Source: a virus (taxonomy: Duplodnaviria > Heunggongvirae > Uroviricota > Caudoviricetes). Taken from it: a DNA stretch of 64,000 bases. Positions within the stretch are counted from its first letter, which is position 1. Every line of letters begins with the position of its first letter. Location of the stretch: IMG/VR virus record IMGVR_UViG_3300038530_001701, one strand, 5' to 3'. This document shows, piece by piece, positions 1-64,000 of this stretch. The notes under the pieces are model-generated. The model saw nothing but the letters and a program-made list of their open reading frames with translations. It was not told where the DNA came from and searched no databases. The position numbers were made by a program, and so were the translations under genes.

Positions 1-31
1 TCGTGTTGAGCTTCAGCAAACAATTAAAGAC

Positions 32-1306
32 TTGATGCAGAAAAGAAGTCTGGAAACTGCCGAAGGGGAGCAATTGGATGTTCTTGGACGTATCTTAGGT
101 CAGGAAAGGCAACTTTTCGACAGTGTTATTATCAGATACTTCGGTTTTGATGGTGCCACTGGTGCTTCCCCTTATAAAAGCGTAAACGATACTGAAAGAA
201 CATACGGGCCTTGGAAGGGTACAAGAGATACCCTACTTGGTGTTCGTGAGCTTACTGACGCAGAATACAGAAGAATCTTGAGACTTAAGATTATCAAAAA
301 CACTTCTGACGCTAACATTACAGCGTTTAACGATGGTGTTAGAATTCTATTTGGTATTGATAACGTAGACTATCAGGAGATTACTCCTGCACAGTATTCA
401 GAAGGTGCTGCTACAATTACAATCAGCATCGGTCGTGACTATAACGACCCTGAGAAAGCGGCTTTCCCCGGTTTGGATGAGATTGCCCTAGCAAATAGAT
501 TCTTGAACACTCCTTTGGGTGTTGGTACAGCTTACCAAAATCCTATCACAATGTATGCAAACTTTGTAACACAGAACTATGAACAGTTTGTATTCGGTGA
601 GGACGGATTGAGCATCGTACCTTTCGATTATATGTTTGATTTCTCAAGACCTTACACAGCAGATTATTATGATTCTTCAGGTACATTGCAGACTGCTGCA
701 ATTGACGAACCTAGATTCACACACGATCAAACTACAAACGAGCCTCTAGGACTTCTTATCGAAGGCCCTAACGAGGTTTTGACGCACACTTGGGGTCTTG
801 AGCTTAATGATACTCAAGGCACTATGAGGGTCGTCTTAGAGCATTTCAACAGTGCAGCTACAGAAGTGGCTATGGTTACTGAAGGTAATGACTTTAAGAT
901 TGTTCTTTTTAGAGATAACACATACTGGAAAGTTAGAGTCGAATACGACACAACTGAAAGCTATGAAATGATTATCCCTCAGTATGCTGCTAATGATCGA
1001 ATTATCGCAAACATTTCGTACACACCTAAGAGTGTGTTCTTCAGAATTGAAGATGAAGATCGCTACACAACAATTGAAGTTCCTTTTGATGGTATGAACG
1101 CAAGAGGATTTGATTTAAGATTCGGTGGAGAGTTTACAACAAATGTTGGTGATACTTATGGACACTTCAACGGTCGTCTTGAAGAATTTATTTATCTGAG
1201 ACCTTATATCGGTGATAACCAAGATGCTGTAGTAGACGGTATGGCTATCAACACAGAAGACTATAACAAAATTCTAACAGAATTTGATGAAACAATCCTT
1301 ACCTAA
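32..1306 (+). CDS. virion structural protein (tail/baseplate-associated); TTG/ATG start at window edge, frame open upstream so may be 5'-truncated
   Basis: 424-aa ORF directly upstream of four tail-fibre genes in the same orientation; no upstream in-frame stop before window start. Confidence 0.5.
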   Translation: MMQKRSLETAEGEQLDVLGRILGQERQLFDSVIIRYFGFDGATGASPYKSVNDTERTYGPWKGTRDTLLGVRELTDAEYRRILRLKIIKNTSDANITAFNDGVRILFGIDNVDYQEITPAQYSEGAATITISIGRDYNDPEKAAFPGLDEIALANRFLNTPLGVGTAYQNPITMYANFVTQNYEQFVFGEDGLSIVPFDYMFDFSRPYTADYYDSSGTLQTAAIDEPRFTHDQTTNEPLGLLIEGPNEVLTHTWGLELNDTQGTMRVVLEHFNSAATEVAMVTEGNDFKIVLFRDNTYWKVRVEYDTTESYEMIIPQYAANDRIIANISYTPKSVFFRIEDEDRYTTIEVPFDGMNARGFDLRFGGEFTTNVGDTYGHFNGRLEEFIYLRPYIGDNQDAVVDGMAINTEDYNKILTEFDETILT

Positions 1307-1318
1307 GTTGAGGTTAAA

Positions 1319-3847
1319 ATGGCAGAATTTGAAGTAAGAATTAGTGATTTACCGGGTGGTAACCCCCTGTCTGGTATTGAATTAGTACCTATGGTACAGG
1401 ATGGGGTTACTGTCACTAGATCGGTAAGCGATATAGTACTTGATGGTGGACTTCAGGAACACATTGATGCTCCTGATCCACATCCTCAATATGCTTTCAG
1501 AGTTTTGAATAACCTGTACGCAACTAGAGACCCTCTACCTACCGATGACATTAATGATGGATATACTCCTACATCTCGTTGGGTAAATACAAACACTGGT
1601 GAGTTCTTTATCTGCGTAACTAATAACGCAGGTTCAGCAAGCTGGCAACAAATGACATTAACAGTGGACGAGTTAGGTTCCGCTGCGATGGCTGATGTTG
1701 GTACTGCTGCAACAGAACTACCAACAAACCAAACTACTGATAATAAATACCTACAAAAAACTGATAATCTTGCTTCTGTTTCTAATGCTCAAACCTCATT
1801 TGACAACATTAAACAGAGTGCTACAGACTCTTATGAAGGTGTTGTCGAGTCGGCTACAACCTCTGAGGCTAGGGCGGCAACCGCTGGTAAGTACCCAGAT
1901 GCTCAAAAAGTTCACGAGGCTTTTAATAAGTATGGGTTGGGTACTGATTCTCCAGATAACCTTAATAGTCTCGCTGAAGTTAATGCACAGATTACAACAG
2001 GTGTTTACGCAGTTAGCAATGTGCTTGTTGTTTCTGGTGAAGCTACTTATGGGCATTTGATCGTTTATTCTAATGCTCCCACAAGAACTACTCAGACATT
2101 TAGACCTTTAATCAGCACTGCATCCGAGTTTAAAGAATTCCACAGATATTCTCTAGATGGCGGTACAACTTGGTCTGACTGGGTAGAGATTTATCACACA
2201 GGCAATACTGGCGCTGGTAGTGGTTTGGATTCCGACCTTCTAGATGGTCAAGAAGGGGCATTCTACCAGAACGCTTCCAACTTGAATGCAGGTACTATCA
2301 GTGATGCTAGACTTCCTGCAACAATCTCTAGCGACATTACAGGTAACGCTGCTACAGCTACAAATGCAGATCAATTAGATGGTCAACATGGCGCTTACTA
2401 CTTAGATTGGGCAAATACTACTAACAAACCAGACCCACTTATTACCTTAAATGGTGATGTGTCTGGTAGCGGTACAATGACTAACCTAGGTAATGTGACT
2501 ATTGCTGTTCAGGTTCTTGATGATAGTCACAACCACACTATCAGCAATATCGACAACCTTCAGGGTGAGTTAGATAGCAAGTTTGATAAAGTCGGTGGAA
2601 CAATTAATGGTGATGTTACAATTTCTGGTGGTACAGGCCCAGTAGTTCTAACCGTTGCTGCGGATTCAGATAACGCAACAGAAACTGATACTGCTAAGAT
2701 TGTTTTATCTCAAGATGGTGGTATTGTAAATGGTGAGTGGGGATTTGATGATACCAACGCCATGTATTTCCAACACAATTACACTGGAAACATAGATTTT
2801 AGAACATCTAGTGGTGAGGTTAGGGCAAATAATAGTAGAGTTTTAACTGTCTCTGATGAAGGTTCAGGTAATGGTATTGATTCAGATACTGTAGATGGAC
2901 TACATGCATCTCAGTTCTTAAGATCAGATACCTCTGACACAATGAATGGTATCTTAACTGTCAATAACACTATCAAGGCTTCAGTAGGCCCTAGCAACTG
3001 GGGTCTACAAGGTGAGTCTAACGGGGTTAACTTTAGTGGTTTGTGGTTCTCTGGTGATACTGCACAGATACTGTTGAGGGATTCATCAGGTGCTATTAGA
3101 ACTACTATAAGTGCTGGAGGAACCTCTACAATTGCTGGTACAGTCAACGCTGGTGCATTTGGTGGTAATGGTGCTAACCTTACTAATTTAAACGCCTCTG
3201 AATTATCTTCTGGAACTGTACCTGACGCTAGACTACCTGCTACAATTACTAGTAGTATCACTGGTAATGCTGCTACTGCTACTAAATTAGCTACTTCTAG
3301 AACTATTACTTTAGGTGGTGATGTTACAGGTTCTGCAAGCTTTGATGGTTCCTCTAATATTACTATCACGGCCTCCGTTGGTGATGATAGTCACAACCAT
3401 GTTATCGGCAACGTTGATGGTCTTCAGACTGCACTTGATGGTAAACTAAATGTTGGTGCGAAAGCTGCTGATTCCGAATTACTGGATGGAATTAATTCCA
3501 CTCAGTTCTTAAGATCTGACGCCAACGATACGGCCACAGGGTTCTACACCTTTACAAACGCTATAAGACTAACTGACACTAGTATTCCATTGGAGTTTTT
3601 CGATGGTGCTCAGATTGGTTTTATAGAGCATGAAGGCACGTATGGTTTGCGCATTAGAACTAGAGAAGGAACATCTGGTGTCGGAATTCAAGAAACATTT
3701 ACAATATCTAATCAAGCAGGTGGTGGTGTTACCACTACCGGTGGGCTGACTACACCGAAAGTTAGCTATGAAAATGCGTCCAACACCGAAGGTTGTAGGG
3801 TAGAATATAACGAAACTTCAAAATCTTTGGAGTACAATTTTTTCTAA
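1319..3847 (+). CDS. tail fibre protein with internal repeats
   Basis: 842 aa; duplicated ~35-aa module (GTISDARLPATISSDITGNAATAT / GTVPDARLPATITSSITGNAATAT) plus repeated DDSHNH(T/V)I(S/G)N(I/V)D motifs typical of phage fibre repeats; Ser/Thr/Gly/Asn-rich. Confidence 0.75.
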   Translation: MAEFEVRISDLPGGNPLSGIELVPMVQDGVTVTRSVSDIVLDGGLQEHIDAPDPHPQYAFRVLNNLYATRDPLPTDDINDGYTPTSRWVNTNTGEFFICVTNNAGSASWQQMTLTVDELGSAAMADVGTAATELPTNQTTDNKYLQKTDNLASVSNAQTSFDNIKQSATDSYEGVVESATTSEARAATAGKYPDAQKVHEAFNKYGLGTDSPDNLNSLAEVNAQITTGVYAVSNVLVVSGEATYGHLIVYSNAPTRTTQTFRPLISTASEFKEFHRYSLDGGTTWSDWVEIYHTGNTGAGSGLDSDLLDGQEGAFYQNASNLNAGTISDARLPATISSDITGNAATATNADQLDGQHGAYYLDWANTTNKPDPLITLNGDVSGSGTMTNLGNVTIAVQVLDDSHNHTISNIDNLQGELDSKFDKVGGTINGDVTISGGTGPVVLTVAADSDNATETDTAKIVLSQDGGIVNGEWGFDDTNAMYFQHNYTGNIDFRTSSGEVRANNSRVLTVSDEGSGNGIDSDTVDGLHASQFLRSDTSDTMNGILTVNNTIKASVGPSNWGLQGESNGVNFSGLWFSGDTAQILLRDSSGAIRTTISAGGTSTIAGTVNAGAFGGNGANLTNLNASELSSGTVPDARLPATITSSITGNAATATKLATSRTITLGGDVTGSASFDGSSNITITASVGDDSHNHVIGNVDGLQTALDGKLNVGAKAADSELLDGINSTQFLRSDANDTATGFYTFTNAIRLTDTSIPLEFFDGAQIGFIEHEGTYGLRIRTREGTSGVGIQETFTISNQAGGGVTTTGGLTTPKVSYENASNTEGCRVEYNETSKSLEYNFF

Positions 3848-3856
3848 GGAGTTAAA

Positions 3857-6436
3857 ATGAGCTTAATATCTTACTACAAGTTAGATGGAAATGCTTTAGA
3901 TGAATTAAATAGGCTTGATGGGTCTCCTAGTGGCGTTGTCTGGAGCAATGGACTCTCTGGACAATGCGCAGAGTTTGATGGTGTTAACGACCTTATTAGC
4001 TTTGGTAGTGGGCCTGATTTCTTTCCTCATAAGAATTTTTCACTTTCTATCTGGTTTAAATCTTTTGGGACAACACCGACTACAGGGACAACACCAGCTA
4101 TCTTTGGATTTACCTATGGTGTTCTATTAAGAGTTCTATCTAACAGACTCCAGTTTGGTATTGACACAGGCTCAGATTTTCAATACATATTCTCACCATC
4201 TACATATGATTTTTACAACGATGATACTTGGCACAATGTAATCATTTGTGCATCTGCCAATGAAATGAGAATGTATCTTGATGGTGAACTTGTAGGTTCT
4301 GCTGCTACAACGTGGGCTGGTAATACAAGATGGACGAACAGTGTTGTAATCGGAAGGGATTTAAACAATAGTAATTACTTCTTCCGTGGTCTAATGGATG
4401 ACTTTAGAATCTACGATCACGTTGTTTCTGAGAAAGAAGCAAAAGATATCTATAGATTAAAAGTTCTCCATAAACTTCAAGAAGAACTTGATAATACCGC
4501 TGATTCTGGTAATACAATTACAGTGCCAGACTCTCCAACTATCTTAGGTGATACATCAATAGAGTTCTGGTTTTACCCAACTAACAATTCCAGAAGACAG
4601 ACTATCTGGAATAAAGGGTATGGGGGTGAAGGGACAATTAACTTTGAACCTACTACCAACTATTTGAGATTTTACTCAGGCCCAAATGGCGATAATAGCT
4701 CTGGATATGTAGCAATAGAAAGCTCTACAGGAATTGCTTTGAATCAATGGCATCATGCAGTCATTGTAAGGGATATGAAAAACCAAACATGGCAATGGTA
4801 TCTTGATGGAGTTCCTGATATTCAAGAATCATTCTCGTTTACTTCTGTTGGTGAAACTACTTTTGACCTGACTATTGGTACTGGATATACATCTGATTTT
4901 GTAGGTAAATTGCGTGGAGTTAGACAATACGCACGAGTACTTACTGACAGTGAAGTTGAAGCTTTGTATACAACAGGGCTTTCTATTGATAATTTTGGCT
5001 CAATACATAGTAACTACTTTGTTGAGTCTGGTGTAGTAACTCCTAACATTCTTGATTATAAAACTTGGGTGGTTGGTACTTCCGGTTCACAAGTTGGATT
5101 TTCTGCAAACGGGTCTGCATCTGAAAGTTATATTGTAGAAGATGTTGACCCATTCAGTAAATCTATTCCTGTTTGGGAAGCTAGACCAGACTCTGTTTCT
5201 GGTGCTGACGGTGGTTGGAATGGTGACCTTTTCTCTGTGGACACTACCAAATTTTACAGATTCTCTGTATGGATTAGAAGAACAGTAGTTGGGAATGGTT
5301 CTGCATATTTAGGTCTGAGTGACACTGGTGGTACTGTATTACAAAGGGCTGATGGTAGTGCAAACTCTAACCCATATTTCTGGTCTGGTGGTTGGTCTTA
5401 TGGCGCTGGAGAGTGGATTCTGTTTGTAGGCCACGTATGGCCTGAAGGTTCTGGTTTTGGTGCGTTTCACCCAGACTCAGGTATTTACAGTGTATCTGGT
5501 GGAAGACTTGGAGATATTCAAAGAGATTTTGTATGGGTTCCTGAAGTTACAAATGCACTCCACAGAACTTATCTATATTACTCTACAGATACATCCACAA
5601 GACAACAGTGGTGTTACCCTAGGGTAGATGTTTTGGATGGAACAGAGCCTTCTATAGAAGCTTTGTTGGCTGGATTTGATTCTATTAACGGTGATCGTAT
5701 TGACGAGTTAGGTGCGTCTGATGTTCCTGACAATTTCGGTGTTAAATATGAGAAGACTAATGTTGGTGAATTAAATGAAGTTGGTACTTATCGAGGTCTT
5801 GGTTGGTACATTCCATTTAAATACTCTGCAAAGTCTTTCTCAGAAACTCCAAACGTAGTCACAGATGTTGAAGGAGCAACTATATTCAATGGTGAGTCGG
5901 TTCATTTCTCGAACACAACAAACGAGACTGTTGAAGTTTCTGATCTAACAAATATCTTAGGATCATCAACAACATCAGCTACATTCTCTGTATGGATTAA
6001 TAGAACTGCTTCTAACAATACTTACAACATGTTCATGGGACAGGGGACATTGTATTTCTCTTTCAGGTCATCTAACCAAATACTTTGGTCTATGCCTACA
6101 ACTGCTGGTCAACAGACATTAACTACATCACAAACATATTCAAGCAATGAATGGTTACATTGTGTATTTGTTATTGATGGTACAACAGCAAAGGTTTATG
6201 TAAATGGTGAACAGAAGGCATCAAGAACAGTAGATTCTCCTGTATCTATAGCTAATACATTTTCTTTTGGTGATGGTAGAGATAGTGCATGGTATCCGTT
6301 CCAAGGATATGTTAAAGATTTTAAAGTGTTTAATGTTTCATTATCTGGCGAAGAAGTGTATAATGAATACTCATCTAACTTAAAGGCTTCTATCAATAAG
6401 AATACAGCCTTTGCTAAAGAATTTATCGAGGTATAA
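3857..6436 (+). CDS. tail fibre / receptor-binding protein with concanavalin-A-like (LamG-type) lectin domains
   Basis: 859 aa; N-terminal segment resembles LamG/pentraxin-like jelly-roll domains; lies in the fibre gene block. Confidence 0.6.
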   Translation: MSLISYYKLDGNALDELNRLDGSPSGVVWSNGLSGQCAEFDGVNDLISFGSGPDFFPHKNFSLSIWFKSFGTTPTTGTTPAIFGFTYGVLLRVLSNRLQFGIDTGSDFQYIFSPSTYDFYNDDTWHNVIICASANEMRMYLDGELVGSAATTWAGNTRWTNSVVIGRDLNNSNYFFRGLMDDFRIYDHVVSEKEAKDIYRLKVLHKLQEELDNTADSGNTITVPDSPTILGDTSIEFWFYPTNNSRRQTIWNKGYGGEGTINFEPTTNYLRFYSGPNGDNSSGYVAIESSTGIALNQWHHAVIVRDMKNQTWQWYLDGVPDIQESFSFTSVGETTFDLTIGTGYTSDFVGKLRGVRQYARVLTDSEVEALYTTGLSIDNFGSIHSNYFVESGVVTPNILDYKTWVVGTSGSQVGFSANGSASESYIVEDVDPFSKSIPVWEARPDSVSGADGGWNGDLFSVDTTKFYRFSVWIRRTVVGNGSAYLGLSDTGGTVLQRADGSANSNPYFWSGGWSYGAGEWILFVGHVWPEGSGFGAFHPDSGIYSVSGGRLGDIQRDFVWVPEVTNALHRTYLYYSTDTSTRQQWCYPRVDVLDGTEPSIEALLAGFDSINGDRIDELGASDVPDNFGVKYEKTNVGELNEVGTYRGLGWYIPFKYSAKSFSETPNVVTDVEGATIFNGESVHFSNTTNETVEVSDLTNILGSSTTSATFSVWINRTASNNTYNMFMGQGTLYFSFRSSNQILWSMPTTAGQQTLTTSQTYSSNEWLHCVFVIDGTTAKVYVNGEQKASRTVDSPVSIANTFSFGDGRDSAWYPFQGYVKDFKVFNVSLSGEEVYNEYSSNLKASINKNTAFAKEFIEV

Positions 6437-6441
6437 TAAGA

Positions 6442-7632
6442 ATGGCTAGATTAAGCGATTCAATTACGTATGGAAATCATGCAATAACTGGTGATGTTAC
6501 AGTAGGTCAAAATCTTAGAATCAACGGTACGTACATATTAGGAGACTCAAAAAGGATTTTGAGTTTTTATGATCCTTGGTTGAGATTAAACCCAAATAAT
6601 GATTTTGGGAATGGTATCTTCGCAGGTACGGGGATTTTTAGAACAGATGGTGAGCTTCAAGTAGGCCCTAATGGGTCTCAATTTAAAGTACCTAGTTCTG
6701 GTAACATTGTGGCTGGTGCAACTGTTGATGTTACTGGAAACATTACCATGACAGGTAGTTTGGTAAGTTCTGGTGATTCTAACACTTACGTACAGTTTCA
6801 CGCAGCAGATCAATTTAGAGTGGTTACTGGTGGGACTGAGAGGTTTGAAGTTACAAACTCAGGTGCGACACACTATGGCCCACTCTCTATAAACCATACT
6901 AATGTTCAATTGAATTTGGTCGATACCACATATTCAAACAACTATTGGCAATTAGATCACCAAAACGGTACACTGAATTTCAATTACAACGGTACAGCCC
7001 CTGACTTCATTATAGCTGAATCAGGTAACGCTACTTTCAGACACAACTTGACTGTAGATGGTACAATCTCTGGAGATGGTTCAGGTCTAACTAATCTACC
7101 TGCTGGTGTTGGCGTACCTTCTGGTGTTATTACCATGTGGTCTGGCAGTATTGCAAGCATTCCTTCTGGTTGGGTTTTATGTGATGGTGCGAACGGAACG
7201 CCTAACTTACAAGATAGATTTGTTGTAGGTGCTGGTAACTCTTATGCAGTCGGTGCCACAGGTGGTAGCAAAGATGCGGTTGTTGTATCTCACAGTCACA
7301 ATGGTATTGCAGACTTTTCTGGTGGGCACAGCCACACAATTAACTCTAACGGTAGCCACAGGCACATCGAAGGTGCTGCCCAAGGTAGTGCTTACAGCAG
7401 TGGATACTACCCTTATGGTCGAATCACAAGTCCAACACGCTCTGGTTTTACTTGGGGTAACTATGATAGTACTTCTTACGAGATTTACACAGATTACTCT
7501 GGTACTCACTCACACACAATGGCTTCCGCTCCTAACCACCAACACTTGTTGGATATTGACCCTAGTGGTGAATCAGGTGTGGATAAAAACCTACCACCAT
7601 ACTATGCACTGGCATTTATCATGAAGACGTAA
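6442..7632 (+). CDS. tail fibre protein with His-rich (HxH) C-terminal tip
   Basis: 396 aa; C-terminus SHSHNG..GGHSHTIN..GSHRHIEG..GTHSHTM..NHQH resembles metal-binding HxH repeats of T4 gp12/gp37-type tips; tail-collar-like segment LQDRFVVGAGN. Confidence 0.65.
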   Translation: MARLSDSITYGNHAITGDVTVGQNLRINGTYILGDSKRILSFYDPWLRLNPNNDFGNGIFAGTGIFRTDGELQVGPNGSQFKVPSSGNIVAGATVDVTGNITMTGSLVSSGDSNTYVQFHAADQFRVVTGGTERFEVTNSGATHYGPLSINHTNVQLNLVDTTYSNNYWQLDHQNGTLNFNYNGTAPDFIIAESGNATFRHNLTVDGTISGDGSGLTNLPAGVGVPSGVITMWSGSIASIPSGWVLCDGANGTPNLQDRFVVGAGNSYAVGATGGSKDAVVVSHSHNGIADFSGGHSHTINSNGSHRHIEGAAQGSAYSSGYYPYGRITSPTRSGFTWGNYDSTSYEIYTDYSGTHSHTMASAPNHQHLLDIDPSGESGVDKNLPPYYALAFIMKT

Positions 7633-7704
7633 GATTTTTCTTGCGTTTTTCATGATTGTCTGTTAAAATAGTATATACAACACTTAATATTTAGTGAGGA
7701 ACAC

Positions 7705-9003
7705 ATGGCATTTAACAAACCCAATGTAAACAATATTTGGGCAGCTACCGGGGAAGTTATTTCTCCGGCTACTGCTAAGATTGCACAGGGATGGATCGCT
7801 GAAATACCTGACTATGAGTTTGAAAACTGGATTCAGCAAAGACAAGACCAGTTTAACGCTCATATCAACCAATACGGTATCCCTGTTTGGGATTCTGTGA
7901 CAGAGTATATCGCAGGTAAGTCTTATGTGCAAGGTAGTGATGGTGAGATTTACAAAGCTATCACAACAAACACAAACAAAAACCCAACAGTAAGTTCAGC
8001 AGATTGGCAGAGAGCTTTCGATACATTCGATTCAAGCTATAGTAAAACTGAAGCTGATGGTCGTTTTGCTAAACAAGCTAGTAATCTATCTGATCTAACG
8101 AACATTGCAACTGCTCGTAATAACCTCTCAGTTTATTCAAAAACTGAATCAGATAGTCGTTATTTGAATGAGTCTAGTAACCTATCTGACCTTGCAAACA
8201 TTGCAACTGCTAGAACAAACCTATCTGTCTATTCAAAGGCAGAGGCTGATGCAGCTTATGTTAGAAAAGCTAACAACTTATCCGATCTTACAAGTGCCGC
8301 TACAGCAAGAACAAACTTGAATGTTTACGCTAAGACAGATTTGTACACTAGAACTGAGTCTGATGCAAGATATGTGAACTCTGCTGGTGACACAATGACT
8401 GGTAAGTTGACACTAGATGGCGACCCTACCAGTGCACTCCACGCTGTTACAAAACAGTACGTAGACGTTTCCCTAGCACCTATTGGCTCTGTTGTTGCTA
8501 TGGCAACTTCAACACTACCTTCGGGCTACTTGAAGTGTAACGGTGCTGCTATTAGTAGATCAACATACAGTGATCTATTCGCAACTATCGGCACTACTTT
8601 TGGTGCTGGTAATGGTTCAACTACATTTAACCTACCAGACCTTCGCGGTGAGTTTATTCGTGGTTGGGACGACAGTCGTGGTATAGACTCTGGACGTAAC
8701 TTTGGTTCTCAACAATTTGATGAACTTAAGTCACACAACCACACAGGTCTTGCTCTGAGTGCTGGTTCTCACAACCACCTAGGCGGTATTCCATACCCAA
8801 CAAGCTATGACCCTGCAAGGTATCCGTATGGTCAGGGTGGTACTACTAGACTAGGTTTCTCTGCTGGTAACTTTACAAACTCAGCTAAAAGTACATTTAC
8901 AAGCACTGAAGGTGCACACACTCACACCCTAAGCATTAACTCTACTGGTGGTACAGAAACAAGACCACGTAACGTAGCTTTGATGTATGTGATTAAATTC
9001 TAA
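7705..9003 (+). CDS. tail fibre protein with phage tail-collar domain
   Basis: 432 aa; FNLPDLRGEFIRGWDD matches tail-collar domain signature; repeated N(L/N)SDL(T/A)NIATARxNLxVYSK modules; HNH/HTH His motifs near C-terminus. Confidence 0.7.
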   Translation: MAFNKPNVNNIWAATGEVISPATAKIAQGWIAEIPDYEFENWIQQRQDQFNAHINQYGIPVWDSVTEYIAGKSYVQGSDGEIYKAITTNTNKNPTVSSADWQRAFDTFDSSYSKTEADGRFAKQASNLSDLTNIATARNNLSVYSKTESDSRYLNESSNLSDLANIATARTNLSVYSKAEADAAYVRKANNLSDLTSAATARTNLNVYAKTDLYTRTESDARYVNSAGDTMTGKLTLDGDPTSALHAVTKQYVDVSLAPIGSVVAMATSTLPSGYLKCNGAAISRSTYSDLFATIGTTFGAGNGSTTFNLPDLRGEFIRGWDDSRGIDSGRNFGSQQFDELKSHNHTGLALSAGSHNHLGGIPYPTSYDPARYPYGQGGTTRLGFSAGNFTNSAKSTFTSTEGAHTHTLSINSTGGTETRPRNVALMYVIKF

Positions 9004-9012
9004 GGAGGTTGC

Positions 9013-9414
9013 ATGGAAACTAAAGTAGTTTATCAACACGATGAGGATGGTTGGTTTCTAAATGAGGTTGAACTCAATGAAACCGATAAGTCTCCACTTG
9101 AAGAAGATGTTTGGTTGCTTCCTAGAAATTGTGTAGAGAAGGCTCCACGTAAATCTGCAAGAGGTAAGTGGCCTAAGTGGAACGGCTATAAGTGGGTTTC
9201 TACTGATCTTAAGAAAGAAGAAGCCGAACCTAAAGAAGAAGATCAAGAGGAAATTGATCCGATTATTCAACGTAAGGAAGCTTATAAAGAAGCTGATGCT
9301 CTGAAGAATGAAATTGAATTCGATGCTATGGTTTCAGGAGAGAAACCTAACTACGAGAGTTGGGTTAAACTTGTAAAGGAAATCAAAGAAAGGTATCCTA
9401 AAAATGAAATTTAA
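9013..9414 (+). CDS. hypothetical acidic protein
   Basis: 133-aa ORF with RBS (ggagg) 7 nt upstream; Glu/Lys-rich. Confidence 0.45.
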   Translation: METKVVYQHDEDGWFLNEVELNETDKSPLEEDVWLLPRNCVEKAPRKSARGKWPKWNGYKWVSTDLKKEEAEPKEEDQEEIDPIIQRKEAYKEADALKNEIEFDAMVSGEKPNYESWVKLVKEIKERYPKNEI

Positions 9415-9874
9415 TAAAACCTTTTTTGGTGTAGTTATATTTATCATTTTGCTTCTTTTTGCTGCTGACAATGCTTATAGTGCCAATGGCCCTAAAATAA
9501 GCTTAGGCAAAACTCTAATCAACTCCAATCTTGCTTATGGTGAGATTGGATATGAATATGAGAATTTTGAATTAACAGCCGCACAAATGGGTGAAGGTTC
9601 TACTAAGAACGGTGATCAAGGGGTGGTACAAATCTACTCCTTGTCTCATCTTGTTAGACCAGACTGGAATACATTTTTCGGTAAGAATTATTACAGAATT
9701 GGTGTAGCTTATATTGAGGATTCACCGCTGGTTGGCAATACAAACTTCAGGTTAGGTGTTGGTATTGATTATGGAGCTTTCTCTGTAGAGTATTTTCATT
9801 ACTCATCGTCAGGTATCCATAACCCTAACACTGGAATCGATGGAATCCAACTGAAATTAAATATCCCGAAGTGA
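9404..9874 (+). CDS. secreted / outer-membrane beta-rich protein
   Basis: 156 aa with N-terminal signal peptide (MKFNKTFFGVVIFIILLLFAADNAYS); alternating hydrophobic pattern. Confidence 0.45.
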   Translation: MKFNKTFFGVVIFIILLLFAADNAYSANGPKISLGKTLINSNLAYGEIGYEYENFELTAAQMGEGSTKNGDQGVVQIYSLSHLVRPDWNTFFGKNYYRIGVAYIEDSPLVGNTNFRLGVGIDYGAFSVEYFHYSSSGIHNPNTGIDGIQLKLNIPK

Positions 9875-9881
9875 GGTTAAT

Positions 9882-10115
9882 ATGATTGAAGGTGTAATCT
9901 TAAGACTTATTATTGCACTGGCTGCTTTGGTAATTGGTCTGATTGGTACATGGTTTGTTCTAAGAACATTCGATGCATCTAGTAAGATTGATTTCAAAAA
10001 AGCTTTTGATAGAATTGAAGGTGACGCTAAGGCAATGGCAGTCTACTATGGTCTGCGATTCATTGGTGTTGCATTTATGGTTGGCTTTGTTATTGGTAAA
10101 GCCGTGGGCTTCTAA
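9882..10115 (+). CDS. holin (class II-like, two transmembrane helices)
   Basis: 77 aa, two hydrophobic helices, charged C-terminus; immediately upstream of endolysin. Confidence 0.55.
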   Translation: MIEGVILRLIIALAALVIGLIGTWFVLRTFDASSKIDFKKAFDRIEGDAKAMAVYYGLRFIGVAFMVGFVIGKAVGF

Positions 10116-10126
10116 GGAGGCTCATC

Positions 10127-10714
10127 ATGAAAAGACCACTTAGAGAGGCACTACTATTCTTGGTAGTGCTTCTTTTCCTTGTATTTGCACAGGATGCAAA
10201 CGCAATATCTGATAGGTATGACAACTCATTTAGGAAGTGGTCTGCCTATTACCTTCCAGAAGTTCCTTGGTACTGGCTAAAAGCACAGTGCTGGCAGGAA
10301 TCCCGCCTAAAACCTGAAGCCGTTTCTCCTGTTGGAGCTAAAGGTGTTTGTCAATTCATGCCTCCAACTTGGAAGGATATGCAAACAAAACTTGGTTTTC
10401 AAGGTGACCCTTTTATCCCAGATTTAAACATTCAAGCTGCTGCTTCTTATATGAGTCAGTTGCGTGATGTATGGGATAGAAGACAACGAACAAACATTCA
10501 AGTGCATTCTCTTGCTCTTGCTTCCTATAATGCTGGTACAGGTAATATCCTTAAAGCACAGAAGGTAAGTGGTAACAAAAGACTTTGGTGTGAAATACAA
10601 CCACATCTTGTTGAGGTTACTGGTAAGCACAGTAAAGAGACTACACATTACGTAGAGGTTATATGGGACTATGTTAAAGAGCTTATTCAACGTGGCAACT
10701 TCCCCACTTACTAA
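10127..10714 (+). CDS. endolysin, lytic transglycosylase (SLT domain) with N-terminal signal/SAR sequence
   Basis: 195 aa; signal peptide MKRPLREALLFLVVLLFLVFAQDANA; SLT motif WQESRLKPEAVSPVGAKGVCQFMP (E-S...GxxQ). Confidence 0.75.
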   Translation: MKRPLREALLFLVVLLFLVFAQDANAISDRYDNSFRKWSAYYLPEVPWYWLKAQCWQESRLKPEAVSPVGAKGVCQFMPPTWKDMQTKLGFQGDPFIPDLNIQAAASYMSQLRDVWDRRQRTNIQVHSLALASYNAGTGNILKAQKVSGNKRLWCEIQPHLVEVTGKHSKETTHYVEVIWDYVKELIQRGNFPTY

Positions 10715-11117
10715 GTATATGGGAATTGCTATAATCGTATTGGTAGGTGCTTTGGGCGGTGCTATGTACCTTTCTTACAAATTCTATGGAGATAGAGCAG
10801 TAGCTGAAGCTGCAAATGAGCAACTAGAGGTTACTGTCGAAGAAGAAAGGAAGCAAACAGAAAAAGCTGTAGAAAGCATTGAACTGATCAATGAGGCTGT
10901 ATCGAAGGTAAGGAAAGGTGAGAAAGAGATCGACAAGGCTGCTGAGAGGCTGAAGGAAGAACTTTCTAAGCCAACCCCTACCCAACCTACAGGAGAACAA
11001 GAAAATGAAACAGAGGCTACTACAGACCCTTGTGATGATTTCCTTTCTGATGATGATATTAGGATGCTCCAGCAAGCGCACTGTCTTACAGACGGAGACG
11101 CAACTGATTGCTATTGA
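10671..11117 (+). CDS. i-spanin (Rz-like); true start possibly ATG at 10713
   Basis: N-terminal TM helix (GIAIIVLVGALGGAMYL) followed by Glu/Lys-rich coiled coil; position after endolysin. Confidence 0.55.
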   Translation: MLKSLFNVATSPLTKYMGIAIIVLVGALGGAMYLSYKFYGDRAVAEAANEQLEVTVEEERKQTEKAVESIELINEAVSKVRKGEKEIDKAAERLKEELSKPTPTQPTGEQENETEATTDPCDDFLSDDDIRMLQQAHCLTDGDATDCY

Positions 11118-11301
11118 GGAATCTTTGAGTCAACCCTGTGAGGTTGATGAGTTTCCAAATATATTCTATCAAACACAAAAAGAAAGAGTTGAAACTTTAA
11201 AGAAAGAGTACGTCAACGCTTTAGGTGTTATCGGAAAGTGTGAATTACAGCGCAAAGAATCCCTTAATTTAACTAATGAACTAAAACAATTATACGAGTA
11301 A
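11005..11301 (+). CDS. o-spanin (Rz1-like outer-membrane lipoprotein), overlapping the Rz 3' end in another frame
   Basis: Signal peptide with lipobox ILGC (MKQRLLQTLVMISFLMMILGCSS); starts inside the Rz ORF (+1 frame), classic overlapped spanin architecture. Confidence 0.5.
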   Translation: MKQRLLQTLVMISFLMMILGCSSKRTVLQTETQLIAIEESLSQPCEVDEFPNIFYQTQKERVETLKKEYVNALGVIGKCELQRKESLNLTNELKQLYE

Positions 11302-11312
11302 TTGGAGGATTA

Positions 11313-11972
11313 ATGACCGACCAAAAGAAGTCATGGTTATCAAATGTGGTAACATCGATCATTACTTCTTTAGCAGTTTTGGCCGGTGCTTGGTTCGCAT
11401 TTCAGGGTGATACTAGTAACGCTAATGCGAGTAGACTAGAATCTGCCTTCAAGAGAATTGAATATCTTGAGACAGAAATGAGACAACAGCAAGCCAACTC
11501 AAATGCCAAGATTATTGAACTAACAAGTCAAGTGTTTAGGTTGCAGAGTCAACTAGATAAAGACTTGAACATAATCGATATGTTTGAGAGTTTCATGGAT
11601 GGATTACCATTTGAGGCGTGGCTTAAAGAAGTTAAAATGGTTAATGGTTTACCAGAGTTTAAAATGTTGCTTATTAATAAGCGATATGAATTTGACTACG
11701 GTGTATCACGAAGTAGATATAGAGGCGCTACAGATCGGGAAATTTGGGGCAGAGACGTTGCAAATTCCTTTAAGGAAAACGATCTGAGAGTCTTGGCAAG
11801 TAAGGCCAGTCTAGTCACCTATGAAACATATCCAGCTAAAGTTTCAAATGGATTTCAAACGACAGATGGTGAAGTGACTAAGATGGTTGTTAAAGTCTAT
11901 CTAGAGTTGATAGATGGAAAGCAAATGATATTCGGTATGGCTATTGATATGCCCCCTGAATTAAAACAATAA
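11313..11972 (+). CDS. membrane-anchored coiled-coil protein
   Basis: 219 aa, N-terminal TM helix then coiled coil; RBS ggagg upstream. Confidence 0.45.
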   Translation: MTDQKKSWLSNVVTSIITSLAVLAGAWFAFQGDTSNANASRLESAFKRIEYLETEMRQQQANSNAKIIELTSQVFRLQSQLDKDLNIIDMFESFMDGLPFEAWLKEVKMVNGLPEFKMLLINKRYEFDYGVSRSRYRGATDREIWGRDVANSFKENDLRVLASKASLVTYETYPAKVSNGFQTTDGEVTKMVVKVYLELIDGKQMIFGMAIDMPPELKQ

Positions 11973-11999
11973 GAAACATTCCTCACACGCATAATTAAA

Positions 12000-12035
12000 C
12001 CCCGAAACCTGTAACAAGGTCTCGGGGCTTTTTTG
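12000..12035. terminator. bidirectional rho-independent terminator between convergent modules
   Basis: ccccgaaacc-tgtaacaa-ggtctcgggg hairpin followed by cttttttg; sits between + gene ending 11972 and - gene ending 12038. Confidence 0.6.
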
Positions 12036-12037
12036 TG

Positions 12038-12256
12038 TCACTTCAAATGTAAATAGAGGTCTTCATATCCACCGATATGCTTACCTTCAGAATCAAAAAC
12101 CTGTGGGACTGTCCTTAGTCCTAGTTTCTTGATATTCTCAAACATTTCAGGGTGATCGTCTAGACTGACGTAACTATACTCAATCTTCTTACGATCTAGC
12201 AAGTCTTTTGCTTTAACACAACTAGGGCATTGCTCAATTCCAAATACAGTATACAT
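12038..12256 (-). CDS. glutaredoxin / NrdH-like redoxin
   Basis: CPSC active-site motif (GIEQCPSCVKAKDLL); likely start MYTVFGIEQ at 12256 preceded by AAGGAG; adjacent to RNR genes. Confidence 0.7.
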   Translation of the reverse strand: MYTVFGIEQCPSCVKAKDLLDRKKIEYSYVSLDDHPEMFENIKKLGLRTVPQVFDSEGKHIGGYEDLYLHLK

Positions 12257-12266
12257 AGATTTCTCC

Positions 12267-13946
12267 TTATTGGCAAGCAGCACATTCACCTTTTGAAGCC
12301 TGAATACCAGCCTTAGAGTATACGTAATACAATCCAAGAATGTCAGGGTTCAAGAAAGCTTCTTTGTGAACTTGACTAATGTAGTCTTCATCTTCGCCTG
12401 CTGCAAAGAATAGGTTTAGTGATTGCCATTGATCAAGGTGTTTACCTCTAGCAGCAGCAAGTCGAATAACATCAAATTGATTGATTTCAAAAGCTGTCTT
12501 AAAGACTTCCTTTTCCTCATCTGTCAGCCAATCTACGTGCTGAACACTTCCCATGTTATCACGAATGTCCTCAACATTTGCTCTGTTGAAAACTCCACGC
12601 TCTTTCATCAATTCTAACAGCACGGGGTTAACTCTGTCAATCTCACCTGCTGGTGTTCTTTGAGTGTATACCATAGCTGTATCAGGATTGATACCTTCAG
12701 ACACACCACCCATAATCAAAGCAGTGGATTTTGTAGGAGCTACAGCAAGCAAGTGTGTGTTTGCTCTATTGTATCCCTTACACCAATCAGGTTCACCCCA
12801 CTGTTCTGCAAGCCACTTAGTAGCTCTTTCAGCTTCACTGCGAATGTTCTTGAAGATGGTGTTGTTAAGCATGTGTGCTTCCAAACCACCGAAAGGCAAA
12901 CGCTTCTTCTGAAATAATGTGTGTAGACCACAAACACCAAGACCAAGTGCACGACCTTTCTTAGTAGCAGCAATAGCTTTCTCAAGACCCGGAATGTTCT
13001 TACCTCTTTCAAGGAATTCCTGAACAACACAGTCAAGGAATACGATTGCTTGGAATACAGCATCAGTATCTTTCCAATCATCATAGAACATTAGGTTCAT
13101 AGATGCAAGTACACAAGTGTAAGTATAGTCAGGGCCTGAGTGTAGGATGATTTCATTACACAGTTGTGGAGCCTTAATATCAAGTCCATGATCAACATAC
13201 CACTGAGGGCGCTTCAGGTTAGCTTTGTCAGGGAAAAAGAAGTAACCCTTACCAGTCACCATCTTTGTTCTCATAGCTGTCTGGTAGCGATCTAGGGCGT
13301 CCCTATCTCCATCTAGGATTCGATCTATAAAATCAGCAGAAACATTCCAACCAATATTGTTACCATCAGGTTCCGTTTCAAGATATTTAGCAACCTCGTA
13401 AAAATCCCCATGATCAATAGGTAGATAACCAGCCCAACTTCCCCTACGCGCCGTGCCTTGGGCGACATATTCCATATCCTTTTGGAACAAACTGAGAACA
13501 GGGAGAACTCCACTTGTCTTGCCGCCGACACTAATATCGCTGCCCCTAGCACGAATATCACCAAGGTATCCAGCAGTACCGAAACCCATCTTCGTGAGCA
13601 TCGATGTTTCGTGTCTTGCTTTATAGATTTCATCAATACTATCCCCCACATAACTTCCAGCACAACTTACAGGAAGACCTCTATTTGTTCCGGTATTCGC
13701 CAGAACGGGAGTTGACGGTGACAGCCAACCTTTCCACATAAGATCAAAGAATATCTCTTTCCACTTAAGGGGGTCTGGTGTGTGTGCTGATAATGTTCCA
13801 GCGATTCTCATGTACTGTTCTTTGGGGTTATCTGCTTGATACAGGTACTTCTCTTTAAATAGCTGGTAGCCACCTGTAGACCACCAAGCGGGAGCTAACC
13901 CTTGTTCTTGTAATTTCTTTCGTTCTTCGGATAGTTTATCGTACAT
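12267..13946 (-). CDS. nrdA: ribonucleotide reductase class I alpha subunit (short form, no N-terminal ATP-cone)
   Basis: 559 aa; RNR large-subunit-like core, C-terminal redox pair ECAAC; followed by nrdB. Confidence 0.8.
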   Translation of the reverse strand: MYDKLSEERKKLQEQGLAPAWWSTGGYQLFKEKYLYQADNPKEQYMRIAGTLSAHTPDPLKWKEIFFDLMWKGWLSPSTPVLANTGTNRGLPVSCAGSYVGDSIDEIYKARHETSMLTKMGFGTAGYLGDIRARGSDISVGGKTSGVLPVLSLFQKDMEYVAQGTARRGSWAGYLPIDHGDFYEVAKYLETEPDGNNIGWNVSADFIDRILDGDRDALDRYQTAMRTKMVTGKGYFFFPDKANLKRPQWYVDHGLDIKAPQLCNEIILHSGPDYTYTCVLASMNLMFYDDWKDTDAVFQAIVFLDCVVQEFLERGKNIPGLEKAIAATKKGRALGLGVCGLHTLFQKKRLPFGGLEAHMLNNTIFKNIRSEAERATKWLAEQWGEPDWCKGYNRANTHLLAVAPTKSTALIMGGVSEGINPDTAMVYTQRTPAGEIDRVNPVLLELMKERGVFNRANVEDIRDNMGSVQHVDWLTDEEKEVFKTAFEINQFDVIRLAAARGKHLDQWQSLNLFFAAGEDEDYISQVHKEAFLNPDILGLYYVYSKAGIQASKGECAACQ

Positions 13947-14929
13947 TAGAATCTAAACCCTTCTTTATTCCAGTTTCTTACATATTGATTACCTTGCGAT
14001 GAAAAGAAGTCTTGCATCTGATAGCCGTTAATACCTTTGTAAAAGTAATCGGCAATTGGGTTATATTCAACTTTATAGAGTTTCTCATAACCTAAATTCT
14101 CAAGACAGTAGTTAATACGACTCTGAGCAAAATGCTCTAACTGAATCTCAGTTATTCCGTCGATCTTTCCTTTTTCAAAGATTTTTCGGATGATAACTCT
14201 TTCATGATCAAGTACTGTATTCGCCGCCTCGATAATGTCCTGTTTAAGACTTTCTTCTTCTTTCTCACTTAGTTCACCAGCCTCTTTCATTTCTTTCTTC
14301 AAGGTTCTAAACAACCATGCAGCAGCTTCTGCATGAAGGTTCTCGTCTCTTGCTGAGAAGTTAATACCGCTAACCACATTCAACAGTTTGTTCTTACCTA
14401 AACTTTGGAAATGCTTTAGGAAAGCAAATGAAGAATATAGAATAGCCCCTTCTCCGAATGTGAAAGCACCCAAAGATCGCAAATCATCTTTTCCGTGTAG
14501 AGTGTTTTCAAGAAAGTCAATTCTCGCTTTAAGCTCGGGATCATCTAAGTAGCTCCTGTAAAATTCATCGTTGGCAAGACCGAGTTCTTCATTAATCTTG
14601 GCATAGAACTTGGCATGTACCTGAAGTTCCATAGCACCAAACAGTGCTGCCATTGGTTGAATATCGGCTGGTCGTGGGAACTTTTTAAACACAAAGTTCA
14701 ACCAGAATTCATCACCGATAATCTGCTCGTATAGTGTAAAAAGTTTTAGTGTTGTGATTACGCCATGCCTTTCAGATTCAGACATATTGACAAGAATATC
14801 TTGCTTGTCTTTATGTACTTTCACTTCATCATGGGGCCAAAAATGTTGAGCCTGCTTATCGGCAAACTCAACAGCTTCTGGATAATCAACGGTAAATTCA
14901 TTTTTTGGTGTTCTAATTTGAACCGCCAT
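13946..14929 (-). CDS. nrdB: ribonucleotide reductase class I beta subunit
   Basis: 327 aa ferritin-like; conserved R2 motifs (FAFLKHF.., DENLHAEA). Confidence 0.85.
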   Translation of the reverse strand: MAVQIRTPKNEFTVDYPEAVEFADKQAQHFWPHDEVKVHKDKQDILVNMSESERHGVITTLKLFTLYEQIIGDEFWLNFVFKKFPRPADIQPMAALFGAMELQVHAKFYAKINEELGLANDEFYRSYLDDPELKARIDFLENTLHGKDDLRSLGAFTFGEGAILYSSFAFLKHFQSLGKNKLLNVVSGINFSARDENLHAEAAAWLFRTLKKEMKEAGELSEKEEESLKQDIIEAANTVLDHERVIIRKIFEKGKIDGITEIQLEHFAQSRINYCLENLGYEKLYKVEYNPIADYFYKGINGYQMQDFFSSQGNQYVRNWNKEGFRF

Positions 14930-14932
14930 TTA

Positions 14933-15331
14933 TTATTCTCCGTCAAATGATTGTTTTATTTTCTCAAAATAGTCAGACTCAGAGCGTCTGCTCATACGTC
15001 TCAAATCTTCTTTCATGAAGATGTCTTCTGTTGAGTAAAGGTAGGCACCAATTGAAGCTGCGCCTGATCGTCTCCATTCAAAGTCAGTCCTTTCACTGCC
15101 CTCTACTCTGTAAGTATCAACCACTTGATTTCGTAGATTTCTATGATTACATTTGACAACCTCATAAGGTCGTGTTATGTCCATGCCATTTGTAAATAGA
15201 ATCTTGGCAAATTGTGTTGGCTCTGGTTGTGGGTCAACCCAATCATCAAGTAGTTGCAAATCTGAAAAACTTAGGTAAAAGAAGTTCATATAGTTTGTTT
15301 CTCCGTAATCCTGTTGAAAAATCTTCTCCAA
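14933..15331 (-). CDS. hypothetical protein
   Basis: 132-aa ORF packed between nrdB and thyX. Confidence 0.4.
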   Translation of the reverse strand: MEKIFQQDYGETNYMNFFYLSFSDLQLLDDWVDPQPEPTQFAKILFTNGMDITRPYEVVKCNHRNLRNQVVDTYRVEGSERTDFEWRRSGAASIGAYLYSTEDIFMKEDLRRMSRRSESDYFEKIKQSFDGE

Positions 15332-15499
15332 ATATACCCACGAACAATAGAAATCATAGTGAAAATGATTGTTATTTCCATGTTCTGCATAAACGTGGTA
15401 TCCAATTCATATATTGGAGCGATTAAAAAAGTCCAGACCAGCAGCGATAGCAACCAGCCTGAACCTACATTCAATACTTGCTCAATTATAGAGTGAGTT

Positions 15500-16513
15500 T
15501 TACTCTGGCTCATAATCCCAACACGCATTTTCATCTATGAGTTGACGATGTTGAATCCAACCAAAGAAGTTACCAGAATAATAACCCAATCTATTATTAT
15601 AACCTGTCACTCCCTCTGTGTCAAGATCAGTTTCATCATCCATTGGACGAGCCTGATGTTCAAACGGAGACGCATGTACAGGCTTGCTGTTTACAAGCAT
15701 ATCGTAAATCTTCAAGGCTTTGTCAACACTATTATCTGTAAGTCGATAACTTACTTGAGCGCAACAGGATGCAGAGACCTTAATAGCATCTTCTTCAGAC
15801 AACCTTTGCTCATATTGCTGTCCATCGGGGTCTGAGTTATAGATGAAGTAGTAAGATTCATCAGAATCTTTGTAGAACTCTACATAAGGTAGGTGCCACT
15901 CGTCAACCCACAATCCATTAGGGCTTGATTGCTCCCTAGCTTCCCACATACAACGAGCAAGTTCTTTAATCTCAGGTTGAGCATCTTTATGATTACGCAA
16001 CCAGAAGAAGTTATCATACTCTGTAGCTGTACAAACTACTTTAATGAACTGGAATGGCTCTAGTAGTCTATTTACAATTTGTTTATGATAACCTGCTTCG
16101 TGGAAAGCTTCAGCGGTATAGACAGCATCTCCCATCGCCCTACGCCAAGCTTCAGCACGATCAACTTCATCATTAATTAATTGGAATAGACCTGAATCTG
16201 AAGGCTCATCAAACTCTTGGAGTGCTTCCAGAGAAATTGGCTCAACACACTCTGCTTCAGCCTGCATACCCCTCTGGTTAGCTCCCCAATGGATAGGCAT
16301 AGCAGTATTGATCTTAATATGTTCAATCATCTTTGGAACTGGAATAGCTCGGCTACTGGCAGCATTGCGACTGAACAATCTGTGAGTCATGAACTCACTA
16401 TGTATGAACCGAGGATACTCAAGCTCATACGTGGTAATTCTTTTACCTGAAGGAGATACACTATCTGCAACGATAGTAGCTGAAATACCACCCTTACCTT
16501 CAACTTTAACCAT
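15500..16513 (-). CDS. thyX: flavin-dependent thymidylate synthase
   Basis: 337 aa; ThyX-type (T/R)HRxxxxxxxS motif (THRLFSRNAASSRA); context of dNTP-synthesis genes. Confidence 0.7.
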   Translation of the reverse strand: MVKVEGKGGISATIVADSVSPSGKRITTYELEYPRFIHSEFMTHRLFSRNAASSRAIPVPKMIEHIKINTAMPIHWGANQRGMQAEAECVEPISLEALQEFDEPSDSGLFQLINDEVDRAEAWRRAMGDAVYTAEAFHEAGYHKQIVNRLLEPFQFIKVVCTATEYDNFFWLRNHKDAQPEIKELARCMWEAREQSSPNGLWVDEWHLPYVEFYKDSDESYYFIYNSDPDGQQYEQRLSEEDAIKVSASCCAQVSYRLTDNSVDKALKIYDMLVNSKPVHASPFEHQARPMDDETDLDTEGVTGYNNRLGYYSGNFFGWIQHRQLIDENACWDYEPE

Positions 16514-17093
16514 ATTTTATAATCTCCTGTGTAATTAGTCTTGCAAAGTTCTCTGGGATAATGTCTTCATTCTTCGTCCTCATTTTGATTGTATGTGCTT
16601 CCCTCACTTTTATGAAGTTCCTACTATCCCCTGAAAAGTCATTAGAGCCTTGCCCAGAAAACTGTACTATATAGATATTCTTACCACCAAATTCTGAAAT
16701 AAGTGGTAATACTTCTTCAACAAAACCTGAGTCAGTGAACACAACACCACGTTCAAAGTCTTTTAAAGAGATAGACTTAGCCGACTTCTGTCCAAAGAAA
16801 CGCTTACCAAAATGGGGTTTAGCAATTTCTTCACTAATGTAAATCAAAAACTCCCTTGGAGACATACCTCTGAACTGCGGCATCTTACTTTCCTTGTACT
16901 CACGATCTGTACAGAAGTGAATAAATTCTTCGTAACTTCTGCAATCAGAGAATGGATACGCGCATTCGTAAAGGGCCGTTTTAAAGGCCCTCAACTCACA
17001 CTGATACAGGTTTTTTAAGCAACGTCCGATGGTATCCTTACCAGCACCTTTTGGAGCATTGAGTAGTATGATTTTATTGCTCAGTGGGTTCAT
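16506..17093 (-). CDS. deoxynucleoside monophosphate kinase (T4 gp1-like)
   Basis: P-loop NAPKGAGKDT near N-terminus resembles T4 dNMP kinase SGVKRSGKDT; probable start MNPLS at 17093 preceded by GGGAG. Confidence 0.6.
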   Translation of the reverse strand: MNPLSNKIILLNAPKGAGKDTIGRCLKNLYQCELRAFKTALYECAYPFSDCRSYEEFIHFCTDREYKESKMPQFRGMSPREFLIYISEEIAKPHFGKRFFGQKSAKSISLKDFERGVVFTDSGFVEEVLPLISEFGGKNIYIVQFSGQGSNDFSGDSRNFIKVREAHTIKMRTKNEDIIPENFARLITQEIIKYG

Positions 17094-17598
17094 TTTCTTT
17101 AATTTTCTCCCAATTAGATTCAATATTCTCAACAAGATCGCTAAGAACAACACCAACAAAATCGTGTGGTTTCAATAGCTTACCAGATTCCTTGTTGATA
17201 ACACCATAATACTCTGTACCATCTTGCATTGTTACGAGACGAACGAAGGTCTCGATACCTTGCTCTTTGTAATACTCCAAAGTCTCGTTAGCATGTTCTG
17301 GGTCTCGATGGAATTTTGTGAGGTTATTGTCACAAACCCTTTCCAATGCCTCTGGTGTTTGATATCCAGAGAGAATCAATTTTTGGTAGAGACCGATAGC
17401 TGTTACCATGATATCTGCTACACCATCAAGGAGTTCTTGAGGGTCTTCGTCAATAGCTGCGTCCAAAGTCTCTTTGGTTTCTTCTAGAACCAGTTCAGTT
17501 TGACTGCGAATCTGCTCCCAGAATTCTTTAGTATTAGGCTCAACCGGCTGGTGACCGATCAAGGTATTCATCAAATAGATTTTATCGTATGCCGACAT
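17074..17598 (-). CDS. mazG: MazG-like nucleoside triphosphate pyrophosphohydrolase
   Basis: 174 aa; EExxE.L.D...E.LD..GD metal-binding helix (ELVLEETKETLDAAIDEDPQELLDGVADIM). Confidence 0.7.
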   Translation of the reverse strand: MSAYDKIYLMNTLIGHQPVEPNTKEFWEQIRSQTELVLEETKETLDAAIDEDPQELLDGVADIMVTAIGLYQKLILSGYQTPEALERVCDNNLTKFHRDPEHANETLEYYKEQGIETFVRLVTMQDGTEYYGVINKESGKLLKPHDFVGVVLSDLVENIESNWEKIKENEPTEQ

Positions 17599-17601
17599 TA
17601 A

Positions 17602-18540
17602 TTAACCTCCTGCTACGTTCATTAGAGTGTTTTCCATTTCTTCTTTTGTCTTCAAGTTTACACGACCACGGTTCCAGTGTCCACATTCTTTACACTGATA
17701 AGCGTCAAAAGTTGACAGGTTCGTGCTGACTGTTCCGTTCTTAACCAAGTCAGTTGAAGCGCACACTGTACAGGACTTCTGACCTGTCTGTACGTACTGT
17801 GCTACGTTTACATGTGTAGAGTACCACGGAGCCACTTTCTTGTAAAGTTTTTCAAGCAAAACAACATCGTACACATTATAGTCAAGCATTTCCTCGAAGG
17901 CTGATTCATCACCATTCATGCAACGTGACCAAAGGCTAAACCCACCAGTCTGTACCTTATTACCAATACCAAGATACTCACACACACTATCAAGCCTGTT
18001 TGAAGGGAATCTGAAGCGTTGCTTTAGAATCTTCAAAGTGTCAACTGTCTTATACGGCTTAGGTGGTTTGAAGCCATGATAGAGCATACGAGCATTCAAC
18101 GTAGGCATATCAAAACGATCACCATTATGAGCAATGATAATATCAGCTTCGTTGATCATATCATAGATAGATGCAATCAATGGTTGATCATCTTCATTTT
18201 CCATATTCTCAGGGTAGTAATGCAGCGAGTCAGATGCAACTGTATCATCGCCAAGCCACTTAGCAGCCCAAGTGAGAACGTAACCTTCTTGAGCTACCTG
18301 ATTCTGACCAACATTCTGCTTAAACCTTCCCCAAACCCATGCAAGTGTTGGTGCTGTTTCAATGTCAAGTACAAGAATCTTTGCTTTAGGTTTTTCCTGT
18401 TTGGTTGGTTCACTACCAAAAGCTTTCTTCCAATCCCAAGCAGTAGACTTAGGGATACCTGTGATCTTCTCAACTGCTCTGTAGGAATAACCATCAGCAA
18501 GCATTCCTAATACTCTTTCTTGAATTTCTGTCATTTCCAT
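17602..18540 (-). CDS. HTH-domain / DEDD-type 3'-5' exonuclease fusion with C-terminal zinc ribbon
   Basis: N-terminal HTH (YSYRAVEKITGIPKSTAWDW); DnaQ-like ExoI motif ILVLDIETAP; C-terminal CTVC...CKECGH. Confidence 0.5.
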   Translation of the reverse strand: MEMTEIQERVLGMLADGYSYRAVEKITGIPKSTAWDWKKAFGSEPTKQEKPKAKILVLDIETAPTLAWVWGRFKQNVGQNQVAQEGYVLTWAAKWLGDDTVASDSLHYYPENMENEDDQPLIASIYDMINEADIIIAHNGDRFDMPTLNARMLYHGFKPPKPYKTVDTLKILKQRFRFPSNRLDSVCEYLGIGNKVQTGGFSLWSRCMNGDESAFEEMLDYNVYDVVLLEKLYKKVAPWYSTHVNVAQYVQTGQKSCTVCASTDLVKNGTVSTNLSTFDAYQCKECGHWNRGRVNLKTKEEMENTLMNVAGG

Positions 18541-18541
18541 T

Positions 18542-18988
18542 TTATACCTCGTCTCTTTCAGTAAATACGTATGAAACTCTAGGATTATCTTTATCCACTT
18601 CAGTTTCGTGTAGGACTTCCATCTTCACATAATCATCATTATCGTCAATAAGAACACCAAGCTCTGTTAAAGCATCGTATAGAAACTTGGTGTTAGCAGC
18701 AATGAAGTTATGTTTATCTGATCTTCTTCTACTTTGCTTGTAAAGCTTTGCTGTAACATCAACTGGTTTTGTAAACTTAATATGATCTTGACCAGTATCT
18801 TTCAGTATTTGCTCTACCATATCTTTAAACAACTTCTTAGCTTTGTTGTACTCAAGATAGTGTGCATTGTTTGTATAATTTAGGTTTACTCGGAACTTCT
18901 TAGGTTCTTTTGTTTTCCTAGGGATAAGAACTACCACAGGGCAGTCTATCCTAAGAACCTTAGACACTAGGAATCTCCCAACGATCAC
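18542..18988 (-). CDS. RusA-like Holliday-junction resolvase (tentative)
   Basis: 148 aa, basic, with conserved acidic cluster IDDNDDY as in RusA family; among recombination/replication genes. Confidence 0.4.
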   Translation of the reverse strand: MIVGRFLVSKVLRIDCPVVVLIPRKTKEPKKFRVNLNYTNNAHYLEYNKAKKLFKDMVEQILKDTGQDHIKFTKPVDVTAKLYKQSRRRSDKHNFIAANTKFLYDALTELGVLIDDNDDYVKMEVLHETEVDKDNPRVSYVFTERDEV

Positions 18989-19961
18989 CTTTCATTCTTT
19001 GCATCCAAAGAAGATCAGCCTGCTCTTTGATAATCTCATCAATAGTTCTTTCGTATCTCACTTCATTCCAACCTTTGTAGTGGTATGTTTCAGTTTCTTC
19101 ATCCCAACCAGTCTGTGTTTTGTCGTCCCACTTTTGCTCAGAGTACCATGCGTGGTAAATCTCATAACAACGCTCATAAAGTTCCCTTTCAGAAACACAA
19201 TCCTCTAGAAGACTCTCAGCGCCTTTATCGCCAATTGTGGCAATCTTTCTGACACCATACTTACTAGCGATTGCTTTTGATAAGCCTTGACAGCCGGGAA
19301 TGTTATCTACGGTCTTATCACCTTTAAGAAGTTGTTGGTAAAAACCACGATTAGCTTCTTTAAGTGTTACAAGTTGTGGTTCATCATCTTTATCTAGATG
19401 ATAATGATAACCCGGAGTATTTCGTAAGTCTTTATCAACGGATGCACAAACTGTTGTTGGGTTCTGTGGGTTGGCGAGGTATCCTCGGTAGGCAATGACA
19501 GAACACGCATCATCAGCCTCGTTACCATCAACAACAATAGCCCCATACTTCTTAATAGCGTAGTCCCTTACATTGTAAAACCAATACGGTTTCTCTGTAT
19601 GCTCACGGTTGCCCTTATATTTAAGAACTGTAGCAACTTCCTCTCTATAGTTGCCCTTGCCAGTGAGATACAATTTGTACTTATCTGCTTTGAGGTTGTT
19701 TTTCAAAGCTTTCATTTGCATATCGAAAGCTGCTAATGCTTCCTTTTCTTCAAAGAAGACTGTTCTAGGTCTAATCTCATAAAGAGTTGTGTCAACCATA
19801 AAGAATTCTGATTGATCTTTCAAGTAACCTTTTGCTTCTTTACTATATTCAAATGTATCAACTAATTCTTCATCTTCATAAATATCGTAATAAACATGTT
19901 GTCCAACAGACGCTGCACGATAAACAAGAATATCACCATCAATTGCTACGGTATCAAACAT
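18960..19961 (-). CDS. 5'-3' exonuclease / flap endonuclease (T7 gp6 / T4 RNase H-like)
   Basis: PIN/FEN N-terminus MFDTVAIDGDILVYRAA; probable start at 19961 with AAGGAG RBS. Confidence 0.75.
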   Translation of the reverse strand: MFDTVAIDGDILVYRAASVGQHVYYDIYEDEELVDTFEYSKEAKGYLKDQSEFFMVDTTLYEIRPRTVFFEEKEALAAFDMQMKALKNNLKADKYKLYLTGKGNYREEVATVLKYKGNREHTEKPYWFYNVRDYAIKKYGAIVVDGNEADDACSVIAYRGYLANPQNPTTVCASVDKDLRNTPGYHYHLDKDDEPQLVTLKEANRGFYQQLLKGDKTVDNIPGCQGLSKAIASKYGVRKIATIGDKGAESLLEDCVSERELYERCYEIYHAWYSEQKWDDKTQTGWDEETETYHYKGWNEVRYERTIDEIIKEQADLLWMQRMKGDRWEIPSV

Positions 19962-20011
19962 ATTTTCTCCTTTGCAAAAGAAAAGGGGCAGCCGAAGCCG
20001 CCCCAAATCTA

Positions 20012-20674
20012 TTAGTAATCGCTGTCGTCTTCGTCAGGGTCAAACGGAGCGTCGTCGTCGTCACCTTCAGCGTCTCCGGCATCAGAGCCGAAATCATCGT
20101 CGTCAGCGTCTTCTGGTTCAGAACTGTAGTCGCCACCTTCAACGACCTCACCAAGTTCATCAACACTGTCAGCAGCTTGGTACTCGATAAGGTTGTCAAC
20201 GCGAACAGCCTTAAGTTTTGCGAAAGTACCAAATTTATTGGTGATAACATCGTACATTACCACACCAGTAGAACCGTTACTTACCAGTTTCAACTTAGTA
20301 ATGTCCTTCAGCAAAGGCTTACCGTCTTCGCTCAAACCAATCTTCTCGTACACCTTAACTCGATACTTCGGGTCAAACTGTTTCAGACGACCAGTTTCCT
20401 TATCTTTGTAGTGAGTATCCTTCTTAAGCTTCACAACATACTGTTCTTCTTGCTCAGGATACGGAGGGTCGATCTTAAAGACCTCCTTGAATTCTTTGTT
20501 GTCAAACTCCTTTGGAGGTTGTTTCTTGAATTCTTTTTTCCAGCGTTTAGCTGTCTTCTCATCGATAATACAATCAACAGTCCATTCGGTGTTTTGTGCA
20601 CCTTCAGTCTCATACTTCTGAGCGGGTTGTTGAATCTTAACGTAAGCCAGAACTACATCTTTCAATACTGCCAT
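20012..20674 (-). CDS. single-stranded DNA-binding protein with acidic C-terminal tail (T7 gp2.5-like)
   Basis: 220 aa; C-terminus DDDDFGSDAGDAEGDDDDAPFDPDEDDSDY ending in aromatic residue, hallmark of T7-type SSB. Confidence 0.65.
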   Translation of the reverse strand: MAVLKDVVLAYVKIQQPAQKYETEGAQNTEWTVDCIIDEKTAKRWKKEFKKQPPKEFDNKEFKEVFKIDPPYPEQEEQYVVKLKKDTHYKDKETGRLKQFDPKYRVKVYEKIGLSEDGKPLLKDITKLKLVSNGSTGVVMYDVITNKFGTFAKLKAVRVDNLIEYQAADSVDELGEVVEGGDYSSEPEDADDDDFGSDAGDAEGDDDDAPFDPDEDDSDY

Positions 20675-20728
20675 AATTAGCTTCTCCTATTTTGCTATTA
20701 AAGTTTTATGCTATTAAATGTTTAGCTT

Positions 20729-21127
20729 TTATTTTCGCTTTTTACCATTGCCAAAACTGGCATTATGACTGTGGACTTTTCGCGCCCTAGCGTAAAGAGA
20801 GGCGAATCTCTTTCTTTCTGCTTTAGTCATATCCTTTAGAGACTCAGCACACTCAGGAATAATAGTTTCCTTCTTACCATCATCACGCTTAATGGTGATT
20901 GGTGTAGTTTGTACCGGAGTCAGCAACTGATCCATCTTCGGAGTAAGCCAGCCAGAAACACTCTCAGGCTTCTTCAGACGGTAGGCAGTGCTACCCCCTT
21001 GCTTATCGTTTGGATGGTTCTTCTGGTGACGCTCAAGGCGCTTCTTGCGATTCTTCGCAGCCTTTGCCGGGTAAGAACCGTAGTAGTTCTTCTGAGCGTT
21101 ACCGTTACGACCTGTTTTACCTGCCAT
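20729..21127 (-). CDS. small basic (Lys/Arg-rich) protein, possible DNA-binding
   Basis: 132 aa, pI very basic, RBS present. Confidence 0.4.
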   Translation of the reverse strand: MAGKTGRNGNAQKNYYGSYPAKAAKNRKKRLERHQKNHPNDKQGGSTAYRLKKPESVSGWLTPKMDQLLTPVQTTPITIKRDDGKKETIIPECAESLKDMTKAERKRFASLYARARKVHSHNASFGNGKKRK

Positions 21128-21365
21128 AATTAATTCCTCCTATTAAATTTCCTCACACTGTATAGATAGTCTATCGTGAGAACCTATGAAAGTCAACCCC
21201 ACGATAGAATTTTTTAATTGAGATCACTCAATATAATCAACTTACCCTCGCGTTCCTCTATATCGGATTCTTCCAATTTGAACTCGGAGGTTTGCCCGCA
21301 GGAGTGAACTAAGAAGTAAACCTCTAAGTCTTCTCCATATTTTTCAATAAGTTCTTTTAGGTTCA

Positions 21366-23648
21366 TTAGTGACATTCTGCCCAATTAGTTCCAATGTCAT
21401 AGTCAGCGGCAAGATTGACACGGAAGTTGTAGTATTCACCAGCTTCTGCCATAGTTTCAGCAAATGTCTGACCAATAATTGACCAACCTCTCACAAACTT
21501 ACCATCCTTCTCATGCACGTTACTTAGAACTTTACCTTCAATTTCAAAAGCTTCAGCTTCTTCTTTGGTGTTAAACTCATACATATCGATAAGCTCTGGT
21601 GAGACCTGCCACTGACATTCGTCGTGATAGTGAATCATCTGTGAAGCTTTAATCTCAGAATCCCTGAAAGGATTGCTGTAAAGACCTTGCTTCTTAAGCC
21701 TACGCATGTAGAGAACCATCTGACGCTTCATTACGATAGCACCTGTACTTTGGAACAACACGTTCAACAGAGAGTGTTCTGAACGAGTCATAAGCTTACG
21801 ACCGTCGATACCTCTGATAAACACCTTACGTCCCTTGGTTTTCCAGTAAGTTGCAACACGTTCTTTCAAAATCTTGAGAGGCAGTGAAGCGTCCCAAAAG
21901 TCTTCAAAGATTTTCTCAGCTTCTGCCAGACTAACACCAAGGGTCTTGGCAATTTTTCTAGCCTGTGCGCCGTATGTTGTTGCATACTTCAGAGTTTTAG
22001 CTGTATCCCTTGTAACATCCATCTTTGCAGCGTTAACTGTGTGAATGTCATGAGGCTTCTCAGAAATCAAAGCCGTAGCATATTCATCACCACCTTCAAA
22101 TTGCTTAGTGAAGTGAGCCTCGACCCTAGCCTCTAAGCCAGCAGCGTCTGAACCAATCTGGTACTGTCCTTCAGGGACTCCGAATAACGCACGAATAAAC
22201 TCACCGTATGTACTGGATACCCTCGGGACGTTGGCAACATCCTTATGTGTATATCTGAAGGTATTTGTACCAGCGGTATCAGCCGGTGTCGATATACGTC
22301 CATCTTGATATATTCTGTCATCGTTCAACCATCCTGTACCTTTCTCAGACTTAATAGCATTACGTCTGTGGCGATATGTCAACCACAATACAAGATCGCC
22401 AATCCAGTCAAATTTACTCCCAAGCTCTACAAGGTTTGGACAGATTTGTTTGTCTGTACCAACAGTCAGAGACGGAGTTGAAAGTACACGCAAAGGTCTC
22501 TCTCGATCATGCTTTAGAAGCTTCTTACGGAACTCCTGTGGCTTAATCTTAAGATGCTTAAGCCTTGGCTTCATGTACTCACTTTCCATAGTCTGCTCGA
22601 TGTAACGCTCACAAGCAGCCTTGAACTTGACGAAGTTTTGCTTCTTCTTCTTAGAGTCGAGAGTCAAATCTTTCTCTTTCCAAGCAGAAGGTTCCCATCC
22701 TTGAGAGATCAAGTATTGCTTAATAGCATCCTGATCAGCCAACTTCATAGGTTCTGTGCCCAACACAGGTTCTTGTGGCATCGGAATCGACCACTCCTTT
22801 CCAAAACCTTTTGCCAACCAATCTCCATAATCATCTTGAGAATATTCCATTTCATGTTTCTCAAGGAAGTTAATCATGTGTTGTGACAACTCACCGCTTT
22901 TCTTAACCTGAATCTTAGGCGGTATAAACTTCTTAGCAGTGGTCTTAGTCATTGGTTTTGCAGGCAGCAGAGGTTCAATCTTAGCCTCAATTGTTGCCAT
23001 CTTCTCGTCAAGGTCTTCAACACACCACTCAGCAAGCTCTCGATTAAATCTAAAGCCAAAGTGACTTTGAATTGTCACATAGTAACGAATAGTTTGTTCC
23101 AACCAAAACGCTTCAGACCAATCCCAACTACGCCACTCTTGAATCATCAAGTGATCATAGACTTTATGGTTCAAGTTAACGTCCTGTACACAATACTTAA
23201 GCATTGCTTCAGAATACTCAGACCAATCAGACTGTTTACCAAAGTCGTCTTTGTGGAAAGAAAGTCGATCCCCCCAAGGTTCAAGACCATGACCACTTAA
23301 GCGATCTGGATTCAGCAATTTGCTTAGTACAAGTGTGTCGCAAATCTCTACTTCTTTACCATCGATTGTGAAAGGGTCTGCATCAAATTTCAGACCAAAT
23401 ACCAACTCAATTACAAGCAAGTCATAGTCAATAATGTTGTGACCAATTACCTTAGTACACTTCTTAAAGAACTCAGGAAAGTCCCAAAGGTTTTCTGGTG
23501 TGAATTTATAGATCATTCCAGACTTAACATCCTTTGCTACAATACAGTGAACCATAAATGTTGGTTTCAACTTGAAAGGATATTGGTTATAATTTATACT
23601 ACTGCTATCAAGTAAGCCAGTAGCTTCAATGTCAAATACTACTTCCAT
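21366..23648 (-). CDS. DNA polymerase, family A (T7-like) with 3'-5' exonuclease domain
   Basis: 760 aa; ExoI DIEATGL, ExoIII YCVQDV; pol motif A SDAAGLEARV, motif B RDTAKTLKYATTYG, motif C HYHDE. Confidence 0.9.
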   Translation of the reverse strand: MEVVFDIEATGLLDSSSINYNQYPFKLKPTFMVHCIVAKDVKSGMIYKFTPENLWDFPEFFKKCTKVIGHNIIDYDLLVIELVFGLKFDADPFTIDGKEVEICDTLVLSKLLNPDRLSGHGLEPWGDRLSFHKDDFGKQSDWSEYSEAMLKYCVQDVNLNHKVYDHLMIQEWRSWDWSEAFWLEQTIRYYVTIQSHFGFRFNRELAEWCVEDLDEKMATIEAKIEPLLPAKPMTKTTAKKFIPPKIQVKKSGELSQHMINFLEKHEMEYSQDDYGDWLAKGFGKEWSIPMPQEPVLGTEPMKLADQDAIKQYLISQGWEPSAWKEKDLTLDSKKKKQNFVKFKAACERYIEQTMESEYMKPRLKHLKIKPQEFRKKLLKHDRERPLRVLSTPSLTVGTDKQICPNLVELGSKFDWIGDLVLWLTYRHRRNAIKSEKGTGWLNDDRIYQDGRISTPADTAGTNTFRYTHKDVANVPRVSSTYGEFIRALFGVPEGQYQIGSDAAGLEARVEAHFTKQFEGGDEYATALISEKPHDIHTVNAAKMDVTRDTAKTLKYATTYGAQARKIAKTLGVSLAEAEKIFEDFWDASLPLKILKERVATYWKTKGRKVFIRGIDGRKLMTRSEHSLLNVLFQSTGAIVMKRQMVLYMRRLKKQGLYSNPFRDSEIKASQMIHYHDECQWQVSPELIDMYEFNTKEEAEAFEIEGKVLSNVHEKDGKFVRGWSIIGQTFAETMAEAGEYYNFRVNLAADYDIGTNWAECH

Positions 23649-23696
23649 ACTAACTCCTAGTTGATTCTAGTTGTGTTCGGATGAGTAGCCCCCTAA

Positions 23697-25547
23697 TTAA
23701 TAGGAGGCTGGTTCATCTACGTGTTCTTGAGTGTAGGCACCAAGCATTCCGAAGTCTTCCTCATCATCGCTATAGTCACCTTCAGGGTCATACCCTTCCT
23801 CAAGTCTTGCTGTTTGATTGTTGTAGAACCACCATCCAGCAGGGCCTGTATTACCAGTCCTACGGGCTTTACTTACAACAACCTTAGTTGTGTTACGAAC
23901 TCTCTCGTCAGGGTGTTCTTTGTCTCTCATCAAAAGAATGTTGACCATACCAACTTGGAAGATAGAACCTGAACCCTTAATATCTTCTTCGTGAATGTCA
24001 GCACCAGTTGAGTTAGCCTTAGCTCCAGAACCACTTTTACGAACGTGAGCTACGTTAATGTGAACAATCTTCTCACGCTTTACAAAGCGAAGTAGCCATG
24101 ACATAAACTCATCCATACCTTCGTTCTGTTTACCGCTTAAAGCGAGTGTCAGAGGGTCTAGAATGATACCCTTACAGTCACAACCCTTAACCATGTATTC
24201 AATCTTATTCTTAAGATCATCGTCACATACATCACCTTGATGGTCAAGAATAATAAATCTATCCTCACCATTAGGTAGCTTAGTAAGTTGATCATAAGCA
24301 TCCTTGAACTTCTCGGTCTGGTAAAGTTCGCGTTTTTCTTCATCATCCATGTTAGCAAGTTTGATGCCAAGGTGTACACTTACCAAGTTCTCGATAAGTT
24401 CACCCATATCACTCTCTAGAGGAATAACACCAATCTTATGCTCTGAATTGAAAACGAAATGATAAAGAAACTCATTTACAACCGTAGTTTTACCTACTGA
24501 ACTCGCAGCAACTACGTTGATAATCTCACCTAAAGCAAAACCACCATTCATCATTTGTTGAAGACGAGCAGCGAAAGCAGGCAAACCTAGCTTAACCCAA
24601 TTAGCTCTTTCCATCAAAGCGTCAAAAGTTTGACTACTACCTACAACACCAGCAGGAGTGTATTTACCATGCTGTGCAGCTTTCCAGAAGGCTTGGTATA
24701 GTTCGTCCTGAAGATCATCCTTTACGTAATCACAAGGGTCATTCAGTCGAAGATCAGCAATATGTGCTTGCCCCGGTTTCAATAGCTTTGCAACAGCTTC
24801 AGCGGCTTTTTTACCAGCTTCGTCATTGTCAAGCATGATGATAACTTTCTCGAAAGAAGTCACCCAATCATAGTTTGCTTTGACCTGCTTATCTGTAGAA
24901 GGTTCCCCTGTCACACCAGAAACTACAGGAGTTTCATACTTAGGGTTCTTCTCCATCATGGTTTGTTTCATAGCCATAGCATCTTCTTCACCACCTACGA
25001 TGATGAGGAACTTACCACCTTTCGGATAAAGATGTTGACCAAACATTTCACAATCATTTTTTACACTACCAATCGCTCGGAAGTGTCGTTTGTCTTTCTT
25101 AGGAACTGAGAGATTTCTGACTTTATAGCCGACGATCTCACCGCCTTTTGTTACTGGATAGTAACGCTTGAAGGGTTTGCCGTTTGCATCGAACTCTGTG
25201 CGTACACCATACATTTCGTTGATTGGCTTTTTCAGTTTACGCTTTCGATCACCACGACATTCTAATTCTAAAACATCATCTAATTCTTCTACCACTTGGT
25301 TATGATCCTCCCAACTATCATCTGCCTCTATTACTCCTTCAAAATCCTCACCATAGAAGGTCTCGACAAGTTTTGGTGGAATATAGCCCTTACCACCACT
25401 ATCACCACAGGCGAAGCAGTAACCGTCTATAAACTCATTACCTTTCTTGTCGAGCTTCTTGTAAAGGGTTACGGCATCCGAAGAACCGCAACCCTCATGA
25501 GGACAGGGAAGGTGTGTTTTATAAGTATCACCTTCTTGTTGACTCAT
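23697..25547 (-). CDS. bifunctional primase-helicase (T7 gp4-like)
   Basis: 616 aa; N-terminal Zn finger CPHEGCG...CFACG, TOPRIM region, DnaB-family Walker A AASSVGKTT. Confidence 0.9.
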   Translation of the reverse strand: MSQQEGDTYKTHLPCPHEGCGSSDAVTLYKKLDKKGNEFIDGYCFACGDSGGKGYIPPKLVETFYGEDFEGVIEADDSWEDHNQVVEELDDVLELECRGDRKRKLKKPINEMYGVRTEFDANGKPFKRYYPVTKGGEIVGYKVRNLSVPKKDKRHFRAIGSVKNDCEMFGQHLYPKGGKFLIIVGGEEDAMAMKQTMMEKNPKYETPVVSGVTGEPSTDKQVKANYDWVTSFEKVIIMLDNDEAGKKAAEAVAKLLKPGQAHIADLRLNDPCDYVKDDLQDELYQAFWKAAQHGKYTPAGVVGSSQTFDALMERANWVKLGLPAFAARLQQMMNGGFALGEIINVVAASSVGKTTVVNEFLYHFVFNSEHKIGVIPLESDMGELIENLVSVHLGIKLANMDDEEKRELYQTEKFKDAYDQLTKLPNGEDRFIILDHQGDVCDDDLKNKIEYMVKGCDCKGIILDPLTLALSGKQNEGMDEFMSWLLRFVKREKIVHINVAHVRKSGSGAKANSTGADIHEEDIKGSGSIFQVGMVNILLMRDKEHPDERVRNTTKVVVSKARRTGNTGPAGWWFYNNQTARLEEGYDPEGDYSDDEEDFGMLGAYTQEHVDEPASY

Positions 25548-25559
25548 TTTTCTCCCTAT

Positions 25560-27131
25560 TTAGAATGACTTAGAAACTCGTTCACGAATCTGTGACAGTG
25601 TTTGCAGACGTTTCATATCACCATCTTCAAATACAACTTTCAATTCGTTACTCTCTGAGTTTACATCAGACCAGCCAACTCTGTCAACTAGTTTCAGCAT
25701 GTTGCCTTGAATTTCCTCGTCTTTGATAACCATCAGTAGACCAGTAGCAGACTTCTTAGTCCCATCATCAGTCACAGGGTCTTTAAAAATTTCCTTACCC
25801 TCGCCGTTGATTTCACAGTAAGTTGCCTTCATAGCCATACCAAAAGTATCACGAGTAATCATCTGGTAAGTATATGAACCTACGCCGAAGACTACGTTAC
25901 CTGAACTAAAGCCTTTGTCTTTAAGACGCTGGCAGATTTGCTTACAGCGTTCCAAAGTAATAGAGTCACCATAGATCAATCCAACGTGGCTGTCAAGCTC
26001 TTTGTAACCTTTCTCGTTAACAGTGCCACCGAATTGCTCCCAAAGGATTTGAATAGCCCCTTTGATAACATTCTCGCTCAGAGGTTCGCAACCGCCTTTG
26101 AATGCAGCACCATCCCAAGCTTCCAGTGGGTAAGGCACACCGTCACGAGTACGGCGATAAGAGCCTTCTGGCAGACCACAGATGATATCAACAGGGTCTC
26201 CACTATCAGGACGAAAGACTACCTTACCGTCACGCTTCATGATTTCATCTTTCAATGCTGGTGCAATCTCAGTTAGAACCTTCCACAAGTCCCAAGTATC
26301 TGAAACGATACCTACAAGGCCATTCGGATACAGTTCTGTGATGAATCGCTTGTAGGTATTGAACTCGTCTTCCTTACCACCAGCACACATTACAGAGTGT
26401 TCTGAAGCAGGAATAGAAGTACCAATCAGTTCTTCTGTAGGCTCTGCTCCATAGTAACGCTCACAAGTATCAATAGCAGGAATGTTATCAGTTCCTACAA
26501 AACTCAGCAAGTGCCCTACACCACTGTTTGCAGCATCAGCACGACCAGACATACCACGCATAGAAAAGTCGTGTACGCTGAACGGGATCATTTCTTTAGC
26601 TGCGCCAGTTTCTTCTGCATACTTCTCAAGAATCTTACGATATTCCCGAGCAATGGTAGCGACAGTAGAGGGCTTCCAGATTTCAGCAGACATAACAGTT
26701 TCAATGTAGTTAGTCAACCAAAAGAATTCTGGCAGTGTATTCTCTACAGTAAACATTGGAACCTTGAAAGGAACAATTGTACCTTCAGGCAGCGCACGAA
26801 TACGCAGCGGCAGATAGCCAAGGTTGTGCAATTCTTCAATGTGTGAAAAATCAATGGCATCGGGGCCAAGTGAAGTTTCGATACGGCTGCGGTAATAACC
26901 AACAGCATTGTCTAAGGGAACATTAAAGAAGTTCTCGTTCCATTCTTCAATCAAGTGTTCCAGAATAAACTTCTGAAGACCTACAAATACAACTCCATCT
27001 ACATCACGACCAAAGTGCTTACCGCTACGTGGAGTAAAGTTAGAGAAAACTAGTTCAGTACCTTCAGGATACTGGAACTTGTGGTTTACTTTGTAAAAAT
27101 CTGTTTGCGTCATTGGGTGTTGTTTGTTCAT
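25560..27131 (-). CDS. nicotinamide phosphoribosyltransferase-like enzyme (NadV/Nampt family; possible Namat of NARP1)
   Basis: 523 aa; N-terminal TDFYKVNH matches NadV TDSYK.xH signature; size as NadV. Confidence 0.75.
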   Translation of the reverse strand: MNKQHPMTQTDFYKVNHKFQYPEGTELVFSNFTPRSGKHFGRDVDGVVFVGLQKFILEHLIEEWNENFFNVPLDNAVGYYRSRIETSLGPDAIDFSHIEELHNLGYLPLRIRALPEGTIVPFKVPMFTVENTLPEFFWLTNYIETVMSAEIWKPSTVATIAREYRKILEKYAEETGAAKEMIPFSVHDFSMRGMSGRADAANSGVGHLLSFVGTDNIPAIDTCERYYGAEPTEELIGTSIPASEHSVMCAGGKEDEFNTYKRFITELYPNGLVGIVSDTWDLWKVLTEIAPALKDEIMKRDGKVVFRPDSGDPVDIICGLPEGSYRRTRDGVPYPLEAWDGAAFKGGCEPLSENVIKGAIQILWEQFGGTVNEKGYKELDSHVGLIYGDSITLERCKQICQRLKDKGFSSGNVVFGVGSYTYQMITRDTFGMAMKATYCEINGEGKEIFKDPVTDDGTKKSATGLLMVIKDEEIQGNMLKLVDRVGWSDVNSESNELKVVFEDGDMKRLQTLSQIRERVSKSF

Positions 27132-27141
27132 AATTTCCCTC

Positions 27142-27372
27142 CTAATCTATGTATTTAACAAGTATGTGTACAAAAGACAGTACGATACTTACGAATAACA
27201 AAGATGTAAGTACAGCCTTTGTCTGAACAAATAGCCCTACAATAAATGCGAATATAAGGCCACAGACCATTGCGACTACTACAAATAGTACTACAACAGC
27301 ACATATCTTGTCAATTATTGGTACTTCTTGATTCCAGAACCAATCTCTTAAGTTGATCAGAGTATCTTTCAT
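27142..27372 (-). CDS. small membrane protein
   Basis: 76 aa, two hydrophobic helices. Confidence 0.35.
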   Translation of the reverse strand: MKDTLINLRDWFWNQEVPIIDKICAVVVLFVVVAMVCGLIFAFIVGLFVQTKAVLTSLLFVSIVLSFVHILVKYID

Positions 27373-27887
27373 TTGTCCTCCTTATAAATTACACAAGTAA
27401 GATCGCTAAATCCGATCAAATCAATAATCTCCTCAATCATATCCCAATTACCACCAGCAAGTCCAGCACCAATTTTAGGGATACCAATACGACAAGGTGC
27501 TTGTGGATTCATATCATACAGCAATTTAATCTGATTGAACACCTGACCAACAGCATCGTAATCAACGTGTACCAGATTTCTTGGAGCGAATCGGTATTGA
27601 GTATATGCGTTGATAACAGTGAAGTTGTATGGCTTGCTGTTAATTTTTGGAGGTACATTGTGTGAAACCCCCGACCAACCATTAACATGAGCCTGAGTAA
27701 ACATACCAAGCTTATACTTATCACCCTTCTGAGTCATTTGATCAATCAAATAAGCTTTAGGGTATCTCTGCCTTATTTGAGCAGCAATACCTGAACCCAT
27801 AGTGTTAAAACAGTTACAGCCGTGTACAATAATGTCGAACTTACCGGCTTCTGCCATGTCCAAAAGATTACCTTCCACATATTTCAT
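27369..27887 (-). CDS. macro-domain protein (ADP-ribose binding/processing)
   Basis: 172 aa; IVHGCNCFNTMGSGIAAQI resembles macro-domain Nx(6)GGGVxxAI loop. Confidence 0.55.
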   Translation of the reverse strand: MKYVEGNLLDMAEAGKFDIIVHGCNCFNTMGSGIAAQIRQRYPKAYLIDQMTQKGDKYKLGMFTQAHVNGWSGVSHNVPPKINSKPYNFTVINAYTQYRFAPRNLVHVDYDAVGQVFNQIKLLYDMNPQAPCRIGIPKIGAGLAGGNWDMIEEIIDLIGFSDLTCVIYKEDK

Positions 27888-28252
27888 TTAAACCTCCGGT
27901 CTTCCCAAGTTTCTGCTCTATCTGTACCATGATAAGGACAGGCATCTGTGATGATATTAAAGAATGTACCCATTCTATCACGATTATCCATCTTAGGACA
28001 AGTACAACCTTGTAATTCAAACCAGTAGCTATGGTACGACTTATCCAAAGGGAACTTCCAGATAAGTTGCATAGTATACTCAAGACCTCTCACAATATCT
28101 ACAGCTTGCTTTGGAGTGTCACACAGCATACTAGGTCTGGCTAGAATTTGATGGAGGTTTTTATACACAGAGTTAAGTCCATGCATATCCTCATCTGTCA
28201 ACCCCCTACTTTTTGCCAGAGCAACATTAAACTTAAACTCTGTGTTTTCCAT
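27884..28252 (-). CDS. hypothetical protein
   Basis: 122-aa ORF, start overlaps preceding gene stop (ATGA). Confidence 0.4.
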   Translation of the reverse strand: MENTEFKFNVALAKSRGLTDEDMHGLNSVYKNLHQILARPSMLCDTPKQAVDIVRGLEYTMQLIWKFPLDKSYHSYWFELQGCTCPKMDNRDRMGTFFNIITDACPYHGTDRAETWEDRRFK

Positions 28253-28260
28253 AAAACCTC

Positions 28261-28632
28261 CTAGTAAGTGTCATTTGGTATTTTCAGTGAATCAAGTAGG
28301 GATGATACACCAGAACTCCGACCAAGCCAACCTTCAAATTTACCAGTCCACTCGGGGATACCAAGCTCATCCATAAGGTCACAGTCAAAGACAACAGCAG
28401 TTTCATCGTTGTCAAGCATAACAGTGTAACCCAACCTTGTGTTCATCTTGACCAGAACCCAACGAAATTCATCATCATTCTTATCGAACATTCTTTGGAA
28501 TGATTTAACTTCTTTAATATACTGATCTTTTCCAATCAATTCTAGTTGATTAGTCACGGAACAACTCCACGGTAAACACTTTACCTTGATCTGATTTAGG
28601 GCCAGTATACTCGTAACACCATACTTCGTCAA
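28261..28632 (-). CDS. hypothetical protein (start uncertain; 83-nt overlap with upstream gene suggests a later start)
   Basis: 123-aa ORF. Confidence 0.35.
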   Translation of the reverse strand: MTKYGVTSILALNQIKVKCLPWSCSVTNQLELIGKDQYIKEVKSFQRMFDKNDDEFRWVLVKMNTRLGYTVMLDNDETAVVFDCDLMDELGIPEWTGKFEGWLGRSSGVSSLLDSLKIPNDTY

Positions 28633-29398
28633 TATGTTCGAGCAAAATATCTACACCTTTGGTAAACTTACCGTGAGTGACATACAGTAGAATCCTCTCA
28701 GCGCCCTTCTCACGAAGTTTCTTAGCCAGCCCTATGAACGTACCACCACCATCACAAATGTCGTCTAGGATGGTCACAGTAAGTCCTGTGAGGTCTTCTG
28801 CATACACTTCAAAGCCTGAAAGATCACCAGTCATTGTGTCACGAATTTTGTCAGCACGAATAAGATCGACACCTTTTGCTTGAGCAGCCTTCAAAACTTT
28901 CTTATAGGCACCTGCATCTGGTGAAACAAATGCATTACACATATCAAAAGGCCCTTCCTCAGTTGAGTAGACGATCTGATCCATTGTAAGTGCTTCAAAG
29001 TTATCAATAACACCTTCGATAACATCGCTGTGAGGGTCTACAACAAACACTTTGTCAAAGCCACAGGAGTTAATCAGACTACCGATAACACGCAGGCTAT
29101 GTGGCTCTCCAGCGTTTGCTACTCGGTCTTGACGACCATACGGGAAGTATGAAATCAAAAGCACAAAAGTTTTATAATTCAACCAGCTACAACGCTCAAT
29201 AGCATCTTTAAGAAGCAGAAGATCGATCAAATCTTGATCAGATTCATACTGGATTCTGATTGTCAGTTGGTCGTACAGAATATTTGCAGGCGCTCTCATC
29301 TTCTGGATGGTAAGTTTACGCTCACCACACGGAAAATAAGACATTTCAATAGGCACTGTGCCTGCACTGCTATCCGCAATTACACTTACTCCAATCAT
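28550..29398 (-). CDS. ribose-phosphate pyrophosphokinase (Prs)-family enzyme; possible ADP-ribose pyrophosphokinase (Adps) of NARP1
   Basis: 282 aa; FPYGRQDR (cf. Prs PYYGYARQDRK), VVDPHS (cf. DLHA), ILDDICDGGGTF (cf. IDDIIDTAGT). Confidence 0.7.
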   Translation of the reverse strand: MIGVSVIADSSAGTVPIEMSYFPCGERKLTIQKMRAPANILYDQLTIRIQYESDQDLIDLLLLKDAIERCSWLNYKTFVLLISYFPYGRQDRVANAGEPHSLRVIGSLINSCGFDKVFVVDPHSDVIEGVIDNFEALTMDQIVYSTEEGPFDMCNAFVSPDAGAYKKVLKAAQAKGVDLIRADKIRDTMTGDLSGFEVYAEDLTGLTVTILDDICDGGGTFIGLAKKLREKGAERILLYVTHGKFTKGVDILLEHIDEVWCYEYTGPKSDQGKVFTVELFRD

Positions 29399-29628
29399 TT
29401 TACGTCCTCCGGTGTCAAATAAATTGCCTCAAAAGAACTATCGTTAAGTTCAGCGAGGGCTTTAAGTTCCATAAGCTCAGTCTTCAGCGTCTCATATTCA
29501 AGACGAGTGATGGTTGCTGTAACCCGCTTGTGTGTAAATTTTGGGCGGGGGTGCCTATCTTTGTTGATAATAGGGTTGAACCTCTCATCAAGCTTTTCAA
29601 AAATCTCAGTTACTGTTGGTTGATTCAT
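29395..29628 (-). CDS. hypothetical protein
   Basis: 77-aa ORF, stop/start overlap with Prs-like gene. Confidence 0.35.
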   Translation of the reverse strand: MNQPTVTEIFEKLDERFNPIINKDRHPRPKFTHKRVTATITRLEYETLKTELMELKALAELNDSSFEAIYLTPEDVK

Positions 29629-29821
29629 AACAAATCTCCAGAAAATATGGCTTTGCCTTCTCTTTTACTTCTTCAGCTACCTCTACTGAACCCAACTCAT
29701 GAGTCCATACAGGTCTCCCCATAATTTCTTCAATAAATTCATGAAGATCACTGAAGGGGCCACACAAAATTCCTGTGTATGCTCCAACGATTGCTGCTTG
29801 TCTTTTATCTAATCTACTCAT
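29606..29821 (-). CDS. hypothetical protein
   Basis: 71-aa ORF; GGAGG RBS directly downstream of a GGTCTCGACAGATTTTCA repeat copy. Confidence 0.35.
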   Translation of the reverse strand: MSRLDKRQAAIVGAYTGILCGPFSDLHEFIEEIMGRPVWTHELGSVEVAEEVKEKAKPYFLEICYESTNSN

Positions 29822-29823
29822 CT

Positions 29824-30069
29824 TTACCTCCTAGGTCTCGACAGATTTTCAGCCCCATACATGGTCTCGGCAGCTTTTCTAATCTCATCGATAGAGTAAA
29901 CTCCCGGTAGTCTCAGTCTCAGATAACTATCAGAGACGTACAAGATTGGGCCAGACAGGGCTACCATACCACAAGCGTAGTCTCTACCCAACTCATCTTT
30001 TGGGCCATCTTGATTGTAAATTCCAGCAAGACGCTTAAGGTCTCGACAGATTTCTACAGATTCACTCAT
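29824..30069 (-). CDS. hypothetical protein (N- and C-terminal codons lie inside repeat copies)
   Basis: 81-aa ORF; start MSESVEICRDL and end MYGAENLSRPRR both encoded by copies of the 18-bp repeat. Confidence 0.35.
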   Translation of the reverse strand: MSESVEICRDLKRLAGIYNQDGPKDELGRDYACGMVALSGPILYVSDSYLRLRLPGVYSIDEIRKAAETMYGAENLSRPRR

Positions 30070-30395
30070 ACAAATTTACCTCTTATTGCGTCCCAAGACC
30101 TTACAATAGTTTCAGGCTCGTCGTCAACCCAAATGTCAACCTCGATACCTTCTTCTCTCATAAACTCAGCCTTACCTTTGTGACCTGTGAAGTATACCTT
30201 GTAACCTTTTTCTTTAAGGAAATCAAGGTCTTCTGGAGCTACATGAGACTTCCTGTATGTTACCACAATTACATGCCAATTGAAATGCTCGAATACTTCC
30301 ATCACACTTGTAAAAAGATGTGGATGGTCACTAATTGTTTGGTCGAAATCGAAGGCTATTGTCTTAGGTCTCGACAGATTTTCAGTTCCATACAT
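30066..30395 (-). CDS. small HAD-superfamily phosphatase-like protein
   Basis: Likely start MYGTENLSRPK at 30395 (GGAGGA RBS); HAD motif I FDFDQT; N-terminus encoded by repeat copy. Confidence 0.45.
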   Translation of the reverse strand: MYGTENLSRPKTIAFDFDQTISDHPHLFTSVMEVFEHFNWHVIVVTYRKSHVAPEDLDFLKEKGYKVYFTGHKGKAEFMREEGIEVDIWVDDEPETIVRSWDAIRGKFV

Positions 30396-30428
30396 AGAAA
30401 AATCCTCCCTAAAGTATATGTACATCGA

Positions 30429-30458
30429 AGTATACACACACTCGGGGAGGATTGTCAA
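30429..30458 (-). promoter_or_regulatory. sigma70-like promoter for leftward (minus-strand) module
   Basis: On minus strand TTGACA-18 nt-TATACT about 35 nt upstream of the ATG at 30395. Confidence 0.5.
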
Positions 30459-30688
30459 TAAGTTCTCGACAGATTTTTATAGAATACCTTTTATGGGTAC
30501 AAAGATACCCAATCTGGTTTTTCACGGTTAGTCCATTCAACTCTCATAGGACGTTCACGACTACGCCATTCTACAAGAAAAGTTGCAGGATAGTAGAATA
30601 TCTGTACAATAATTGCAAGTATTCTTTCACAATAATTCTCCAATAACCTATAGATATTAATAGATAGTAGAAGATAGTAAATTAACCT

Positions 30689-30708
30689 TATAGAATATCT
30701 ATAGAATA
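30689..30708. promoter_or_regulatory. direct TATAGAATA repeats (half-sites of ATTCTATAGAAT palindrome) in divergent control region
   Basis: ccTTATAGAATAtcTATAGAATAc between divergent promoters; same palindrome family recurs at 63379 and 63435. Confidence 0.45.
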
Positions 30709-30783
30709 CTTACAAGGTTATTGTAAGGATAGGATAGCATGGCTACTCGCCTGCTGTCAAGCTTAGATTCTAGAAAAATTTAC

Positions 30784-30812
30784 TTGACACCTACCTTTGT
30801 TGTGCTTACAAT
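30784..30812 (+). promoter_or_regulatory. sigma70-like promoter for rightward early region
   Basis: TTGACA-17 nt-TACAAT, 35 nt upstream of ATG 30848. Confidence 0.6.
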
Positions 30813-30847
30813 GTGCACACATTGAGAGAACACAAGGAGATTATTTT

Positions 30848-31075
30848 ATGTTGCTTAACAAAGGTGATGCGTTCGTTCTCACCAAAGACTACCTTGCACT
30901 TGATGCAGGTACTGTGTGTCTTTGTGAGGAATCTGAGGCAGACACAGATGCAGAGTTTTGTATTTTCGCTGCAACACCTATTGGACTTCTACTAGTGCCT
31001 TGTGACAGTATTCGTGCTTACACAGTGGAAGATCACATAAAGTTTATGGAGGTTTACAATGAGTCTGCACAATGA
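30848..31075 (+). CDS. hypothetical early protein
   Basis: ATG with AAGGAG RBS 8 nt upstream (start inside listed ORF 30797..31075). Confidence 0.45.
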   Translation: MLLNKGDAFVLTKDYLALDAGTVCLCEESEADTDAEFCIFAATPIGLLLVPCDSIRAYTVEDHIKFMEVYNESAQ

Positions 31076-31328
31076 GATTATGAACATCCCATGCAAGACA
31101 GGTGATCCACGTTTTATGTCTATGGCAGAGGAAGCTAACCAGTATCAATACAAAGAAGGTCACCGTGATGCTCGTCATGCTGCTGCTGAATTATCTCTAA
31201 AGTATGAACGTGCCTTAGAACAGGCTATGGAAGCCCTCAAGGAAATTGTAAGGGGTGGTTCTGATTATGATTCTCATTACTGTGAGTTGAGTCTGAAAGG
31301 GATTGAAAATATTTTAAAAGATGGTTGA
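31059..31328 (+). CDS. hypothetical protein
   Basis: 89-aa ORF translationally coupled to previous. Confidence 0.4.
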   Translation: MSLHNEIMNIPCKTGDPRFMSMAEEANQYQYKEGHRDARHAAAELSLKYERALEQAMEALKEIVRGGSDYDSHYCELSLKGIENILKDG

Positions 31329-31478
31329 CACAAGTAGAAGTAATCAGTAAACTGTAATTCCAGTGTTGAGAAACACTTTCTAGAAACTTTAACCACTAGC
31401 GGAGGGTAGCTCTATGTAACACTTAAATCCTAAACTTTTTAAGACTAAATAGAGACTAGATAAAATTAGAAATTAGAG

Positions 31479-31507
31479 TTGACAAAATAGCGAGGGTCAC
31501 ATACAAT
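31479..31507 (+). promoter_or_regulatory. sigma70-like promoter
   Basis: TTGACA-17 nt-TACAAT upstream of 31545. Confidence 0.6.
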
Positions 31508-31544
31508 TTGGCCCTCGTTTCTAAAAACAGGTGGAGGAAAATTT

Positions 31545-32513
31545 ATGGAAAATGTGAAAAAAGGTTGGTCTACAGGTAAGATCGTTGGATGGGTAGGTGT
31601 CGGTATTATGTCCCTATTCCTTCTGGTTGCTGGTCTGAGTTCGTTCTATGTTCTTGAAGAATATGAGCGTGGTGTTGTTACTCGTCTCGGTAATGTAAGC
31701 CATGTGGCTACTCCCGGTCTGAATTGGAAGGTGCCATTCGTTGACTCTGTACATGTTGCCGATACTCGTGTAGAATCATTCTCACGTAACCAATCGGTAG
31801 GTACAAAGGATGGTCAGGCTTTTGAGAATGTGAACTTCACATTTACTCATAAAATCTTGACAGACAGTGATAGTATCCTTAAACTGTATGAACAGTTTGG
31901 GCCTAACTTTGACTACGAAGGTCGGGTACTTTCTGCACTAGCACTTGATCGAGCTAAGGCTGTAGTTGGTCAGTATCCTATGGAAGAATTCATGCCCAAA
32001 CGTGAAGAAATCCGTATGAAAGCTTTTAACGCTGTTCGTGAGGCTGCTGAACAATATGGCGTAACTGTTCAAGAAGTTCAATTGGCTGATGTGCAGTTCT
32101 CTAGCAAGTATAAGGCTCGTTTGGAACAGGTAGCTGCTGCTCGTGCAAGAGCTGAAGAAGCTAAACAGCAAGAACGTGAAGCTGCGTTTGTAGCTGCAAA
32201 AGAGGTTGAGCTTGCTCGTGGTCGTGCTGAAGCCAAAGAACGGGCTGCTGATGCTCAGGCTTATCAGACTCGTGTAGAGTCTACTGAGACTGCTGCTGCT
32301 ATTCAGCGAGAGGGTGAGGCCAAGGCTGCTGCTCTTAAGGCTCAGGCAAGCGTTCTGGCTAATTCTAAGGGACTTGTAGAGTTTACTCAGGCTGAAGCTA
32401 TGAAGAATTGGGATGGTAAGTTTAACCCCAACGTAGCAATGTTTGGCGGTGATGGTGGTGGAGCAGGTCTGCTTCCTTTCCTAAACGTGAGTGATCAAAT
32501 CTCAAAAAAGTAA
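31545..32513 (+). CDS. SPFH / band-7 (prohibitin-HflK-like) membrane protein with Ala-rich coiled-coil C-terminus
   Basis: N-terminal TM helix then YVLEEYERGVVTRLG..PGLNWKVPFVDSV matching SPFH-domain start; long Ala/Glu/Lys C-terminal coiled coil. Confidence 0.65.
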   Translation: MENVKKGWSTGKIVGWVGVGIMSLFLLVAGLSSFYVLEEYERGVVTRLGNVSHVATPGLNWKVPFVDSVHVADTRVESFSRNQSVGTKDGQAFENVNFTFTHKILTDSDSILKLYEQFGPNFDYEGRVLSALALDRAKAVVGQYPMEEFMPKREEIRMKAFNAVREAAEQYGVTVQEVQLADVQFSSKYKARLEQVAAARARAEEAKQQEREAAFVAAKEVELARGRAEAKERAADAQAYQTRVESTETAAAIQREGEAKAAALKAQASVLANSKGLVEFTQAEAMKNWDGKFNPNVAMFGGDGGGAGLLPFLNVSDQISKK

Positions 32514-32524
32514 TTGAGAAGCCC

Positions 32525-32553
32525 TTGACACAAAAGCCCTGTAGAGGTATGCT
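32525..32553 (+). promoter_or_regulatory. sigma70-like promoter
   Basis: TTGACA-17 nt-TATGCT upstream of 32589. Confidence 0.55.
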
Positions 32554-32588
32554 TTGCAGGGCAAATCGAAACAAAGGAGAATGGAATT

Positions 32589-32834
32589 ATGGCATTTGGA
32601 AAAAGTAAACAACCAAAGACTGTAGCTCAGATTACTCAGGGTCTTCAAACAATGTTGGATGATCTGAGTGTAGCTGAAGCACAGTTTCAAGAAAAACAAC
32701 GCAAAAACGAGGAAGAAATTGCTCGTCGCGCTGCTGAAAACAAGGACATTGAATCTGAACTAAAAACCAATGGCCGTGTCTCTGCAAAATTCAAAGAACT
32801 TTTGGGTATGGAGGTTGACAAAGATGGCGAATGA
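32589..32834 (+). CDS. hypothetical protein
   Basis: 81-aa ORF with RBS. Confidence 0.45.
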   Translation: MAFGKSKQPKTVAQITQGLQTMLDDLSVAEAQFQEKQRKNEEEIARRAAENKDIESELKTNGRVSAKFKELLGMEVDKDGE

Positions 32835-33171
32835 TCCTACAATGGAAGAAATCCTAGCAGCAATGCAGGAATTTACAGGTCAGGCATCTGCTGGTGGTGG
32901 TTCACTTGAGCAGTATCGGGAGATTCTTCCGATTCTTTTCAAAGAAGGTGATATTGCTACTGAAATGCTTGACGAAGTAGTTGAGAAGTTTGGGCCTAAG
33001 CTTGGTGAATACCTTGACAAAATCCGTGAGTTTATGGTTAAAGGTCAGGTCAACACTTACAAACAGTTGACTGAAGGTGGCATTTCACCGGATAATGCAA
33101 TTCGCCTGATGATTCATCAGCAAGATGTTTTGAATCAAGCTTTCAAGAATATCGAAATTAGTCGAAAATAA
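32824..33171 (+). CDS. hypothetical protein
   Basis: Likely start MANDPT at 32824 (overlaps previous stop); 116 aa. Confidence 0.45.
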   Translation: MANDPTMEEILAAMQEFTGQASAGGGSLEQYREILPILFKEGDIATEMLDEVVEKFGPKLGEYLDKIREFMVKGQVNTYKQLTEGGISPDNAIRLMIHQQDVLNQAFKNIEISRK

Positions 33172-33247
33172 TACTTGACTTAGGTTGCCTACAGCACTTA
33201 AAATACTTCAACGGTAAAGTAAGAGCAACCTGATAGTAGGAGATTAT

Positions 33248-33718
33248 ATGGAAATTGGTGATTTATTTGTTGCAACAAGACCTATTGTTAATGGATTAGG
33301 TTGTGTAAGTGCAGGTAAAGTCTTTAAGTTGGTAGAAATTCTTAAATCACAACCTTGGTATCATGCCCCCATCTACAGATTTGACCACAAAGATAGTCGT
33401 ATGGTATTCTCTACATTCTATCCTGAGAAGTGGTTTGAAGCTATGGGCGTTAACGCAAGTCAAGAACAAAAGAAGGAGAAAATTATGTACGAACAAATGA
33501 AACGAGCATTGAAATTGAAACGTGGTGAGCATATTGTTGGTAGTATCGACAAGCAAACTGGTTCGTTGAGCTTTTCAACTAATCCTAGTAACCACGGTAC
33601 AAGCTTCCACAAGGCTTTGGCAGAAGCTAAACGTCTTGCAGGTATTGAGACAGGTAAGAAATTTGTAGTAGTTGAAGTAAAAGCTATTGCATCTGCTGTC
33701 GATATCGTGGTAGAGTAA
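33248..33718 (+). CDS. hypothetical protein
   Basis: 156-aa ORF, RBS ggag. Confidence 0.45.
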   Translation: MEIGDLFVATRPIVNGLGCVSAGKVFKLVEILKSQPWYHAPIYRFDHKDSRMVFSTFYPEKWFEAMGVNASQEQKKEKIMYEQMKRALKLKRGEHIVGSIDKQTGSLSFSTNPSNHGTSFHKALAEAKRLAGIETGKKFVVVEVKAIASAVDIVVE

Positions 33719-33742
33719 CACAATCAAGTCCTCTACGGAGGG

Positions 33743-33864
33743 CTTATTGAAAGATAGCCTGTGGCCCTGCAAACTGACTACAAAACTTGAGCGGGGTATG
33801 TGGTTAGCTCTGAGTCAGCAGAGAAAGGTAGCCCAATCTGCCTCTCAGGCTGTCTTTCAATAAG
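33743..33864 (+). ncRNA. ~120-nt structured element closed by a 19-bp inverted repeat (cttattgaaagatagcctg / caggctgtctttcaataag)
   Basis: Near-perfect 19-bp IR (one G-U) enclosing GC-rich internal hairpins; non-coding; first element of the structured-RNA cluster. Confidence 0.3.
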
Positions 33865-33868
33865 TTTT

Positions 33869-33925
33869 AGGATGATTACAGCAATTTATACACTAGACTC
33901 TTAATCTAACCAGTATATTCATCCT
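33869..33925 (+). ncRNA. minimal hairpin carrying conserved UUACAGCAAU motif
   Basis: aggatga-...-tcatcct 7-bp closing helix; motif ttacagcaat immediately 3' of the 5' arm as in elements A-D. Confidence 0.35.
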
Positions 33926-34096
33926 GTATAAATAGACTTTACTTTTCAACTGCTTTAGGGTACTCTGAGAATCCTAATGGGAACCGTCAGAGATAGTTAG
34001 CATAGGTTTGAAGATTGATCACTTCAAGAACTACCAAGCCCTGACAAATTCTAGATAACTGTCGATAAAAACAAAGCAGTTGAAAAGTAAAGTCTT

Positions 34097-34192
34097 AGAA
34101 TGTGTCCAGCAAACTAAAAATTTTTCCGCCGAAATTGGAAACGAAGGGTTCGACTCCCCCGTACTAGGCTAGTGGTAGCCGAAAGACATTCT
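34097..34192 (+). ncRNA. Y-RNA-like / tRNA-mimic element A (degenerate)
   Basis: Closing helix agaatgt/acattct; variant motif gtccagcaaact; T-loop-like ttcgact; D-arm-like ggc-tagtggtag-cc. Confidence 0.4.
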
Positions 34193-34215
34193 GTTTAATA
34201 AATGAGGAGACAATC

Positions 34216-34674
34216 ATGAGTAAGATTCTTGAACAAATTAAAAAAGATCGCTTGCAAGCACGTAAAGATCGTGATACCTTTACTGCTGTAACACTGACAA
34301 CTCTGCTTGGTGAAGCATCACCTTCAGGTAACGATACTATCAGCGATAAGGAAGTTCAGAAAGTGATTGAAAAGTTTGCAAAGAACCAGCGTTCAATGCT
34401 TGCTCATGATCTTTCAACACTTCAGCGTAGTGAAATCAACCGAGAGTTGAAGATTTACGAAAAGTATTTGCCAAAGCAGTTGACAGAGGATGAGATTAAG
34501 CGTATTCTCTGCACTGAATACACAGTATATGTGGATGGAAATGGTAAAGGAAACCTTAACGTAGGCTCTGTCATGCGTTATCTGTCTAGCAACTATGCTG
34601 GACAATACGATGGTAAGGTGGCAAGTAAGGTTGCAAAAGAATTTGTTGACAGCATCGGCAACGGTGTGGTTTAA
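34216..34674 (+). CDS. hypothetical protein
   Basis: 152-aa ORF with strong RBS (aggag), between structured RNA elements. Confidence 0.45.
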   Translation: MSKILEQIKKDRLQARKDRDTFTAVTLTTLLGEASPSGNDTISDKEVQKVIEKFAKNQRSMLAHDLSTLQRSEINRELKIYEKYLPKQLTEDEIKRILCTEYTVYVDGNGKGNLNVGSVMRYLSSNYAGQYDGKVASKVAKEFVDSIGNGVV

Positions 34675-34682
34675 TAAGCTTT

Positions 34683-34790
34683 AGGTTCACTTACAGCAAT
34701 AACTTACTAAAGCCAATCGGGAGGGTTAGGTTCGATTCCTAAATAGGTAGTGTAGTGGTAGCACGCCCGACAAAAAGTAAATGTGAACCT
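34683..34790 (+). ncRNA. Y-RNA-like / tRNA-mimic element B
   Basis: 8-bp closing helix aggttcac/gtgaacct; bulge ttacagcaataa; ttact/agtaa helix; tcggg/cccga helix; canonical T-arm ttagg-TTCGATT-cctaa; D-arm gtg-tagtggtag-cac. Confidence 0.5.
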
Positions 34791-34820
34791 GCTCTAATTT
34801 AAACTAAGGAGGTATCAACC

Positions 34821-35150
34821 ATGAACGAACAAATAAGTCTAGAAGGTTTCAAGAAATTTGTTTCAGAACAACCTGAAGGTGAATCGATTGATCATTGGGG
34901 TGGTGGCTGGTGTTCTTGTGCAGTCGGTGCCTATGTTAAAACAACCCTTGGAAAACCTGTTGACAAATCTTGGGATGATGAGGTACAGTACGTATCAAAG
35001 TCGTTCATGAGAGACACTGATAAGGTTCCCTCTGGTTTAGAGAGACTTCTTGCAAACGCTGACCAAGCCACTTATAAGTGTCCAACATACGGAGCTTTGA
35101 ACAAACTACTGGAAAAATATACAGTAGTAGAGGAATTTGAAGTAAGTTAA
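34821..35150 (+). CDS. hypothetical protein
   Basis: 109-aa ORF with RBS aaggagg. Confidence 0.45.
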   Translation: MNEQISLEGFKKFVSEQPEGESIDHWGGGWCSCAVGAYVKTTLGKPVDKSWDDEVQYVSKSFMRDTDKVPSGLERLLANADQATYKCPTYGALNKLLEKYTVVEEFEVS

Positions 35151-35155
35151 GAATT

Positions 35156-35286
35156 AGATTGATTACAGCAATCCTACTATTCCATCCAAAGGACGAGACG
35201 CCGTGTTCGATTCCGGCACTCCCCGCCAATTAAACTATGTTATGGGGAGTTGGTGTAGTGGCAGCACACGTAAGTAATATCAATCT
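35156..35286 (+). ncRNA. Y-RNA-like / circularly permuted tRNA-like element C
   Basis: Closing helix agattgat/atcaatct; bulge tacagcaatcc; T-loop ttcgatt; acceptor-like 7/7 complementarity actcccc (3') ... ggggagt (5') with encoded discriminator+CCA (gCCA); D-arm gtg-tagtggcag-cac. Confidence 0.55.
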
Positions 35287-35305
35287 GTTGAACTAGGAGC
35301 TTATT

Positions 35306-35524
35306 ATGAAAAAATTGACTGTAGAGGTTTATGAAATTCACGAAAAACTGCCGGAATATGAGTGTGAGAATGTTTTGGTATTCACAAGTCATTTTCTAAA
35401 AGGTGTAGACGCATTTTATCAAGATGGCAAGTTTTGGTTGGATGATGAACTTGATACGTTTTTCAAGGAAGATACAATAATTGGTTGGTGTTATTACCCA
35501 AAAAAGGAACAAATTATTAAATAA
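35306..35524 (+). CDS. hypothetical protein
   Basis: 72-aa ORF with RBS. Confidence 0.4.
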   Translation: MKKLTVEVYEIHEKLPEYECENVLVFTSHFLKGVDAFYQDGKFWLDDELDTFFKEDTIIGWCYYPKKEQIIK

Positions 35525-35529
35525 GTTTT

Positions 35530-35658
35530 AGATTCACTACAGCAATTCTTACTAATGGGGACTGAAGGTCGCTGGTTCGAATCCAGCCCTGCCGCCCAAC
35601 TAACGATATGCGGCGGGTAGCTCAGTGGTAGAGCGTCAGTATAAAGTAATGTGAATCT
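35530..35658 (+). ncRNA. Y-RNA-like / circularly permuted tRNA-like element D (best-formed)
   Basis: Order 5'->3': closing helix agattcac (pairs gtgaatct at 35651); bulge tacagcaattc; ttact/agtaa; anticodon-stem-like actga (pairs tcagt at 35636); variable aggtc; perfect T-arm gctgg-TTCGAAT-ccagc; acceptor 3' cctgccg + c + CCA; 12-nt linker; acceptor 5' cggcggg; ta; D-arm gctc-agtggta-gagc. Confidence 0.6.
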
Positions 35659-35672
35659 GTTAAATAAAAGTT

Positions 35673-35705
35673 TGCTTACAGCACAAAATTTTGCTAAAGT
35701 AAGCA
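35673..35705 (+). ncRNA. small hairpin containing the TTACAGCA motif just upstream of the vWA gene RBS
   Basis: tgcttac-agcacaaaattttgctaaa-gtaagca, 7-bp stem. Confidence 0.3.
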
Positions 35706-35733
35706 TTATCGCAAACTGAAAGGAGGAAACAAT

Positions 35734-37146
35734 ATGTCTAGACTAATTAAAGGTATTCAGCAAGGCAACGCAACAGCACGTACTGCTAACGGTGCCAAAA
35801 CTCATGCAACCTCACACAATGCCTGTGTAGACTTGTTTGGTGTTGTTGGTTCAGCACGTAACATGGATAAGGGTACTCTGGTACGTATGTTTGATAACGC
35901 ATACGGTGAGAATCCTGAAGTAGCTGTACGTATCATGCAGTGGCTTCGTGATGTTCGTGGTGGTGCTGGTGAGCGTCAAGCTTTCCGTAACCTGTTCGCT
36001 GATCTGATCGAAAACCATCTGGAAATTGCCAAGCGTGTTGTGGTGAAAGTTCCTGAGCTTGGTCGTTGGGATGATGTTCTGGTTGCTGTTGGTACTCCTT
36101 TGGAGCCTGAAGCATTTGAACTGATTCGTGCAGGTCTGAACACACCTGAAACTGCTGGTCTCTGCGCTAAGTGGATGCCGCGTCAAGGTGAAGTAGCTTA
36201 CAAGCTGCGTAAAGCATTCTCTATGACTCCGAAAGGCTGGCGTAAGATGCTTGTAAGCCTCTCTAACACTGTTGAGCAGAAAATGTGTGCAAAGCAGTGG
36301 CATGAGATTGAGTACGGCAAACTGCCTTCTAAGGCTGCTGCAATGTACCAGAATGCATTCAAGCGTAACGACGAGGCACGTTACAACCGTTATGTAGAAG
36401 GTTTGCAAAAAGGTACTGAGAAAATCAATGCCGGTGCGATTTTCCCTCATGATGTTGTAGTGTCTGCACGTAAGGGTAATGATAAGGTTGCTACTGAACA
36501 GTGGAAGGCTCTGCCAAACTACATGGAAGAATCTGGTGAGAACATCTTGCCAATGATCGATGTATCTGGTAGTATGTCTTGGACTAATGTCGGTGGTAAT
36601 CCGAACCTGACTTGCCTTGACGTTGCTCTGGCTCTTGGTATCTATACCTCTGAGCGTATGGGTGGAATGTTTGCAAATCACTACATTTCATTCTCTGAGC
36701 GTCCTGTACTTGGTAAGGTTCAAGGTACTACCCTGAATAGCCGTGTACATAACGTAATGGGTAAGCATGTTGGTTACAGCACTAACTTCCAAGCTGCTTT
36801 TGAGTTGATTCTGCGAACAGCGGTTGACAACGATCTGGCACAGGAAGAAATGCCAACTATGATTCTGGCTCTGTCTGATATGGAATTTAACGCTGCTGGT
36901 CGTGGTAATACTAACTTCCAAGCAATCAAGCGTAAGTTCGAAAATGCAGGCTACAAGATGCCTAAGTTGGTTTTCTGGAATCTGAATGGTCGTGAAGGTA
37001 ACATGCCTGTCACTGTTCATGATTCAGGTACAGCACTGGTTAGCGGGTTCTCGCCTGCAATCCTGAAGTCTGTACTTTCAGCGAAAACTGTAACTCCGGT
37101 TGATATTATGCTTGACACGGTAATGGTTGATCGGTACAATTTCTAA
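35734..37146 (+). CDS. vWA-domain protein (MIDAS DVSGSM) with N-terminal alpha-helical domain; candidate Ro60/TROVE-like RNP protein
   Basis: 470 aa; MIDAS motif LPMIDVSGSMSW followed by vWA-like beta-alpha pattern; Ro60 = TROVE + vWA architecture; directly downstream of tRNA-mimic RNA cluster; strong RBS aaaggagg. Confidence 0.55.
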   Translation: MSRLIKGIQQGNATARTANGAKTHATSHNACVDLFGVVGSARNMDKGTLVRMFDNAYGENPEVAVRIMQWLRDVRGGAGERQAFRNLFADLIENHLEIAKRVVVKVPELGRWDDVLVAVGTPLEPEAFELIRAGLNTPETAGLCAKWMPRQGEVAYKLRKAFSMTPKGWRKMLVSLSNTVEQKMCAKQWHEIEYGKLPSKAAAMYQNAFKRNDEARYNRYVEGLQKGTEKINAGAIFPHDVVVSARKGNDKVATEQWKALPNYMEESGENILPMIDVSGSMSWTNVGGNPNLTCLDVALALGIYTSERMGGMFANHYISFSERPVLGKVQGTTLNSRVHNVMGKHVGYSTNFQAAFELILRTAVDNDLAQEEMPTMILALSDMEFNAAGRGNTNFQAIKRKFENAGYKMPKLVFWNLNGREGNMPVTVHDSGTALVSGFSPAILKSVLSAKTVTPVDIMLDTVMVDRYNF

Positions 37147-37153
37147 ACCTGAA

Positions 37154-37191
37154 GCCCTCTTGAGTAATTCAGGAGGGCATTTTTTCGTTTT
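37154..37191 (+). terminator. rho-independent terminator
   Basis: gccctc-ttgagtaattcag-gagggc hairpin + attttttcgtttt. Confidence 0.6.
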
Positions 37192-37203
37192 AAAGGAGGC
37201 ATC

Positions 37204-37524
37204 ATGAAAAATTTATTGCTAGTAGTTGTTCTTGTTTTTGCATCTTGCGCTGTTGCTCCTGCTACTGCTAACATGATTAGCCACACAGGGAACGTAAAAG
37301 AATGTGCAGCAAGTACGTATAAATATACGTTGCTTGTTAAGTATAAAGATGCTAACATCATTCCTCAAGATGTGATTAACATCATCGCTCCACAATTGGA
37401 ATTACCTAAAGGTTGGGAAAACTCAATTGAAAGAGTTGTTTACGAAATCTACGAAAATGACTTGACTGAAATGCAGGTTTATGAGAGACTTTACCTACGC
37501 TGCATTCACGGATACTCTATATAG
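37204..37524 (+). CDS. putative lipoprotein
   Basis: Signal peptide with lipobox-like VFASC (MKNLLLVVVLVFASCAVAPA); 106 aa. Confidence 0.45.
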   Translation: MKNLLLVVVLVFASCAVAPATANMISHTGNVKECAASTYKYTLLVKYKDANIIPQDVINIIAPQLELPKGWENSIERVVYEIYENDLTEMQVYERLYLRCIHGYSI

Positions 37525-37533
37525 GAGGTAGGT

Positions 37534-37761
37534 ATGGACGGTGAAAATGCAACAACACTGGCAGGGTTTGTTACAGAACATAATGTCAGTAACGATGGGC
37601 AAAGATTAGGCGAAAGGTTTGTTAATCTGTATATTTCTCAGCCTTGGCATAAACTTTTTTACGAAGAATCTGACAGGAAGGCATTAAAAATGATCGGAGA
37701 TTGGTTGACAGATAATCAGTACTTCGGTACAATGCCACCACTAGCTAAGAAAAGGAGTTAG
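37534..37761 (+). CDS. hypothetical protein
   Basis: 75-aa ORF with RBS ggagg. Confidence 0.4.
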   Translation: MDGENATTLAGFVTEHNVSNDGQRLGERFVNLYISQPWHKLFYEESDRKALKMIGDWLTDNQYFGTMPPLAKKRS

Positions 37762-37932
37762 CTATGTTGAATATACTTATGGCAATCGGCTGGTTGATTT
37801 ATATGTTTGTAGTAATACGTCAACCAAGAATTCGTCAAATTGACTTGATTTTGCCGCTAGTTGTGCTTATAATTCACCACACAGTAATCGGACTTAACAA
37901 CTTATTTGTAATCGACTAAGGAGACTTACACT

Positions 37933-40077
37933 ATGCGATTGGATACAGCACGAGAAGAAACTATCACCAATCTGAGCGGTTCACAGAAGTTCAAGATGAA
38001 TGCCTCTGCAAAGGCTTTCCAGATTCTTTCTTCTGGCATCTATGAGCGTAAGATTGAAGCTATTGTTCGTGAGCTTTCATGCAATGCGTATGACAGTCAC
38101 GTAATGGCTGGTAAGGCTGATGTGCCTTTCCGTATTCAACTGCCGACACCTATCAATGACTTCATCTTTGCCATTGAAGATTTTGGTGTAGGTCTGTCTG
38201 AAGATGAAGTTTACAATGTTTATACAACTTACTTTGAGTCTACCAAAACCGACAGCAATGATGTTATTGGTGCTTTGGGCCTTGGTTCTAAGACTCCTTT
38301 CAGCTACACTGACAGCTTCACTGTCAAGGCTCGTAAGCATGGTAAGGAATGTGTGTTCTCAGCCCAAATCAGCGCCTCTGGTGAGCCTGAAGTGGTTAAG
38401 ATGTACGAACGTCCGTGGAACGGTGAAAATGGCGTAGAGGTCTCTGTAGAGGTCGCCAGCAAAGACGTTACTGAGTTCCGTAACTGTGCTGACAAGGTAC
38501 TTAGCTGGTTTGATGTTAAGCCAGAATGTAACCGTGATCTTTGCTTTGATATTGAAGCAGACGCTGTTGCAAATGTTCGTCAATACGGTTATCATCTGGA
38601 ACCTAAGCAGGGTTTTGGTCGTTCTGTTGACTGTAAGGTTGTTATGGGCAATGTTGCCTACGACCTTAACCTGAAAGACCTGAAGGTTGATGATCAATCT
38701 GACACTGGAAAGTTCATTACGCAACTTTACAACATGCGCGCTGATGTTTACTTCTCTATTGACATTGGCGATGCTGATGTGGCAGCAAGTCGTGAAACTC
38801 TGTCTTTGGATGATAGAACCAAAGAAAATTTGATTCAACGTCTTGATTTTATTCGCACAAACTTTGAAGCAACTACCATTGCCAAAGTAGGTAGCTTTGC
38901 GAATGTTATGGAAGCTTACAACAAGTTGACTTCCTATGAGCGCAGTGTGGTTATGGACTACACTATCAATGGGTTTTCTATCGCAGACCTTCGTACTCGT
39001 CGGGGTTGTATCCGTACTTTCGTTGGCCTTGCTGATCAGGATAATCCAACAGCAACCGAACTTGAAGTTAGAAAAATTCTGGAAGACTATGACATTGCTA
39101 TCTATGGTAACTTTGGTAGCTGGAGGACTAAGCCACGCTCTAAGCGTGAAGTGTCCACTGACTATGGCAATCTCATGGAAAGTGATTACGTAATTCCTGT
39201 GGTCATTAACGACTGTGAACGTAAGATCGGTCTTAAAGATGCTCTGATGAATAACAGCAACCTTCGTGACAAGGTTGTGGTTATCTCAGACAAGAAAACA
39301 ACCTTGACTGCTGATCTTGAAAAGGCGCTTAACTTCTTGACTTTCAACAGCTTTAAGGTAATCTATGCCTCAAGCTTTTGGGATGGTAAGCTGAGTAATA
39401 CTCGCTCAAACACTGGTGGTTTGGCAGAAGAAACTGTTAAGTGTAAGGTAATGACAAAAGGTAGCCGTTATTTTGTCAATAAAAAGGTTGACTTGTCTTC
39501 AGAAAATAAGGCAAAATGGGCTTATGTTGATTCAGGGTCTTATTTCTTTGACGTAGAGTTCTCTGATAAGATTCGCAACACAATGTCTGACAGTGAACTG
39601 CGTAATATCATGACTGAGCTTGACCTTGACGGTGTTATCGCTTACAATGGCAACAACAAAGGTAAGGTAATTCGCATCCTTGGAGAGTCACAGGATATGG
39701 CAAAGCTTATTGAAGCTAACGCCAGTAAAGCTTGCTACCTTCATGCTCAAACTGTCGATGTTATGAAGAACATGCATGAAAGACGTTACATGATCTTTGA
39801 AGCTTATGAGAGCATGTATAATAGCTTGACTCAGCTACCTACAACTGGTAAAGTACAATGCTCTAAGATTCGATATGAGCGTGACTACTCTACTCATGTA
39901 GACACTCGTAAGCTTGAACAGGCTATCGAGAAACGTAAGGAAGTTTTCGCAGAGCAAATTAAAGTTATTGTTCAAAACAGTCCAATGTTGGACGAACTGT
40001 TGACAACACACGGATTTAACGATAAGATTATTCCTGAAGTCAGACAGTACATCAAAATGAAAAGGAAGGGGGTTTAA
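37933..40077 (+). CDS. rIIA: rIIA-like protein (GHKL/histidine-kinase-like ATPase fold)
   Basis: 714 aa; N-terminus (NLSGSQKFKMNASAKAFQILSSGIYERKIEAIVRELSCNAYDSH.. GLGSKTPFSYTDSFTV) closely parallels T4 rIIA ([54 protein letters not shown]). Confidence 0.75.
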   Translation: MRLDTAREETITNLSGSQKFKMNASAKAFQILSSGIYERKIEAIVRELSCNAYDSHVMAGKADVPFRIQLPTPINDFIFAIEDFGVGLSEDEVYNVYTTYFESTKTDSNDVIGALGLGSKTPFSYTDSFTVKARKHGKECVFSAQISASGEPEVVKMYERPWNGENGVEVSVEVASKDVTEFRNCADKVLSWFDVKPECNRDLCFDIEADAVANVRQYGYHLEPKQGFGRSVDCKVVMGNVAYDLNLKDLKVDDQSDTGKFITQLYNMRADVYFSIDIGDADVAASRETLSLDDRTKENLIQRLDFIRTNFEATTIAKVGSFANVMEAYNKLTSYERSVVMDYTINGFSIADLRTRRGCIRTFVGLADQDNPTATELEVRKILEDYDIAIYGNFGSWRTKPRSKREVSTDYGNLMESDYVIPVVINDCERKIGLKDALMNNSNLRDKVVVISDKKTTLTADLEKALNFLTFNSFKVIYASSFWDGKLSNTRSNTGGLAEETVKCKVMTKGSRYFVNKKVDLSSENKAKWAYVDSGSYFFDVEFSDKIRNTMSDSELRNIMTELDLDGVIAYNGNNKGKVIRILGESQDMAKLIEANASKACYLHAQTVDVMKNMHERRYMIFEAYESMYNSLTQLPTTGKVQCSKIRYERDYSTHVDTRKLEQAIEKRKEVFAEQIKVIVQNSPMLDELLTTHGFNDKIIPEVRQYIKMKRKGV

Positions 40078-40079
40078 TT

Positions 40080-41480
40080 ATGGCCGTAACAATCGTATCA
40101 AATGAAGACAAGGTAGAAATGCTGTACTGCTTTACGCAGCATGAGGACACTCTGACCTCTATCGGTGAGGACTTTGGAGTGAGTCGAAAAACTGTTCGCC
40201 GCTGCATTGACGAGGTTAATAAATTCCTCGCTGGAATTCAGGTAGGTGATACTATCAATCTGAAGACTGATGAGGGGCTTCTGGAAGTCACTGTAGCTCT
40301 CGAAGACAAAGAGCTTGAAGACACTATGCCTGTAGCTGTTCGCTTCCCTGATGGTGTTGTGGACTATGTAGAACTTCATCAGCTCATGGATGGTGAGCAA
40401 ATGAACGAAGTGGCTGAACGTGTCACTGAAGAAGTTGAAGCAAGTGAAATTGTAGAGACAGTTGCCAACAAAGGTCTGTCTGTAGGTGATAGTGTACGTA
40501 TCCGTAAGGACTCTCACTTCTATGGTGATGGTTATGGTAATCCAATCGATCAAGTCGGTACGGTTGCCTCAATAGAAAACGGAGTTATTCTGCCAATACT
40601 TGTACGTTGGGAGGAAGACGGTCTTAACAGCTACGATGAATCTGATCTGTATGTTGTTGAACCTGAGCCTGAAGTTGAGGAAGTTACTGAAAACGCTCAG
40701 TATTTTGTAACTGCTCCACAGGATTCATTGACAATTGTTCGCATTGATCAGGACACTGGCGAAGTTAGTCAGCGTCAAACAAACAAACACAATGAGAACT
40801 TTGGCAATCTTCGTGATATGATCAAAGCAGACCAGTCACAAGAATGTCTGAAAGTTGTCTACGAGGCTCTTGACACCACACGTATGCTTGAGTCATACTC
40901 TGTTGGTCGGGTTAAGGTGAACCCACAAACTGAAAGTGTTGTGTTTGTTCGTCAAGATGGTTCAGAACGTGCAGTTCCAGACGACATTGCAATGGACATT
41001 ATCACTACTGTTCGTGAATATGGTCGTGACAGTGGCGAGAAACTTGTTAAGTTCCTTGACAAGCTTATGACTAACGTGAGCTTCAAAGCTATCGAAGGTC
41101 TGTATCGCTTCATGAAGCACAACTGTATCGAAATCAATGACGATGGTTCAATTCAGGCTTGGAAAGGTGTTGCAGAAGACTTGCATAGCATTAGCTCAGG
41201 TAAGATTGCAAACAGCCCAACTTGCCCTGTTCGTGCAGATGGTCGAATCGACAACAGCGGTTTCGGAACTGAGATTCGAGTAGATCGCAGTGAAGTTGAC
41301 GACGACCCTGATGCTACCTGTTCACATGGTCTGCATGTTGGTAATCGCAGCTACGCAGAGAGCTTTGGTCGCACCCTACTTTCTGTTAAGGTAGAGCCAC
41401 AGGACGTTGTAGCTGTTCCAAAGGATTACAATGGTGCTAAGATGCGCTGTTGTGCATACACTCCGCTCTTTGCGGTTTAA
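40080..41480 (+). CDS. rIIB: rIIB-like protein (extended, 466 aa) with N-terminal HTH
   Basis: C-terminal region AWKGV..DDDPDATCSHGLHVGNRSY..VKVEPQDVVAVPKDYNGAKMRCCAY parallels T4 rIIB YAWKVV..DDDTQTCSRGLHVCSKSY..VKVHPRDVVSIPIDYNDAKMRTCQY; immediately follows rIIA. Confidence 0.75.
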   Translation: MAVTIVSNEDKVEMLYCFTQHEDTLTSIGEDFGVSRKTVRRCIDEVNKFLAGIQVGDTINLKTDEGLLEVTVALEDKELEDTMPVAVRFPDGVVDYVELHQLMDGEQMNEVAERVTEEVEASEIVETVANKGLSVGDSVRIRKDSHFYGDGYGNPIDQVGTVASIENGVILPILVRWEEDGLNSYDESDLYVVEPEPEVEEVTENAQYFVTAPQDSLTIVRIDQDTGEVSQRQTNKHNENFGNLRDMIKADQSQECLKVVYEALDTTRMLESYSVGRVKVNPQTESVVFVRQDGSERAVPDDIAMDIITTVREYGRDSGEKLVKFLDKLMTNVSFKAIEGLYRFMKHNCIEINDDGSIQAWKGVAEDLHSISSGKIANSPTCPVRADGRIDNSGFGTEIRVDRSEVDDDPDATCSHGLHVGNRSYAESFGRTLLSVKVEPQDVVAVPKDYNGAKMRCCAYTPLFAV

Positions 41481-41489
41481 GTAATCGCA

Positions 41490-41520
41490 GCCTGTCAGGT
41501 AATTCTGGCAGGCTTTTTGT
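41490..41520 (+). terminator. rho-independent terminator (overlaps next promoter)
   Basis: gcctgtcag-gtaattc-tggcaggc + tttttgt. Confidence 0.55.
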
Positions 41521-41548
41521 TGACAAGGAAACTGAATCTAAGTAAGAT
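41520..41548 (+). promoter_or_regulatory. sigma70-like promoter
   Basis: TTGACA-17 nt-TAAGAT upstream of 41578. Confidence 0.55.
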
Positions 41549-41577
41549 ACTTAAAACTTAGAAATGGAGGGGATTTT

Positions 41578-41826
41578 ATGTACGGTAAAATGAAGTATGT
41601 TCGTTTTGTGGATTTTAACGAAATTGAGTGTATCATTGTTTTTTCTACTCACATGAACCACAGAGAGACTGTCAGAGGAATCGGGCATATTAAAGTAGTG
41701 AGTGCTGGTTTTGTTTATCAGTCTTCTGGCCTTTTATTCTGTGAAGGTCGCTCTGAATCGCTGAATGTTGACAGTAATCCAGAAGCCGATACAAAATTAC
41801 TACGAAAGCAGCTTCAAGGTCTATGA
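41578..41826 (+). CDS. hypothetical protein
   Basis: 82-aa ORF, RBS ggagggg. Confidence 0.4.
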   Translation: MYGKMKYVRFVDFNEIECIIVFSTHMNHRETVRGIGHIKVVSAGFVYQSSGLLFCEGRSESLNVDSNPEADTKLLRKQLQGL

Positions 41827-42146
41827 AAGTTGATGTAGAATTACTCAGAAGACTCAGAGCACAAATGTTGATCCATTGTTACCTGTATTACTGGATGGAC
41901 TCACCAATCTGGACTGATGGGTTCTGGCAGAGTAAAGCAGACGCCCTTCAGAAGCTTCAGGAAGGCTATTTAGAGGCTGGCCTGAGTATTGATATAGGTT
42001 TCTACGATGATGCCTTCAGGGACTTCACAGGAGCTACAGGAGCACACTTACCAAGAGATGATTATGTAGTTAGTAAAGCTATTTATATTTATCGTCTGCA
42101 CACAAAAGAAAATGTTGACTTCAACAGCCTTGCTGGTGTAAAGTAG
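41823..42146 (+). CDS. hypothetical protein
   Basis: 107-aa ORF, ATGA overlap with previous. Confidence 0.4.
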   Translation: MKVDVELLRRLRAQMLIHCYLYYWMDSPIWTDGFWQSKADALQKLQEGYLEAGLSIDIGFYDDAFRDFTGATGAHLPRDDYVVSKAIYIYRLHTKENVDFNSLAGVK

Positions 42147-42173
42147 CTTCATAGTAAACGAAAGGAGATAAAC

Positions 42174-42473
42174 ATGCGGGTAATCATTAAAAGCAATATC
42201 TATGAATTATCAAACCTTGAGGGTAAGATACTGATTGCAACAGAGTGTCTACATTCCTCTGTACAGATCAGAACCAGTGAGCTTCTCCGTGTAGGTGTTC
42301 CTAGAGAGGAACTTGATGAAGAAGACTTAACAGAGCGTTGGCTTTTCTTACCAGATGAGTATGAAATTGTCAAGCCTGAGTTTGAAAATTGTTCAGACTC
42401 AAACGTAGGTAAAGGTTGGGAGGGCTTCTATGAGCAAAAGCCAATTAAAAAGTCAAAATTCAGGAACCACTGA
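42174..42473 (+). CDS. hypothetical protein
   Basis: 99-aa ORF, RBS aaggag. Confidence 0.4.
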   Translation: MRVIIKSNIYELSNLEGKILIATECLHSSVQIRTSELLRVGVPREELDEEDLTERWLFLPDEYEIVKPEFENCSDSNVGKGWEGFYEQKPIKKSKFRNH

Positions 42474-42654
42474 AGAATATCGGATGGTTGAGCATGGCCC
42501 TTGGATTACAACTGGTGGTAAGCAGTGGTGTTTTTCATGTGGTCATGTAGCTCTCAACAATGATATTTCACGTTGGGCTACTAGAGTTGGTTGTTATTTC
42601 AAAGAGCATCCAGCATATAAAAATAAAATGAAAAAAGCTGGTGGAAGGTGTTGA
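42430..42654 (+). CDS. hypothetical protein (possible small zinc-binding protein; start uncertain)
   Basis: 74-aa ORF overlapping previous by 44 nt; CFSCGH motif. Confidence 0.35.
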   Translation: MSKSQLKSQNSGTTEEYRMVEHGPWITTGGKQWCFSCGHVALNNDISRWATRVGCYFKEHPAYKNKMKKAGGRC

Positions 42655-42679
42655 CACACTAACCAAACTTCGATAATAT
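42651..42679 (+). promoter_or_regulatory. sigma70-like promoter
   Basis: TTGACA-17 nt-TAATAT upstream of 42717. Confidence 0.55.
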
Positions 42680-42716
42680 ACTCCCATCATAAACGAAAAC
42701 AGAGAGGTAAGACATT

Positions 42717-43046
42717 ATGTGTGATCAAAAGAAACTGGCTCGTGTTAAGCAACTGATCGGTGACTCTACTCAGTTTGTTTCAGTGACTTTCATCAAAGCG
42801 AATGGTCAACCGCGTACCGTCACTTTCAACAAAAAGGTGACTGCCGGTATCGTCGGTGAAGCAGCAGCAGAGCAGTACCAGAAAGCTGTACAGACTCGTA
42901 AAGAGAAACATCCAAACCTGATTCCAGTGTTTGATTCTCAACTGGCAGCACAAGGTACTCCGACCAAGGATTGCTGGCGTTCAATCAACACCGACACTAC
43001 TATCAAAGTGGTAGCAGATGGTGTAGAATCTAAGTTTAAGCGTTAA
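42717..43046 (+). CDS. hypothetical protein
   Basis: 109-aa ORF, RBS. Confidence 0.45.
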   Translation: MCDQKKLARVKQLIGDSTQFVSVTFIKANGQPRTVTFNKKVTAGIVGEAAAEQYQKAVQTRKEKHPNLIPVFDSQLAAQGTPTKDCWRSINTDTTIKVVADGVESKFKR

Positions 43047-43052
43047 TTTACA

Positions 43053-43076
43053 GGGGGCTTCGGCTCCCTTTATTTT
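43053..43076 (+). terminator. rho-independent terminator with UUCG tetraloop
   Basis: gggggc-ttcg-gctccc + tttatttt. Confidence 0.55.
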
Positions 43077-43087
43077 AGGAGGATATT

Positions 43088-43513
43088 ATGAAAGTTATTA
43101 TTGATTTTATTTCAACATTGGATAATGATGATTATAACGGTATCTTTATCGCATTTCCTTTTATCACTTTGGTGATACTAGGCATCGCTGGAGGTATTGA
43201 GGCAGCGATTGTTGGCCAACATGCTTGGATTACGGCTGTATTTGTTACCACAGGCTTCTACTTGATTGGTGGAGCGGCAGCAATTTCAATAGCTTGGGTA
43301 GGCTCTGTTTCAAAATCTGAAAACTACTTTGTAAAGAACGTGGGTTTTTATCTGATAGTCGTAGGTTTTCTCTTTACAGTTGTCACAATTTTGATTACAC
43401 TGTGGCAAATACATTGGATTTTGGGAGGGGTTGTTACACTTGTTGGCCTAATTTTAGGTACAGGTTTGGTAATCTCAATTATTATTGAATCTAAAAAGGA
43501 GGAATCAGAATGA
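43088..43513 (+). CDS. integral membrane protein (4 predicted TM helices)
   Basis: 141 aa, highly hydrophobic. Confidence 0.45.
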   Translation: MKVIIDFISTLDNDDYNGIFIAFPFITLVILGIAGGIEAAIVGQHAWITAVFVTTGFYLIGGAAAISIAWVGSVSKSENYFVKNVGFYLIVVGFLFTVVTILITLWQIHWILGGVVTLVGLILGTGLVISIIIESKKEESE

Positions 43514-44040
43514 ATTGGTTGATTAAACTTCAAGATTACATATTTGTAACCCAAAGGGATTCTTTATATCGTCAGAACAGTGATTACGTTAGGCAGTATG
43601 ACGGGGTTCGTGACCATGATGGTTATGTATTCATTTTCATAGTGTTTGGAATTATCGGAACCTGTGTTGGTCTGGTGTTTACACCGTTAGCCATACATAT
43701 TAACGATTTAGTTAATCCGTTTACTGTACTGACTTCTGTAGTTGTACTGACTGGCATTGTATTTGCTTTATCCTGTATTCTATCTAAGGTGTGGTTCATG
43801 TTGGTGGACGAGGATAAAAATAAAAGCCTAATGATCAGCTTCAATGAGAAAATTAATGGACAATTGTTCTACGAACTGGTAACATTACTTTATCTTGTTG
43901 GTAACTCTGTCATTCTTATCGGAGTTCTATCAATAATTGGAGCTATCAGTTATATTTTACTTGGAGTTATCCTGCTAAGTGTGGTAGGATTCATTACAGC
44001 AGTGGTTATTGCACGTAAACGGAAAGCGGAGGCAATTTAA
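43510..44040 (+). CDS. integral membrane protein
   Basis: 176 aa, multiple TM helices, ATGA overlap with previous. Confidence 0.45.
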   Translation: MNWLIKLQDYIFVTQRDSLYRQNSDYVRQYDGVRDHDGYVFIFIVFGIIGTCVGLVFTPLAIHINDLVNPFTVLTSVVVLTGIVFALSCILSKVWFMLVDEDKNKSLMISFNEKINGQLFYELVTLLYLVGNSVILIGVLSIIGAISYILLGVILLSVVGFITAVVIARKRKAEAI

Positions 44041-44042
44041 GA

Positions 44043-44492
44043 ATGAAGTACATCATCCTTAGTCTTATGGCAGTGTTCAGTACAATAGCTTCAGCAGACT
44101 CTGACGAGGAACATTGCCTAGCTTTGAATATTTATCATGAGGCTAGGGGTGAGGGTATAGAAGGTTGGTTGGCTGTAGCTTTTGTTACAGTCAATCGCTT
44201 GCAAGATCGTAGGTTTCCTGATACCATTTGTGGAGTTGTCTATGACAGTTATCAATTCTCATGGACACATGATCATCTACCAGATGAGCCAAAGCTTGAC
44301 AAGTATGCAGACAGGAAGGCATGGGAATACATACAGTGGTTTTCTGAAGGTTTCTTAGAAAACAGTGAATTTATTGTTGACCCGACAGAAGGAAGTCTGT
44401 ATTATCATAGTCATAAGGTTGCACCATATTGGTCAAAACACTTTAATGAGGTAGCAACCATTGGTGATCACATTTTCTACTCGGAGGATTGA
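44043..44492 (+). CDS. SleB/CwlJ-family cell-wall hydrolase with signal peptide
   Basis: Signal peptide MKYIILSLMAVFSTIASA; ALNIYHEARGEGIEGWLAVAFVTVNR matches Hydrolase_2 (SleB) signature AxxIYxEARGE...AVAxVVxNR. Confidence 0.65.
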   Translation: MKYIILSLMAVFSTIASADSDEEHCLALNIYHEARGEGIEGWLAVAFVTVNRLQDRRFPDTICGVVYDSYQFSWTHDHLPDEPKLDKYADRKAWEYIQWFSEGFLENSEFIVDPTEGSLYYHSHKVAPYWSKHFNEVATIGDHIFYSED

Positions 44493-44496
44493 CAAA

Positions 44497-44862
44497 ATGT
44501 TGAAGGGTTTGAGAAACTATGTATCTGATTTCTTTGAAGCTATTTTCTATGAGGGGCCTGTAGGTATGACACCAGAACAAGAAAACTACCAACATTTGAT
44601 TGAAGAACGTGAGCAAATGATTCACACTACTGTCAAGGGTATTCTCTATGAAGTCGAGAAGGTTTGTAGGCAGGAAAATTCTGTAGAGATTACGGGGTAT
44701 GGTTTCAATCAGGTATCCCCAATTCTTTATGAAGATAGCTGGTACGAAATTGTTGTAAATCGCTTGCAAGACCTAGGGTATCGTTGTAGAATGAACTTCG
44801 ATTACAGCAACGGCAAGCTACAAAGTTCACTTACAGTTTCATGGTGGGGGTTGGACAAATGA
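44497..44862 (+). CDS. hypothetical protein
   Basis: Probable start MLKGL at 44497 (RBS ggagg); 121 aa. Confidence 0.4.
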   Translation: MLKGLRNYVSDFFEAIFYEGPVGMTPEQENYQHLIEEREQMIHTTVKGILYEVEKVCRQENSVEITGYGFNQVSPILYEDSWYEIVVNRLQDLGYRCRMNFDYSNGKLQSSLTVSWWGLDK

Positions 44863-45509
44863 GTAAAGCTATTTTTGACGGTTTGAATCAGGAAATTACA
44901 GTTGGTGATGTTGTCGCTATGGCTAATGGTAGTTACGTCAGGCAGGAGTTTGGCATTGTAACTAAACTTGGCAACAAGAATAATGCAAGGGTTGCTAGTG
45001 TCTTCAACTATAGCTGTGAAGGTGGCACCTATATTGATGCTTCTGGTCTTGTAGTTATTACTAACTTGGTTGATAAACTCCCTCAAGAAAAGCTTGACAA
45101 AATCAGGGAATTTAAATCTAAGGTTGTCCTTGATTATACTCGACCAAAGACTAGTAATGCACCTAAGTTTTGTGTTAAGATTAGCCCTAATCTTGGTCGT
45201 GGTTGGGTAATTAGTTTTCAAGATCAGCAGGAATTGAGGGACAAAGCAGCGGCTATTGAAGAAATCATTGGTGGTCGCTTTGAAGATCGAGCAGGATATG
45301 TCCACAGAGACTCACGTAGTCACTTCTATCGTAAAGAGGGAGACCCTGCATTCATGCTGCAAAGGTATATGGGAAGAAAAGCAGAGTATGAATTGAGTAT
45401 GAAATCTGTTAAGATGCTTGGACTTGATGGGTTGATTGACGACGACAACGGATTTGAGTTTGTGAACGGAGAGAACCCCGAACTAGCACCTATTGACAAA
45501 TATTGGTAG
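44859..45509 (+). CDS. hypothetical protein
   Basis: Probable start MSKAIF at 44859 (ATGA coupling); 216 aa. Confidence 0.45.
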   Translation: MSKAIFDGLNQEITVGDVVAMANGSYVRQEFGIVTKLGNKNNARVASVFNYSCEGGTYIDASGLVVITNLVDKLPQEKLDKIREFKSKVVLDYTRPKTSNAPKFCVKISPNLGRGWVISFQDQQELRDKAAAIEEIIGGRFEDRAGYVHRDSRSHFYRKEGDPAFMLQRYMGRKAEYELSMKSVKMLGLDGLIDDDNGFEFVNGENPELAPIDKYW

Positions 45510-45739
45510 AGGTAGTCATGGCAAAACCAACAAATGAAAGTCAGGTAAAACGTGAACTTCGTACTCCTAAGTATCGTAGTCGTGTTGAGACTGATGAGAA
45601 AAAGGAATCAAAAATCCGTGGCATGGAAGTCACTGAGGTTTTTGTCGATGAAGAAATTAATCTTAACGAAGAACTGGCACTGTGCGATCATGGTTATCTC
45701 GCAGGTTGTCCATTCTGTAGGAGGAAAATTGGAAACTAA
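45503..45739 (+). CDS. small zinc-ribbon protein
   Basis: 78 aa; CDHG..CPFC. Confidence 0.4.
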   Translation: MVEVVMAKPTNESQVKRELRTPKYRSRVETDEKKESKIRGMEVTEVFVDEEINLNEELALCDHGYLAGCPFCRRKIGN

Positions 45740-46000
45740 AAGCAAGGTAACAAAAGTGATTTCAAATCAAAGAGTTGTCTTCTTTGAGTTGAATAACAAC
45801 CCTAAAAAACTTTTTGGATTTGGTAATCAACAAGTTGCAATGGTTGGTGGGATAAGTTATGTTATTGTACAACTTGAGTCGAAAACACTTTCAGCTAATG
45901 AGCGTGTATTTACAGCTTTAAGTGAAGACTATGCTAGGCAAATCTATACAGATTTGAAAGATTACACCCAACACTATGTTACAAAATAAGGGGAGGGAAT

Positions 46001-46237
46001 ATGTCAGAAATGATTGAAGTTGATGTTATAAACATCGATAATCCAGAAGTAGGTTTTAACGGTAAGGTCAAGAAGTCTGGCTTTATCAGTAAGGTTGAGA
46101 ACAGAAGTCCAATTGTTCTTCACATGATGTTTGGTAATCAAATGATTGTGACTTCAGAAATGCAAAACAAATTTACTTTCATTATTCTTGGTCAAGAAGA
46201 GATTAAGAAACGCAAGGAAGTTGAGGCACAACAGTAA
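46001..46237 (+). CDS. hypothetical protein
   Basis: 78-aa ORF with RBS ggggagg. Confidence 0.4.
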   Translation: MSEMIEVDVINIDNPEVGFNGKVKKSGFISKVENRSPIVLHMMFGNQMIVTSEMQNKFTFIILGQEEIKKRKEVEAQQ

Positions 46238-47496
46238 TGGATTTACAACAGGAAGCAATACGTCGAATCAATGGCGGTGAGAGTATCTTCCTGACTGGCT
46301 CTGGTGGTGTTGGTAAAAGTTGGGTGATTGATCAGGTAAATGATGAAAACACACTTCTATGCGCCCCTAGTGGTATTGCTGCTTTAAATATCGGCGGTAT
46401 CACTTGTCACAGAGCTTTTGCATTGCCTTTAGGAATTCCAACAGACGAGGATTTCTATAAAATTCCAAGATATATGTGGGATACCTTTTCAGGTAACGCT
46501 GTAAAGCGTATAATCATTGATGAAGTTGGTATGCTCCGAACAGATTACTTCGTGCTAATTAGCCGGAGATTGCAGAGGATCAGGGGAAATGACCTACCTT
46601 TCGGGGGAATTCAAGTAGTTCTTGTTGGTGACTTCTACCAGCTTGAGCCTATTCTTAAGCACAGTGAGCAGGAATACTTTGACTTTGCATCTAAATTCTG
46701 TTTCGGTAGTAAGCTATGGGATTTCCCAACAATTGAATTAACTGATGTTAAAAGGCAATCAAATAAACGTCAGGTATTGATGCTTAACTCAATCCGTAGG
46801 AAAGATAAACATTATAAGAAGGCTCTTGAATATATCCAAAAGGAATGTAAACCTTACGAGCCTGATGATAATACACTTCACCTATGTTGTTATAATAAAG
46901 ACGCTGATTATATCAATCAGTTATATTACAGCAAGATGGAAGGCGAAGAACGCTGTTTCTATGCAAAGATACCGCCTAATTGGGGTAAGGAAAGACCTGT
47001 AGATGAGGTTGTAAGGCTGAAGGTAGGGACTAGGGTTCTTATCGCTCAGAATTGCCCTCAAGGCACCTACGTAAACGGCGATAGGGGTGTTGTGGTAGGT
47101 TTCAGAACACTTCCTGATGGTAATGAGGCAGTAGAGGTAGAGAAAGACGACGAAACAATCTGTTACGTTGTTGAAGGTACATGGGAGAAGTATTCTTACA
47201 GCAAAGTCAAGGATATATGGAATCCAGACGCTAAGGAAAAGCTTGTCAAGGCTGTAGACTCTCGATACATACAAATGCCAATCAAATTAGGTTGGGCTGT
47301 CTCTGTACATAAGTCACAGGGAATGACGTTGGATGATGTAGCCATTGATGTAGGTTCTGGTTGTTTTTCACATGGTCAGGCATACGTAGCTCTTAGCAGA
47401 ATCAAGGACTTACGTAATCTTTCCTTTGTGAAGCCTATGCTTCCAGAGGATATCATCGTTAACAATGAAGTGAAAAAATTCTACGGGGATGCTTGA
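46237..47496 (+). CDS. SF1 DNA helicase, PIF1/RecD/Dda-like
   Basis: 419 aa; Walker A LTGSGGVGKSW; motif II IIDEVGM; C-terminal VSVHKSQGMTLDDV and AYVALSR typical of RecD/PIF1 family. Confidence 0.75.
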   Translation: MDLQQEAIRRINGGESIFLTGSGGVGKSWVIDQVNDENTLLCAPSGIAALNIGGITCHRAFALPLGIPTDEDFYKIPRYMWDTFSGNAVKRIIIDEVGMLRTDYFVLISRRLQRIRGNDLPFGGIQVVLVGDFYQLEPILKHSEQEYFDFASKFCFGSKLWDFPTIELTDVKRQSNKRQVLMLNSIRRKDKHYKKALEYIQKECKPYEPDDNTLHLCCYNKDADYINQLYYSKMEGEERCFYAKIPPNWGKERPVDEVVRLKVGTRVLIAQNCPQGTYVNGDRGVVVGFRTLPDGNEAVEVEKDDETICYVVEGTWEKYSYSKVKDIWNPDAKEKLVKAVDSRYIQMPIKLGWAVSVHKSQGMTLDDVAIDVGSGCFSHGQAYVALSRIKDLRNLSFVKPMLPEDIIVNNEVKKFYGDA

Positions 47497-47521
47497 CAGC
47501 GTTCCCGTATTTTTATATGAT
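47493..47521 (+). promoter_or_regulatory. sigma70-like promoter
   Basis: TTGACA-17 nt-TATGAT upstream of 47545. Confidence 0.55.
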
Positions 47522-47544
47522 ACTTCAAAAGTTAAGGAGTTAAT

Positions 47545-47769
47545 ATGAAACTGACACCAGAACAAGCCTACAAACTTTCAAAGCTTTGTAAGAAATACTA
47601 CAAAGCTGTCTACAAATACAGTGACCACTTGGACGATGAATACTTTCAAGACTGTGATGAGGCATGGGAAGAAGAAGCTTATGATCTTGAACAGAAGAAG
47701 TTAAAAGCTCAGGAAAAACTTGAAAAACACTTGGATAAATTGATTGACACAAGACAGGTAAAGCTTTAG
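47545..47769 (+). CDS. hypothetical protein
   Basis: 74-aa ORF, RBS aaggag. Confidence 0.4.
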   Translation: MKLTPEQAYKLSKLCKKYYKAVYKYSDHLDDEYFQDCDEAWEEEAYDLEQKKLKAQEKLEKHLDKLIDTRQVKL

Positions 47770-47804
47770 TATACTTCCAACGTCAACGAAGAAAGGAGAA
47801 CACT

Positions 47805-48002
47805 ATGTTCCAGAGTTCAGAAGATATCTACCGAGGTTACAACAAAATCACTGAGACTGAGTTTGTAATGACTCGGGGCTACCACAAGGGGCCTGATGGG
47901 GATGCACTTCAAGGTCAGTGGTGTGTATATGACCTAAATACTGGAGAACTTCTTGACAATTCTCCCTTCCGTCATGATCTGATTGCCAACTGGTTTGTAT
48001 AA
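47805..48002 (+). CDS. hypothetical protein
   Basis: 65-aa ORF, RBS aaggag. Confidence 0.4.
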   Translation: MFQSSEDIYRGYNKITETEFVMTRGYHKGPDGDALQGQWCVYDLNTGELLDNSPFRHDLIANWFV

Positions 48003-48012
48003 GGAGAATACG

Positions 48013-48228
48013 ATGAAACAGCCAGCTATCTTTTCCAACATGAATGCTGTTGAATGTCAGTCCCTGATCTTTCAACTGGAAGACGAGCTAGAAATGCTTG
48101 AAATCCACTACAAGAATGCTGTAAACTATGGAGCAACACTTGTAGCAGAGCAATTGAATGAAGAAATTGCTGAAATGAGGGGTTGGATTAAAGAAGCTGA
48201 AGAACATCGTGATAAGAAGGGGGTTTGA
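48013..48228 (+). CDS. hypothetical protein
   Basis: Probable start MKQPAIF at 48013 (RBS aaggag); 71 aa. Confidence 0.4.
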   Translation: MKQPAIFSNMNAVECQSLIFQLEDELEMLEIHYKNAVNYGATLVAEQLNEEIAEMRGWIKEAEEHRDKKGV

Positions 48229-48245
48229 AATGAATTACTGGTATC

Positions 48246-48275
48246 TTGACACATCGATCACTATTCTGGTAATGT
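48246..48275 (+). promoter_or_regulatory. sigma70-like promoter
   Basis: TTGACA-18 nt-TAATGT upstream of 48325. Confidence 0.5.
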
Positions 48276-48324
48276 TTCGATTGAACGTAAACGAATTTGA
48301 AGCAATTATGTAGGGAGTTTGATT

Positions 48325-48714
48325 ATGCGAACTGAGACAACTGTTAAGTACATTACAAATGATGGTCGAGAGTTTACTGACGAAACTTTGGCAAAAGAGC
48401 ATGAAAATGCTATATTGCATAAAGTCAGGGCGTTCAAGGTTAGGCACCGGCCTGATCTGACGGAAGGTAGGGGTATGCAGGCAGAATCCTACATTTTAGT
48501 TCATGCTAATGGTATGCATGGTATGTTTGCAGAACACGAATGCTATAAAAGATTCGGAAATAAGGTTGAATTTTGTATGGGTGTTTACGGCAGTAATGCT
48601 ATTGTGTATAATTGGGTTCTACTAGAGCTTGAAAATGCGTCTGACATACCTGAGAGTAAAATGGATAGTGTTATTAAACTAGAGGAAAGGTTTGTAAAGA
48701 AACTTTGGGAATAG
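48325..48714 (+). CDS. hypothetical protein
   Basis: Probable start MRTETT; 129 aa. Confidence 0.4.
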   Translation: MRTETTVKYITNDGREFTDETLAKEHENAILHKVRAFKVRHRPDLTEGRGMQAESYILVHANGMHGMFAEHECYKRFGNKVEFCMGVYGSNAIVYNWVLLELENASDIPESKMDSVIKLEERFVKKLWE

Positions 48715-48717
48715 GTG

Positions 48718-48746
48718 TTGACAAAGCACAGGGAAGTGCGTAGAAT
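48718..48746 (+). promoter_or_regulatory. sigma70-like promoter
   Basis: TTGACA-17 nt-TAGAAT upstream of 48781. Confidence 0.55.
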
Positions 48747-48780
48747 CCTTCATATAGTCAAAGATTAAGAGGAGCATCTT

Positions 48781-48987
48781 ATGAGTATCATTCAAATCCG
48801 TGACCTGAACACTGGCAAACTTCTGAGAAGTCAACAGATCAGTGATGATGCTGGAATTTACCAAAAAGAGTGCTTAGCAGAAAAACTGGCAGACTCTACA
48901 GAGTGTCATGATGAGTTCATCTATGCTGTGGAAGTGGTGAATGGTGTTGCCAAAAACAAATGGTCTGTGTATGGAGGTATTCTATGA
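48781..48987 (+). CDS. hypothetical protein
   Basis: 68-aa ORF, RBS agaggag. Confidence 0.4.
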   Translation: MSIIQIRDLNTGKLLRSQQISDDAGIYQKECLAEKLADSTECHDEFIYAVEVVNGVAKNKWSVYGGIL

Positions 48988-49132
48988 ATTATATGGTTTA
49001 TTCTACTCGCGGTAACATGATTGTCTTTACTATCGAAATGCAAGCCAGTTGTGTCTCTGGTACTGACTTTAAAGCTAATCTTGCCGACATTATCGAGCAT
49101 TACGAGGTTTTTCAAATCGAGAGGATTGACTG

Positions 49133-49372
49133 ATGTTTACACCAGACGAATCTAACCTAACACCATACCAGAAGGCTCAGAATGCTCTAGAGTACGAGAT
49201 TGGGCGTAATGGTTTGGAATACGTTGACAATGTTCGTATCGCCAGAGAAGGCGATGAGGCTGCTTGGAAGCAATACCACAGACAAATCGAACAAGGTTGT
49301 TGTGGATTTTTCGACACAACTGTTGTAATCGATGGCGTGAAGTGGTATATTGGTTGCAATCACGGACACTAA
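49133..49372 (+). CDS. hypothetical protein
   Basis: 79-aa ORF; CCGFF..C..H. Confidence 0.4.
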   Translation: MFTPDESNLTPYQKAQNALEYEIGRNGLEYVDNVRIAREGDEAAWKQYHRQIEQGCCGFFDTTVVIDGVKWYIGCNHGH

Positions 49373-49381
49373 GGAGGTCTT

Positions 49382-49675
49382 ATGTTTGATTGTAATGGTA
49401 AACCACTTGAGGTTGGTGATAAGATCATCATGGTTAAAGCACACAAACCGTTTAACAGAAAGTATAACGGAACCTTAACAAAGGTCGTAGATATCGTAGA
49501 CTACTTTAGTGAGTTAGCTATAGTGACTGATATTCCAAACCCTAGAGGGTTAGGTTTTAGTACTTTTATTTGTCATGGAGACCAAGTAAAAAAGGTTGAC
49601 AATGGCTCTGATACCCGTATAATGTCATTCCATGAACTGATGAATAACTTGAAAAAACAACCAGCGGAGGTTTAA
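49382..49675 (+). CDS. hypothetical protein
   Basis: 97-aa ORF, RBS aaggagg. Confidence 0.4.
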   Translation: MFDCNGKPLEVGDKIIMVKAHKPFNRKYNGTLTKVVDIVDYFSELAIVTDIPNPRGLGFSTFICHGDQVKKVDNGSDTRIMSFHELMNNLKKQPAEV

Positions 49676-49676
49676 T

Positions 49677-49907
49677 ATGAAAATCACAGCAGAAAACATT
49701 ATGTCAAATCTTAACAGCGGTGATTCGGTTATTATCAATGGCAACGGGCCTTTTAAGGTTACCTATTGTTACTGGCACGACGATCGCAACGCAATGTTCT
49801 CAGATACCCCTGACTTGGGTTTCTATATCGACTCCGATTTTGAAGCAGGGTTGATCTCTAACACTGAAGTACGTGAGAATCTGTTCAACATTGAAAAGGT
49901 GGATTAA
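49677..49907 (+). CDS. hypothetical protein
   Basis: 76-aa ORF, coupled. Confidence 0.4.
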   Translation: MKITAENIMSNLNSGDSVIINGNGPFKVTYCYWHDDRNAMFSDTPDLGFYIDSDFEAGLISNTEVRENLFNIEKVD

Positions 49908-49909
49908 TT

Positions 49910-50140
49910 ATGGCACAAGTAGAAAAGATTTATCAAAGTGTAGACGGTCTGACTTACTTCTACATCAATAACCGTTACATCCCAATCCCAACCTGTGCGG
50001 TTGATAATAAGGGCGGTGCCTTTTTCATCAAACAGATTGAGGAAAAACACCACGTACTGTTGGAATCTACAGAATCTAACACCGGAGGATTCTTCGATAA
50101 CCTGACTGACGTTACCAACAGATACATCATGACAATTTAA
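49910..50140 (+). CDS. hypothetical protein
   Basis: 76-aa ORF, coupled. Confidence 0.4.
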   Translation: MAQVEKIYQSVDGLTYFYINNRYIPIPTCAVDNKGGAFFIKQIEEKHHVLLESTESNTGGFFDNLTDVTNRYIMTI

Positions 50141-50151
50141 TCAATTGTAAG

Positions 50152-50181
50152 GCTCTCAGATAACTTCTGGGAGCTTTTCTC
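50152..50181 (+). terminator. rho-independent terminator
   Basis: gctctc-agataacttct-gggagc + ttttctc. Confidence 0.5.
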
Positions 50182-50248
50182 TACCTAACTGGTAGGGTAA
50201 CCTACCTAACAATTTAAAAGCCTTGTAGGGCTTCTAAGGAGGTTTAAA

Positions 50249-50689
50249 ATGGCATTAGCATTCGCAATCTACATGATCGGAATTCTTCACTCAATCGATA
50301 GCGGTGGTTGGGTATTTGCCCTACTTATTGGTATGTTTATCTATACTGGAATTAAGGTAGGTATCAAACACGATGAGTTACATTCAAGGGATGCTACTAG
50401 TAAACAAGAAGATGAAAGGGATTTCTATACCTATTCTGGTAAGTGTGTAACTAACTTTGCTATTGTATTTACATGTGCTATTGCAGCAACATGGTTAGCA
50501 CCAGACAAAGAAACATCTTATACAATGTTAGCAGCCTATGGCCTGTCAGAAGCCTACGAATTCGCTTCAGAGAATGAAGACGTTCAACGTATCGCAACAA
50601 AGAGTCTCAAATTAATCGAAAAACATATTGACGAGTACACAGAGAATATGGATAATGAAACTCAAGATACACAAACAGAAGGAGAGTAA
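50249..50689 (+). CDS. membrane protein
   Basis: 146 aa, 3 hydrophobic helices, acidic C-terminus; RBS aaggagg. Confidence 0.45.
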   Translation: MALAFAIYMIGILHSIDSGGWVFALLIGMFIYTGIKVGIKHDELHSRDATSKQEDERDFYTYSGKCVTNFAIVFTCAIAATWLAPDKETSYTMLAAYGLSEAYEFASENEDVQRIATKSLKLIEKHIDEYTENMDNETQDTQTEGE

Positions 50690-50691
50690 CT

Positions 50692-51237
50692 ATGAGCATA
50701 AATAAAATGACAGCAGACCAAAAGATGAATCTTCTACTTCTTAAAGACTTCATCAAGTCAATTGACCCTATTAATTTCGATATGGGTACATACTGTGAAG
50801 TAGAGTCAGACAATGAAATTGTTATGGAAACCCTAGGTGATTATGTAACTGAAGACGATGCATCTTATGGTGGTAGTCTTCAACTTACACCATTCTTACT
50901 ACAGAAATTACAGGAAAAGACTAACCCTCATACCTGTGGTAGTCATATGTGTCTTATGGGATGGTCTTACAGTGTACCAGAACTACAAAAGAAACTATCT
51001 AAAGACCGTTATAGATCATGGTCTGATGTGAGTGAAGAACTATTCGGAACACATGATAGTGATGGTGTAGGAGTAGGTAAATATCTATTCGGAGTAGATT
51101 GGGAAGCTGGTATAACCCCTGAAGGTAACTCTACCAATACAATTGAACATGCTCTATACCGTATTGACAGAGTATTAGCAGCAGTAACAGATGAAGACTA
51201 TAAGGCTCTTAGACAAGAGTATACAGACCTAACATAA
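50692..51237 (+). CDS. hypothetical protein
   Basis: 181-aa ORF, ATGA coupling. Confidence 0.45.
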   Translation: MSINKMTADQKMNLLLLKDFIKSIDPINFDMGTYCEVESDNEIVMETLGDYVTEDDASYGGSLQLTPFLLQKLQEKTNPHTCGSHMCLMGWSYSVPELQKKLSKDRYRSWSDVSEELFGTHDSDGVGVGKYLFGVDWEAGITPEGNSTNTIEHALYRIDRVLAAVTDEDYKALRQEYTDLT

Positions 51238-51254
51238 CAACCAAGTAAACCATA

Positions 51255-51290
51255 AAGCCTATAGGAGAAATCTTATAGGCTTATTTTATG
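51255..51290 (+). terminator. rho-independent terminator
   Basis: aagcctata-ggagaaatct-tataggctt + attttatg. Confidence 0.55.
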
Positions 51291-52760
51291 TATACTGACA
51301 ATATAATGACAGTATACAAACAGATTATTAAAGGTATAGTGACAGTATATTGACAATAATCTATGGCGAGGAATTAGAATAAGTTATTAAATAAACTATT
51401 CAATAAAGGATACCGGAGGAAGACGAAGGAGGTATCCAAGAAAGGGAAACTAATAGGAACCTAACAGTATACAAACAATATACTAACAATAATTCTACAG
51501 ATTATTATATAGTATATATGGTTAGTATGTAATACTATTATATAGGGTATTATTCCTGCGGAGCGTATAATTTATTTTAACATGGAAATTCCAGTTTGTC
51601 AATAGCCAAACTTCATTTCTTTTCTAATTTCCTTCGGAAATGTAGAAATTCTCTGCTTAATAATAACAGGGCAACGTGTAAGGCATAACAGGGCAGAAGA
51701 AAAAGGTCGGCAGGCTTTACTTTAAGGGCGGCAGGGGCTTCTGTGAGGCTGTCTGAGAAGACTTGGACTTTGGCTAGAGGCATTGTACCAGTTGAGATAG
51801 AGCATCATTGTAGGGCTTCTGAGAGCGTCCTAAAGCTATAGTAGAAAATGATCTAAAAAGTAGGCTATAATGCTCCCCGCGACATATATACATCTGATAG
51901 TCTATTTTTAGGGTGAATAACACTCGTATCTGTCATAATCTGTATGAATACACTCAAGAATGTTTATTTGTTAGGCTCGGCAATTTCCATGCCAAGGTCT
52001 CGACAGATTTTCACATATAATTTCTAGGTCTCGATAGATTTTTACAAGGTCTCGACAGATTTTCACATAGAGGGAGAGATTTTTGTGGAGAGATTACCAG
52101 ATAGGATAAGATATGCGGAGAATACTTCTTTAGTAAATCACTGGGTTTTTATACAGTACTATAGATAGCAACCTAATAGGTCAGCAATGCATCTAAATTT
52201 TCATTCAGGCAGGAGCGGTGATTGTCTCGTCCGTCGAAACAGACCACTCCCTAGAAGTCAAGTGTTTTATTTAAAATTCCTCAATAAGATTACCTCTCTA
52301 ATCTTTGACTATGCACATAGAATAGCACAACCAGAATTAATGTCAATTGTTTTTCGCTATACTGAATAGAAAATCGATAGTTATTTTTGTATTGACTCAT
52401 AGCTTGTCAATAGTGTAAAATTCCGAGGGTGGGTAAGGGGTTACCCTGAAATTTCTATATGCAAATCTAAATGAGAATAGTTATCAGAACTATTAGCAAT
52501 GGCTTATCGTTCGCATTACCTAACAATCGCGCAGGTTCGGTGTTTATCTCCTACCTTGTGTTTCGCAGCCTGTACAAACAATTATACAGACTTCAAAGAT
52601 AAATACAAGAGGTTGCAATAAAAATTTTTATGTGTTACTCGCGCCTGTGTACGCGATTAGAAGGAAGCGAGAAAAATAATTGAAAATAATGCTTGCAATG
52701 ATGTTTGTGTGTGCTAATATGTAATCACAGTCAAGGGCAACGCAGCCCATAGCCAAAAAG
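51291..52760. repeat. ~1.5-kb non-coding AT-rich region with iterated motifs (CTAACAGTATACAAACA x2, GACAGTATA variants, TATAT-rich tracts, three tandem GGTCTCGA(C/T)AGATTTTCAC copies at 51996-52069); candidate replication origin / genome terminus
   Basis: No ORF of 60 aa or more on either strand except dubious 52187..52369; direct repeats read from sequence. Confidence 0.5.
52693..52720 (+). promoter_or_regulatory. sigma70-like promoter with conserved leader (paralogous to 54126)
   Basis: TTGCAA-16 nt-TAATAT; leader ...caaaaaggtgctaGATATG shared with gene at 54200. Confidence 0.5.
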
Positions 52761-52769
52761 GTGCTAGAT

Positions 52770-52982
52770 ATGAAATATGCAGGCGACAAAAAATCATTCG
52801 TTATCCCCAAACAAGCTTTCCAAAAATTTCGCCGTGATTTAATTGCTCAGGGTGTGCCAGTGAAACCGACTGTTGACGGTAACGGATATGAGGCAAAAAC
52901 AAAGAATGATCTGTTAGTATTGAAAGCAATGCGCGGCAATGCTGGCTATCTGGTAACGATTGTAAAGGATTTACTTAAATAA
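52770..52982 (+). CDS. hypothetical protein
   Basis: ATG 52770 with AAGGTG RBS (listed ORF begins at upstream GTG 52761); 70 aa. Confidence 0.4.
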   Translation: MKYAGDKKSFVIPKQAFQKFRRDLIAQGVPVKPTVDGNGYEAKTKNDLLVLKAMRGNAGYLVTIVKDLLK

Positions 52983-52986
52983 AGTG

Positions 52987-53015
52987 TTGACATGGCCCAC
53001 GGAAGGGCCTACACT
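52987..53015 (+). promoter_or_regulatory. sigma70-like promoter
   Basis: TTGACA-17 nt-TACACT; followed by leader motif ccacagtcaaagagaaaagggcaacgcc also seen at 52726. Confidence 0.5.
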
Positions 53016-53047
53016 GTAACCACAGTCAAAGAGAAAAGGGCAACGCC

Positions 53048-53197
53048 ATGAAATCCGAATTCTCAGCAAACCAGATTTTCGCTCTTGAAGCTCAAAAGGA
53101 AGAAGTAGAAGCAAAAATCAGAAATCATGTTGGAATTGTTCCCGCATCATGGTATGATGAATTGGACGCAATCGAAATTAAACTTGTAAAGGTGTAA
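53048..53197 (+). CDS. hypothetical small protein (49 aa, below ORF-track cutoff)
   Basis: ATG at 53048 directly after shared leader motif; MKSEFSANQIFALEAQKEEVEAKIRNHVGIVPASWYDELDAIEIKLVKV. Confidence 0.35.
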   Translation: MKSEFSANQIFALEAQKEEVEAKIRNHVGIVPASWYDELDAIEIKLVKV

Positions 53198-53436
53198 TGA
53201 GAATGATTACCACAACAAGCTTGACTCATCCCACAGTAGCCAACAAGCTCCGCGTTGCATGCTTCAATGTATTGCGTAAAGGCTACAGCGTTGACCACGT
53301 TAGAAACAGTCAGGGAAGGGCCTATATCGCTGTAAGAAAGGATCGCGGTTTTCTAGTATTCACAGACCGCGACAATAACGAAATTACCAGAAAGGTAGCA
53401 AAAACACTTAAACGTAATAAGGTGAAGTTCTCATGA
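53197..53436 (+). CDS. hypothetical protein
   Basis: 79-aa ORF overlapping previous stop. Confidence 0.4.
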   Translation: MRMITTTSLTHPTVANKLRVACFNVLRKGYSVDHVRNSQGRAYIAVRKDRGFLVFTDRDNNEITRKVAKTLKRNKVKFS

Positions 53437-53801
53437 TCATATATTACTCTAGCCGTAGCAAGGCGCGTTCCAATAGAGGCAACAAGGGTACAGTAGTTGA
53501 TTGCAAATCAAATCCAAGTGTTAATGGTTCTCGTTGGGGAGTAAAAACCAAATGAAAAACAATCTCAATAAGCAAGAGAAGAAACAGCATAAAGAATTCC
53601 GTAAGTCAAGAAAAAATTCACGCGGTAAACAATGGAGTCCAGCGGCATGATGAGATCAATTCGCATTACCAAACGACTCATCCGAGCTAACATAAATAAA
53701 GCTGAAGGTCAACAAAAAGTTCACTGGCAAGAAAAATGGAACGACCTAGCAGAATTTGAAAGGGAAAGCAAGACAGACAGATAATAAAATAAATATTGAA
53801 G

Positions 53802-53827
53802 GGGCCTTGACTGGCCCTTTCTTTTTG
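53802..53827 (+). terminator. rho-independent terminator
   Basis: gggcc-ttgact-ggccc + tttctttttg. Confidence 0.55.
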
Positions 53828-54125
53828 TGTAGTCTATAAGTGTAGGCTGCGAAAAACGAAGCAGGAGACAAACACCACACCTGCATGAAATTTGACCAAC
53901 AAGCAACTATCGTGCCATGTGCATTATGCAACTAAATTTCTTCAATGTTTTCAGTTACTTACACAGAACGAATTTTAGAGGCATACCCTAGGCCCTAGTA
54001 TTGATCAGACCTAAAAGCTTATACAGGCGTTCTCAGAGCCTTCTAGAAGCATGATAAATATACAGTGTATAAGTTACTGAAAATAAACGAGAAAAATAAT
54101 TCAAAATTTTTTTTTTAAAAATCGC

Positions 54126-54153
54126 TTGCATACTCTGACCAGTTTGCTATTAT
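54126..54153 (+). promoter_or_regulatory. sigma70-like promoter with conserved leader (paralogous to 52693)
   Basis: TTGCAT-16 nt-TATTAT; upstream gagaaaaataattcaaaat matches gagaaaaataattgaaaat at 52672. Confidence 0.5.
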
Positions 54154-54199
54154 GAACCCATCGAAAGGCAATCAAGCCAACCACGAAAAAGGTGCTAAA

Positions 54200-54427
54200 A
54201 TGACAGATTCAAATATGATTATCCGCGTTTCTGGTATCAATGTTGAAAATGACTTGACTTTCTATTCAATCCTTTCTGATCACGGTTTTAGTGGTAGCGG
54301 CTCTTTTGTCGAGTCTACTGTGTGGGAAGATGCAGATAACAACAATTGCCCTCATGCGCGCGCATTGATTGCCGCACTTGTTATTGAAGGATTCGATGTT
54401 AAAGTCGAGCCTTTTAATTTCAATTAA
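54200..54427 (+). CDS. hypothetical protein
   Basis: ATG 54200 with AAGGTG RBS (inside listed ORF 54152..54427); 75 aa. Confidence 0.4.
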   Translation: MTDSNMIIRVSGINVENDLTFYSILSDHGFSGSGSFVESTVWEDADNNNCPHARALIAALVIEGFDVKVEPFNFN

Positions 54428-54496
54428 GGCATTGACATTTAAAACGGGGCCTGTAAAATAGGCCCTACATTAAACAAACAAGCCAACAGGTGACTT

Positions 54497-55180
54497 ATGC
54501 AAGCTTTCCGTTTTCACGTAACCCGCGTATCTGCTAACGCCAAAACAGGCCCTATTCCTGTAACCACTACTAGCGAGAATTCCTGTCCAACTACTTGCCC
54601 ATTGTATGATAGCGGCTGCTATGCTAAGGCAGGCCCATTAGCTTTACATTGGAGAAAAGTTAGCGATGCTAACGAAAAACGTTCGATTGACTTTGATCAG
54701 TTTTTGAGCGAAATCAAAGCATTGCCAAAAGGTCAATTGTGGCGGCATAACCAAGCCGGTGATTTACCGCACGTTCATGGCTACATTGAAGAAAACGCTA
54801 CAATGGCAATCATTAAAGCCAATAAGCATAAAAAAGGCTTTACTTATACTCACCACGTAATGAATCCGCACAACATGAAAATGGTTCAAATTGCTAACCA
54901 AAAAGGTTTTACAGTGAACCATTCGGCGGATAACGTGAGCAATGCTGTAACAGCCTATAAGGCGCTTTCAGGGATTCCAGTAGTTACCCTATTGCCACTG
55001 GATGCACCTAACGTGCAGACCGTTAGAGGCGTCAAGGTTGTCGCTTGCCCTGCTGAAAAGAGTAAGCAAGTCAATTGCGCTAACTGTGGATTATGTGCAG
55101 ATTCAAATCGTTCTTATGTGATAGGCTTTCGTGTTCACGGCACACAAAAGAAATCAGCAAATATCATTGCGAAAGGTTGA
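54497..55180 (+). CDS. Cys-rich hypothetical protein (possible metal/Fe-S binding)
   Basis: 227 aa; cysteine clusters CPTTCPLYDSGCY and CPAEKSKQVNCANCGLC. Confidence 0.4.
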   Translation: MQAFRFHVTRVSANAKTGPIPVTTTSENSCPTTCPLYDSGCYAKAGPLALHWRKVSDANEKRSIDFDQFLSEIKALPKGQLWRHNQAGDLPHVHGYIEENATMAIIKANKHKKGFTYTHHVMNPHNMKMVQIANQKGFTVNHSADNVSNAVTAYKALSGIPVVTLLPLDAPNVQTVRGVKVVACPAEKSKQVNCANCGLCADSNRSYVIGFRVHGTQKKSANIIAKG

Positions 55181-55236
55181 AATATAGCGCCCTTGGGTTA
55201 TACTGAGGGCGTATTCAATCAAACGAGGTAACAAGC

Positions 55237-55479
55237 ATGAATAAGGTAACAGCTATCTATATCGGCAATTGCATGGACTCTGACAATGATGTTGTTCTTG
55301 TGTATGTTGGAAAAATTGTTGTACCTTTCGAGGAATACGCGGGAAATTTCAATTCAGAAACTTTTAATGATTTCAAGCAATATGTTGAAAAAACGCCGCT
55401 CGAATCCTTGTTTACAGAATCCTATAAGACTATAGGCCAAAACTATTACAATCTTGTTTCTGTTTCTGATCAACTATGA
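55237..55479 (+). CDS. hypothetical protein
   Basis: 80-aa ORF, RBS. Confidence 0.4.
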   Translation: MNKVTAIYIGNCMDSDNDVVLVYVGKIVVPFEEYAGNFNSETFNDFKQYVEKTPLESLFTESYKTIGQNYYNLVSVSDQL

Positions 55480-55832
55480 GGAAGCTAACTATGTGCGATT
55501 CTGTATATCAAGCAATTACCATGCCAGTTAATCAATGCAATCTGACGGGTGTTGAAAAGGTTATTAAGAGCGAGGTGTTAGGTCAATATCGAATAACGCT
55601 AATGCTTGACAATTTCAAACAATATAGGGTGATTCTTACAGACCGTGAAAATGGTTTAGTTGTTTCTGCTATCTTGTTTGATCAATTCAGAACGGTAAGG
55701 TTTAAATATACATTGCCAGCATATCGCTCTCAGAAGCTTACTAGACAGCTTTTTGCTTATACATGTAGTGTGACACGTAAAACTTTTAGACACAGCGACA
55801 ATCTAACGACAGCGGGCGCTATGAGCATTTAA
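55476..55832 (+). CDS. hypothetical protein
   Basis: 118-aa ORF, ATGA coupling. Confidence 0.4.
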   Translation: MRKLTMCDSVYQAITMPVNQCNLTGVEKVIKSEVLGQYRITLMLDNFKQYRVILTDRENGLVVSAILFDQFRTVRFKYTLPAYRSQKLTRQLFAYTCSVTRKTFRHSDNLTTAGAMSI

Positions 55833-55862
55833 AAGCATAGCTCAAAAGGTTTAACCCGATAC

Positions 55863-55903
55863 CCTGCTAGTTGACTTACAATTGACTAGCAGGTTTTTGT
55901 TTA
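55863..55903 (+). terminator. rho-independent terminator ending rightward module
   Basis: cctgctagt-tgacttacaattg-actagcagg + tttttgtttatc. Confidence 0.65.
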
Positions 55904-55977
55904 TCTGTAAAGATGTATCTCATAGATATTTTAAAATTCCAGAAGTCAGTCTAATCGGCCTATGTTATTTGTTAAGC

Positions 55978-56058
55978 ACCGCAGCGTAAGAGACAGGATT
56001 TTCCCAATTTTTCTAGGCTGTACCGCAGCGTAAGAGACAGGATTTTCCCAATTTTTCT
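55978..56058. repeat. two 37-bp direct repeats (accgcagcgtaagagacaggattttcccaatttttct) separated by 7 bp, in convergent intergenic region
   Basis: Identical copies at 55978-56014 and 56022-56058; followed by 9-bp inverted repeat ggggtaata...tattacccc at ~56131-56167. Confidence 0.7.
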
Positions 56059-56183
56059 CCCCGATATTTAGGATATTTCTATATAAATCAATAACTTACT
56101 ACAATCCATACCTAGATATTTTGTGGGGGTGGGGGTAATATTTCGAAGTTACTCTACGTATTACCCCGTATATAGAGTAGAAC

Positions 56184-56582
56184 TTACCCCCAATTTACTC
56201 TAAAGCCAATGTTTCTAGGCTCAACAGTGAAGCCTTTGGATTCTAAGTCTTCCACGATGAAACTATAGATGTTATGGATAGCCATATCTAGGTCTAGGTC
56301 GTTAGTGTCTATAACTAAACCTGATTCACCCTTAGAGGCTGCTTCGTTAAGTAAATCCATGATTTGAGGGTAGACTTTTGAAGCTTCTTTGCGGGCTTCC
56401 GCCTCTTTCTCATATCTGGCTTTCTCTGAGATTTCTTTTAGAATGTCTGCTGGTGGTTGTTTATAGTCTATTGTAGTTGTAGTTAGTTCTACTAAACCGG
56501 GGCCTATGAAGGTTCTATCTCCACAGATACCTCTATAGTGGCAAGAGCCATCACAGAAGCAGGCTTTGTGTTGTGTACTCAT
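56184..56582 (-). CDS. hypothetical protein with N-terminal Cys cluster
   Basis: 132 aa; CFCDGSCHYRGICGD. Confidence 0.4.
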   Translation of the reverse strand: MSTQHKACFCDGSCHYRGICGDRTFIGPGLVELTTTTIDYKQPPADILKEISEKARYEKEAEARKEASKVYPQIMDLLNEAASKGESGLVIDTNDLDLDMAIHNIYSFIVEDLESKGFTVEPRNIGFRVNWG

Positions 56583-56824
56583 TGTTGAATCTCCTTTAGG
56601 TGTTTACAGTGTTCTTTACAGTATCTTAGACGTTCCATGACTTCATCTATTTGTTCTGGTTCCATAGCTACAGATATTCCTTTGAAGTCTAGTATGAAGA
56701 CTCCTGAACCATCTGAAAAGGCTCCTACATATAAATCGTCTTCTTTATACCTAGTCTTTAGGGGATATGCTAATACTTTTGGAAGACCGGGGATTACCTC
56801 TACCTCTACTTGTTTCATTTCCAT
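56579..56824 (-). CDS. hypothetical protein
   Basis: 81-aa ORF, overlapping stop/start. Confidence 0.4.
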   Translation of the reverse strand: MEMKQVEVEVIPGLPKVLAYPLKTRYKEDDLYVGAFSDGSGVFILDFKGISVAMEPEQIDEVMERLRYCKEHCKHLKEIQQ

Positions 56825-57051
56825 TCACTCCTTATGTGTTTAGCTTCTTCTAAGCTTTGTGTTAATGGGAACAACATTCTCTTTAGTTCTTCATTCATTC
56901 GTATTAGATTGTACTGCATGTAGAGATTGGGGTCAAGAGAGTGATATAAATCGTTCTTATTTATTACTCTGACAACATGAACATCCCCGTAGACTAACTC
57001 TACGAGGTATCCATAAGCTACTTCACAACAGAACCATTGACGCTTCATCAC
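56815..57051 (-). CDS. hypothetical protein
   Basis: 78-aa ORF. Confidence 0.4.
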   Translation of the reverse strand: MMKRQWFCCEVAYGYLVELVYGDVHVVRVINKNDLYHSLDPNLYMQYNLIRMNEELKRMLFPLTQSLEEAKHIRSEWK

Positions 57052-57233
57052 TCTTTCTCCAAAGTCTCTAAGGCTTCACCTAAAGCTTTAATCAACCTAT
57101 TGAACTCTTTAGGTGTAATTGTTTTAGCTTTATAAGGTGTTAGTGTAGCAACTAACATTCTATCACCTAAACTAACTTCAATGATTGTGTGTCCAGTTGT
57201 TCTGTCTTTTGAAGCTTCCCAAGTGTATTTCAT
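57048..57233 (-). CDS. hypothetical protein
   Basis: 61-aa ORF, coupled. Confidence 0.35.
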   Translation of the reverse strand: MKYTWEASKDRTTGHTIIEVSLGDRMLVATLTPYKAKTITPKEFNRLIKALGEALETLEKE

Positions 57234-57433
57234 TCTTTTGCCTCATTCTGTGGTCTAACACTGTATGCTTGTACAGGTATAGCTGCTGTAAGTTCATCAC
57301 CATCAAAGCTGATAGTTACCTGAGAAGGACGTTTCATATTCAAGTAACCAATCATGATAGTGTAGCTATCGAATTCAACAAGGTACATATCCTCTTTTCT
57401 ATCGATTTTCACACCTTTCATCCATACCTCCAT
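57230..57433 (-). CDS. hypothetical protein
   Basis: 67-aa ORF, coupled. Confidence 0.35.
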   Translation of the reverse strand: MEVWMKGVKIDRKEDMYLVEFDSYTIMIGYLNMKRPSQVTISFDGDELTAAIPVQAYSVRPQNEAKE

Positions 57434-57600
57434 AACTCAAGAAAATAGAATGTCCAGAACACACCCCCAAGAGTTAGTAAACCAATGCTAAGCAACCTAG
57501 GTACTGTGTTCATAAACGTGTCATATTCATTGTAATGCTTGGCAAGCTCCTGTTGAAAGAAGATGCCAAGGCAAGTACACATTATAGCAAGAGCTACCAT
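57418..57600 (-). CDS. small membrane protein
   Basis: 60 aa, two hydrophobic helices. Confidence 0.35.
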   Translation of the reverse strand: MVALAIMCTCLGIFFQQELAKHYNEYDTFMNTVPRLLSIGLLTLGGVFWTFYFLELWRYG

Positions 57601-57812
57601 AGCAAGTCAATCTCCAATTCACCATTTTCTGAGAAATAGTGGATTTGTTGTAGTGCTTCTTCAACCTCAGAGTAGTGGTCTTCACAACAGATATACTCAT
57701 CATCCTCTTTAGTGACTTCACACTCCATAGAGTCTTTTGTGAAATACCAGAGGTTATCTACAAGAACTGTTCCACCATTCTCTAGGTGTTCTTTAATCTT
57801 TTGAATATCCAT
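57594..57812 (-). CDS. hypothetical protein
   Basis: 72-aa ORF. Confidence 0.4.
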   Translation of the reverse strand: MDIQKIKEHLENGGTVLVDNLWYFTKDSMECEVTKEDDEYICCEDHYSEVEEALQQIHYFSENGELEIDLLW

Positions 57813-58195
57813 TAATCCTCCAAAGCTTCAATGAAGATATTGGCACCTTTTTTGACTTGAACAAACTCGCAGATAAGGTACTCACCATCACATTCAATAG
57901 TTTTACTGATAAGTTGCTTAACGAGATCAAAACCACCCTTCAGTGTCATAATATATTCAAAGCCCTGTTCGTCTTCAAAGATCATATTAGCAGAGCTACG
58001 ACCTGTAATTGTGTATCTAGGTGTAAGTTTTAGTTGTCGAACCTCATGTGGATATTTAGAGGTTTTGACTTTCTCACCAGTCTGTCTTTCATAATAATTA
58101 GTTTGATCGTAACCTGTATACCACTTACCAGTGCTTTCGACAATCCAAGGTTGCCAACTACGTTTAACCAATGTCTTTAGATTTTCTCTTTTCAT
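57812..58195 (-). CDS. hypothetical protein
   Basis: 127-aa ORF. Confidence 0.4.
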   Translation of the reverse strand: MKRENLKTLVKRSWQPWIVESTGKWYTGYDQTNYYERQTGEKVKTSKYPHEVRQLKLTPRYTITGRSSANMIFEDEQGFEYIMTLKGGFDLVKQLISKTIECDGEYLICEFVQVKKGANIFIEALED

Positions 58196-58431
58196 CTTTC
58201 ATCCTCCGGTAGTCTACAACTCTCACCTTTGTCGTTCTTCTTACGAATCTTAAAGTCAGAGCTATCAAATTTATGCCAACCAAAACCCATACCACGACCA
58301 TGATAGCGTAATTGCATATCATCGAATTGTGCTAGGATGTTGTTATCCTCATCATATCGGATAAGGGCTGTATGGCCTTTAAGTTTCTCAATATCACCTA
58401 CATAGGTGCCTACAGTTATCCTTTTAGCCAT
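58192..58431 (-). CDS. hypothetical protein
   Basis: 79-aa ORF. Confidence 0.4.
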   Translation of the reverse strand: MAKRITVGTYVGDIEKLKGHTALIRYDEDNNILAQFDDMQLRYHGRGMGFGWHKFDSSDFKIRKKNDKGESCRLPEDER

Positions 58432-58721
58432 TAATCCTCCTTTAACATGCTCTCAAGGACTTCCACTAGGCTTCCCCCACCATTGTAGTGCATTGTGTGA
58501 AAATGAATAGTACCATAAAAGTCTATGTGGTAATCTGCAAAGAACGAACAATCCTGATCTGACTTTACTTCGTAGTTTACTTTGAAAATTCTCTGACCAA
58601 CCCTAATCAAACTTCTATCTGAAAGCCAGTCAGAGAATTCACATTCATCCATACCACCTATATAGTCTGGTACAGAGCCTACGTAGTTTAAGGTTCCTTT
58701 ATTTCTTTCTAATGAACTCAT
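58431..58721 (-). CDS. hypothetical protein
   Basis: 96-aa ORF. Confidence 0.4.
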   Translation of the reverse strand: MSSLERNKGTLNYVGSVPDYIGGMDECEFSDWLSDRSLIRVGQRIFKVNYEVKSDQDCSFFADYHIDFYGTIHFHTMHYNGGGSLVEVLESMLKED

Positions 58722-59296
58722 CCTCTACCTCCAATTTCGTGCATATCTGGTGCGTGAATTTCAAGATTACTTGCGTAATTGATAACATCTTCCTGTGTCC
58801 AGAATCTCCACTCACCTAGACGTTCTTTAGCTCCATCCAGACCAACATCAATAGACTTACCGAAGTTGTGAAGTGTTCCATGACAATGCCCGTGAAGCTG
58901 AATGCTACCTCTGTGAGATTGGTTCCATACTACCATAGGGTAGTGACACATGACAATCTTAATCTTGTTGTATTTAATTTCCTTAACCTTATCGAGACTG
59001 AAGATGTGACCAGAATCTAGAAGATCAACCATCAGTTTCTTGGGGTCATGATTACCTTGAACACAGCGGATAGTTCCATTAAGTTGCTCAAGAACTTCTC
59101 GACACTTGCCAGCCTTATTAGCACCAACAAAGAAGAAATCTCCTAGGTGCCATACAGTGTCCTTTGGGCCTACTTGCTTGTTCCAGATTTCAATAAGCTT
59201 GTCTGTGTTTTCCTCGAAAGTCCAAGGTCTGTTAGCGAAATCGCAGATATTCTTATGAAAGAAATGCAAGTCGCTTGTGAAAAATACTCCTGACAT
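58718..59296 (-). CDS. calcineurin-like metallophosphoesterase (Ser/Thr phosphatase family)
   Basis: 192 aa; SDLHF, GDFF, GNHD(P) and GHCHG motifs of the metallophosphatase fold. Confidence 0.7.
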   Translation of the reverse strand: MSGVFFTSDLHFFHKNICDFANRPWTFEENTDKLIEIWNKQVGPKDTVWHLGDFFFVGANKAGKCREVLEQLNGTIRCVQGNHDPKKLMVDLLDSGHIFSLDKVKEIKYNKIKIVMCHYPMVVWNQSHRGSIQLHGHCHGTLHNFGKSIDVGLDGAKERLGEWRFWTQEDVINYASNLEIHAPDMHEIGGRG

Positions 59297-59298
59297 AG

Positions 59299-59772
59299 TT
59301 AACCTCCATTTACAAATTCTTTTAATTCTTCGTATGCATCTTCATTCTTAAGATTGAATACAGGTATATAAAAATATTCAGCAATTCTGATAGCTTGGCC
59401 TGTGCCGCCTGAATCTTTACCATCTTTTGTCCAGCATACCACAAACTCTACAGGTGTGTCACCATCTTGTCCTAAGATTTGCATGGCATTTCTACACATT
59501 AGTCTTTTACCATAATCTTTAAGATTGTGTGGTGCTGGATGGAAGTATTCCGTAAATACATGAGTCCATCTAGGAAGATCGTCGTTAGCTATAAAGATTT
59601 CCTTCAATGCTCTAGGAATACCTTTTTCAAAAGCACTGTCAGCACCTTTAGCACCGCCTGAGCGAAGCTTGTAGCCCTTTTTCATAAGACCTCTACCAAT
59701 CCTAGTCATAAGCCTTAAAACATCATCAGGAGTCTCTCTCGCGCCCACACCACAGTAAAAATTATTACTCAT
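59299..59772 (-). CDS. Rossmann-fold SLOG/DprA-like nucleotide-binding protein (tentative)
   Basis: 157 aa; RSGGAKGADSAFEKG glycine-rich loop resembling DprA/LOG/YpsA-type SLOG motif. Confidence 0.4.
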   Translation of the reverse strand: MSNNFYCGVGARETPDDVLRLMTRIGRGLMKKGYKLRSGGAKGADSAFEKGIPRALKEIFIANDDLPRWTHVFTEYFHPAPHNLKDYGKRLMCRNAMQILGQDGDTPVEFVVCWTKDGKDSGGTGQAIRIAEYFYIPVFNLKNEDAYEELKEFVNGG

Positions 59773-60319
59773 CTTTAAACCTCCTACCTATAAGTTTACA
59801 GGTTTTAATAAAACAATCTAAATTGAAGTCGTTTTTCATTCGATTAACGTAGTATGCACACCAAACAACATTACCTTTTGTATATCCAAGTTTTGGATCA
59901 ACCCTGTCAACTGACGGTGTAAGGTGGTGTGGGGTTGTTCCACAATCAGATATATTTTCAAAAGAAATCTCGTCACCTGTATAGAAGCAAAAACCTCCTT
60001 GAGACTCAAACAATTCAATAAGATAATCTGAGTCCAAGTCAAAAGGAACACCACACTCCTGTGCTCTATACTTGTAGGATGTTAGTTTACTTTTTATAAA
60101 CAACTTCGGATTTTTTCTATTTTTAGCCGTTCTAACTCTGTTTATCTTATTCGCACAATTTTTACAGTTTACATTCCAAGAAATACCACTTTTTGTTTTC
60201 TTTTTAATATGAAAGTTGTCAGATATTCCCTTAAAAATAACTCCACAAGAACTGCACATCCTCTTGTCTTTTGGGTGTAGTTTATATCTATTTAAGGTGC
60301 GTAACTCTAGCGGTGTCAT
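59765..60319 (-). CDS. HNH endonuclease-like protein
   Basis: 184 aa; N-terminal CSSCG...CKNC zinc motif; C-terminal SVDRVDPKLGYTKGNVVWCAYYVNRMKND resembling HNH core. Confidence 0.5.
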   Translation of the reverse strand: MTPLELRTLNRYKLHPKDKRMCSSCGVIFKGISDNFHIKKKTKSGISWNVNCKNCANKINRVRTAKNRKNPKLFIKSKLTSYKYRAQECGVPFDLDSDYLIELFESQGGFCFYTGDEISFENISDCGTTPHHLTPSVDRVDPKLGYTKGNVVWCAYYVNRMKNDFNLDCFIKTCKLIGRRFKDE

Positions 60320-60320
60320 T

Positions 60321-60749
60321 TCAAGTCCTCCTAAAAACAGAATATTCTATTCCAAGTTCCTCAAGGTACTCTATAGTATCGTTTAAATTCCAACGAGAGG
60401 CAAATTGAGGGTCTGGTTCTTCAAAACACACTTTTGCAATACCGTATTGATTCATAATTGCACAACAGTGTAAACATGGTGGTTTTGTTACGTAAATTAT
60501 GGCATCACGAACATCTGCGGCACAATTCATTAGGCAATTGTGTTCTGCATGTATAACCATCTTATACTTTTTCTCACGAATGTTCAAGCGTTGATCATCT
60601 TTTGTATTCCGGCTGAACCCATTAAACCCAATCCCCAAAACTCTATTGCATTTATCGACGCACACGACCCCTATTTTAGTGGATGGATCTTTCGAGAATG
60701 AAGCCACAAAGGTTGCCATTTGCATAAACCTAATATCCCATTTATTCAT
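60321..60749 (-). CDS. dCMP deaminase
   Basis: 142 aa; zinc-binding HAEHN and PCLHCC motifs of the cytidine/dCMP deaminase family. Confidence 0.75.
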   Translation of the reverse strand: MNKWDIRFMQMATFVASFSKDPSTKIGVVCVDKCNRVLGIGFNGFSRNTKDDQRLNIREKKYKMVIHAEHNCLMNCAADVRDAIIYVTKPPCLHCCAIMNQYGIAKVCFEEPDPQFASRWNLNDTIEYLEELGIEYSVFRRT

Positions 60750-61045
60750 CGTGCATTTACCTCCCTACCAATTGGTTCAAGACCCATGAAGCGAATCTTG
60801 TAAAATCCTTTCCCATAAACTTCGTCAATAATGGCCTGTGCCTTAGCCCTCTCCCGAATTTTGACAAAAATATAGTGGCCGAAAGCATCGATCACGTAAT
60901 AACGCGAAGGAGGCGTTCTAGCCACTTGAACTTCGTCCTGAAACTTGACGACAAATTTTTCATGCTGGTTCTGCACTTGTTTCCGATAAAACTCTTTTAG
61001 ATTCTGATCAATCATCACGACCTCCTGACATAACCCATTCGTCAT
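60746..61045 (-). CDS. hypothetical protein
   Basis: 99-aa ORF. Confidence 0.4.
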   Translation of the reverse strand: MTNGLCQEVVMIDQNLKEFYRKQVQNQHEKFVVKFQDEVQVARTPPSRYYVIDAFGHYIFVKIRERAKAQAIIDEVYGKGFYKIRFMGLEPIGREVNAR

Positions 61046-61289
61046 TTACACGACGACTTTTCATATCGTATCTGACGAAATATGTCTTAACACGATTACC
61101 CTCTTGTTTAGCGCACTTCCTGAACATATAGATAAAATCTCCCATCTTGTATGCTTCGAAAGCTTGATCTACTTCAGGGATGTGAAGGGCTGCGGAATAC
61201 AGCCCCTTAATCTTAACTGAATTAGGATTCTTCGCTATCCTCACAAACTTGTGGACACTGATCTGTTTCTTCCAACTCGGATTCTTCAT
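61008..61289 (-). CDS. hypothetical protein (start uncertain; overlaps upstream gene)
   Basis: 93-aa ORF. Confidence 0.35.
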   Translation of the reverse strand: MKNPSWKKQISVHKFVRIAKNPNSVKIKGLYSAALHIPEVDQAFEAYKMGDFIYMFRKCAKQEGNRVKTYFVRYDMKSRRVNDEWVMSGGRDD

Positions 61290-61884
61290 TAAGTAATTCC
61301 TCCTGCTCTTTGGTTCTAACTTCGATTACAGTGTCTAGCCTATCAAGAATTTCCTTCTGTGTAAAGTGATAATCTTTACCTTCCAAGACAAGCTCAATTT
61401 CTTCTTCAGTTAGGAAGCCTTCGTAGACCTCTTTAACAACCTCCCTGAACATAGATTCTGTGTGTTTAACCCTAGAAGCTACCTCGTGGCTCTTACCCAT
61501 AGTGCCATAAGATGCGTTGTGAATCATCATTTCACCATAAGGCTGTACCTGCCATTGGTTACAAGTCAAGAAGATCATTGTAGCGGCACTGGCGCACTCC
61601 TGTTCAATTACACCAACAACACCACCCTTACACTCACGAATAGCATTCATAATCTGCGCTGCAATGTCGAATCGACCACCACCAGAATTGATACGGATAA
61701 TCACTGTATCATGTTCTTCAGCACCACGAAGTAGTGTGCAAAGAGGTCTAGCCATATCGAAGTCTTCTAGTAAATAATCTAGGTAGTACTCATAAACCTT
61801 ACTAGTAATCTCGGAGGCTACGAAAGCCCTTGGCATTAGTGCATTACCACCACTGTCATTACCTTCAAAGTATACTGCTTCCAT
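61222..61884 (-). CDS. ClpP-family serine protease-like protein
   Basis: 220 aa; INSGGGRFDIAAQIMNAI...ASAATMIFL...MIHNASYG parallels ClpP INSPGG...ASMGA...MIHQP pattern; acidic C-terminus. Confidence 0.55.
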   Translation of the reverse strand: MEAVYFEGNDSGGNALMPRAFVASEITSKVYEYYLDYLLEDFDMARPLCTLLRGAEEHDTVIIRINSGGGRFDIAAQIMNAIRECKGGVVGVIEQECASAATMIFLTCNQWQVQPYGEMMIHNASYGTMGKSHEVASRVKHTESMFREVVKEVYEGFLTEEEIELVLEGKDYHFTQKEILDRLDTVIEVRTKEQEELLNEESELEETDQCPQVCEDSEES

Positions 61885-62570
61885 TACTTACCTCCTATCT
61901 CATCGAAAATTTTAACAAATTGTGCTGTAATACCTGAGCGAACAACATCATCAGGCCCAAATTCAACTACGTCAGCACCATGTACGTTGTATTTGAAAAT
62001 GATTCTTGTGATGAAGTCAAGACCATTCTCACCTTTGATATCAGTCTGTGCGGGGTCACCACACAAAATCAACTGACAATTCTCACCAATCCTTGTAACG
62101 ATTGATTTCATTTCTTCTTTGGTTGTGTTCTGAGCCTCATCGATGATCAATACACAATCCTCGAAGCTCATACCACGGATAGCTTCCATAGGTTGAATAG
62201 CAATTCTACCCTGACGTAGACGAGAGTTGTAATCATTCTCACCTAACTTGTTTGAAAGCACCTTAAGCATTGGCTTTAGATACGGCTCAAGCTTCTCATG
62301 AACTGTACCCGGAAAGAATCCACTAGAGCGTCCCATAGCCACGTAGGGGCGTGAGAGAACAACACTATCGACCTCACCCTTGACTAATCTGTTTGCTGCA
62401 TGAGAAGCAGCCACAAACGTCTTACCAGTACCTGCACTTCCTGTACCAACAATCAAAATCTTGCGTTGCAAAGCTGCCAAGTAAAGTTTCTGGCTGTTAG
62501 TCTTAGCAACGATTGGTTGTGCTTTTTCTTGACGTTCCTGTTCGAACTTCGGATTCTTTTTTCTAGCCAT
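61884..62570 (-). CDS. phoH: PhoH-family ATPase
   Basis: 228 aa; Walker A GTGSAGTGKTFVA; IIDEAQN; overall PhoH-like length/organisation. Confidence 0.85.
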   Translation of the reverse strand: MARKKNPKFEQERQEKAQPIVAKTNSQKLYLAALQRKILIVGTGSAGTGKTFVAASHAANRLVKGEVDSVVLSRPYVAMGRSSGFFPGTVHEKLEPYLKPMLKVLSNKLGENDYNSRLRQGRIAIQPMEAIRGMSFEDCVLIIDEAQNTTKEEMKSIVTRIGENCQLILCGDPAQTDIKGENGLDFITRIIFKYNVHGADVVEFGPDDVVRSGITAQFVKIFDEIGGK

Positions 62571-62571
62571 A

Positions 62572-62889
62572 TTAAGCCTCTCCTTCCTGTTCCACCAGTA
62601 GCTTCAGTGTTTCAAAAATTCTCTTGTCAACAACACGAAGGCTATCAGCTAAAGCGTCTTGGTATCTTTTGTAAATATCTGTGTCAATTAGTTTGAGGAA
62701 GAAAATTAATTCTTGCTCAGAAATATGCTCAAGCATGATTTCCAAACACTTATCAACATCCTCATCCGTAACACACTGCTTAGACACATCGTAAGCTAGA
62801 GTCTCATCTTTGCTGTGATGGTACAAGTTACTCTGAACTACAGTCTCTAAGGTTTCTCTAATCGATTGCTTGAGCATATTGAACCTCAA
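62572..62889 (-). CDS. hypothetical protein
   Basis: 105-aa ORF. Confidence 0.4.
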   Translation of the reverse strand: MRFNMLKQSIRETLETVVQSNLYHHSKDETLAYDVSKQCVTDEDVDKCLEIMLEHISEQELIFFLKLIDTDIYKRYQDALADSLRVVDKRIFETLKLLVEQEGEA

Positions 62890-63171
62890 TTACTTAGATG
62901 ATTTTCTACGTGTACGACGAGCAGGCTTTTCCTCTGTAGTCTCTACAGGAGCCTCAGTAGTGCCTTCCTCTGGCTCTTTCGGAGCCTCTACAGGTTTTTC
63001 TGTAGCACCACTTGACTTCTCTACGTCACACGTATACAATCCCGGCCCCCAAGATTGAGGGTAACCAGCGTTGGTTTCACTAATCTGGTAACCTTCTTGC
63101 ACCTTCTCGACAATCTTATCGATAAAGTCTTTTAGGTTGTAACCAGTGATCTTTTCAATTTGTTTACTCAT
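62890..63171 (-). CDS. hypothetical protein with Pro/Glu/Thr-rich, basic C-terminal tail
   Basis: 93-aa ORF, first gene of leftward module (RBS aaggag). Confidence 0.4.
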   Translation of the reverse strand: MSKQIEKITGYNLKDFIDKIVEKVQEGYQISETNAGYPQSWGPGLYTCDVEKSSGATEKPVEAPKEPEEGTTEAPVETTEEKPARRTRRKSSK

Positions 63172-63216
63172 AAATTTCTCCTTTGTTGTTAGTGGGATTT
63201 CTCAACCACATGAATA

Positions 63217-63244
63217 AGTTTAGCACAAGAAGGCGAAAAGTCAA
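63217..63244 (-). promoter_or_regulatory. candidate sigma70-like promoter for leftward module
   Basis: Minus strand TTGACT-16 nt-TAAACT upstream of ATG 63171. Confidence 0.35.
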
Positions 63245-63315
63245 TAGTTAAAATTTATACAACGCTGTAAGTTGCTGATACTTATAGATATTCTAAAAAA
63301 GTTTATTTTTAGGGG

Positions 63316-63343
63316 TTGACAACGGTGGAAACCGTGGTATGCT
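63316..63343 (+). promoter_or_regulatory. sigma70-like promoter for rightward genes
   Basis: TTGACA-16 nt-TATGCT. Confidence 0.5.
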
Positions 63344-63378
63344 GTATTTACAAATTAATTATAATTATTCTATAAATT

Positions 63379-63446
63379 ATTCTATAGAATAACTATTTCT
63401 AGTATTCTATTAGTCTTCTATTACTATAATTCTTATTCTATAGAAT
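63379..63446. promoter_or_regulatory. two copies of perfect 12-bp palindrome ATTCTATAGAAT (63379-63390, 63435-63446) plus half-sites, candidate operator sites
   Basis: Read directly; lie between promoter 63316 and ATG 63473; same half-site TATAGAATA repeated at 30689-30708 in the other divergent control region. Confidence 0.5.
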
Positions 63447-63472
63447 ACTTATAAATTAACTATAGGTATATT

Positions 63473-63667
63473 ATGGCAAGATGCAAAGCATGCGATACTC
63501 CGTTCTCAGAGTCAGACTTCTCTGATCAACATCAGGAGTTGTGTTCTTACTGTAGATTTGTTTCAGACAATCCAAATTACCTCTCTCAGAGGGAGTATCA
63601 GTTTGAATCTATTACAGAAGTTCCAATTTATGCAGAAAATTATGAAAACACTATTGACAAATCATAA
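63473..63667 (+). CDS. small zinc-ribbon protein
   Basis: 64 aa; CKAC...CSYC. Confidence 0.4.
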   Translation: MARCKACDTPFSESDFSDQHQELCSYCRFVSDNPNYLSQREYQFESITEVPIYAENYENTIDKS

Positions 63668-63712
63668 TTTTATGGTAAACTATTAGTACAGTTAAAGATT
63701 TAAGAGGTTTAA

Positions 63713-64000
63713 ATGTCTGATTCAACTAAGTTTAAACCGGGACAGTCTGGTAATCCTAAAGGGCGACCTTCAGGAACTAAGAAAACAGCCAGACAGCTTG
63801 GTGCTGATAAGTTAAAGAAATTGCTGAAGGCACTTGAAGGTTACGCTGATGATGCTATACTGACTGCTGCTAATATTATGCAGGACGAAGAAGCGTCTCA
63901 AGCTACAAGGCTTAAAGCTGCAATGACACTATTGCAAAAGTATACAGAGATAACCGGAGAGGTCTATTTCAATCAACTTCCGAAAGATGAGGAAAAATCT
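63713..64000 (+). CDS. partial ORF running off window end; N-terminus with GNPKGRP motif seen in some phage small-terminase/DNA-binding proteins
   Basis: ATG 63713 with RBS taagagg; open to window end (96 codons); FKPGQSGNPKGRPSG. Confidence 0.4.
   Translation, partial: MSDSTKFKPGQSGNPKGRPSGTKKTARQLGADKLKKLLKALEGYADDAILTAANIMQDEEASQATRLKAAMTLLQKYTEITGEVYFNQLPKDEEKS

Follow-up and report, generated by a model that had tools for sequence, protein, structure and literature searches.

Handle-bearing tRNA-like RNAs beside a Ro60-like protein gene of a tailed phage: a probable Y-RNA-like family

A genome fragment of a tailed phage (Caudoviricetes; IMG/VR record IMGVR_UViG_3300038530_001701), analysed here as a window of 64,000 nt, raises the question of what kind of RNA is encoded by two small elements, A (34097..34193, + strand, a 97-nt RNA module) and B (34683..34791, + strand, a 109-nt RNA module), that combine a closing helix and an internal loop with parts of a tRNA. 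An earlier note on this DNA had grouped them with two fuller elements, C and D, as paralogous RNAs in different states of elaboration, from which the elbow formed by T-loop and D-loop might be mapped as the essential part. A and B are real, conserved and covarying small phage RNA structures, and the RNAs that share their closing module have a modular build and a tight, strand-specific genomic linkage to a gene for a Ro60-like protein. We consider it probable, at roughly 60%, that A and B are Y-RNA-like RNAs of a large family tied to this Ro60-like (DUF2828/DUF7788) protein.

Layout of the array and architecture of elements A and B

Elements A and B belong to an array of seven same-strand elements (33182-35718, +) located 5' of a 470-aa DUF2828/DUF7788 gene. 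The module common to all of them, here called the handle, comprises (i) a 7-8-bp terminal helix (5'-AG.../...CU-3', then G) and (ii) an internal loop on the 5' side, N2-4-CAGCA(A), which is present on the 5' strand of all seven window elements and of the relatives. A composite handle rule applied to both strands of the window returns seven matches, all on the + strand in 33182-35718 and none elsewhere, and GGTTCGAWTCC, allowing at most one mismatch, is matched four times in the 64 kb, always on the + strand and within elements A to D, each match being followed by a TAGTGGTAG-like D loop.

The array opens with a handle-only element on the + strand (33182..33232; AGGTTGC / CTACAGCAC / ... / GCAACCT+G), which is overlapped by a promoter-like TTGACT-18-TAAAAT (33175-33204) and whose closing helix covaries in the related loci L203-L209 and L214. 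The second handle-only element (33869..33926, +; AGGATGA / TTACAGCAA / ... / TCATCCT+G) encloses one small inner hairpin, has no tRNA-like part and is represented by orthologs in L203, L204 and L206. Between A and B lies a 152-aa YqeY/GatB-tail-like ORF (34216..34674, +; PF09424, E 3e-15; phrog_1460), kept in the array of close relatives, and its product may, as a lead only, be a tRNA-elbow-binding partner. Element C (35156..35287, +; 94.7% identity in L203) comprises a handle (AGATTGA / TTACAGCAA / TCAATCT+G), a T arm, an acceptor hairpin of 7-8 bp and a D arm, and in element D (35530..35659, +) a complete permuted tRNA-like domain is mounted on the same handle; the acceptor loop starts G-CCA in C and C-CCA in D. 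The last handle-only element (35669..35718, +; AGTTTGC / TTACAGCAC / ... / GCAAACT+G) runs right up to the Shine-Dalgarno sequence that precedes the Ro60-like gene (35734..37146, +; 470 aa; Pfam DUF2828 and DUF7788; PHROG 850 'RNA-binding protein'), which is encoded on the same strand 1.5 kb downstream of A and 0.9 kb downstream of B. A terminator-like hairpin with a T run (37154..37178, +) follows this gene and likely marks where the transcription unit with the RNA array ends. A and B are presumably transcribed and accumulate. The relatives share, in synteny, a Band_7/SPFH gene that in the window occupies 31545-32513, some 1.6 kb 5' of the array.

ARAGORN predicts no tRNA gene in the window, Rfam gives no match in it at gathering score, and the Rfam tRNA model has none in 33600-35800 at E<=10. 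The miRNA and snoRNA matches obtained from Rfam at relaxed thresholds were rejected as chance matches to long hairpins, the sole credible one being that between D and YrlA. In deposited phages, DNA similarity extends over the Ro-like coding region only (64-70%) and leaves the RNA regions uncovered.

A sequence check located every motif that the earlier note had listed for A and B where that note had placed it. In element B, the closing helix (AGGTTCAC 34683-34690 / GTGAACCT 34783-34790) leads into the handle loop TTACAGCAATAA (34691-34702), an inner helix (TTACT 34704-34708 / AGTAA 34776-34780), the segment AAGCCAA (34710-34716) and an anticodon-stem-like helix (TCGGG 34717-34721 / CCCGA 34766-34770), which encloses a T arm and then a D arm, with neither an anticodon loop nor an acceptor end. 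The T arm (TTAGG-TTCGATT-CCTAA, 34726-34742) is joined to the D arm by the connector ATAGGTA (34743-34749) in place of an acceptor stem; the missing acceptor helix had been correctly recognised, and the joint, given as 9 nt, measures 7 nt. The last two connector bases (UA) correspond to U8-A9 of tRNA and are preceded by a 5-nt spacer. The D arm, described as GTG...CAC, is indeed present and is better parsed as GTGT-AGTGGTA-GCAC (34750-34764), with 4 bp and a 7-nt loop. B retains the tRNA core, namely U8, A9, A14, G18G19, A21 and the T-loop.

Element A is closed by the terminal helix AGAATGT (34097-34103) / ACATTCT (34186-34192), with the handle loop GTCCAGCAAACT at 34104-34115; the G after the terminal helix is conserved in both elements (34193 in A, 34791 in B). 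The interior comprises (i) hairpin 1 (TTCC/GGAA, 34124-34140), (ii) a T-loop hairpin (CGAAGGG-TTCGACT-CCCCCG, 34142-34161) of 3+2 bp, and (iii) a GG-loop hairpin (GGCTA-GTGG-TAGCC, 34167-34180) of 5 bp; GCCGAAAT falls inside a hairpin loop and is not kept in the orthologs. A keeps only the T-loop and GG-loop hairpins as tRNA-like features; an acceptor stem and a D arm of tRNA type are both missing. What had been read as its D arm is, in all seven orthologs, a 5-bp hairpin with a 3-5-nt loop holding GG, and an elbow contact in A is conjecture because this hairpin is not a tRNA D arm.

Conservation and covariation among related phages

The thermodynamic z-scores of the lone sequences (-0.47 for A, -0.34 for B) are unremarkable and no better than shuffles, so that support for the two structures comes from comparison and not from folding energy. 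A-type RNAs are found in seven loci, namely the window and L203, L205, L206, L207, L211 and L212. Among the six orthologs the closing helix takes four different forms, the stem of hairpin 1 four and that of the GG hairpin five. In an alignment whose helices were set by hand, and which is thus fitted to the structure, 100% of cells are paired and 12 of 21 pairs are compensatory, a result equalled by none of 500 shuffles, with slid controls at 44-52%.

Close orthologs of B occur in L203, L208 and L209, with a change from TCGGG/CCCGA to GCAGG/CCTGC, and a covariance model (R1) extends the acceptor-less B-type RNAs to the window and 14 further loci, the latter in phages with Ro-like proteins only ~50% identical to that of the window. 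The model gives 43 matches in 873 kb, all on the + strand except one in L211; the + strand is the gene strand in every locus that was oriented by its DUF2828 gene, L211 not being so oriented. Among B-type RNAs, 96.9% of cells are paired and 18 of 21 pairs are compensatory (96.1% and 19 of 21 in a largely independent set), the terminal helix being 99% paired with compensatory changes in 6-7 of its 7 pairs, and U8, A9, A14, G18, G19 and A21 are invariant. The T-to-D connectors, their lengths read from the covariance-model alignment, fall into two classes, either 5-12 nt and nearly always ending in UA, in the acceptor-less RNAs, or a hairpin of 6-8 bp. In searches by pattern, an A-specific one retrieved two IMG/VR loci, both of use here, and a B-specific one none, and a single metagenome scan for a T arm, a short linker and GTGTA returned five loci, three of which resemble ordinary tRNA 3' halves and none of which is a close B ortholog.

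These comparisons bear on how the series is to be read. Absence from close relatives, or arms that do not covary, had been named in the earlier note as what would count against the elements; they are present in relatives and their arms covary. The shared closing helix and internal loop of A to D, and the progressively less complete tRNA-like cores, are borne out as well. Different states of elaboration, taken as a progressive series, are not supported: A-type (in seven loci) and B-type (in the window and 14 further loci) are separate conserved lineages, and the series does not end at A but goes on below it, three window elements being handle-only. As for the elbow as the essential part, the T-loop and the GG loop do persist in A; the part common to the whole family, however, is the handle.

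The handle and the Ro60-like protein

The handle is the family-wide part because it is shared by members in which the elbow is absent, the elbow defining one subclass. The three window elements at 33182, 33869 and 35669, and many elsewhere, consist of a handle with no tRNA-like part, other phages bear non-tRNA RNAs of 200-270 nt on this handle, and the size of the distal module varies between one small hairpin, in handle-only elements of ~50-60 nt, and ~250 nt. The build is thus that of a Y RNA, with a terminal helix that pairs the two ends, an adjoining conserved internal loop and a variable distal module, the conserved part amounting to one helix and about 6 nt only. Ribozyme, riboswitch and CRISPR-type readings were set aside on account of this small conserved part and of the lack of Rfam matches.

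In 675 kb around 80 IMG/VR homologues of the DUF2828 gene, the handle rule finds 57 matches on the gene strand, 0 on the opposite strand, 0 in the reversed and 1 in the shuffled sequence; this stricter composite rule was used in place of a closure test permitting G-U pairs over a 275-nt range, which was too permissive, its control giving 38/113. The search for bulge plus T-loop in other genomes that the earlier note had proposed does find loci: among those retrieved solely by the motif 'TTACAGCAA-N15-45-T-loop', a DUF2828-family gene is present in 40 of 120 viral and 38 of 120 bacterial/MAG loci, the remaining two thirds having no such gene within the few kb fetched.

The Ro60-like nature of the neighbouring gene had escaped the earlier note. 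The AlphaFold2 model of the 470-aa protein (pLDDT 85.5) comprises a helical part (residues 30-260) followed by an α/β domain, and Ro60/Rsr structures take the first seven places among its PDB matches, each with a full-length alignment and with E values from 1e-7 to 8e-6. The query-normalised TM-scores are 0.58-0.64 for six vertebrate Ro60 chains and 0.36 for Deinococcus radiodurans Rsr (2nvo), and Ro60 structures are the only full-length PDB matches, at 11-16% identity. With an invariant DxSxS MIDAS motif (D276, S278, S280), the product of 35734-37146 displays the Ro60 architecture, a HEAT-repeat ring followed by a vWA domain with MIDAS. At the level of sequence, Pfam matches DUF2828 and DUF7788 only, TROVE being absent even at E<=10, and a PDB sequence search at E<=1 gives no match. 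At E<=1e-20 the DUF2828 family numbers at least 7,990 clusters, whose annotation does not go beyond 'RNA-binding protein' or DUF2828, and the Ro-like proteins of phages sharing A-/B-type RNAs are 50-83% identical to that of the window. We presume this protein to be the partner of the handle.

An anti-defence phenotype is reported for Bas63 gp130, a Ro60-like protein of a Felixounavirus, for which the authors guessed the existence of nearby Y RNAs, and gp130 alone, expressed in T7 or from a plasmid, counters the ppl system (PMC11482910). From its reported position upstream of a tRNA cluster, gp130 is probably a DUF2828 orthologue. At least its activity against ppl needs none of the phage's own RNAs, since the protein acts alone.

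Relation to known RNAs and alternative readings

To our knowledge, the Ro60/Y-RNA particles described so far come from animals, from certain bacteria and from a small number of phages, and all of them combine a TROVE protein with a stem of GGUCCGA or CGAA type. The present data point to a parallel, much larger Ro60-like branch, with a sequence-divergent protein, a different handle and very diverse RNA tops. Searches of the literature on DUF2828, on the motif sequence and on tRNA-like or Ro60 RNAs in Felix O1 did not find the RNA family described, and Rfam 15 holds no matching family, only D weakly matching YrlA.

Since the neighbouring gene is Ro60-like, the RNAs would belong to the world of Y RNAs and YrlA. 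Y RNAs comprise a terminal stem with a Ro-binding motif on its 5' strand and a variable effector part, which in YrlA is tRNA-like, and genomes usually encode several of them (PMC4201824; bioRxiv 10.1101/312249). YrlA is Rfam RF02553, described by Chen et al. in 2014 (PMC4201824), and its crystal structure is 6CU1 (bioRxiv 10.1101/312249). YrlA is encoded at most about 4 kb from a Ro60 ortholog and on its strand; the location of the array may be comparable, its same-strand neighbour having a predicted Ro60 fold while lying outside Pfam TROVE. Like YrlA, the RNAs of the array (i) are several per genome, (ii) pair their two ends in a terminal stem whose 5' strand bears a conserved motif, and (iii) present a permuted tRNA mimic of T arm, closed acceptor stem and D arm, with neither anticodon loop nor free CCA end. 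This last arrangement is found in C and D and is not displayed by A and B, B lacking any acceptor stem and A both an acceptor stem and a tRNA-type D arm. D matches RF02553 with 38.2 bits (E 2.7e-6), under the gathering score of 69, whereas A, B and likewise C have no match to it at E<=10. The 5' motif of YrlA, GNCGAAN0-1G, a proposed Rsr contact, is not the one conserved in the seven elements, which have N2-4-CAGCA(A) on the 5' strand instead, the GCCGAAAT of A being confined to a hairpin loop; CAGCA differs from both Ro-binding motifs of known Y RNAs, GGUCCGA and GNCGAAN0-1G. Further differences are a partner that is DUF2828/DUF7788 and not Pfam TROVE, and an array that intersperses seven handle elements with ORFs.

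The RYPER-type particles of metazoan and Deinococcus Y RNAs with Ro60/Rsr likewise join a stem for the Ro ring to a variable loop region that tethers a protein such as PNPase, and comprise paralogs with different effector parts (PMC4201824). Their binding stem has no sequence similarity to the handle, and the effectors here are tRNA cores, tiny hairpins and, elsewhere, RNAs of 200-270 nt. A phage parallel is Thermus phage phiLo, in which a Ro60 homologue, phiRo60, has Y-like RNAs, Yrl1 and Yrl2, immediately upstream, and in which binding is documented by EMSA and cryo-EM (PMC12135203); phiRo60 was recognised among UniProt proteins as homologous to Ro60, and its RNAs, unlike those of the window array, are only two, bear a CGAA motif and have no tRNA-like domain. 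The b7a-tRNA, a tRNA-like RNA predicted with Band-7 proteins and at times Ro/Rsr, recalls the Band_7/SPFH gene of the window; it is described as closely resembling authentic tRNA, which A and B do not, and no RtcB is seen in the conserved neighbourhood of the array. The tRNA-like domain of tmRNA, the TYMV TLS and mascRNA also use the T-loop/D-loop elbow as a surface for protein recognition outside translation, but their function depends on an acceptor end with CCA, of which A and B have none; compared with tRNA itself, there is neither a cloverleaf acceptor stem with a free 3' end nor an anticodon loop.

The stem and 5'-strand motif with which Y RNAs bind Ro60 suggest, by analogy, that the Ro-like ring protein encoded immediately 3' of the array would dock on the handle, a 'binding site' that draws on analogy and co-occurrence because CAGCA is unlike known Ro motifs and the protein fails TROVE. 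The variable effector module would be, in B, a tRNA core whose acceptor stem is swapped for a 5-nt spacer before U8-A9 and, in A, a T-loop hairpin with a short GG-presenting hairpin, both putatively displaying a tRNA-like T-loop/D-loop elbow. A and B may thereby draw elbow-reading proteins towards the Ro-like protein or compete for such readers, with the YqeY-like protein of the phage, modification enzymes and factors in tRNA-directed defence or repair as candidates. With no acceptor end or anticodon loop, they are presumably not substrates of RNase P, CCA addition or aminoacylation. Forming a natural deletion series of a tRNA mimic that is conserved across phages, A and B make the question of what the tRNA-like domain of Y RNAs binds directly testable.

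The alternative that survives best, although we regard it as rather unlikely, holds that the elements are cis-acting leaders, each handle serving, in the 5' UTR of the following ORF, as an operator or a processing site that controls its translation or stability, for example through binding of the Ro-like protein, autoregulation included, and not as part of a free-standing Y-like RNA. The placement of the elements fits such leaders: a strong Shine-Dalgarno sequence and ATG are found 10-30 nt 3' of each window element, a handle RNA ends exactly at that of the Ro-like gene in 27 of 71 distinct DUF2828 upstream regions versus 0 in the reversed control, and elements and ORFs apparently form one transcription unit ending at 37154-37178. 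They are hard to reconcile with the RNAs of L212 (3202-3512) and L211 (9589-9800), placed back-to-back with 8-10-nt spacers and no intervening ORF, with a Felixounavirus in which the RNAs stand among tRNA genes downstream of the Ro-like gene, or with a conserved tRNA core complete with tertiary-contact nucleotides, which an operator does not need. The cis-acting and Y-RNA-like roles are not mutually exclusive.

Processing punctuation, in which host RNases would cut the polycistronic transcript at the elements and release functionless pieces, is an unlikely account of the array. It accommodates the interleaving with ORFs, the N-CCA that in C and D stands exactly after the 7-nt acceptor 3' strand, as in tRNA precursors, and the cleavage of Mycobacterium smegmatis YrlA by RNase P (PMC4201824), but handle-only members have no tRNA features, and generic processing leaves both the single-stranded CAGCA and the linkage to one protein family unexplained.

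Less plausible still are stand-alone tRNA-mimic decoys that titrate away the host's nucleases of tRNA-directed defence or its tRNA-binding factors, with the Ro-like protein as a mere neighbour or stabiliser. Consistent with decoys, the tRNA core is conserved with its decoding parts missing, related phages carry tRNA clusters at the locus of the array with which the RNAs co-locate, and the Ro-like protein counters ppl without RNAs; however, handle-only and large non-tRNA RNAs have the same handle and the same gene linkage. The usual target of tRNA-directed defence nucleases (anticodon nucleases) is the anticodon loop, which A and B do not have.

It is very improbable that the elements are pseudogenes of tRNAs or permuted tRNAs in decay, left over from a tRNA cluster that lost its function and most degraded in A. 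In favour of this, the window has no intact tRNA gene, related phages do have tRNA clusters there, and the series D > C > B > A resembles erosion; such a reading is contradicted by the covariation, with compensatory changes in every helix of A- and B-type RNAs across phages whose Ro-like proteins are 50-83% identical to that of the window, by stems so divergent that recent copies are excluded, by a T-then-D order and closing handle that are a family design and not a rearranged tRNA, and by connectors that form two discrete classes and no continuum.

Within the preferred reading of A and B as Y-RNA-like RNAs, a bolder version can be put forward only tentatively: the CAGCA handle may be the universal docking adaptor of a second widespread Ro-like RNP system (DUF2828/phrog_850) with an interchangeable kit of effector RNAs, A and B being specialised elbow baits that take part in gp130-type anti-defence. 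If so, bacteria and phages would both use this system, the baits would recruit elbow-reading proteins of host or phage, such as the neighbouring YqeY-like protein or factors in tRNA-directed defence or repair, and the smallest tRNA surface that suffices for recruitment would be given by the series D, C, B, A and handle-only. The Felixounavirus protein, a presumed homologue, is already tied to evasion of defence (PMC11482910). In a sequenced Felixounavirus the handle RNAs are unannotated, one of them lying beneath two annotated hypothetical ORFs.

The CAGCA handle and its distribution

The tRNA-like elements A (34097-34192) and B (34683-34790) occupy intergenic gaps in a string of + strand genes and share with elements C and D a common handle, comprising a terminal helix of 7-8 bp (5'-AG.../...CU-3') and an N2-4-CAGCA loop in its 5' strand, with a conserved G immediately 3' of the closing helix in both A and B. 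A sequence check located every feature that an earlier note had listed for A and B, with some corrections to their description: (i) the T-to-D connector of B, given as 9 nt, measures 7 nt (ATAGGTA, 34743-34749), its final two bases corresponding to tRNA U8-A9; (ii) the D arm of B is present, its GTG/CAC parse being replaced by GTGT-AGTGGTA-GCAC; and (iii) the hairpin described as the D arm of A exists as a 5-bp stem with a GUGG loop. The T-loop word GGTTCGAWTCC (≤1 mismatch) occurs four times in the 64 kb, always on the + strand, within A-D and preceding a TAGTGGTAG-like D loop, which argues that the features of A and B are not due to chance. ARAGORN finds no tRNA in the window, and Rfam at curated thresholds returns no match there. 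The folding energies of A and B are no better than those of shuffles (z -0.47 and -0.34), so that the case depends on comparison.

The handle can be expressed as a rule comprising a 7-mer starting with AG, 2-4 nt, CAGCA and, within 25-260 nt, a complementary 7-mer with at most one G-U pair that ends in CU and is followed by G. Applied to both strands of the 64 kb, it selects exactly seven elements and nothing beyond them, all on the + strand: 33182-33232, 33869-33926, A, B, C (35156-35287), D (35530-35659) and 35669-35718. Across 675 kb around 80 IMG/VR homologues, whose proteins are 47-53% identical to the Ro-like protein encoded in the window, the rule gives 57 matches on the gene strand, one in shuffled sequence, and none on the opposite strand or in reversed sequence. 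The pattern TTACAGCAA-N15-45-GGTTCGAWTCC matches at least 120 viral and at least 120 bacterial or MAG contigs, with a DUF2828-family gene in 40 of the 120 viral loci listed, which are short, and in 38 of the 120 bacterial/MAG loci listed (23/34 among those showing the closing helix).

The interiors vary, including (i) small single hairpins (handle-only, ~50-60 nt), (ii) T-arm-only RNAs, (iii) full permuted tRNA-like domains, and (iv) structured RNAs of 200-270 nt; in 16 handle loci, Rfam 15 at the gathering score annotates only tRNAs. Within the family, the 200-270-nt RNAs make up a large subtype that is not tRNA-like. Many IMG/VR contigs have them upstream of a DUF2828 gene (L001, L002, L004, L005, L007, L009, L016, L035, L051, L057 and L069; e.g. 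L007 2995-3255); their handle has the form AGAGTGG-ATA-CAGCAAAC ... CCACTCTG, and their interior is conserved and GNRA-rich.

Covariation of A and B among relatives

Close relatives, to which the earlier note had looked for these elements and for covarying arms, contain both, and the helices of both covary. Orthologs of A occur in L203, L205, L206 and L207, whose Ro-like proteins are 83%, 79%, 72% and 70% identical to that of the window, as well as in the IMG/VR contigs L211 and L212. They preserve the core CGAAGGG-UUCGACU-CCCCCG, its outermost pair alternating between C-G and G-C, and display four closing helices, four hairpin-1 stems and five 5-bp stems of the last hairpin, all different, with GG always in the 3-5-nt loop of the latter. 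The helix-only alignment, parsed by hand and thus biased towards structure, has 100% of cells paired and 12 of 21 pairs compensatory (reached by 0/500 shuffles; slid controls, 44-52%). On this comparison, A is a conserved type of RNA and not a degenerate remnant.

The close orthologs of B (L203, L208, L209) retain both the T and D arms together with a short connector of 6-10 nt; the anticodon-stem-like helix changes from TCGGG/CCCGA to GCAGG/CCTGC and the closing helix is altered at two pairs. A covariance model built from seven B-type RNAs yields 43 matches in 873 kb, many of them directly upstream of distant DUF2828 genes, and all but one on the + strand. Wherever the DUF2828 gene set the orientation of a locus, this is the gene strand; the exception falls in L211, which is not so oriented. 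Alignment of the matches gives 96.9% pairing, with 18/21 pairs compensatory (0/500 shuffles; slid controls, 33-42%), and a second, largely independent set from motif-derived loci is 96.1% paired with 19/21 compensatory. U8, A9, A14, G18, G19, A21 and the T loop are all invariant in B-type RNAs, which also carry a type-specific AA-N-CCAA 5' of the anticodon-stem-like helix.

Two discrete classes of T-to-D connector occur: (i) 5-12 nt, nearly always ending in UA and without an acceptor stem, as in the B elements of the window, L203, L208/209, L003, L017, L023/24, L051, L015, L035, L031 and L004/57, and in A-type RNAs; and (ii) a 6-8-bp hairpin with a tetraloop or an 11-17-nt loop. The 7-nt connector of the window's B belongs to the first class, in agreement with the proposal that B has no acceptor helix.

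A Ro60-like neighbour and the possible role of A and B

A phage contig of ~86.6 kb matches the window, with an identical Ro-like protein, the same gene order and the rIIA/rIIB neighbourhood. The + strand gene string opens with a Band_7/SPFH gene (31545-32513) followed by small ORFs, continues with a YqeY/GatB-tail-like ORF between A and B (34216-34674) and two small ORFs, and reaches the Ro-like gene (35734-37146; 470 aa, Pfam DUF2828 and DUF7788), whose family PHROGs labels 'RNA-binding protein' (phrog_850). By sequence, the protein has no match in the PDB and none to Pfam TROVE even at E≤10. The sole full-length PDB matches of its AlphaFold2 model (pLDDT 85.5, pTM 0.86) are the Ro60 structures 1yvr, 2i91, 2nvo, 9nep, 9nf8 and 9nfa (E 1e-7 to 8e-6), with query-normalised TM-scores of 0.58-0.64 for vertebrate Ro60 chains and 0.36 for D. 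radiodurans Rsr (2nvo), and the vWA MIDAS motif DxSxS is invariant across 38 homologues. As modelled, the protein matches the Ro60 fold, though failing TROVE at the sequence level. Element D (35548-35658) matches Rfam YrlA at relaxed thresholds (38.2 bits, E 2.7e-6; gathering score, 69), YrlA being a tRNA-like bacterial Y RNA. The elements are thus neighbours of a Ro60-like gene, and proximity to a Ro60-type gene is what defines Y RNAs (PMC4201824).

The A/B-family RNAs are conserved, covarying, modular and strand-specifically tied in the genome to the gene of a Ro60-fold protein. With a probability of roughly 0.6, we read A and B as Y-RNA-like RNAs. By analogy with Y RNAs (PMC4201824, PMC12135203), the terminal helix and the CAGCA loop would dock the Ro-like protein and the variable top would act as effector module; B would display the tRNA elbow and core without acceptor end or anticodon, and A the T loop and GG loop only. 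In contrast to YrlA of M. smegmatis, an RNase P substrate (PMC4201824), neither is expected to be cut by RNase P or to receive CCA. The family resembles YrlA in apparent function, but the elements fail its defining tests (Rfam score, GNCGAA motif), and A and B lack its acceptor-like stem. In the literature found, whose incomplete coverage leaves room for a prior mention, the CAGCA handle, DUF2828-associated RNAs and acceptor-less forms are not described.

A handle RNA, in a 33-55-nt minimal or a B-type tRNA-like form, directly abuts the Shine-Dalgarno sequence preceding the Ro-like gene (...CUG followed by AAGGAG...) in 27 of 71 distinct upstream regions from L001-L080 and L203-L215 (reversed control, 0), as does the window element 35669-35718 (region 35669-35733), and may serve autoregulation of this gene. 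Such placement fits elements that are cis-acting leaders or operators, a possible but rather unlikely role given the ORF-less tandem arrays in L211/L212 and the placement among tRNA genes. Processing punctuation, into which C and D fit but the acceptor-less A and B do not, is improbable; Ro-independent decoys, which leave the handle-only members unexplained, are more improbable still; and decay into pseudogenes, contradicted by the covariation, is the least probable.

For A and B as Y-RNA-like RNAs, the YqeY-like ORF offers a lead to an elbow partner: the GatB tail/YqeY domain is a tRNA-binding module, and synteny of this ORF is kept in six close relatives (L203, L204, L205, L207, L208, L209). 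The Band_7/SPFH gene is likewise syntenic with the RNA array in close relatives, and a preprint (bioRxiv 10.1101/312249) summarises predictions that Band-7 proteins act together with tRNA-like RNAs and Ro; the conserved neighbourhood shows no RtcB ligase. In L204 and L205 (both 3972-4490), the space immediately before the Ro-like gene, filled by C- or B-type RNAs in other relatives, is taken by an HNH endonuclease ORF, suggesting array turnover via mobile endonuclease insertion.

Other structures in the array and the Felixounavirus link

In C (35215-35225, ACTCCCC-G-CCA) and D (35585-35595, CCTGCCG-C-CCA), the acceptor loop opens with N-CCA, placed exactly after the 7-nt 3' strand of the acceptor stem, an arrangement like that of a permuted tRNA gene and shared by the C-/D-type RNAs of L203, L205, L206, L207 and L213. 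NCCA occupies this position in 24 of 128 T-arm-bearing handle RNAs against ~2 expected, suggesting that some members are cut in the loop to expose a CCA end.

Element 33182-33232 overlaps a sigma-70-like promoter match, TTGACT-18-TAAAAT (33175-33204); its orthologs keep the TTGAC box upstream, yet their closing helix covaries, and the site may act as both promoter and RNA, unless its resemblance to a promoter is coincidental. Between two handle RNAs, 33930-34096 (+, 167 nt) adopts a multi-branched fold with a 23-bp perfect closing helix (MFE -56.2 kcal/mol, z -7.8) and is 96% identical to L203 2827-2980, above the conservation of the genes beside it; a CAGCA handle is absent, and Rfam gives no credible match. 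Directly 3' of the hairpin ending ORF 33248-33718, 33748-33862 (+) has a 14-bp closing helix (z -4.5); relatives carry other long-stem sequences in this slot, each with a terminal ...AATAAG tail, and L214 has the inner GGTAGCCCAATCTGCCTC in common with the window. In the slot of 33740-34096, L206 (2358-3013) and L209 (2790-3280) contain apparent tRNA genes with encoded CCA and 50-150-nt insertions after the anticodon region (e.g. L209 3065-3186, Rfam tRNA 36.4 bits), the window being without any tRNA. A further Rfam tRNA match, L209 3780-3901 (32.5 bits, above the gathering score), is false, combining the D arm of a permuted element with the T arm of the element that follows, and illustrates how such arrays can be mis-annotated as tRNAs.

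Bas63 gp130, a Ro60-like protein of a Felixounavirus, acts against the ppl defence system, and the authors of that study surmised that some 'tRNA genes' close by could encode Y RNAs (PMC11482910); because it lies upstream of the tRNA cluster, we infer that gp130 is the DUF2828 orthologue. Since gp130 alone carries the anti-ppl effect into T7 (PMC11482910), strict RNA dependence is disfavoured. The Felixounavirus Escherichia phage vB_EcoM_E9 (PP886229) contains unannotated handle RNAs at 5207-5459 and 5895-6021 (closing helices AGACCAA/TTGGTCT and AGACCGT/ACGGTCT), inside the tRNA cluster and just downstream of an 'RNA-binding protein', a DUF2828 homologue. Two hypothetical CDS in the annotation (5853-6002 and 5989-6165), probably miscalls, overlap one tRNA-like member.

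Follow-up and report, generated by a model that had tools for sequence, protein, structure and literature searches.

Ro60 and its Y RNAs form a conserved RNA-surveillance particle; in bacteria and phages, what is known of its biology comes almost entirely from canonical TROVE proteins. Among the bacterial RNAs, YrlA (Rfam RF02553) is bound by the Ro60/Rsr proteins of bacteria and phages and is modified by TruB and DusA. It combines an end helix bearing a conserved 5′-strand motif, an 'anticodon-stem-like' helix, a variable loop and a permuted T-arm/acceptor/D-arm domain with conserved elbow nucleotides, and several such RNAs often share a locus, on the same strand as a Ro60-fold gene and within a few kb of it. 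The Mycobacterium smegmatis YrlA has a 7-bp acceptor, is cleaved by RNase P and undergoes CCA addition (PMC4201824; bioRxiv 10.1101/312249). In Thermus phage phiLo, at least two small RNAs lie just upstream of the gene for Ro60, a canonical TROVE protein described with Yrl1 and Yrl2 (PDB 9KOP, 9L5Y); these Yrls, which carry a CGAA motif, have no described likeness to tRNA (PMC12135203). The dictyostelid Class I RNAs (RF01414), abundant developmental ncRNAs of social amoebae, are eukaryotic, about 60 nt long (42–65 nt), equipped with DUSE promoters and reported to be unique to Dictyostelia, and their sole named binder is the RRM protein Rnp1A. Their 5′ and 3′ ends form a helix that starts with (A)AG and ends with CUG(U) around a variable interior, and an 11-nt motif, CCUUACAGCAA, directly follows the 5′ stem strand.

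The locus described here lies in a window of 64,000 nucleotides, the whole stretch of DNA that was analysed, in a phage context (rIIA/rIIB synteny, PHROG and phage BLAST matches); megablast of its 4.2-kb region against GenBank phages returns no match. The initial annotation had counted four elements, A–D, in what is an array of seven. All seven share a terminal helix and a UACAGCAA-type motif, lie within 2.5 kb and are confined to 33182–35718, and our covariance models (CMs, R1 and R2) match nothing else in the window (Table 1). As in phiLo, the RNAs lie close upstream of a gene for a protein of predicted Ro60 fold, and, as at YrlA loci, they share its strand; element C is 447 nt away. Like YrlA, element C combines the end helix, the permuted T-arm/acceptor/D-arm order and the elbow nucleotides. 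We read element C, with a probability of about 75%, as the gene for a Y-RNA-like non-coding RNA in which a conserved stem, the proposed protein dock, is coupled to a circularly permuted tRNA mimic with CCA.

Table 1. Coordinates of the RNA array, the parts of element C and the adjacent gene (scores in bits).
Feature	Position	Strand	Description
Short element	33182-33232	+	Helix + UACAGCA + hairpin; R2 27; Rfam Dicty_Class_I_RNA 20.5, same coordinates; pattern scan
Short element	33869-33926	+	R2 32; RF01414 18.3
Element A	34097-34193	+	Degenerate tRNA-like, GUCCAGCAA motif; R2 31; orthologues L081, L089, L090
Element B	34683-34791	+	Module + T- and D-arms, no acceptor stem; R2 73; orthologue L081 4489-4596
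Element C	35156-35287	+	Complete Y-like RNA gene, 132 nt; R1 171, R2 108; sequence, hand-written structure check, CMs, orthologues L081, L089, L090
P1 5′ strand	35156-35163	+	AGATTGAT; pairs with ATCAATCT at 35279-35286; terminal 8-bp helix
Single-stranded motif	35164-35171	+	UACAGCAA; family consensus U-W-C-M-G-C-A-A; putative docking site of the Ro-like protein
Local hairpin	35181-35193	+	UCC-[AUCCAAA]-GGA; C-type-specific; 7-nt loop A-U-NNN-R-A; RNAalifold on MAFFT alignment
T-arm	35200-35217	+	GCCG(U)G-UUCGAUU-CCGGC; G53, U54, U55, C56, A58, C61 equivalents
Acceptor-like 3′ strand	35218-35224	+	ACTCCCC; 7/7 pairing with GGGGAGT 35244-35250
Discriminator and CCA	35225-35228	+	Encoded; G 35225, CCA 35226-35228
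Remainder of acceptor-closing loop	35229-35243	+	AU-rich, fast-drifting; ends UAU before G+1; predicted excised spacer
D-arm	35253-35267	+	GUGU-AGUGGCA-GCAC; equivalents of A14, G15, G18, G19 and A21; U8 G9 directly 5′, at 35251-35252
Conserved terminal G	35287	+	Directly 3′ of P1 strand ATCAATCT
Element D	35530-35659	+	Sister tRNA-mimic Y-like RNA; acceptor CCUGCCG/CGGCGGG, C73-CCA, G-1; Rfam YrlA 38.2, E=5.5e-6; R1 59, R2 84; orthologues found
Short element	35669-35718	+	Directly 5′ of Ro-like gene; pattern scan; RF01414 18.5
Gene for predicted Ro60-fold protein	35734-37146	+	Candidate partner; 470 aa; Pfam DUF2828 + DUF7788; PHROG 850 'RNA-binding protein'
Intrinsic terminator	37154-37178	+	Closes array + gene unit; 11-bp stem + T-run

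The ends of element C read uUAGAUUGAU...AUCAAUCUGuu. The initial annotation had proposed that the outer flanks AGATTGAT and ATCAATCT pair, with a bulge TACAGCAATCC beside the 5′ flank, and they do, the bulge spanning 35164–35174. It had also described a TTCGATT T-loop (35206–35212) followed by ACTCCCC-G-CCA, the exact complement GGGGAGT 19 nt downstream, and TG with a D-arm GTG-TAGTGGCAG-CAC; these stand base for base at 35206–35228, 35244–35250 (the spacing is exactly 19 nt) and 35251–35267, respectively. The D-arm is better read as GTGT-AGTGGCA-GCAC, with 4 bp and a 7-nt loop. The set of tRNA tertiary nucleotides in element C is complete, with equivalents of U8, A14, G15:C48, G18, G19, A21, G53, U54, U55, C56, A58 and C61. 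The local hairpin at 35181–35193 competes with a 3-bp 'anticodon-stem-like' pairing (35193–35195/35269–35271). Element D has the same permuted topology, as first suggested, and ARAGORN calls the un-permuted forms of C, D and the L090 copy of C as tRNAs, while the native sequences are not called. Element D also has a G-1:C73 pair, typical of tRNA-His.

The family helices covary. The CM was seeded on two near-identical C orthologues and then iterated, because MAFFT misaligned the D-arm of element D. Among 67 distinct sequences in CM-fitted alignments, related sequences included, the P1, T-arm, acceptor and D-arm helices are 92–99% paired, compared with 35–43% in slid controls, and 30 of the 31 pairs show changes in both strands. 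P1 is 99.4% paired with compensatory changes, the T-stem 98.7% and covarying, the D-stem 95%, and the acceptor 92.4% with both-side changes at 7/7 pairs. On MAFFT alignments not fitted to the model, RNAalifold again predicts P1, the T-arm and the acceptor, each supported by compensatory pairs. The termini and the single-stranded motif are nearly fixed across 97 distinct elements (AG start, 90/93%; CUG end, 95/96/99%; motif positions C 99%, G 99%, C 99%, A 97% and A 87%).

Among the C-type orthologues, compensatory changes preserve two pairs each in the acceptor and in P1 around a constant G-CCA. The initial annotation had named loss of the ACTCCCC/GGGGAGT pairing in related phages as a refutation; the pairing is kept, and becomes ACTCCGC/GCGGAGT in L090 and ACCCCGC/GCGGGGT in L089, and P1 shows a GA/TC to CG/CG compensation. 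G-CCA is invariant in 4/4 C-type orthologues, [C/A]CCA is found in five D-type copies, and the encoded CCA is missing in members with a short acceptor-closing loop. The T-stem is imperfect, as noted before, by one bulged U (GCCG(U)G/CCGGC), and the suggestion that this copy may be diverging is not supported: the bulge is identical in 3/4 orthologous phages (window, L081 and L089; the L090 stem is regular), and variable columns concentrate in the distal loop (10/15), with only 20/117 elsewhere in C (Fisher p=1.3e-4). The alignments display the structure of element C with its covariation, and selection on the NCCA, and the element as a whole is under purifying selection.

A perfect 7-bp pairing with a CCA had been called very unlikely by chance. 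The bare hairpin is common: the window holds 101 perfect 7-bp hairpins with a 12–24-nt loop per strand, against 60–77 in shuffles. It is the conjunction that is rare, since a T-loop just upstream, a CCA at +2..+4 and a downstream D-loop motif occur together exactly once on both strands (128 kb), at 35218. Element D has all of these features and is not counted by the exact-match scan because of a G-U pair. The real proof that element C is not a chance match is the covariation in its orthologues. Single-sequence MFE folding finds no element significant (z -0.4 to -1.6), so thermodynamics alone would have missed them.

We applied CMs to related loci, together with a strict pattern scan that takes the opposite strand as control. 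Across 94 such loci the R2 model gives 110 matches, every one on the strand of the gene; 95 of these fall within 1.5 kb of it (33.5% expected, p=2e-30), and 41 of the 94 loci have no CM match. In the pattern scan, 117 sites on the gene strand stand against 11 on the opposite one. The association is kept in unrelated phages, namely FelixO1, Bas63, Klebsiella KP2025, mycobacteriophage Samty and Listeria CKA15. The link of the RNA elements to the Ro-fold gene is exclusive and strand-specific across phage families, and element C belongs to a widespread RNA family, related to the bacterial Y RNAs, that had not been described before. In Bas63, one tRNA-like and one short member lie unannotated between the tRNA genes; the preprint had only guessed that some annotated tRNAs might be Y RNAs (PMC11482910). 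Two other candidates were rejected: the abundant CKA15 transcripts CKA15_059-061 match ROOL RNA rather than Y RNAs, and the YqeY-like protein at 34216–34674 is no family-wide effector, as it co-occurs in 8/94 loci, in a close phage group only.

The candidate partner is predicted to have the Ro60 architecture, in which a vWA domain with a MIDAS site closes a ring of HEAT repeats. In sequence searches, Pfam finds DUF2828 and DUF7788 and no TROVE (PF05731) match at E<=0.01, phmmer against the PDB finds nothing, and a profile search of the PDB gives a marginal best match to a phage Ro60 at the MIDAS motif. For the AF2 model (pLDDT 86), the best eight Foldseek matches in the PDB, with TM up to 0.66 and E from 2.6e-8 to 3.5e-6, are all full-length Ro60 (12–17% identity), and isolated vWA domains follow at E>=7e-3. 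This fold search settles the predicted Ro60-fold identity. The phiLo Ro60 is the best match both structurally (E=2.6e-8) and by profile, although that protein is canonical TROVE and its Yrls differ from the window RNAs. The MIDAS residues D276, S278, S280, T350 and D382 are invariant, and DxSxS...T...D is kept in 40 homologues. In GenBank, 710 phage records encode a member of this family (PHROG 850), and metagenomes contribute at least 8000 proteins; another DUF2828/DUF7788 member is packaged in virions. The window protein is 47% identical (E=3e-144) to gp130 of Bas63, a phage with the same RNA family. Gp130 has been identified experimentally as a counter of the Ppl defence system and acts on its own, rescuing T7 on Ppl in the absence of phage RNAs (PMC11482910); these RNAs are therefore dispensable for at least one of its activities.

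Despite the shared layout, the C family is set apart from YrlA in several respects. The Rfam YrlA model does not match element C even at E<=10 (201-nt search); element D falls short of the gathering score of 69, and ten related loci have no gathering-level match. The Rsr-contacting motif GNCGAAN0-1G is not found near the 5′ end of C, where the sequence after P1 is UACAGCAAUCC and the family consensus UWCMGCAA, and the partner is a DUF2828/DUF7788 protein rather than Pfam TROVE. Unlike YrlA, C and D encode a discriminator and CCA, with a 15-nt unconstrained spacer after the full 7-bp acceptor. The C family also places up to seven elements in a locus, with tRNA-less ones among them.

The docking module resembles the dictyostelid Class I core. 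Both have paired 5′ and 3′ ends, an (A)AG start, a CUG(U) end and a variable interior, and UACAGCAA of element C takes the place of the 11-nt Class I motif directly after the 5′ strand. The Dictyostelia-universal motif positions C6, C9, A10 and A11 are 87–99% conserved in the phage elements (PMC7919456 for Dictyostelia). RF01414 matches three short window elements, and one in a related locus (L034 6556–6613), at their exact boundaries with 18–32 bits; no phage element reaches the gathering score of 41.5, and C (132 nt) has no + strand match. Unlike the amoebal RNAs, C is phage-borne and adds an 80-nt tRNA-like insert. We consider it possible, though less likely than not, that the helix, UACAGCAA and CUG form the same device as the Class I core; within such a superfamily, C and D would be the first Y-type RNAs with a genomic CCA.

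How such an RNA could act is suggested by its two modules. The terminal helix (AG...CU with a 3′ G) and the single-stranded UACAGCAA would dock the Ro60-fold protein encoded downstream, a binding that we infer. The second module, a circularly permuted tRNA mimic, comprises the variable loop, the T-arm, the 7-bp acceptor hairpin, the D-arm and the elbow-forming nucleotides. The design is that of YrlA, whose tRNA-like domain is believed to bring a tRNA-binding effector to the Ro ring. By analogy, the RNA may serve during infection as a tether or a gate for the phage Ro-like protein. The encoded CCA and the long loop lead us to predict that host RNase P cuts 5′ of G+1 (U at -1) and that exonucleases then trim back to the CCA. 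The product would be a two-piece RNA held by four helices, with a free tRNA-like CCA end. The YrlA of M. smegmatis is a known precedent for such processing.

Other readings account for part of these data. A tRNA-like decoy or sponge independent of the Ro-like protein might soak up a tRNA-targeting defence enzyme of the host, a tRNA-modifying enzyme or a CCA-acting enzyme, and its adjacency to the gene would then come only from a shared 'tRNA/RNA-repair' neighbourhood. The gene and elements of FelixO1, Bas63, KP2025 and CKA15 do lie inside or beside phage tRNA clusters, gp130 alone counters Ppl, and the conserved elbow and encoded CCA suit recognition by tRNA enzymes. We nevertheless consider this reading unlikely, as the helix and UWCMGCAA module is also present in elements with no tRNA-like part and accompanies the Ro-fold gene, on its strand, in widely differing phages. 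Some of these lack tRNA genes nearby; the window is one, with 0 tRNAs in 64 kb. So sharply conserved a helix-plus-bulge module calls for a dedicated binding partner. Somewhat less probable again is a cis-acting intergenic cassette like the PeSLs of T4-like phages, which would serve as a regulatory, processing or recombination signal before small ORFs. Each window element sits 10–30 nt 5′ of the next ORF's RBS. Elements B and C have exchanged places in L081 relative to the window, and L082 and L088 carry inserted HNH genes, a pattern typical of cassette shuffling. One short element overlaps a promoter-like site (TTGACT-18-TAAAAT), but such sites show no excess over shuffles in the array. PeSLs are simple terminator hairpins with sigma70-like early promoters directly behind them, found genome-wide in hyperplastic regions (PMC4122927). 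The elements, in contrast, are local to the neighbourhood of the Ro-fold gene rather than dispersed, form tandem copies without intervening ORFs in CKA15 and KP2025, are present in non-T4 phages and enclose a complete covarying tRNA-like fold; PeSL cassettes were rejected.

The tRNA-like half itself could point to a permuted gene for a real decoding tRNA, matured by removal of the terminal helix, ligation of the ends and opening of the acceptor loop. Element C does have an encoded NCCA, a 7-bp acceptor, complete D- and T-arms and, in the right place, a C-type hairpin with an anticodon-loop-like 7-nt loop (A-U-NNN-R-A), whose centre varies between orthologues (CCA, UCC, GUC). With this hairpin as anticodon arm, the L090 copy un-permutes to an ARAGORN tRNA-Asp(GUC), yet it is the only copy to pass: the window and L089 copies are not called, their stem has 3 good pairs only, and a complete permuted tRNA was rejected for C. 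D-type and most other members have no anticodon loop, the 'anticodon stem' consists of the covarying 5′ and 3′ strands, and the module common to the family suggests protein docking. We know of no bacterial or phage pathway that circularises permuted tRNAs, and hold this reading to be very improbable.

Hardly credible is a decaying tandem-tRNA remnant, a 3′ half followed by the next 5′ half, or a two-piece tmRNA gene. In two-piece tmRNA and permuted tRNA genes, a 3′ acceptor strand and CCA precede a spacer and the 5′ acceptor strand, and the spacer is excised in maturation. The order of T-arm, CCA, spacer, 5′ acceptor and D-arm in C resembles a tRNA–tRNA junction or this permuted ssrA arrangement; in the work on YrlA, tRNA dimers had to be screened out. 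Element C has no tag reading frame, pseudoknots or anticodon arm, however; there are no flanking tRNA halves, and the element is under purifying selection. ARAGORN, including its mode for permuted tmRNA, finds 0 genes in the 64-kb window, and Rfam at gathering thresholds gives no match across it, tRNA and tmRNA included. The acceptor strands are mutually complementary and covary, and these compensatory changes effectively refute a remnant. Rather than a tRNA, element C is a tRNA mimic of Y-RNA-like (YrlA) type.

Together with its array, element C points to a second and much larger phage family of Ro60-fold proteins, DUF2828/DUF7788, with their own cognate small RNAs. These RNAs have a distinct docking motif, are undetectable by current Rfam models, and are unannotated or mis-annotated as small ORFs in much-studied phages, among them FelixO1, Bas63, CKA15 and cluster-E-type mycobacteriophages. 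With an anti-Ppl member and a virion-packaged member in the family, knowledge of its RNA partners opens the mechanism to direct tests. From the selected CCA on a 7-bp acceptor we predict a two-piece tRNA mimic that arises by processing and has a free acceptor end, which would be a new twist in the phage–host tRNA conflict. Through the unexpected likeness to Class I RNAs, an orphan class of eukaryotic ncRNAs gains a concrete hypothesis about its protein partner. If the two are indeed the same device, one RNA superfamily would span phages and eukaryotes, with the Class I RNAs as Y-type members. The DUF2828/DUF7788 Ro60 paralogue, also present in eukaryotes, would be the partner shared throughout this superfamily. 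C and D, once opened by RNase P, would then be two-piece RNAs with a chargeable-looking acceptor end.

Element C (35156–35287, + strand) is real, structured and under selection. All features proposed for it in the initial annotation are present in the sequence and were confirmed by a scripted check, and the nucleotides of the tRNA elbow are complete (U8, A14, G15:C48, G18, G19, A21, G53, U54, U55, C56, A58 and C61). A perfect 7-bp acceptor-like pairing with a CCA had been considered very unlikely by chance. Bare 7-bp hairpins are common (101 per strand in the window vs 60–77 in shuffles), whereas a 7-bp hairpin with an upstream T-loop, a correctly spaced CCA and a downstream D-loop occurs in the window at element C alone. 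The folding energy of the single element C sequence is unremarkable (z = -1.4).

Coordinates of element C features and of related phage elements (window positions unless another locus is named)
Feature	Location	Strand	Remarks
P1 (terminal helix) 5′ strand AGATTGAT	35156-35163	+	sequence, scripted check
P1 3′ strand ATCAATCT	35279-35286	+	sequence, scripted check
Motif TACAGCAATCC	adjoining 5′ flank of element C	+	sequence, scripted check
T-arm GCCG(U)G-UUCGAUU-CCGGC	35200-35217	+	imperfect; sequence
Acceptor-like 3′ strand ACTCCCC	35218-35224	+	sequence
G then CCA	35225-35228	+	sequence
Acceptor-like 5′ strand GGGGAGT	35244-35250	+	19 nt after ACTCCCC
UG, then D-arm, best reading GUGU-AGUGGCA-GCAC	35253-35267 (D-arm)	+	sequence
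RF01414 sub-threshold elements	33182-33232, 33869-33926, 35669-35718; L034 6556-6613		
FelixO1 (L084) element	7424-7549		66.7 bits, within tRNA cluster
Bas63 (L095, MZ501086) elements	20782-20908, 20240-20298		strong match, 67.8 bits
Klebsiella phage KP2025 (L085) elements	5708-5823, 5842-5959		two tandem copies
Mycobacteriophage Samty (L083) element	5544-5672		58 bits
Listeria phage CKA15 (L086, OR088597) elements	3664-3720, 3753-3809, 3822-3927		three in tandem; helix + ACAGCAA + CUG
Third-class elements	L004 2558-2653, L057 4740-4835, L007 4683-4782, L069 4397-4492, L009 3571-3674, L023 3133-3233, others		

In an alignment of 81 sequences (67 distinct) fitted to the covariance model, 87.5% of cells are paired, against 35–43% in slid controls, and 30 of 31 pairs have changes on both sides. 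Pairing reaches 92% in the acceptor helix, where all seven pairs covary, 98.7% in the T-stem, 95% in the D-stem and 99.4% in P1. Because this alignment was model-fitted, C-type and D-type orthologues were also aligned with plain MAFFT and examined with RNAalifold, which again recovers P1, T-arm and acceptor hairpin with compensatory changes. Failure of related phages to preserve ACTCCCC/GGGGAGT had been named as grounds for rejecting the helix; the pairing is kept, becoming ACTCCGC/GCGGAGT in L090 and ACCCCGC/GCGGGGT in L089 (related phage loci), so these grounds fall away. The suspicion, raised by its T-stem, that this copy is diverging finds no support: three of four phages share the same bulged-U stem, and outside the distal loop only 20 of 117 columns vary.

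The CCA lies just ahead of this distal loop. All C-type copies in the window's phage group have G-CCA followed by 14–15 AU-rich, fast-changing nucleotides ending in UAU before G+1. In five D-type copies (C/A)-CCA precedes 9–12 nt, and four of these copies have G-1 opposite C73. NCCA is invariant in this group and the flanking stems are compensated; the remainder of the acceptor-closing loop drifts, with 10 of 15 columns varying (Fisher p=1.3e-4 relative to the columns outside). Distant relatives lack the CCA and close their acceptor hairpin with 2–6 nt. [quoted passage not shown] By analogy, RNase P and 3′ trimming would excise the spacer from element C, and its removal would leave a free CCA end. 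C-type copies also contain a local hairpin, UCC-[AUCCAAA]-GGA (35181–35193), whose 7-nt loop resembles an anticodon loop (A-U-NNN-R-A) and whose central three bases vary among orthologues (CCA, UCC, GUC). When un-permuted with its own hairpin, the L090 copy is called by ARAGORN as tRNA-Asp(GUC); the window copy is not called.

No close DNA relative was found among GenBank phages. A covariance model seeded with element C and its L081 orthologue (one iteration) was searched against both strands of 94 loci carrying a Ro60-fold gene. All 110 matches lie on the strand of the gene, 95 of them within 1.5 kb of it (33.5% expected, p=2e-30), and 53 of the 94 loci have at least one. A pattern scan independent of the model finds 117 sites on the gene strand vs 11 on the opposite strand, and within the window the covariance models match the array alone. 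Element C appears functionally tied to the adjacent gene, whose protein presumably binds it.

Strong matches beside this gene in well-known phages carry no RNA annotation. RNA elements overlap the small "hypothetical protein" ORFs bas63_0137, FelixO1 ORF94 and Samty gp55, which are therefore probably not genes. The PhageMaP authors guessed that some annotated tRNAs beside Bas63 gp130 might be Y RNAs, with none identified (PMC11482910). In CKA15, the tandem elements follow a TTGACA-17-TATCAT (sigmaA) promoter, in a gap without annotation immediately 5′ of the Ro-like gene CKA15_055. The CKA15_055 product has been found in virions (PMC12282133), and 1.3 kb downstream is an RtcB-type "tRNA splicing ligase". 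The CKA15 study suspected its very abundant CKA15_059-061 transcripts, which reportedly make up ~67% of the phage's transcripts and may not be coding, as Y RNAs (PMC12282133). We reject this assignment: the region has a full-length ROOL RNA match (RF03087; L086 2470–3021, 90.1 bits, E=8e-17, just below the gathering score of 99.1), which probably explains the abundant RNA. The Y-like elements occupy other positions in the locus. A third element class shares the helix and UACAGCAA module, has an interior with conserved CCUUUC...GGGGAAAGCAAAA, and usually lies just upstream of a tRNA-like element.

The adjacent 470-aa product matches Pfam DUF2828 and DUF7788 and PHROG 850 "RNA-binding protein", with no TROVE match in Pfam. 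A confident AlphaFold model from 40 homologues (pLDDT 86, pTM 0.86) has full-length Ro60 as its top eight solved-structure matches (E 2.6e-8 to 3.5e-6, TM up to 0.66), from Thermus phage phiLo, Deinococcus (Rsr), Xenopus and human; next in rank are isolated vWA domains (E>=7e-3). Since the modelled fold matches full-length Ro60s and the MIDAS residues are invariant, the protein is predicted to be a divergent Ro60 paralogue. The family comprises at least 8000 metagenomic proteins and occurs in 710 GenBank phage records, spanning Felixounavirus, KVP40-like vibriophages, Listeria A511/P100-like, Staphylococcus, Campylobacter and Enterococcus phages, and mycobacteriophages, where members are annotated "Ro-like RNA binding protein". 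Bas63 gp130 shares 47% identity with the window protein. It counters Ppl defence, and gp130 by itself is enough to do so for T7 (PMC11482910). In many loci, the gene sits beside tRNA clusters, and in L047 a phage tmRNA (8743–9234; Rfam, 87 bits) lies ~2.3 kb downstream. The annotated 432-nt "tRNA-Arg" overlapping the DUF2828 gene start in KP2025 (3905–4336) is an artefact, because the sole Rfam match inside it is an ordinary tRNA at 3905–3976.

Element C is one of seven + strand elements within 33182–35718 that share a (U)AG-N6 start, (U)UACAGCA(A) and a complementary N6-CU-G end. Four carry tRNA-like inserts, A and B with T- and D-arms only and C and D with a full acceptor hairpin besides; the other three are hairpins of 50–60 nt. 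The array runs up to the 470-aa gene (35734–37146), which is followed by a strong terminator, and the wider neighbourhood is T4-like (Band_7, a YqeY-like gene, then rIIA-like and rIIB; synteny in L081–L094). The YqeY-like gene lies inside the array (34216–34674) and is related to the GatB tail domain (PHROG "tRNA amidotransferase"). It is kept there only in the close phage group (8 of 94 loci), and its product could be a lineage-specific tRNA-elbow binder. A 33935–34095 inverted repeat with perfect 22-bp arms (GACTTTACTTTTCAACTGCTTT / AAAGCAGTTGAAAAGTAAAGTC) separates a short element from A, recurs in L081 (3326–3487) and gave spurious miRNA-family matches on both strands. The B/C order (34683–35287) is swapped relative to L081 4132–4596, with different small ORFs in between. 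HNH endonuclease genes are inserted beside the Ro-like gene in L082 and L088 (4472–4990), and none of the tRNA-like elements is left in L082. Recombination may use the shared module as a substrate. Upstream of the arrays are further non-coding stretches that look structured (window 33750–33865; L082 3745–3870, with two T-arm-like hairpins, CTGGTTCGAATCCAG and AAAGGTTCAAGTCCTTTG, within an outer stem).

The architecture of element C is that of YrlA, and element D matches the Rfam YrlA model (38 bits, E=5.5e-6). Element C has no match at all to that model, the Rsr motif GNCGAAN0-1G is replaced by UWCMGCAA in the phage elements, and their partner is not a TROVE protein, which together place element C outside the YrlA family. 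The 2014 survey that defined YrlA was confined to neighbourhoods of TROVE-annotated genes. ARAGORN calls a tRNA for un-permuted C, D and L090C with a dummy anticodon loop and none for the native sequences; for the whole window, ARAGORN and Rfam at curated thresholds return no matches. Readings of element C as a tandem-tRNA remnant, a two-piece tmRNA or a decoding permuted tRNA are disfavoured, as are PeSL cassettes for the elements generally. By analogy, element C instead appears to work like a YrlA-type Y RNA, yet outside Rfam YrlA and every other Rfam family.

The proposed docking module has a further likeness. Its blueprint is that of Dictyostelium Class I RNA (Rfam consensus GaUcuC-CUUACAGCAAU...GagAuC-UG), and RF01414 (Dicty_Class_I_RNA) gives sub-threshold matches (18–32 bits) exactly at element boundaries. 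The short phage elements share with it a terminal stem, the UUACAGCAA motif and a CUG(U) end. As published, Class I RNAs start with AAG, end with CUGU and are closed by a terminal stem of 6 bp; U3, C6, C9, A10 and A11 of their 11-nt motif are universally conserved (PMC7919456). The phage conservation profile agrees (AG 90/93%, C6 99%, G8 99%, C9 99%, A10 97%, A11 87%, CUG 95/96/99%). By published accounts, Class I RNAs are confined to Dictyostelia; DUF2828 proteins have been reported from plants and a tardigrade assembly. The literature searched holds no published link between Class I RNAs and phage Ro-like/DUF2828 systems. Two features of element C merit experimental follow-up: its conserved, genomically encoded CCA and its proposed docking module, which resembles that of Class I RNAs.

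Follow-up and report, generated by a model that had tools for sequence, protein, structure and literature searches.

A probable YrlA-type Y RNA gene with an encoded CCA upstream of a Ro60-like gene in a phage genome

Y RNAs of the YrlA type (Rfam RF02553; S. Typhimurium) lie within 4 kb of a same-strand Ro60 orthologue, are bound by that orthologue and are modified by TruB and DusA; they comprise, in this order, a terminal helix, an internal loop with a motif in its 5′ strand, a helix, an anticodon-like stem, a T arm, an acceptor-like hairpin, and a D arm (Chen et al. 2014, PMC4201824). A YrlA locus can hold several Y-like RNAs, and some of these, such as YrlB, are devoid of the tRNA-like module. 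S. Typhimurium YrlA and D. radiodurans Yrn1 are uncleaved. In M. smegmatis, whose YrlA is the only one known to have an acceptor stem of 7 bp, RNase P cleaves the RNA both in vivo and in vitro; the resulting 5′ fragment ends in CCA, and both halves remain with Rsr (PMC4201824). Phages also encode proteins of this kind. The Ro60 of Thermus phage phiLo binds two upstream Y-like RNAs and enters a ternary complex with the host PNPase (PMC12135203). The Ro60-like gp130 of Escherichia phage Bas63, encoded beside a block of tRNA genes, is reported to counter the ppl defence system; its authors, who identified no RNA partner, speculated that Y RNAs might be hidden among the annotated tRNAs (PhageMaP preprint, PMC11482910).

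The window analysed here is a 64-kb (64,000-nucleotide) stretch of phage DNA, and its plus strand carries an element, D, that is probably a YrlA-type Y RNA gene, the partner of a Ro60-like protein encoded immediately downstream, with a product that would be processed to a two-piece, CCA-ended RNA. Covariance models place the limits of D at 35526–35664 (full-length matches of models R1, R2, and R3), with a core at 35530–35658. The closing helix is formed by the 5′ strand AGATTCAC (= AGAUUCAC; 35530–35537) and the 3′ strand GTGAATCT (= GUGAAUCU; 35651–35658), which pair at 8/8 positions and are followed directly by a near-invariant G (35659; 47/48 family members). The single-stranded motif UACAGCAAU (35538–35546) comes next, within an 11-nt asymmetric loop, and a middle helix of UUACU (35549–35553) and AGUAA (35645–35649; 5/5 pairs) leads on to the anticodon-stem-like helix, in which ACUGA (35561–35565, equivalent to tRNA positions 39–43) pairs at 5/5 positions with UCAGU (35636–35640, equivalent to positions 27–31). 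Below this stem, D continues with an internal loop of 7 nt against 4 nt, the 5-bp helix, the loop of 11 nt against 1 nt, and the 8-bp helix.

The interior of D reads as the parts of a tRNA in permuted order. The variable-loop equivalent AGGUC (35566–35570; A44, G46, and C48 by sequence reading and in the ARAGORN drawing) is followed by the T arm GCUGG-UUCGAAU-CCAGC (35571–35587), the 3′ acceptor strand CCUGCCG (35588–35594), a discriminator C (35595), and an encoded CCA (35596–35598). A 12-nt A/U-rich linker, ACUAACGAUAUG (35599–35610), separates the CCA from the 5′ acceptor strand CGGCGGG (35611–35617), which pairs with the 3′ strand at 7/7 positions (six Watson–Crick pairs and one G-U), and an eighth acceptor pair is possible between G35610 and the discriminator. 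The U8-A9 equivalent, the D arm GCUC-AGUGGUA-GAGC (35620–35634), and the G26 equivalent complete the series (35618–35635). The 3′ half therefore lies upstream of the 5′ half, the two being joined via the acceptor end, and all 34 proposed pairs in the six helices are standard (34/34). A sequence-only reading of the window had already named the closing helix, both acceptor strands with their 6/7 pairing plus one G-U, the anticodon-stem-like strands, AGGTC, the T arm, the C and CCA, the 12-nt linker, the TA, and the D arm, and each was found where that reading had placed it. Its description of the enclosing helix as bulged needs amendment: the helix is there, but it contains no bulge, and the irregularity is the asymmetric internal loop of 11 nt against 1 nt. 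The 5-bp middle helix had been overlooked.

In its order of parts D agrees with YrlA, and both are found next to a Ro60-type gene on the same strand, at loci with several Y-like RNAs of which some lack the tRNA-like module. The gene beside D lies within 4 kb, as in the YrlA class, although it is not a Pfam TROVE gene. YrlA is the sole Rfam family matched by D (35548–35658, plus strand; 38.2 bits, E = 3e-6 in E-value mode over the 2.5 kb searched), and the alignment covers the full model length with the same helix order; at the gathering score of 69 bits, D gives no YrlA match. The relatives of D in other phages score 34–40 bits against the same model. Across the 64-kb window, a model trained on distant phages only (R3) ranks D first, with 93.6 bits and an E-value of 1e-19. 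Together with an ARAGORN call described below, the Rfam and independent-model E-values establish that the structure of D is more than chance. D nevertheless differs from YrlA in its score (38 bits against a gathering threshold of 69), in the DUF2828/DUF7788 composition of its partner, in its motif, and in its acceptor, which has a full 7-bp stem with an encoded N-CCA and a linker where YrlA has a short, capped stem.

The motif occupies the position at which YrlA carries GNCGAA (cf. PMC4201824). Near the 5′ end of D, GNCGAA(N0-1)G is absent and UACAGCAAU stands there instead; the family consensus, U-W-C-M-G-C-A-A, differs from the GNCGAA(N)G of YrlA, and the CGAA of the latter and the CGCAA or CAGCAA of the D family are alike but not identical. 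Four letters of the UWCMGCAA motif, C, G, C, and A, never vary among the distinct family members (48/48), even in those without a tRNA-like module, and the retention of both motif and closing helix in such members points to a protein site.

The six helices also covary. Among 48 related sequences, whose alignments had been fitted to the model, 92.3% of cells are paired, against 35–47% with the partners slid, compensatory changes on both sides occur at 32/34 pairs, and all six helices are represented; none of 500 shuffles reached the observed pairing or covariation values. All 8 pairs of the closing helix show both-side changes across the family, as do 5/5 pairs of the anticodon-stem-like helix, which is paired in 92% of cases; the T arm (97.5%) and the D stem (97%) are paired more often still, and the middle helix is the weakest in the family (74%). 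These compensatory changes bear on the possibility that D resembles a tRNA by chance, or that it is the remnant of a decayed tandem tRNA pair, of which one tRNA left its T arm and the following one its D arm. False YrlA matches are known to arise from tandem tRNAs (PMC4201824), and relatives of the partner gene do lie in tRNA clusters. The covariation contradicts such an origin, however, since changes on both sides keep all six helices; the two acceptor strands can pair with one another, and so can the two anticodon-stem strands, which is unexpected for neighbouring tRNAs, and neither ARAGORN nor Rfam finds a tRNA in the window. We consider this origin scarcely credible.

Permuted tRNA genes, as in Cyanidioschyzon merolae, run from the 3′ acceptor strand through a linker to the 5′ acceptor strand. 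In permuted ssrA genes, the CCA is encoded and the linker is excised, leaving a two-piece tmRNA whose tRNA-like domain is held by two RNA chains. The latter is the outcome predicted for D, although D has no anticodon loop, tag reading frame, or pseudoknots. The sequence-only reading had termed D a circularly permuted tRNA, a description that is apt for the order of the parts and not for the class of gene. A true permuted tRNA gene, which would make its decoding tRNA from a transcript either circularised and then re-opened or cut and then ligated, would explain the succession of 3′ half, CCA, linker, and 5′ half, and ARAGORN does accept the rejoined halves, calling a 75-nt tRNA with any 7-nt loop. 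That call, however, required the un-permuted sequence to be supplied with an artificial 7-nt loop. D contains neither an anticodon loop nor an anticodon, and no loop can be reconstituted from the transcript ends, the anticodon-like stem running via two more helices to the 8-bp end. The sister elements B, A, and A0 share this frame yet cannot be tRNAs, and known permuted tRNA genes rely on an archaeal or eukaryal splicing endonuclease. ARAGORN reports 0 tRNA genes in the native window and no permuted tmRNA, a class that it detects, and Rfam gives no tRNA match in the window. A decoding tRNA is thus a very improbable product of this locus. The same reading had assigned the topology to a Y-RNA tRNA-like domain, as opposed to a tRNA gene or an intron-split tRNA, and this conclusion is borne out by the sole Rfam match to YrlA, the covariation, and the lack of an anticodon loop; the adjoining same-strand gene for a protein of predicted Ro60 fold, and relatives of D that adjoin its homologues and always share their strand, support it further.

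The tRNA likeness of D extends to nucleotides of the tertiary interactions, of which U8, A9, A14, G15, G18, G19, A21, G26, A44, G46, C48, T54, T55, C56, A58, and the G53-C61 pair are readable. Folding, which had been suggested as a check, gives a minimum free energy structure of −40.9 kcal/mol (z = −2.0) that contains the acceptor hairpin, closing helix, and T arm but leaves the D arm unformed; a value of −35.4 kcal/mol is obtained for the tRNA-like fold, and thermodynamics alone is weak support for the structure. A donor tRNA was sought by BLAST of the 3′ half against phage records, which matched Cys, Pro, Arg, Asn, and Lys tRNAs; as these specificities are so many, no donor identity, whether His or Pro, is claimed.

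The encoded CCA and its linker are the most informative part of D, because M. smegmatis YrlA, too, bears a CCA once RNase P has cleaved it. In both RNAs, a T stem of 5 bp and an acceptor stem of 7 bp are stacked; in M. smegmatis, a host-genome RNA has CA added after cleavage, whereas in D a phage encodes the whole CCA and cleavage is predicted. This close precedent had escaped the sequence-only reading. The acceptor helices of the 12 clade copies exist in 8 distinct covarying versions with 7/7 pairs in every copy, and 11/12 copies retain the CCA, while the discriminator varies between C, G, and A. In the closest relative (locus L093), whose partner protein is 95% identical, ACA replaces CCA. 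The clade linkers are A/U-rich and variable in both length (9–15 nt) and sequence. N-CCA is also enriched family-wide: in an unbiased IMG/VR set, it occurs at the exact offset in 12/52 elements with 7-bp acceptors, against an expectation of about 0.7 (P about 1e-11), and this apparent N-CCA mimicry recurs in many independent phage lineages.

The C-type copies have U at position −1, G+1:C72, R73, and CCA, which is the canonical determinant set of bacterial RNase P. The D-type copies have C1:G72 with an eighth pair, G−1:C73, and position −1 is U or G in the clade. If D is a Y RNA, the same RNA might never be cleaved, its N-CCA serving as a recognition element in a closed loop, where a protein might take it for the 3′ end of a tRNA, or where it might pair with a UGG-containing partner. 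We regard this as a real but lesser possibility. S. Typhimurium YrlA and D. radiodurans Yrn1 are uncut (PMC4201824), as the uncleaved reading would have it, and the acceptor stems of most relatives are closed by stable tetraloops. Since many family members have an acceptor stem that is tetraloop-capped or missing, cleavage cannot hold family-wide. Several N-CCA loops in other phages measure 5–8 nt, and those of only 5 nt are consistent with an uncut loop as much as with a cut one; some family members also have UUGGUC loops, which are complementary to CCAA. Against a permanently closed loop stand the long, A/U-rich, and poorly conserved clade linkers (9–15 nt), which resemble tRNA leaders and trailers, the RNase P determinants of the C-type copies, and M. 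smegmatis YrlA, which has the 7-bp acceptor and is cut (PMC4201824). A pairing of an internal-loop UGGG(G) with the CCCA of D was considered separately and rejected, as it is unsupported in the C-type copies and incompatible with an L-shaped tRNA fold.

From the sequence, the covarying structure, the conserved CCA, the association with the Ro60-like gene, and the predicted fold of the protein it encodes, we infer that D is transcribed, bound by the protein, cleaved, trimmed, and put to a downstream use, as follows. D would probably be excised from a polycistronic early transcript that also contains four sister elements and several small genes. Its 5′ and 3′ ends would pair into the 8-bp helix, which together with the adjacent single-stranded UACAGCAA motif forms the predicted docking site for the protein, and its interior would fold into a complete tRNA body of T arm, 7-bp acceptor, D arm, variable loop, and anticodon-like stem, permuted and without an anticodon loop. 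Because the 7-bp acceptor stem of D is accompanied by a discriminator, a CCA present in the gene itself, and a linker without structure, host RNase P is expected to cleave on the 5′ side of this stem (predicted site at the 5′ side of 35611–35617), after which 3′ exonucleases would trim the freed linker back to the CCA. The product would be a two-piece, still base-paired RNA with a tRNA-like CCA-3′OH, as in M. smegmatis YrlA. The particle may then act as other Ro60/Y RNA particles do, with the RNA gating the ring and tethering it, to the benefit of the phage, to a host factor, for instance PNPase, able to recognise the shape of a tRNA or the 3′ ends of RNA.

A more speculative and rather unlikely extension is that the clade Y RNAs, as two-piece, RNase P-matured molecules with a CCA-3′OH, are possibly aminoacylated and are handled by the host as tRNA acceptor arms. 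Hints in this direction are the G1:C72 and R73 of the C-type copies and the C1:G72 and G−1:C73 of the D-type copies, the latter recalling tRNA-His. If this were true, the ring-displayed RNA could attract, as decoy, sensor, or sponge, the host factors whose target is the 3′ end of tRNA, among them anti-phage toxins aimed at the acceptor end.

The putative partner gene (35734–37146, plus strand) begins 75 nt downstream of D and encodes a protein of 470 aa with the Pfam domains DUF2828 and DUF7788, assigned to PHROG 850, “RNA-binding protein”. The AlphaFold model (pLDDT 90.8, pTM 0.90) is predicted to form a HEAT-repeat ring with a C-terminal vWA domain, the Ro60 fold. A Foldseek search of the PDB places full-length Ro60 structures at all of ranks 1–9 (E from 2e-8 to 3e-6, TM up to 0.67), the best being the phiLo protein (9KOP; E = 2e-8, 17% identical); the Ro60 alignments span about 500–570 columns at 12–17% identity, and after Ro60 only vWA domains follow. 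Pfam reports DUF2828 and DUF7788 and not TROVE, and phmmer against the PDB gives no match at E-values up to 1. As judged from the model, the protein is Ro60-like at the level of the fold only, with a divergent sequence. With phiLo, the present phage shares a phage-encoded Ro60 ring, here predicted, and at least two Y-like RNAs directly upstream on the same strand; the published description of phiLo Yrl1 and Yrl2 gives them a stem-bulge-stem form and a CGAA motif, and the term “tRNA-like” is absent from its text (PMC12135203).

D is the last of five elements (A0, A, B, C, and D) interleaved with small genes on the plus strand. Sister C (35152–35292) has the architecture of D, with a 7-bp acceptor (ACUCCCC/GGGGAGU), a discriminator G, CCA, and a 15-nt linker. 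Sister B (34679–34796) has T and D arms without an acceptor hairpin, and sister A (34093–34198; R2 35.1 bits, R3 37.7 bits) is divergent, with T and D arms and 2 bp at the acceptor position. A0 (33865–33931; R2 32.5 bits, R3 27.4 bits) consists of the closing helix and the UACAGCAAU motif only and, being devoid of a tRNA-like module, is YrlB-like. All five fill gaps that separate a stop codon from the following ribosome-binding site, and a scan for promoter and terminator signals gave counts no higher than in shuffled sequence. Such an arrangement could suit intercistronic processing or stabilising cassettes, at which RNase P or RNase E would punctuate a polycistronic mRNA, the link to the Ro60-like gene being incidental; separate promoters and terminators are not evident, and the homologous genes frequently lie among tRNA genes. 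But A0, A, and B have no acceptor stem, hence nothing for RNase P, and the UWCMGCAA motif and closing helix are conserved even where the tRNA-like module is missing. After a cut the halves would stay base-paired, and in unrelated phages the elements accompany the Ro60-like gene, whether they lie upstream or downstream of it, and are always on its strand. Punctuation cassettes are therefore an improbable explanation.

Elements of the D family adjoin homologues of the Ro60-like gene in many phages, either upstream or downstream, and over the window and 92 loci, 51/51 model matches are on the strand of that gene. KVP40 and most of 80 IMG/VR loci picked by protein similarity gave no RNA match; either the element accompanies the gene often but not always, or the RNAs of those loci have diverged beyond the reach of the models. 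Sequenced phage genomes with Ro60-like genes of this type (DUF2828, PHROG 850) number at least 710, among them those of Felix O1, KVP40, and Listeria, Staphylococcus, and mycobacterial phages; one gene of this type has lately been implicated in overcoming a bacterial defence system, and homologues of the partner gene are often found among tRNA genes or in tRNA clusters. The literature searched holds no defined RNA partner for DUF2828/PHROG 850 proteins, although a few family members associated with DUF2828 genes may already figure among the 22 phages of Chen et al. 2014. With its covarying structure and invariant motif, the D family, which escapes Rfam annotation, is a candidate RNA partner family for them. 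The encoded N-CCA subtype would turn the cleaved, CCA-tailed Y RNA of M. smegmatis from a lone case into a recurrent, selected feature, and makes testable what the tRNA-like module of Y RNAs is for.

The phage itself has no close cultured relative among the records compared: when the locus was run by megablast against a set of 50,697 phage records, no match emerged, and a search with the rIIA protein returned distant relatives only. A T4-like label, suggested by rIIA and rIIB, was dropped, being unsupported by the PolA-type polymerase, primase-helicase, and NAMPT genes. Homologues of the window protein in felixounaviruses share about 46–47% identity with it; the likeness to Bas63 is drawn from these homologues, and the reported ppl function is that of gp130. 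Cultured phages with unannotated family members include Klebsiella phage KP2025, mycobacteriophage Rumpelstiltskin, and Felix O1, in which the element (at about 24576–24710 of the Felix O1 record) lies within the tRNA cluster (L095:5420-5554).

Element D is the gene of a putative Y RNA whose core (35530-35658, + strand) is enclosed by an 8-bp closing helix (35530-35537 with 35651-35658) and contains every part of a tRNA in permuted order. An anticodon-like stem of 5 bp (35561-35565 with 35636-35640), found like the closing helix by sequence reading and a scripted pair check, is followed by a variable region (AGGTC), a T arm (35571-35587), a 3' acceptor strand (35588-35594), discriminator C35595, CCA (35596-35598) and a 12-nt linker (35599-35610); the 5' acceptor strand (35611-35617), which forms six Watson–Crick pairs and one G-U pair, then leads through TA into the D arm (35620-35634) and G35635. 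This part-by-part anatomy, first proposed in a sequence-only reading, agreed base for base with the sequence of 35200-36000 and its scripted pairing, which also revealed an additional 5-bp helix (35549-35553 with 35645-35649) absent from that reading, and all 34 of the 34 proposed pairs are standard. In standard tRNA numbering, the sequence holds the complete set of nucleotides for tRNA tertiary contacts (U8, A9, A14, G15, G18, G19, A21, G26, A44, G46, C48, T54, T55, C56, A58, and G53-C61).

ARAGORN finds no tRNA or tmRNA in the native 64-kb window, and reports a canonical 75-nt tRNA once any 7-nt loop is placed between 35611-35640 and 35561-35598, so the claim of a full tRNA set in permuted order passes a formal detector. 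A genuine permuted tRNA would have this same order of parts; it is excluded because the anticodon loop is entirely absent from element D and because there are sister elements that share the common frame and yet have no acceptor stems, in keeping with the initial view that this is not a tRNA gene. Folding bore out the expected helices in part: the minimum free energy fold (-40.9 kcal/mol, z = -2.0) forms the closing helix, the T arm, and an 8-bp acceptor hairpin, and leaves the D arm unformed, while the tRNA-like fold has -35.4 kcal/mol. Thermodynamics by itself lends the structure weak support.

At gathering thresholds, no Rfam family matches the window; in E-value mode, the sole meaningful match in 33500-36000 is YrlA (RF02553) at 35548-35658, covering the full model length with 38.2 bits (E 3e-6). 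Element D shares its architecture and genomic logic with YrlA and probably its mode of working, but it does not reach the gathering score of 69 bits, lacks the GNCGAA motif, and has a partner from a different sequence family. R1, a covariance model built from element D alone, detects two additional copies within the window and matches adjoining the homologous gene, on the same strand, in 12 of 80 IMG/VR loci. The closer relatives encode partner proteins 65-95% identical to that of the window, share its gene order (Band_7 ... YqeY ... Ro60-like ... rIIA-rIIB), and carry clear orthologues of elements D, C, and B. The iterated model R2 yields 51 matches across the window and 92 loci, every one on the same strand as the Ro60-like gene, and five of them lie in the window: A0 (33865-33931), A (34093-34198), B (34679-34796), C (35152-35292), and D. 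In the R2 alignment, which was fitted to the R2 model, 92.3% of cells are paired, versus 35-47% after sliding of the 3' partners; changes on both sides occur at 32 of 34 pairs, and the observed covariation values are reached by none of 500 shuffles. With R3, trained on distant phages only, yet on sequences selected and aligned by R2, element D is the top match across the whole window (93.6 bits, E 1e-19, zero non-standard pairs). The mutual complementarity and covariation of the two acceptor strands, and likewise of the two anticodon-stem strands, exclude the remnant of a tandem tRNA pair.

Immediately 3' of the 5' strand of the closing helix lies the motif U-W-C-M-G-C-A-A, whose C, G, C, and A never vary across 48 of 48 distinct sequences, including members that lack the tRNA-like module; a G after the 3' strand of the helix is kept in 47 of 48. 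The equivalent position is occupied by GNCGAA in YrlA and GGUCCGA in metazoan Y RNAs (PMC4201824). A helix and single-stranded motif that outlast the loss of the tRNA-like module look, from sequence conservation, like a protein docking site.

Element D comes last in an array of five Y-like elements, all on the same strand; small genes with good ribosome-binding sites lie between them, and each element spans the gap from a stop codon to the next Shine–Dalgarno sequence. The array forms a graded series, with stem and motif only in A0, both T and D arms but no acceptor stem in A and B, and a full acceptor stem with N-CCA in C and D. Pure mRNA punctuation would suit these gap-filling positions, but it accounts neither for the invariant motif nor for the elements without a tRNA-like module. 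A promoter scan found no prominent separate promoter for array elements. Two further, weakly scoring candidate Y-like elements with a TACAGCAC motif lie at 33178-33237 and 35665-35723, one of them between element D and the Shine–Dalgarno sequence of the Ro60-like gene. IMG/VR contigs, too, commonly hold arrays of two to four elements. Between A0 and A lies a further 170-nt element (33934-34097), closed by a perfect stem of 23-28 bp and very stable (-56.2 kcal/mol, z -6.8); it recurs in the related locus L081 with one compensatory change (C-G to U-A), is absent from five other relatives, and may represent a processing site of the RNase III type, a different structured RNA, or a small insertion.

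The partner gene (35734-37146, + strand, 470 aa) begins 75 nt past element D, and its product carries the Pfam domains DUF2828 and DUF7788 and belongs to PHROG 850 ("RNA-binding protein"). A search against PDB chains gives zero sequence matches. With its AlphaFold model (pLDDT 90.8, pTM 0.90), the best nine Foldseek matches in the PDB are all Ro60 proteins aligned over the whole length (E 2e-8 to 3e-6, TM up to 0.67), namely Thermus phage phiLo Ro60, Xenopus Ro60, 9NEP (titled Ro60/pre-5S rRNA complex), and Deinococcus Rsr, and only isolated vWA domains follow (E >= 9e-3). The predicted structure thus places the partner among the Ro60-fold ring proteins, and sequence methods give no link to TROVE. 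Together with the YrlA-type architecture and the covariation, this neighbour upholds the original assignment of element D to the tRNA-like domains of Y RNAs. The genome is that of a large tailed phage (rIIA, rIIB, PolA-type DNA polymerase, primase-helicase, NAMPT, ribonucleotide reductase, and tail fibres); comparison of the locus with phage records and an rIIA protein search found no close cultured relative. In two related loci (L082:4472-4990 and L084:4472-4990), the place immediately upstream of the Ro60-like gene, held in the window by element D and its spacer, is taken by an inserted HNH endonuclease gene, and in L082 a 58-nt remnant (4400-4457) is all that is detected of a Y-like element.

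Family members are built in one of three ways at the acceptor position: a 7-8-bp stem with a GNRA, UUCG, or CUUG tetraloop; no stem; or a 7-bp stem that runs on through a single nucleotide and CCA into an A/U-rich linker. In the loci selected by protein similarity, the last form is confined to the clade of the window phage, whose 12 copies (seven D-type and five C-type) have eight different acceptor helices, each paired 7/7, discriminators C, G, or A, and linkers of 9-15 nt. Copies of the C type combine U at -1 with G+1:C72, R73, and CCA; those of the D type carry C+1:G72, and a G at -1 pairs with C73 in six of the seven. CCA is kept in 11 of 12 copies, the exception being a single substitution to ACA in the closest relative, L093. 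That copy (L093:416-556) has C-ACA for the C-CCA of element D and is otherwise nearly identical, next to a Ro60-like protein 95% identical; the difference may be genuine or may stem from misassembly of this 2.3-kb contig, and a Klebsiella phage KP2025 element (L092:4704) also has A-ACA. An unbiased IMG/VR set, obtained by scanning for TACAGCAA then GTTCGANTCC and afterwards with R2, contains 52 distinct elements whose acceptor stem has seven pairs in a row. N-CCA stands at the exact offset in 12 of these, versus about 0.7 expected (binomial P about 1e-11 to 1e-12), and CCA occurs 2, 0, 0, and 0 times at the remaining loop offsets, so that the encoded N-CCA, judged by its distribution, is a selected, recurrent feature and no leftover. 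Five other loci (L118:2342-2465, L173:4308-4433, L107:149-275, L146:724-848, and L116:1880-2006) bear a (N)UUGGUC or UUGGGA loop on a 7-bp acceptor stem; these loops are complementary to (N)CCAA, the sequence borne by the N-CCA class, recall the UGGN of T-box leaders, which reads tRNA 3' ends, and may pair with tRNA 3' ends or sister Y RNAs.

The proposed mechanism starts from what was observed directly for element D, namely its sequence, covarying structure, linkage to a Ro60-fold gene, invariant motif, and conserved N-CCA. The Y-like RNA would be released from a polycistronic transcript, and the Ro60-like ring would bind the closing helix and motif, leaving the tRNA-like module exposed on the particle. 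RNase P recognizes a 12-bp acceptor/T stack, the elbow, and RCCA. In elements D and C, it would cut 5' of the acceptor stem, and the cut linker would become a short 3' trailer that exonucleases could trim back to CCA. This cut and CCA outcome have been demonstrated for M. smegmatis YrlA, which alone among the described YrlA RNAs has a 7-bp acceptor stem (PMC4201824). We infer the cut from the coincidence of determinants, trimmable linker, and the M. smegmatis outcome, and regard cleavage of the acceptor loop as an evenly balanced proposition. That the loop instead stays closed and serves as a recognition element is a possibility we entertain more tentatively. The putative downstream function is assigned by analogy. 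Y RNAs are known to gate Ro60 and to link it to PNPase (PMC4201824), host PNPase is bound and attenuated by the phage complex of phiLo (PMC12135203), and phage Bas63 encodes a Ro60-like protein that acts against the ppl defence gene (PMC11482910).

Inside the array, a YqeY/GatB-tail-like gene (34216-34674; Pfam PF09424, E 3e-15; PHROG "tRNA amidotransferase") holds the same position in most close relatives (L081, L082, L084, L086, L087, L089, and L094). The GatB tail domain, to which the YqeY-like protein is homologous, touches the tRNA elbow, which makes the YqeY-like product a candidate for a second protein that binds the tRNA-like modules.

The core idea of a Y RNA with a tRNA-like module has been published since 2014. 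Phage Ro60/Y-RNA pairs were described in 22 phages (Chen et al. 2014, PMC4201824), including mycobacteriophages, CcrColossus, and Bacillus phage G (per PMC12135203), and phiLo was added in 2025 (PMC12135203). In the papers searched, a Y RNA for the widespread DUF2828 proteins appears only as the guess that Y RNAs may be among the annotated tRNAs (PMC11482910), and overlap with the 2014 phage list is possible. Against this background, element D represents a divergent YrlA-like family linked to DUF2828 proteins, within which one subclass has an encoded N-CCA. Rfam YrlA matches at E <= 0.01 among the tested members all score merely 34-40 bits, so the family is missed by Rfam-based annotation. Members occupy annotation-free gaps even in cultured, published phages: KP2025 (L092:4704-4828 and 4838-4964), Felix O1 (L095:5420-5554, flanked by tRNA-Asp and tRNA-Lys), and mycobacteriophage Rumpelstiltskin (L096:4029-4160, right behind an "RNA-binding protein" gene). 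Felix O1, KP2025, and Pseudomonas phage Milchi carry the Ro60-like gene within clusters of tRNA genes, and in the KP2025 record a feature of 432 nt labelled "tRNA-Arg" overlaps the start of the CDS, which is probably an annotation artefact.
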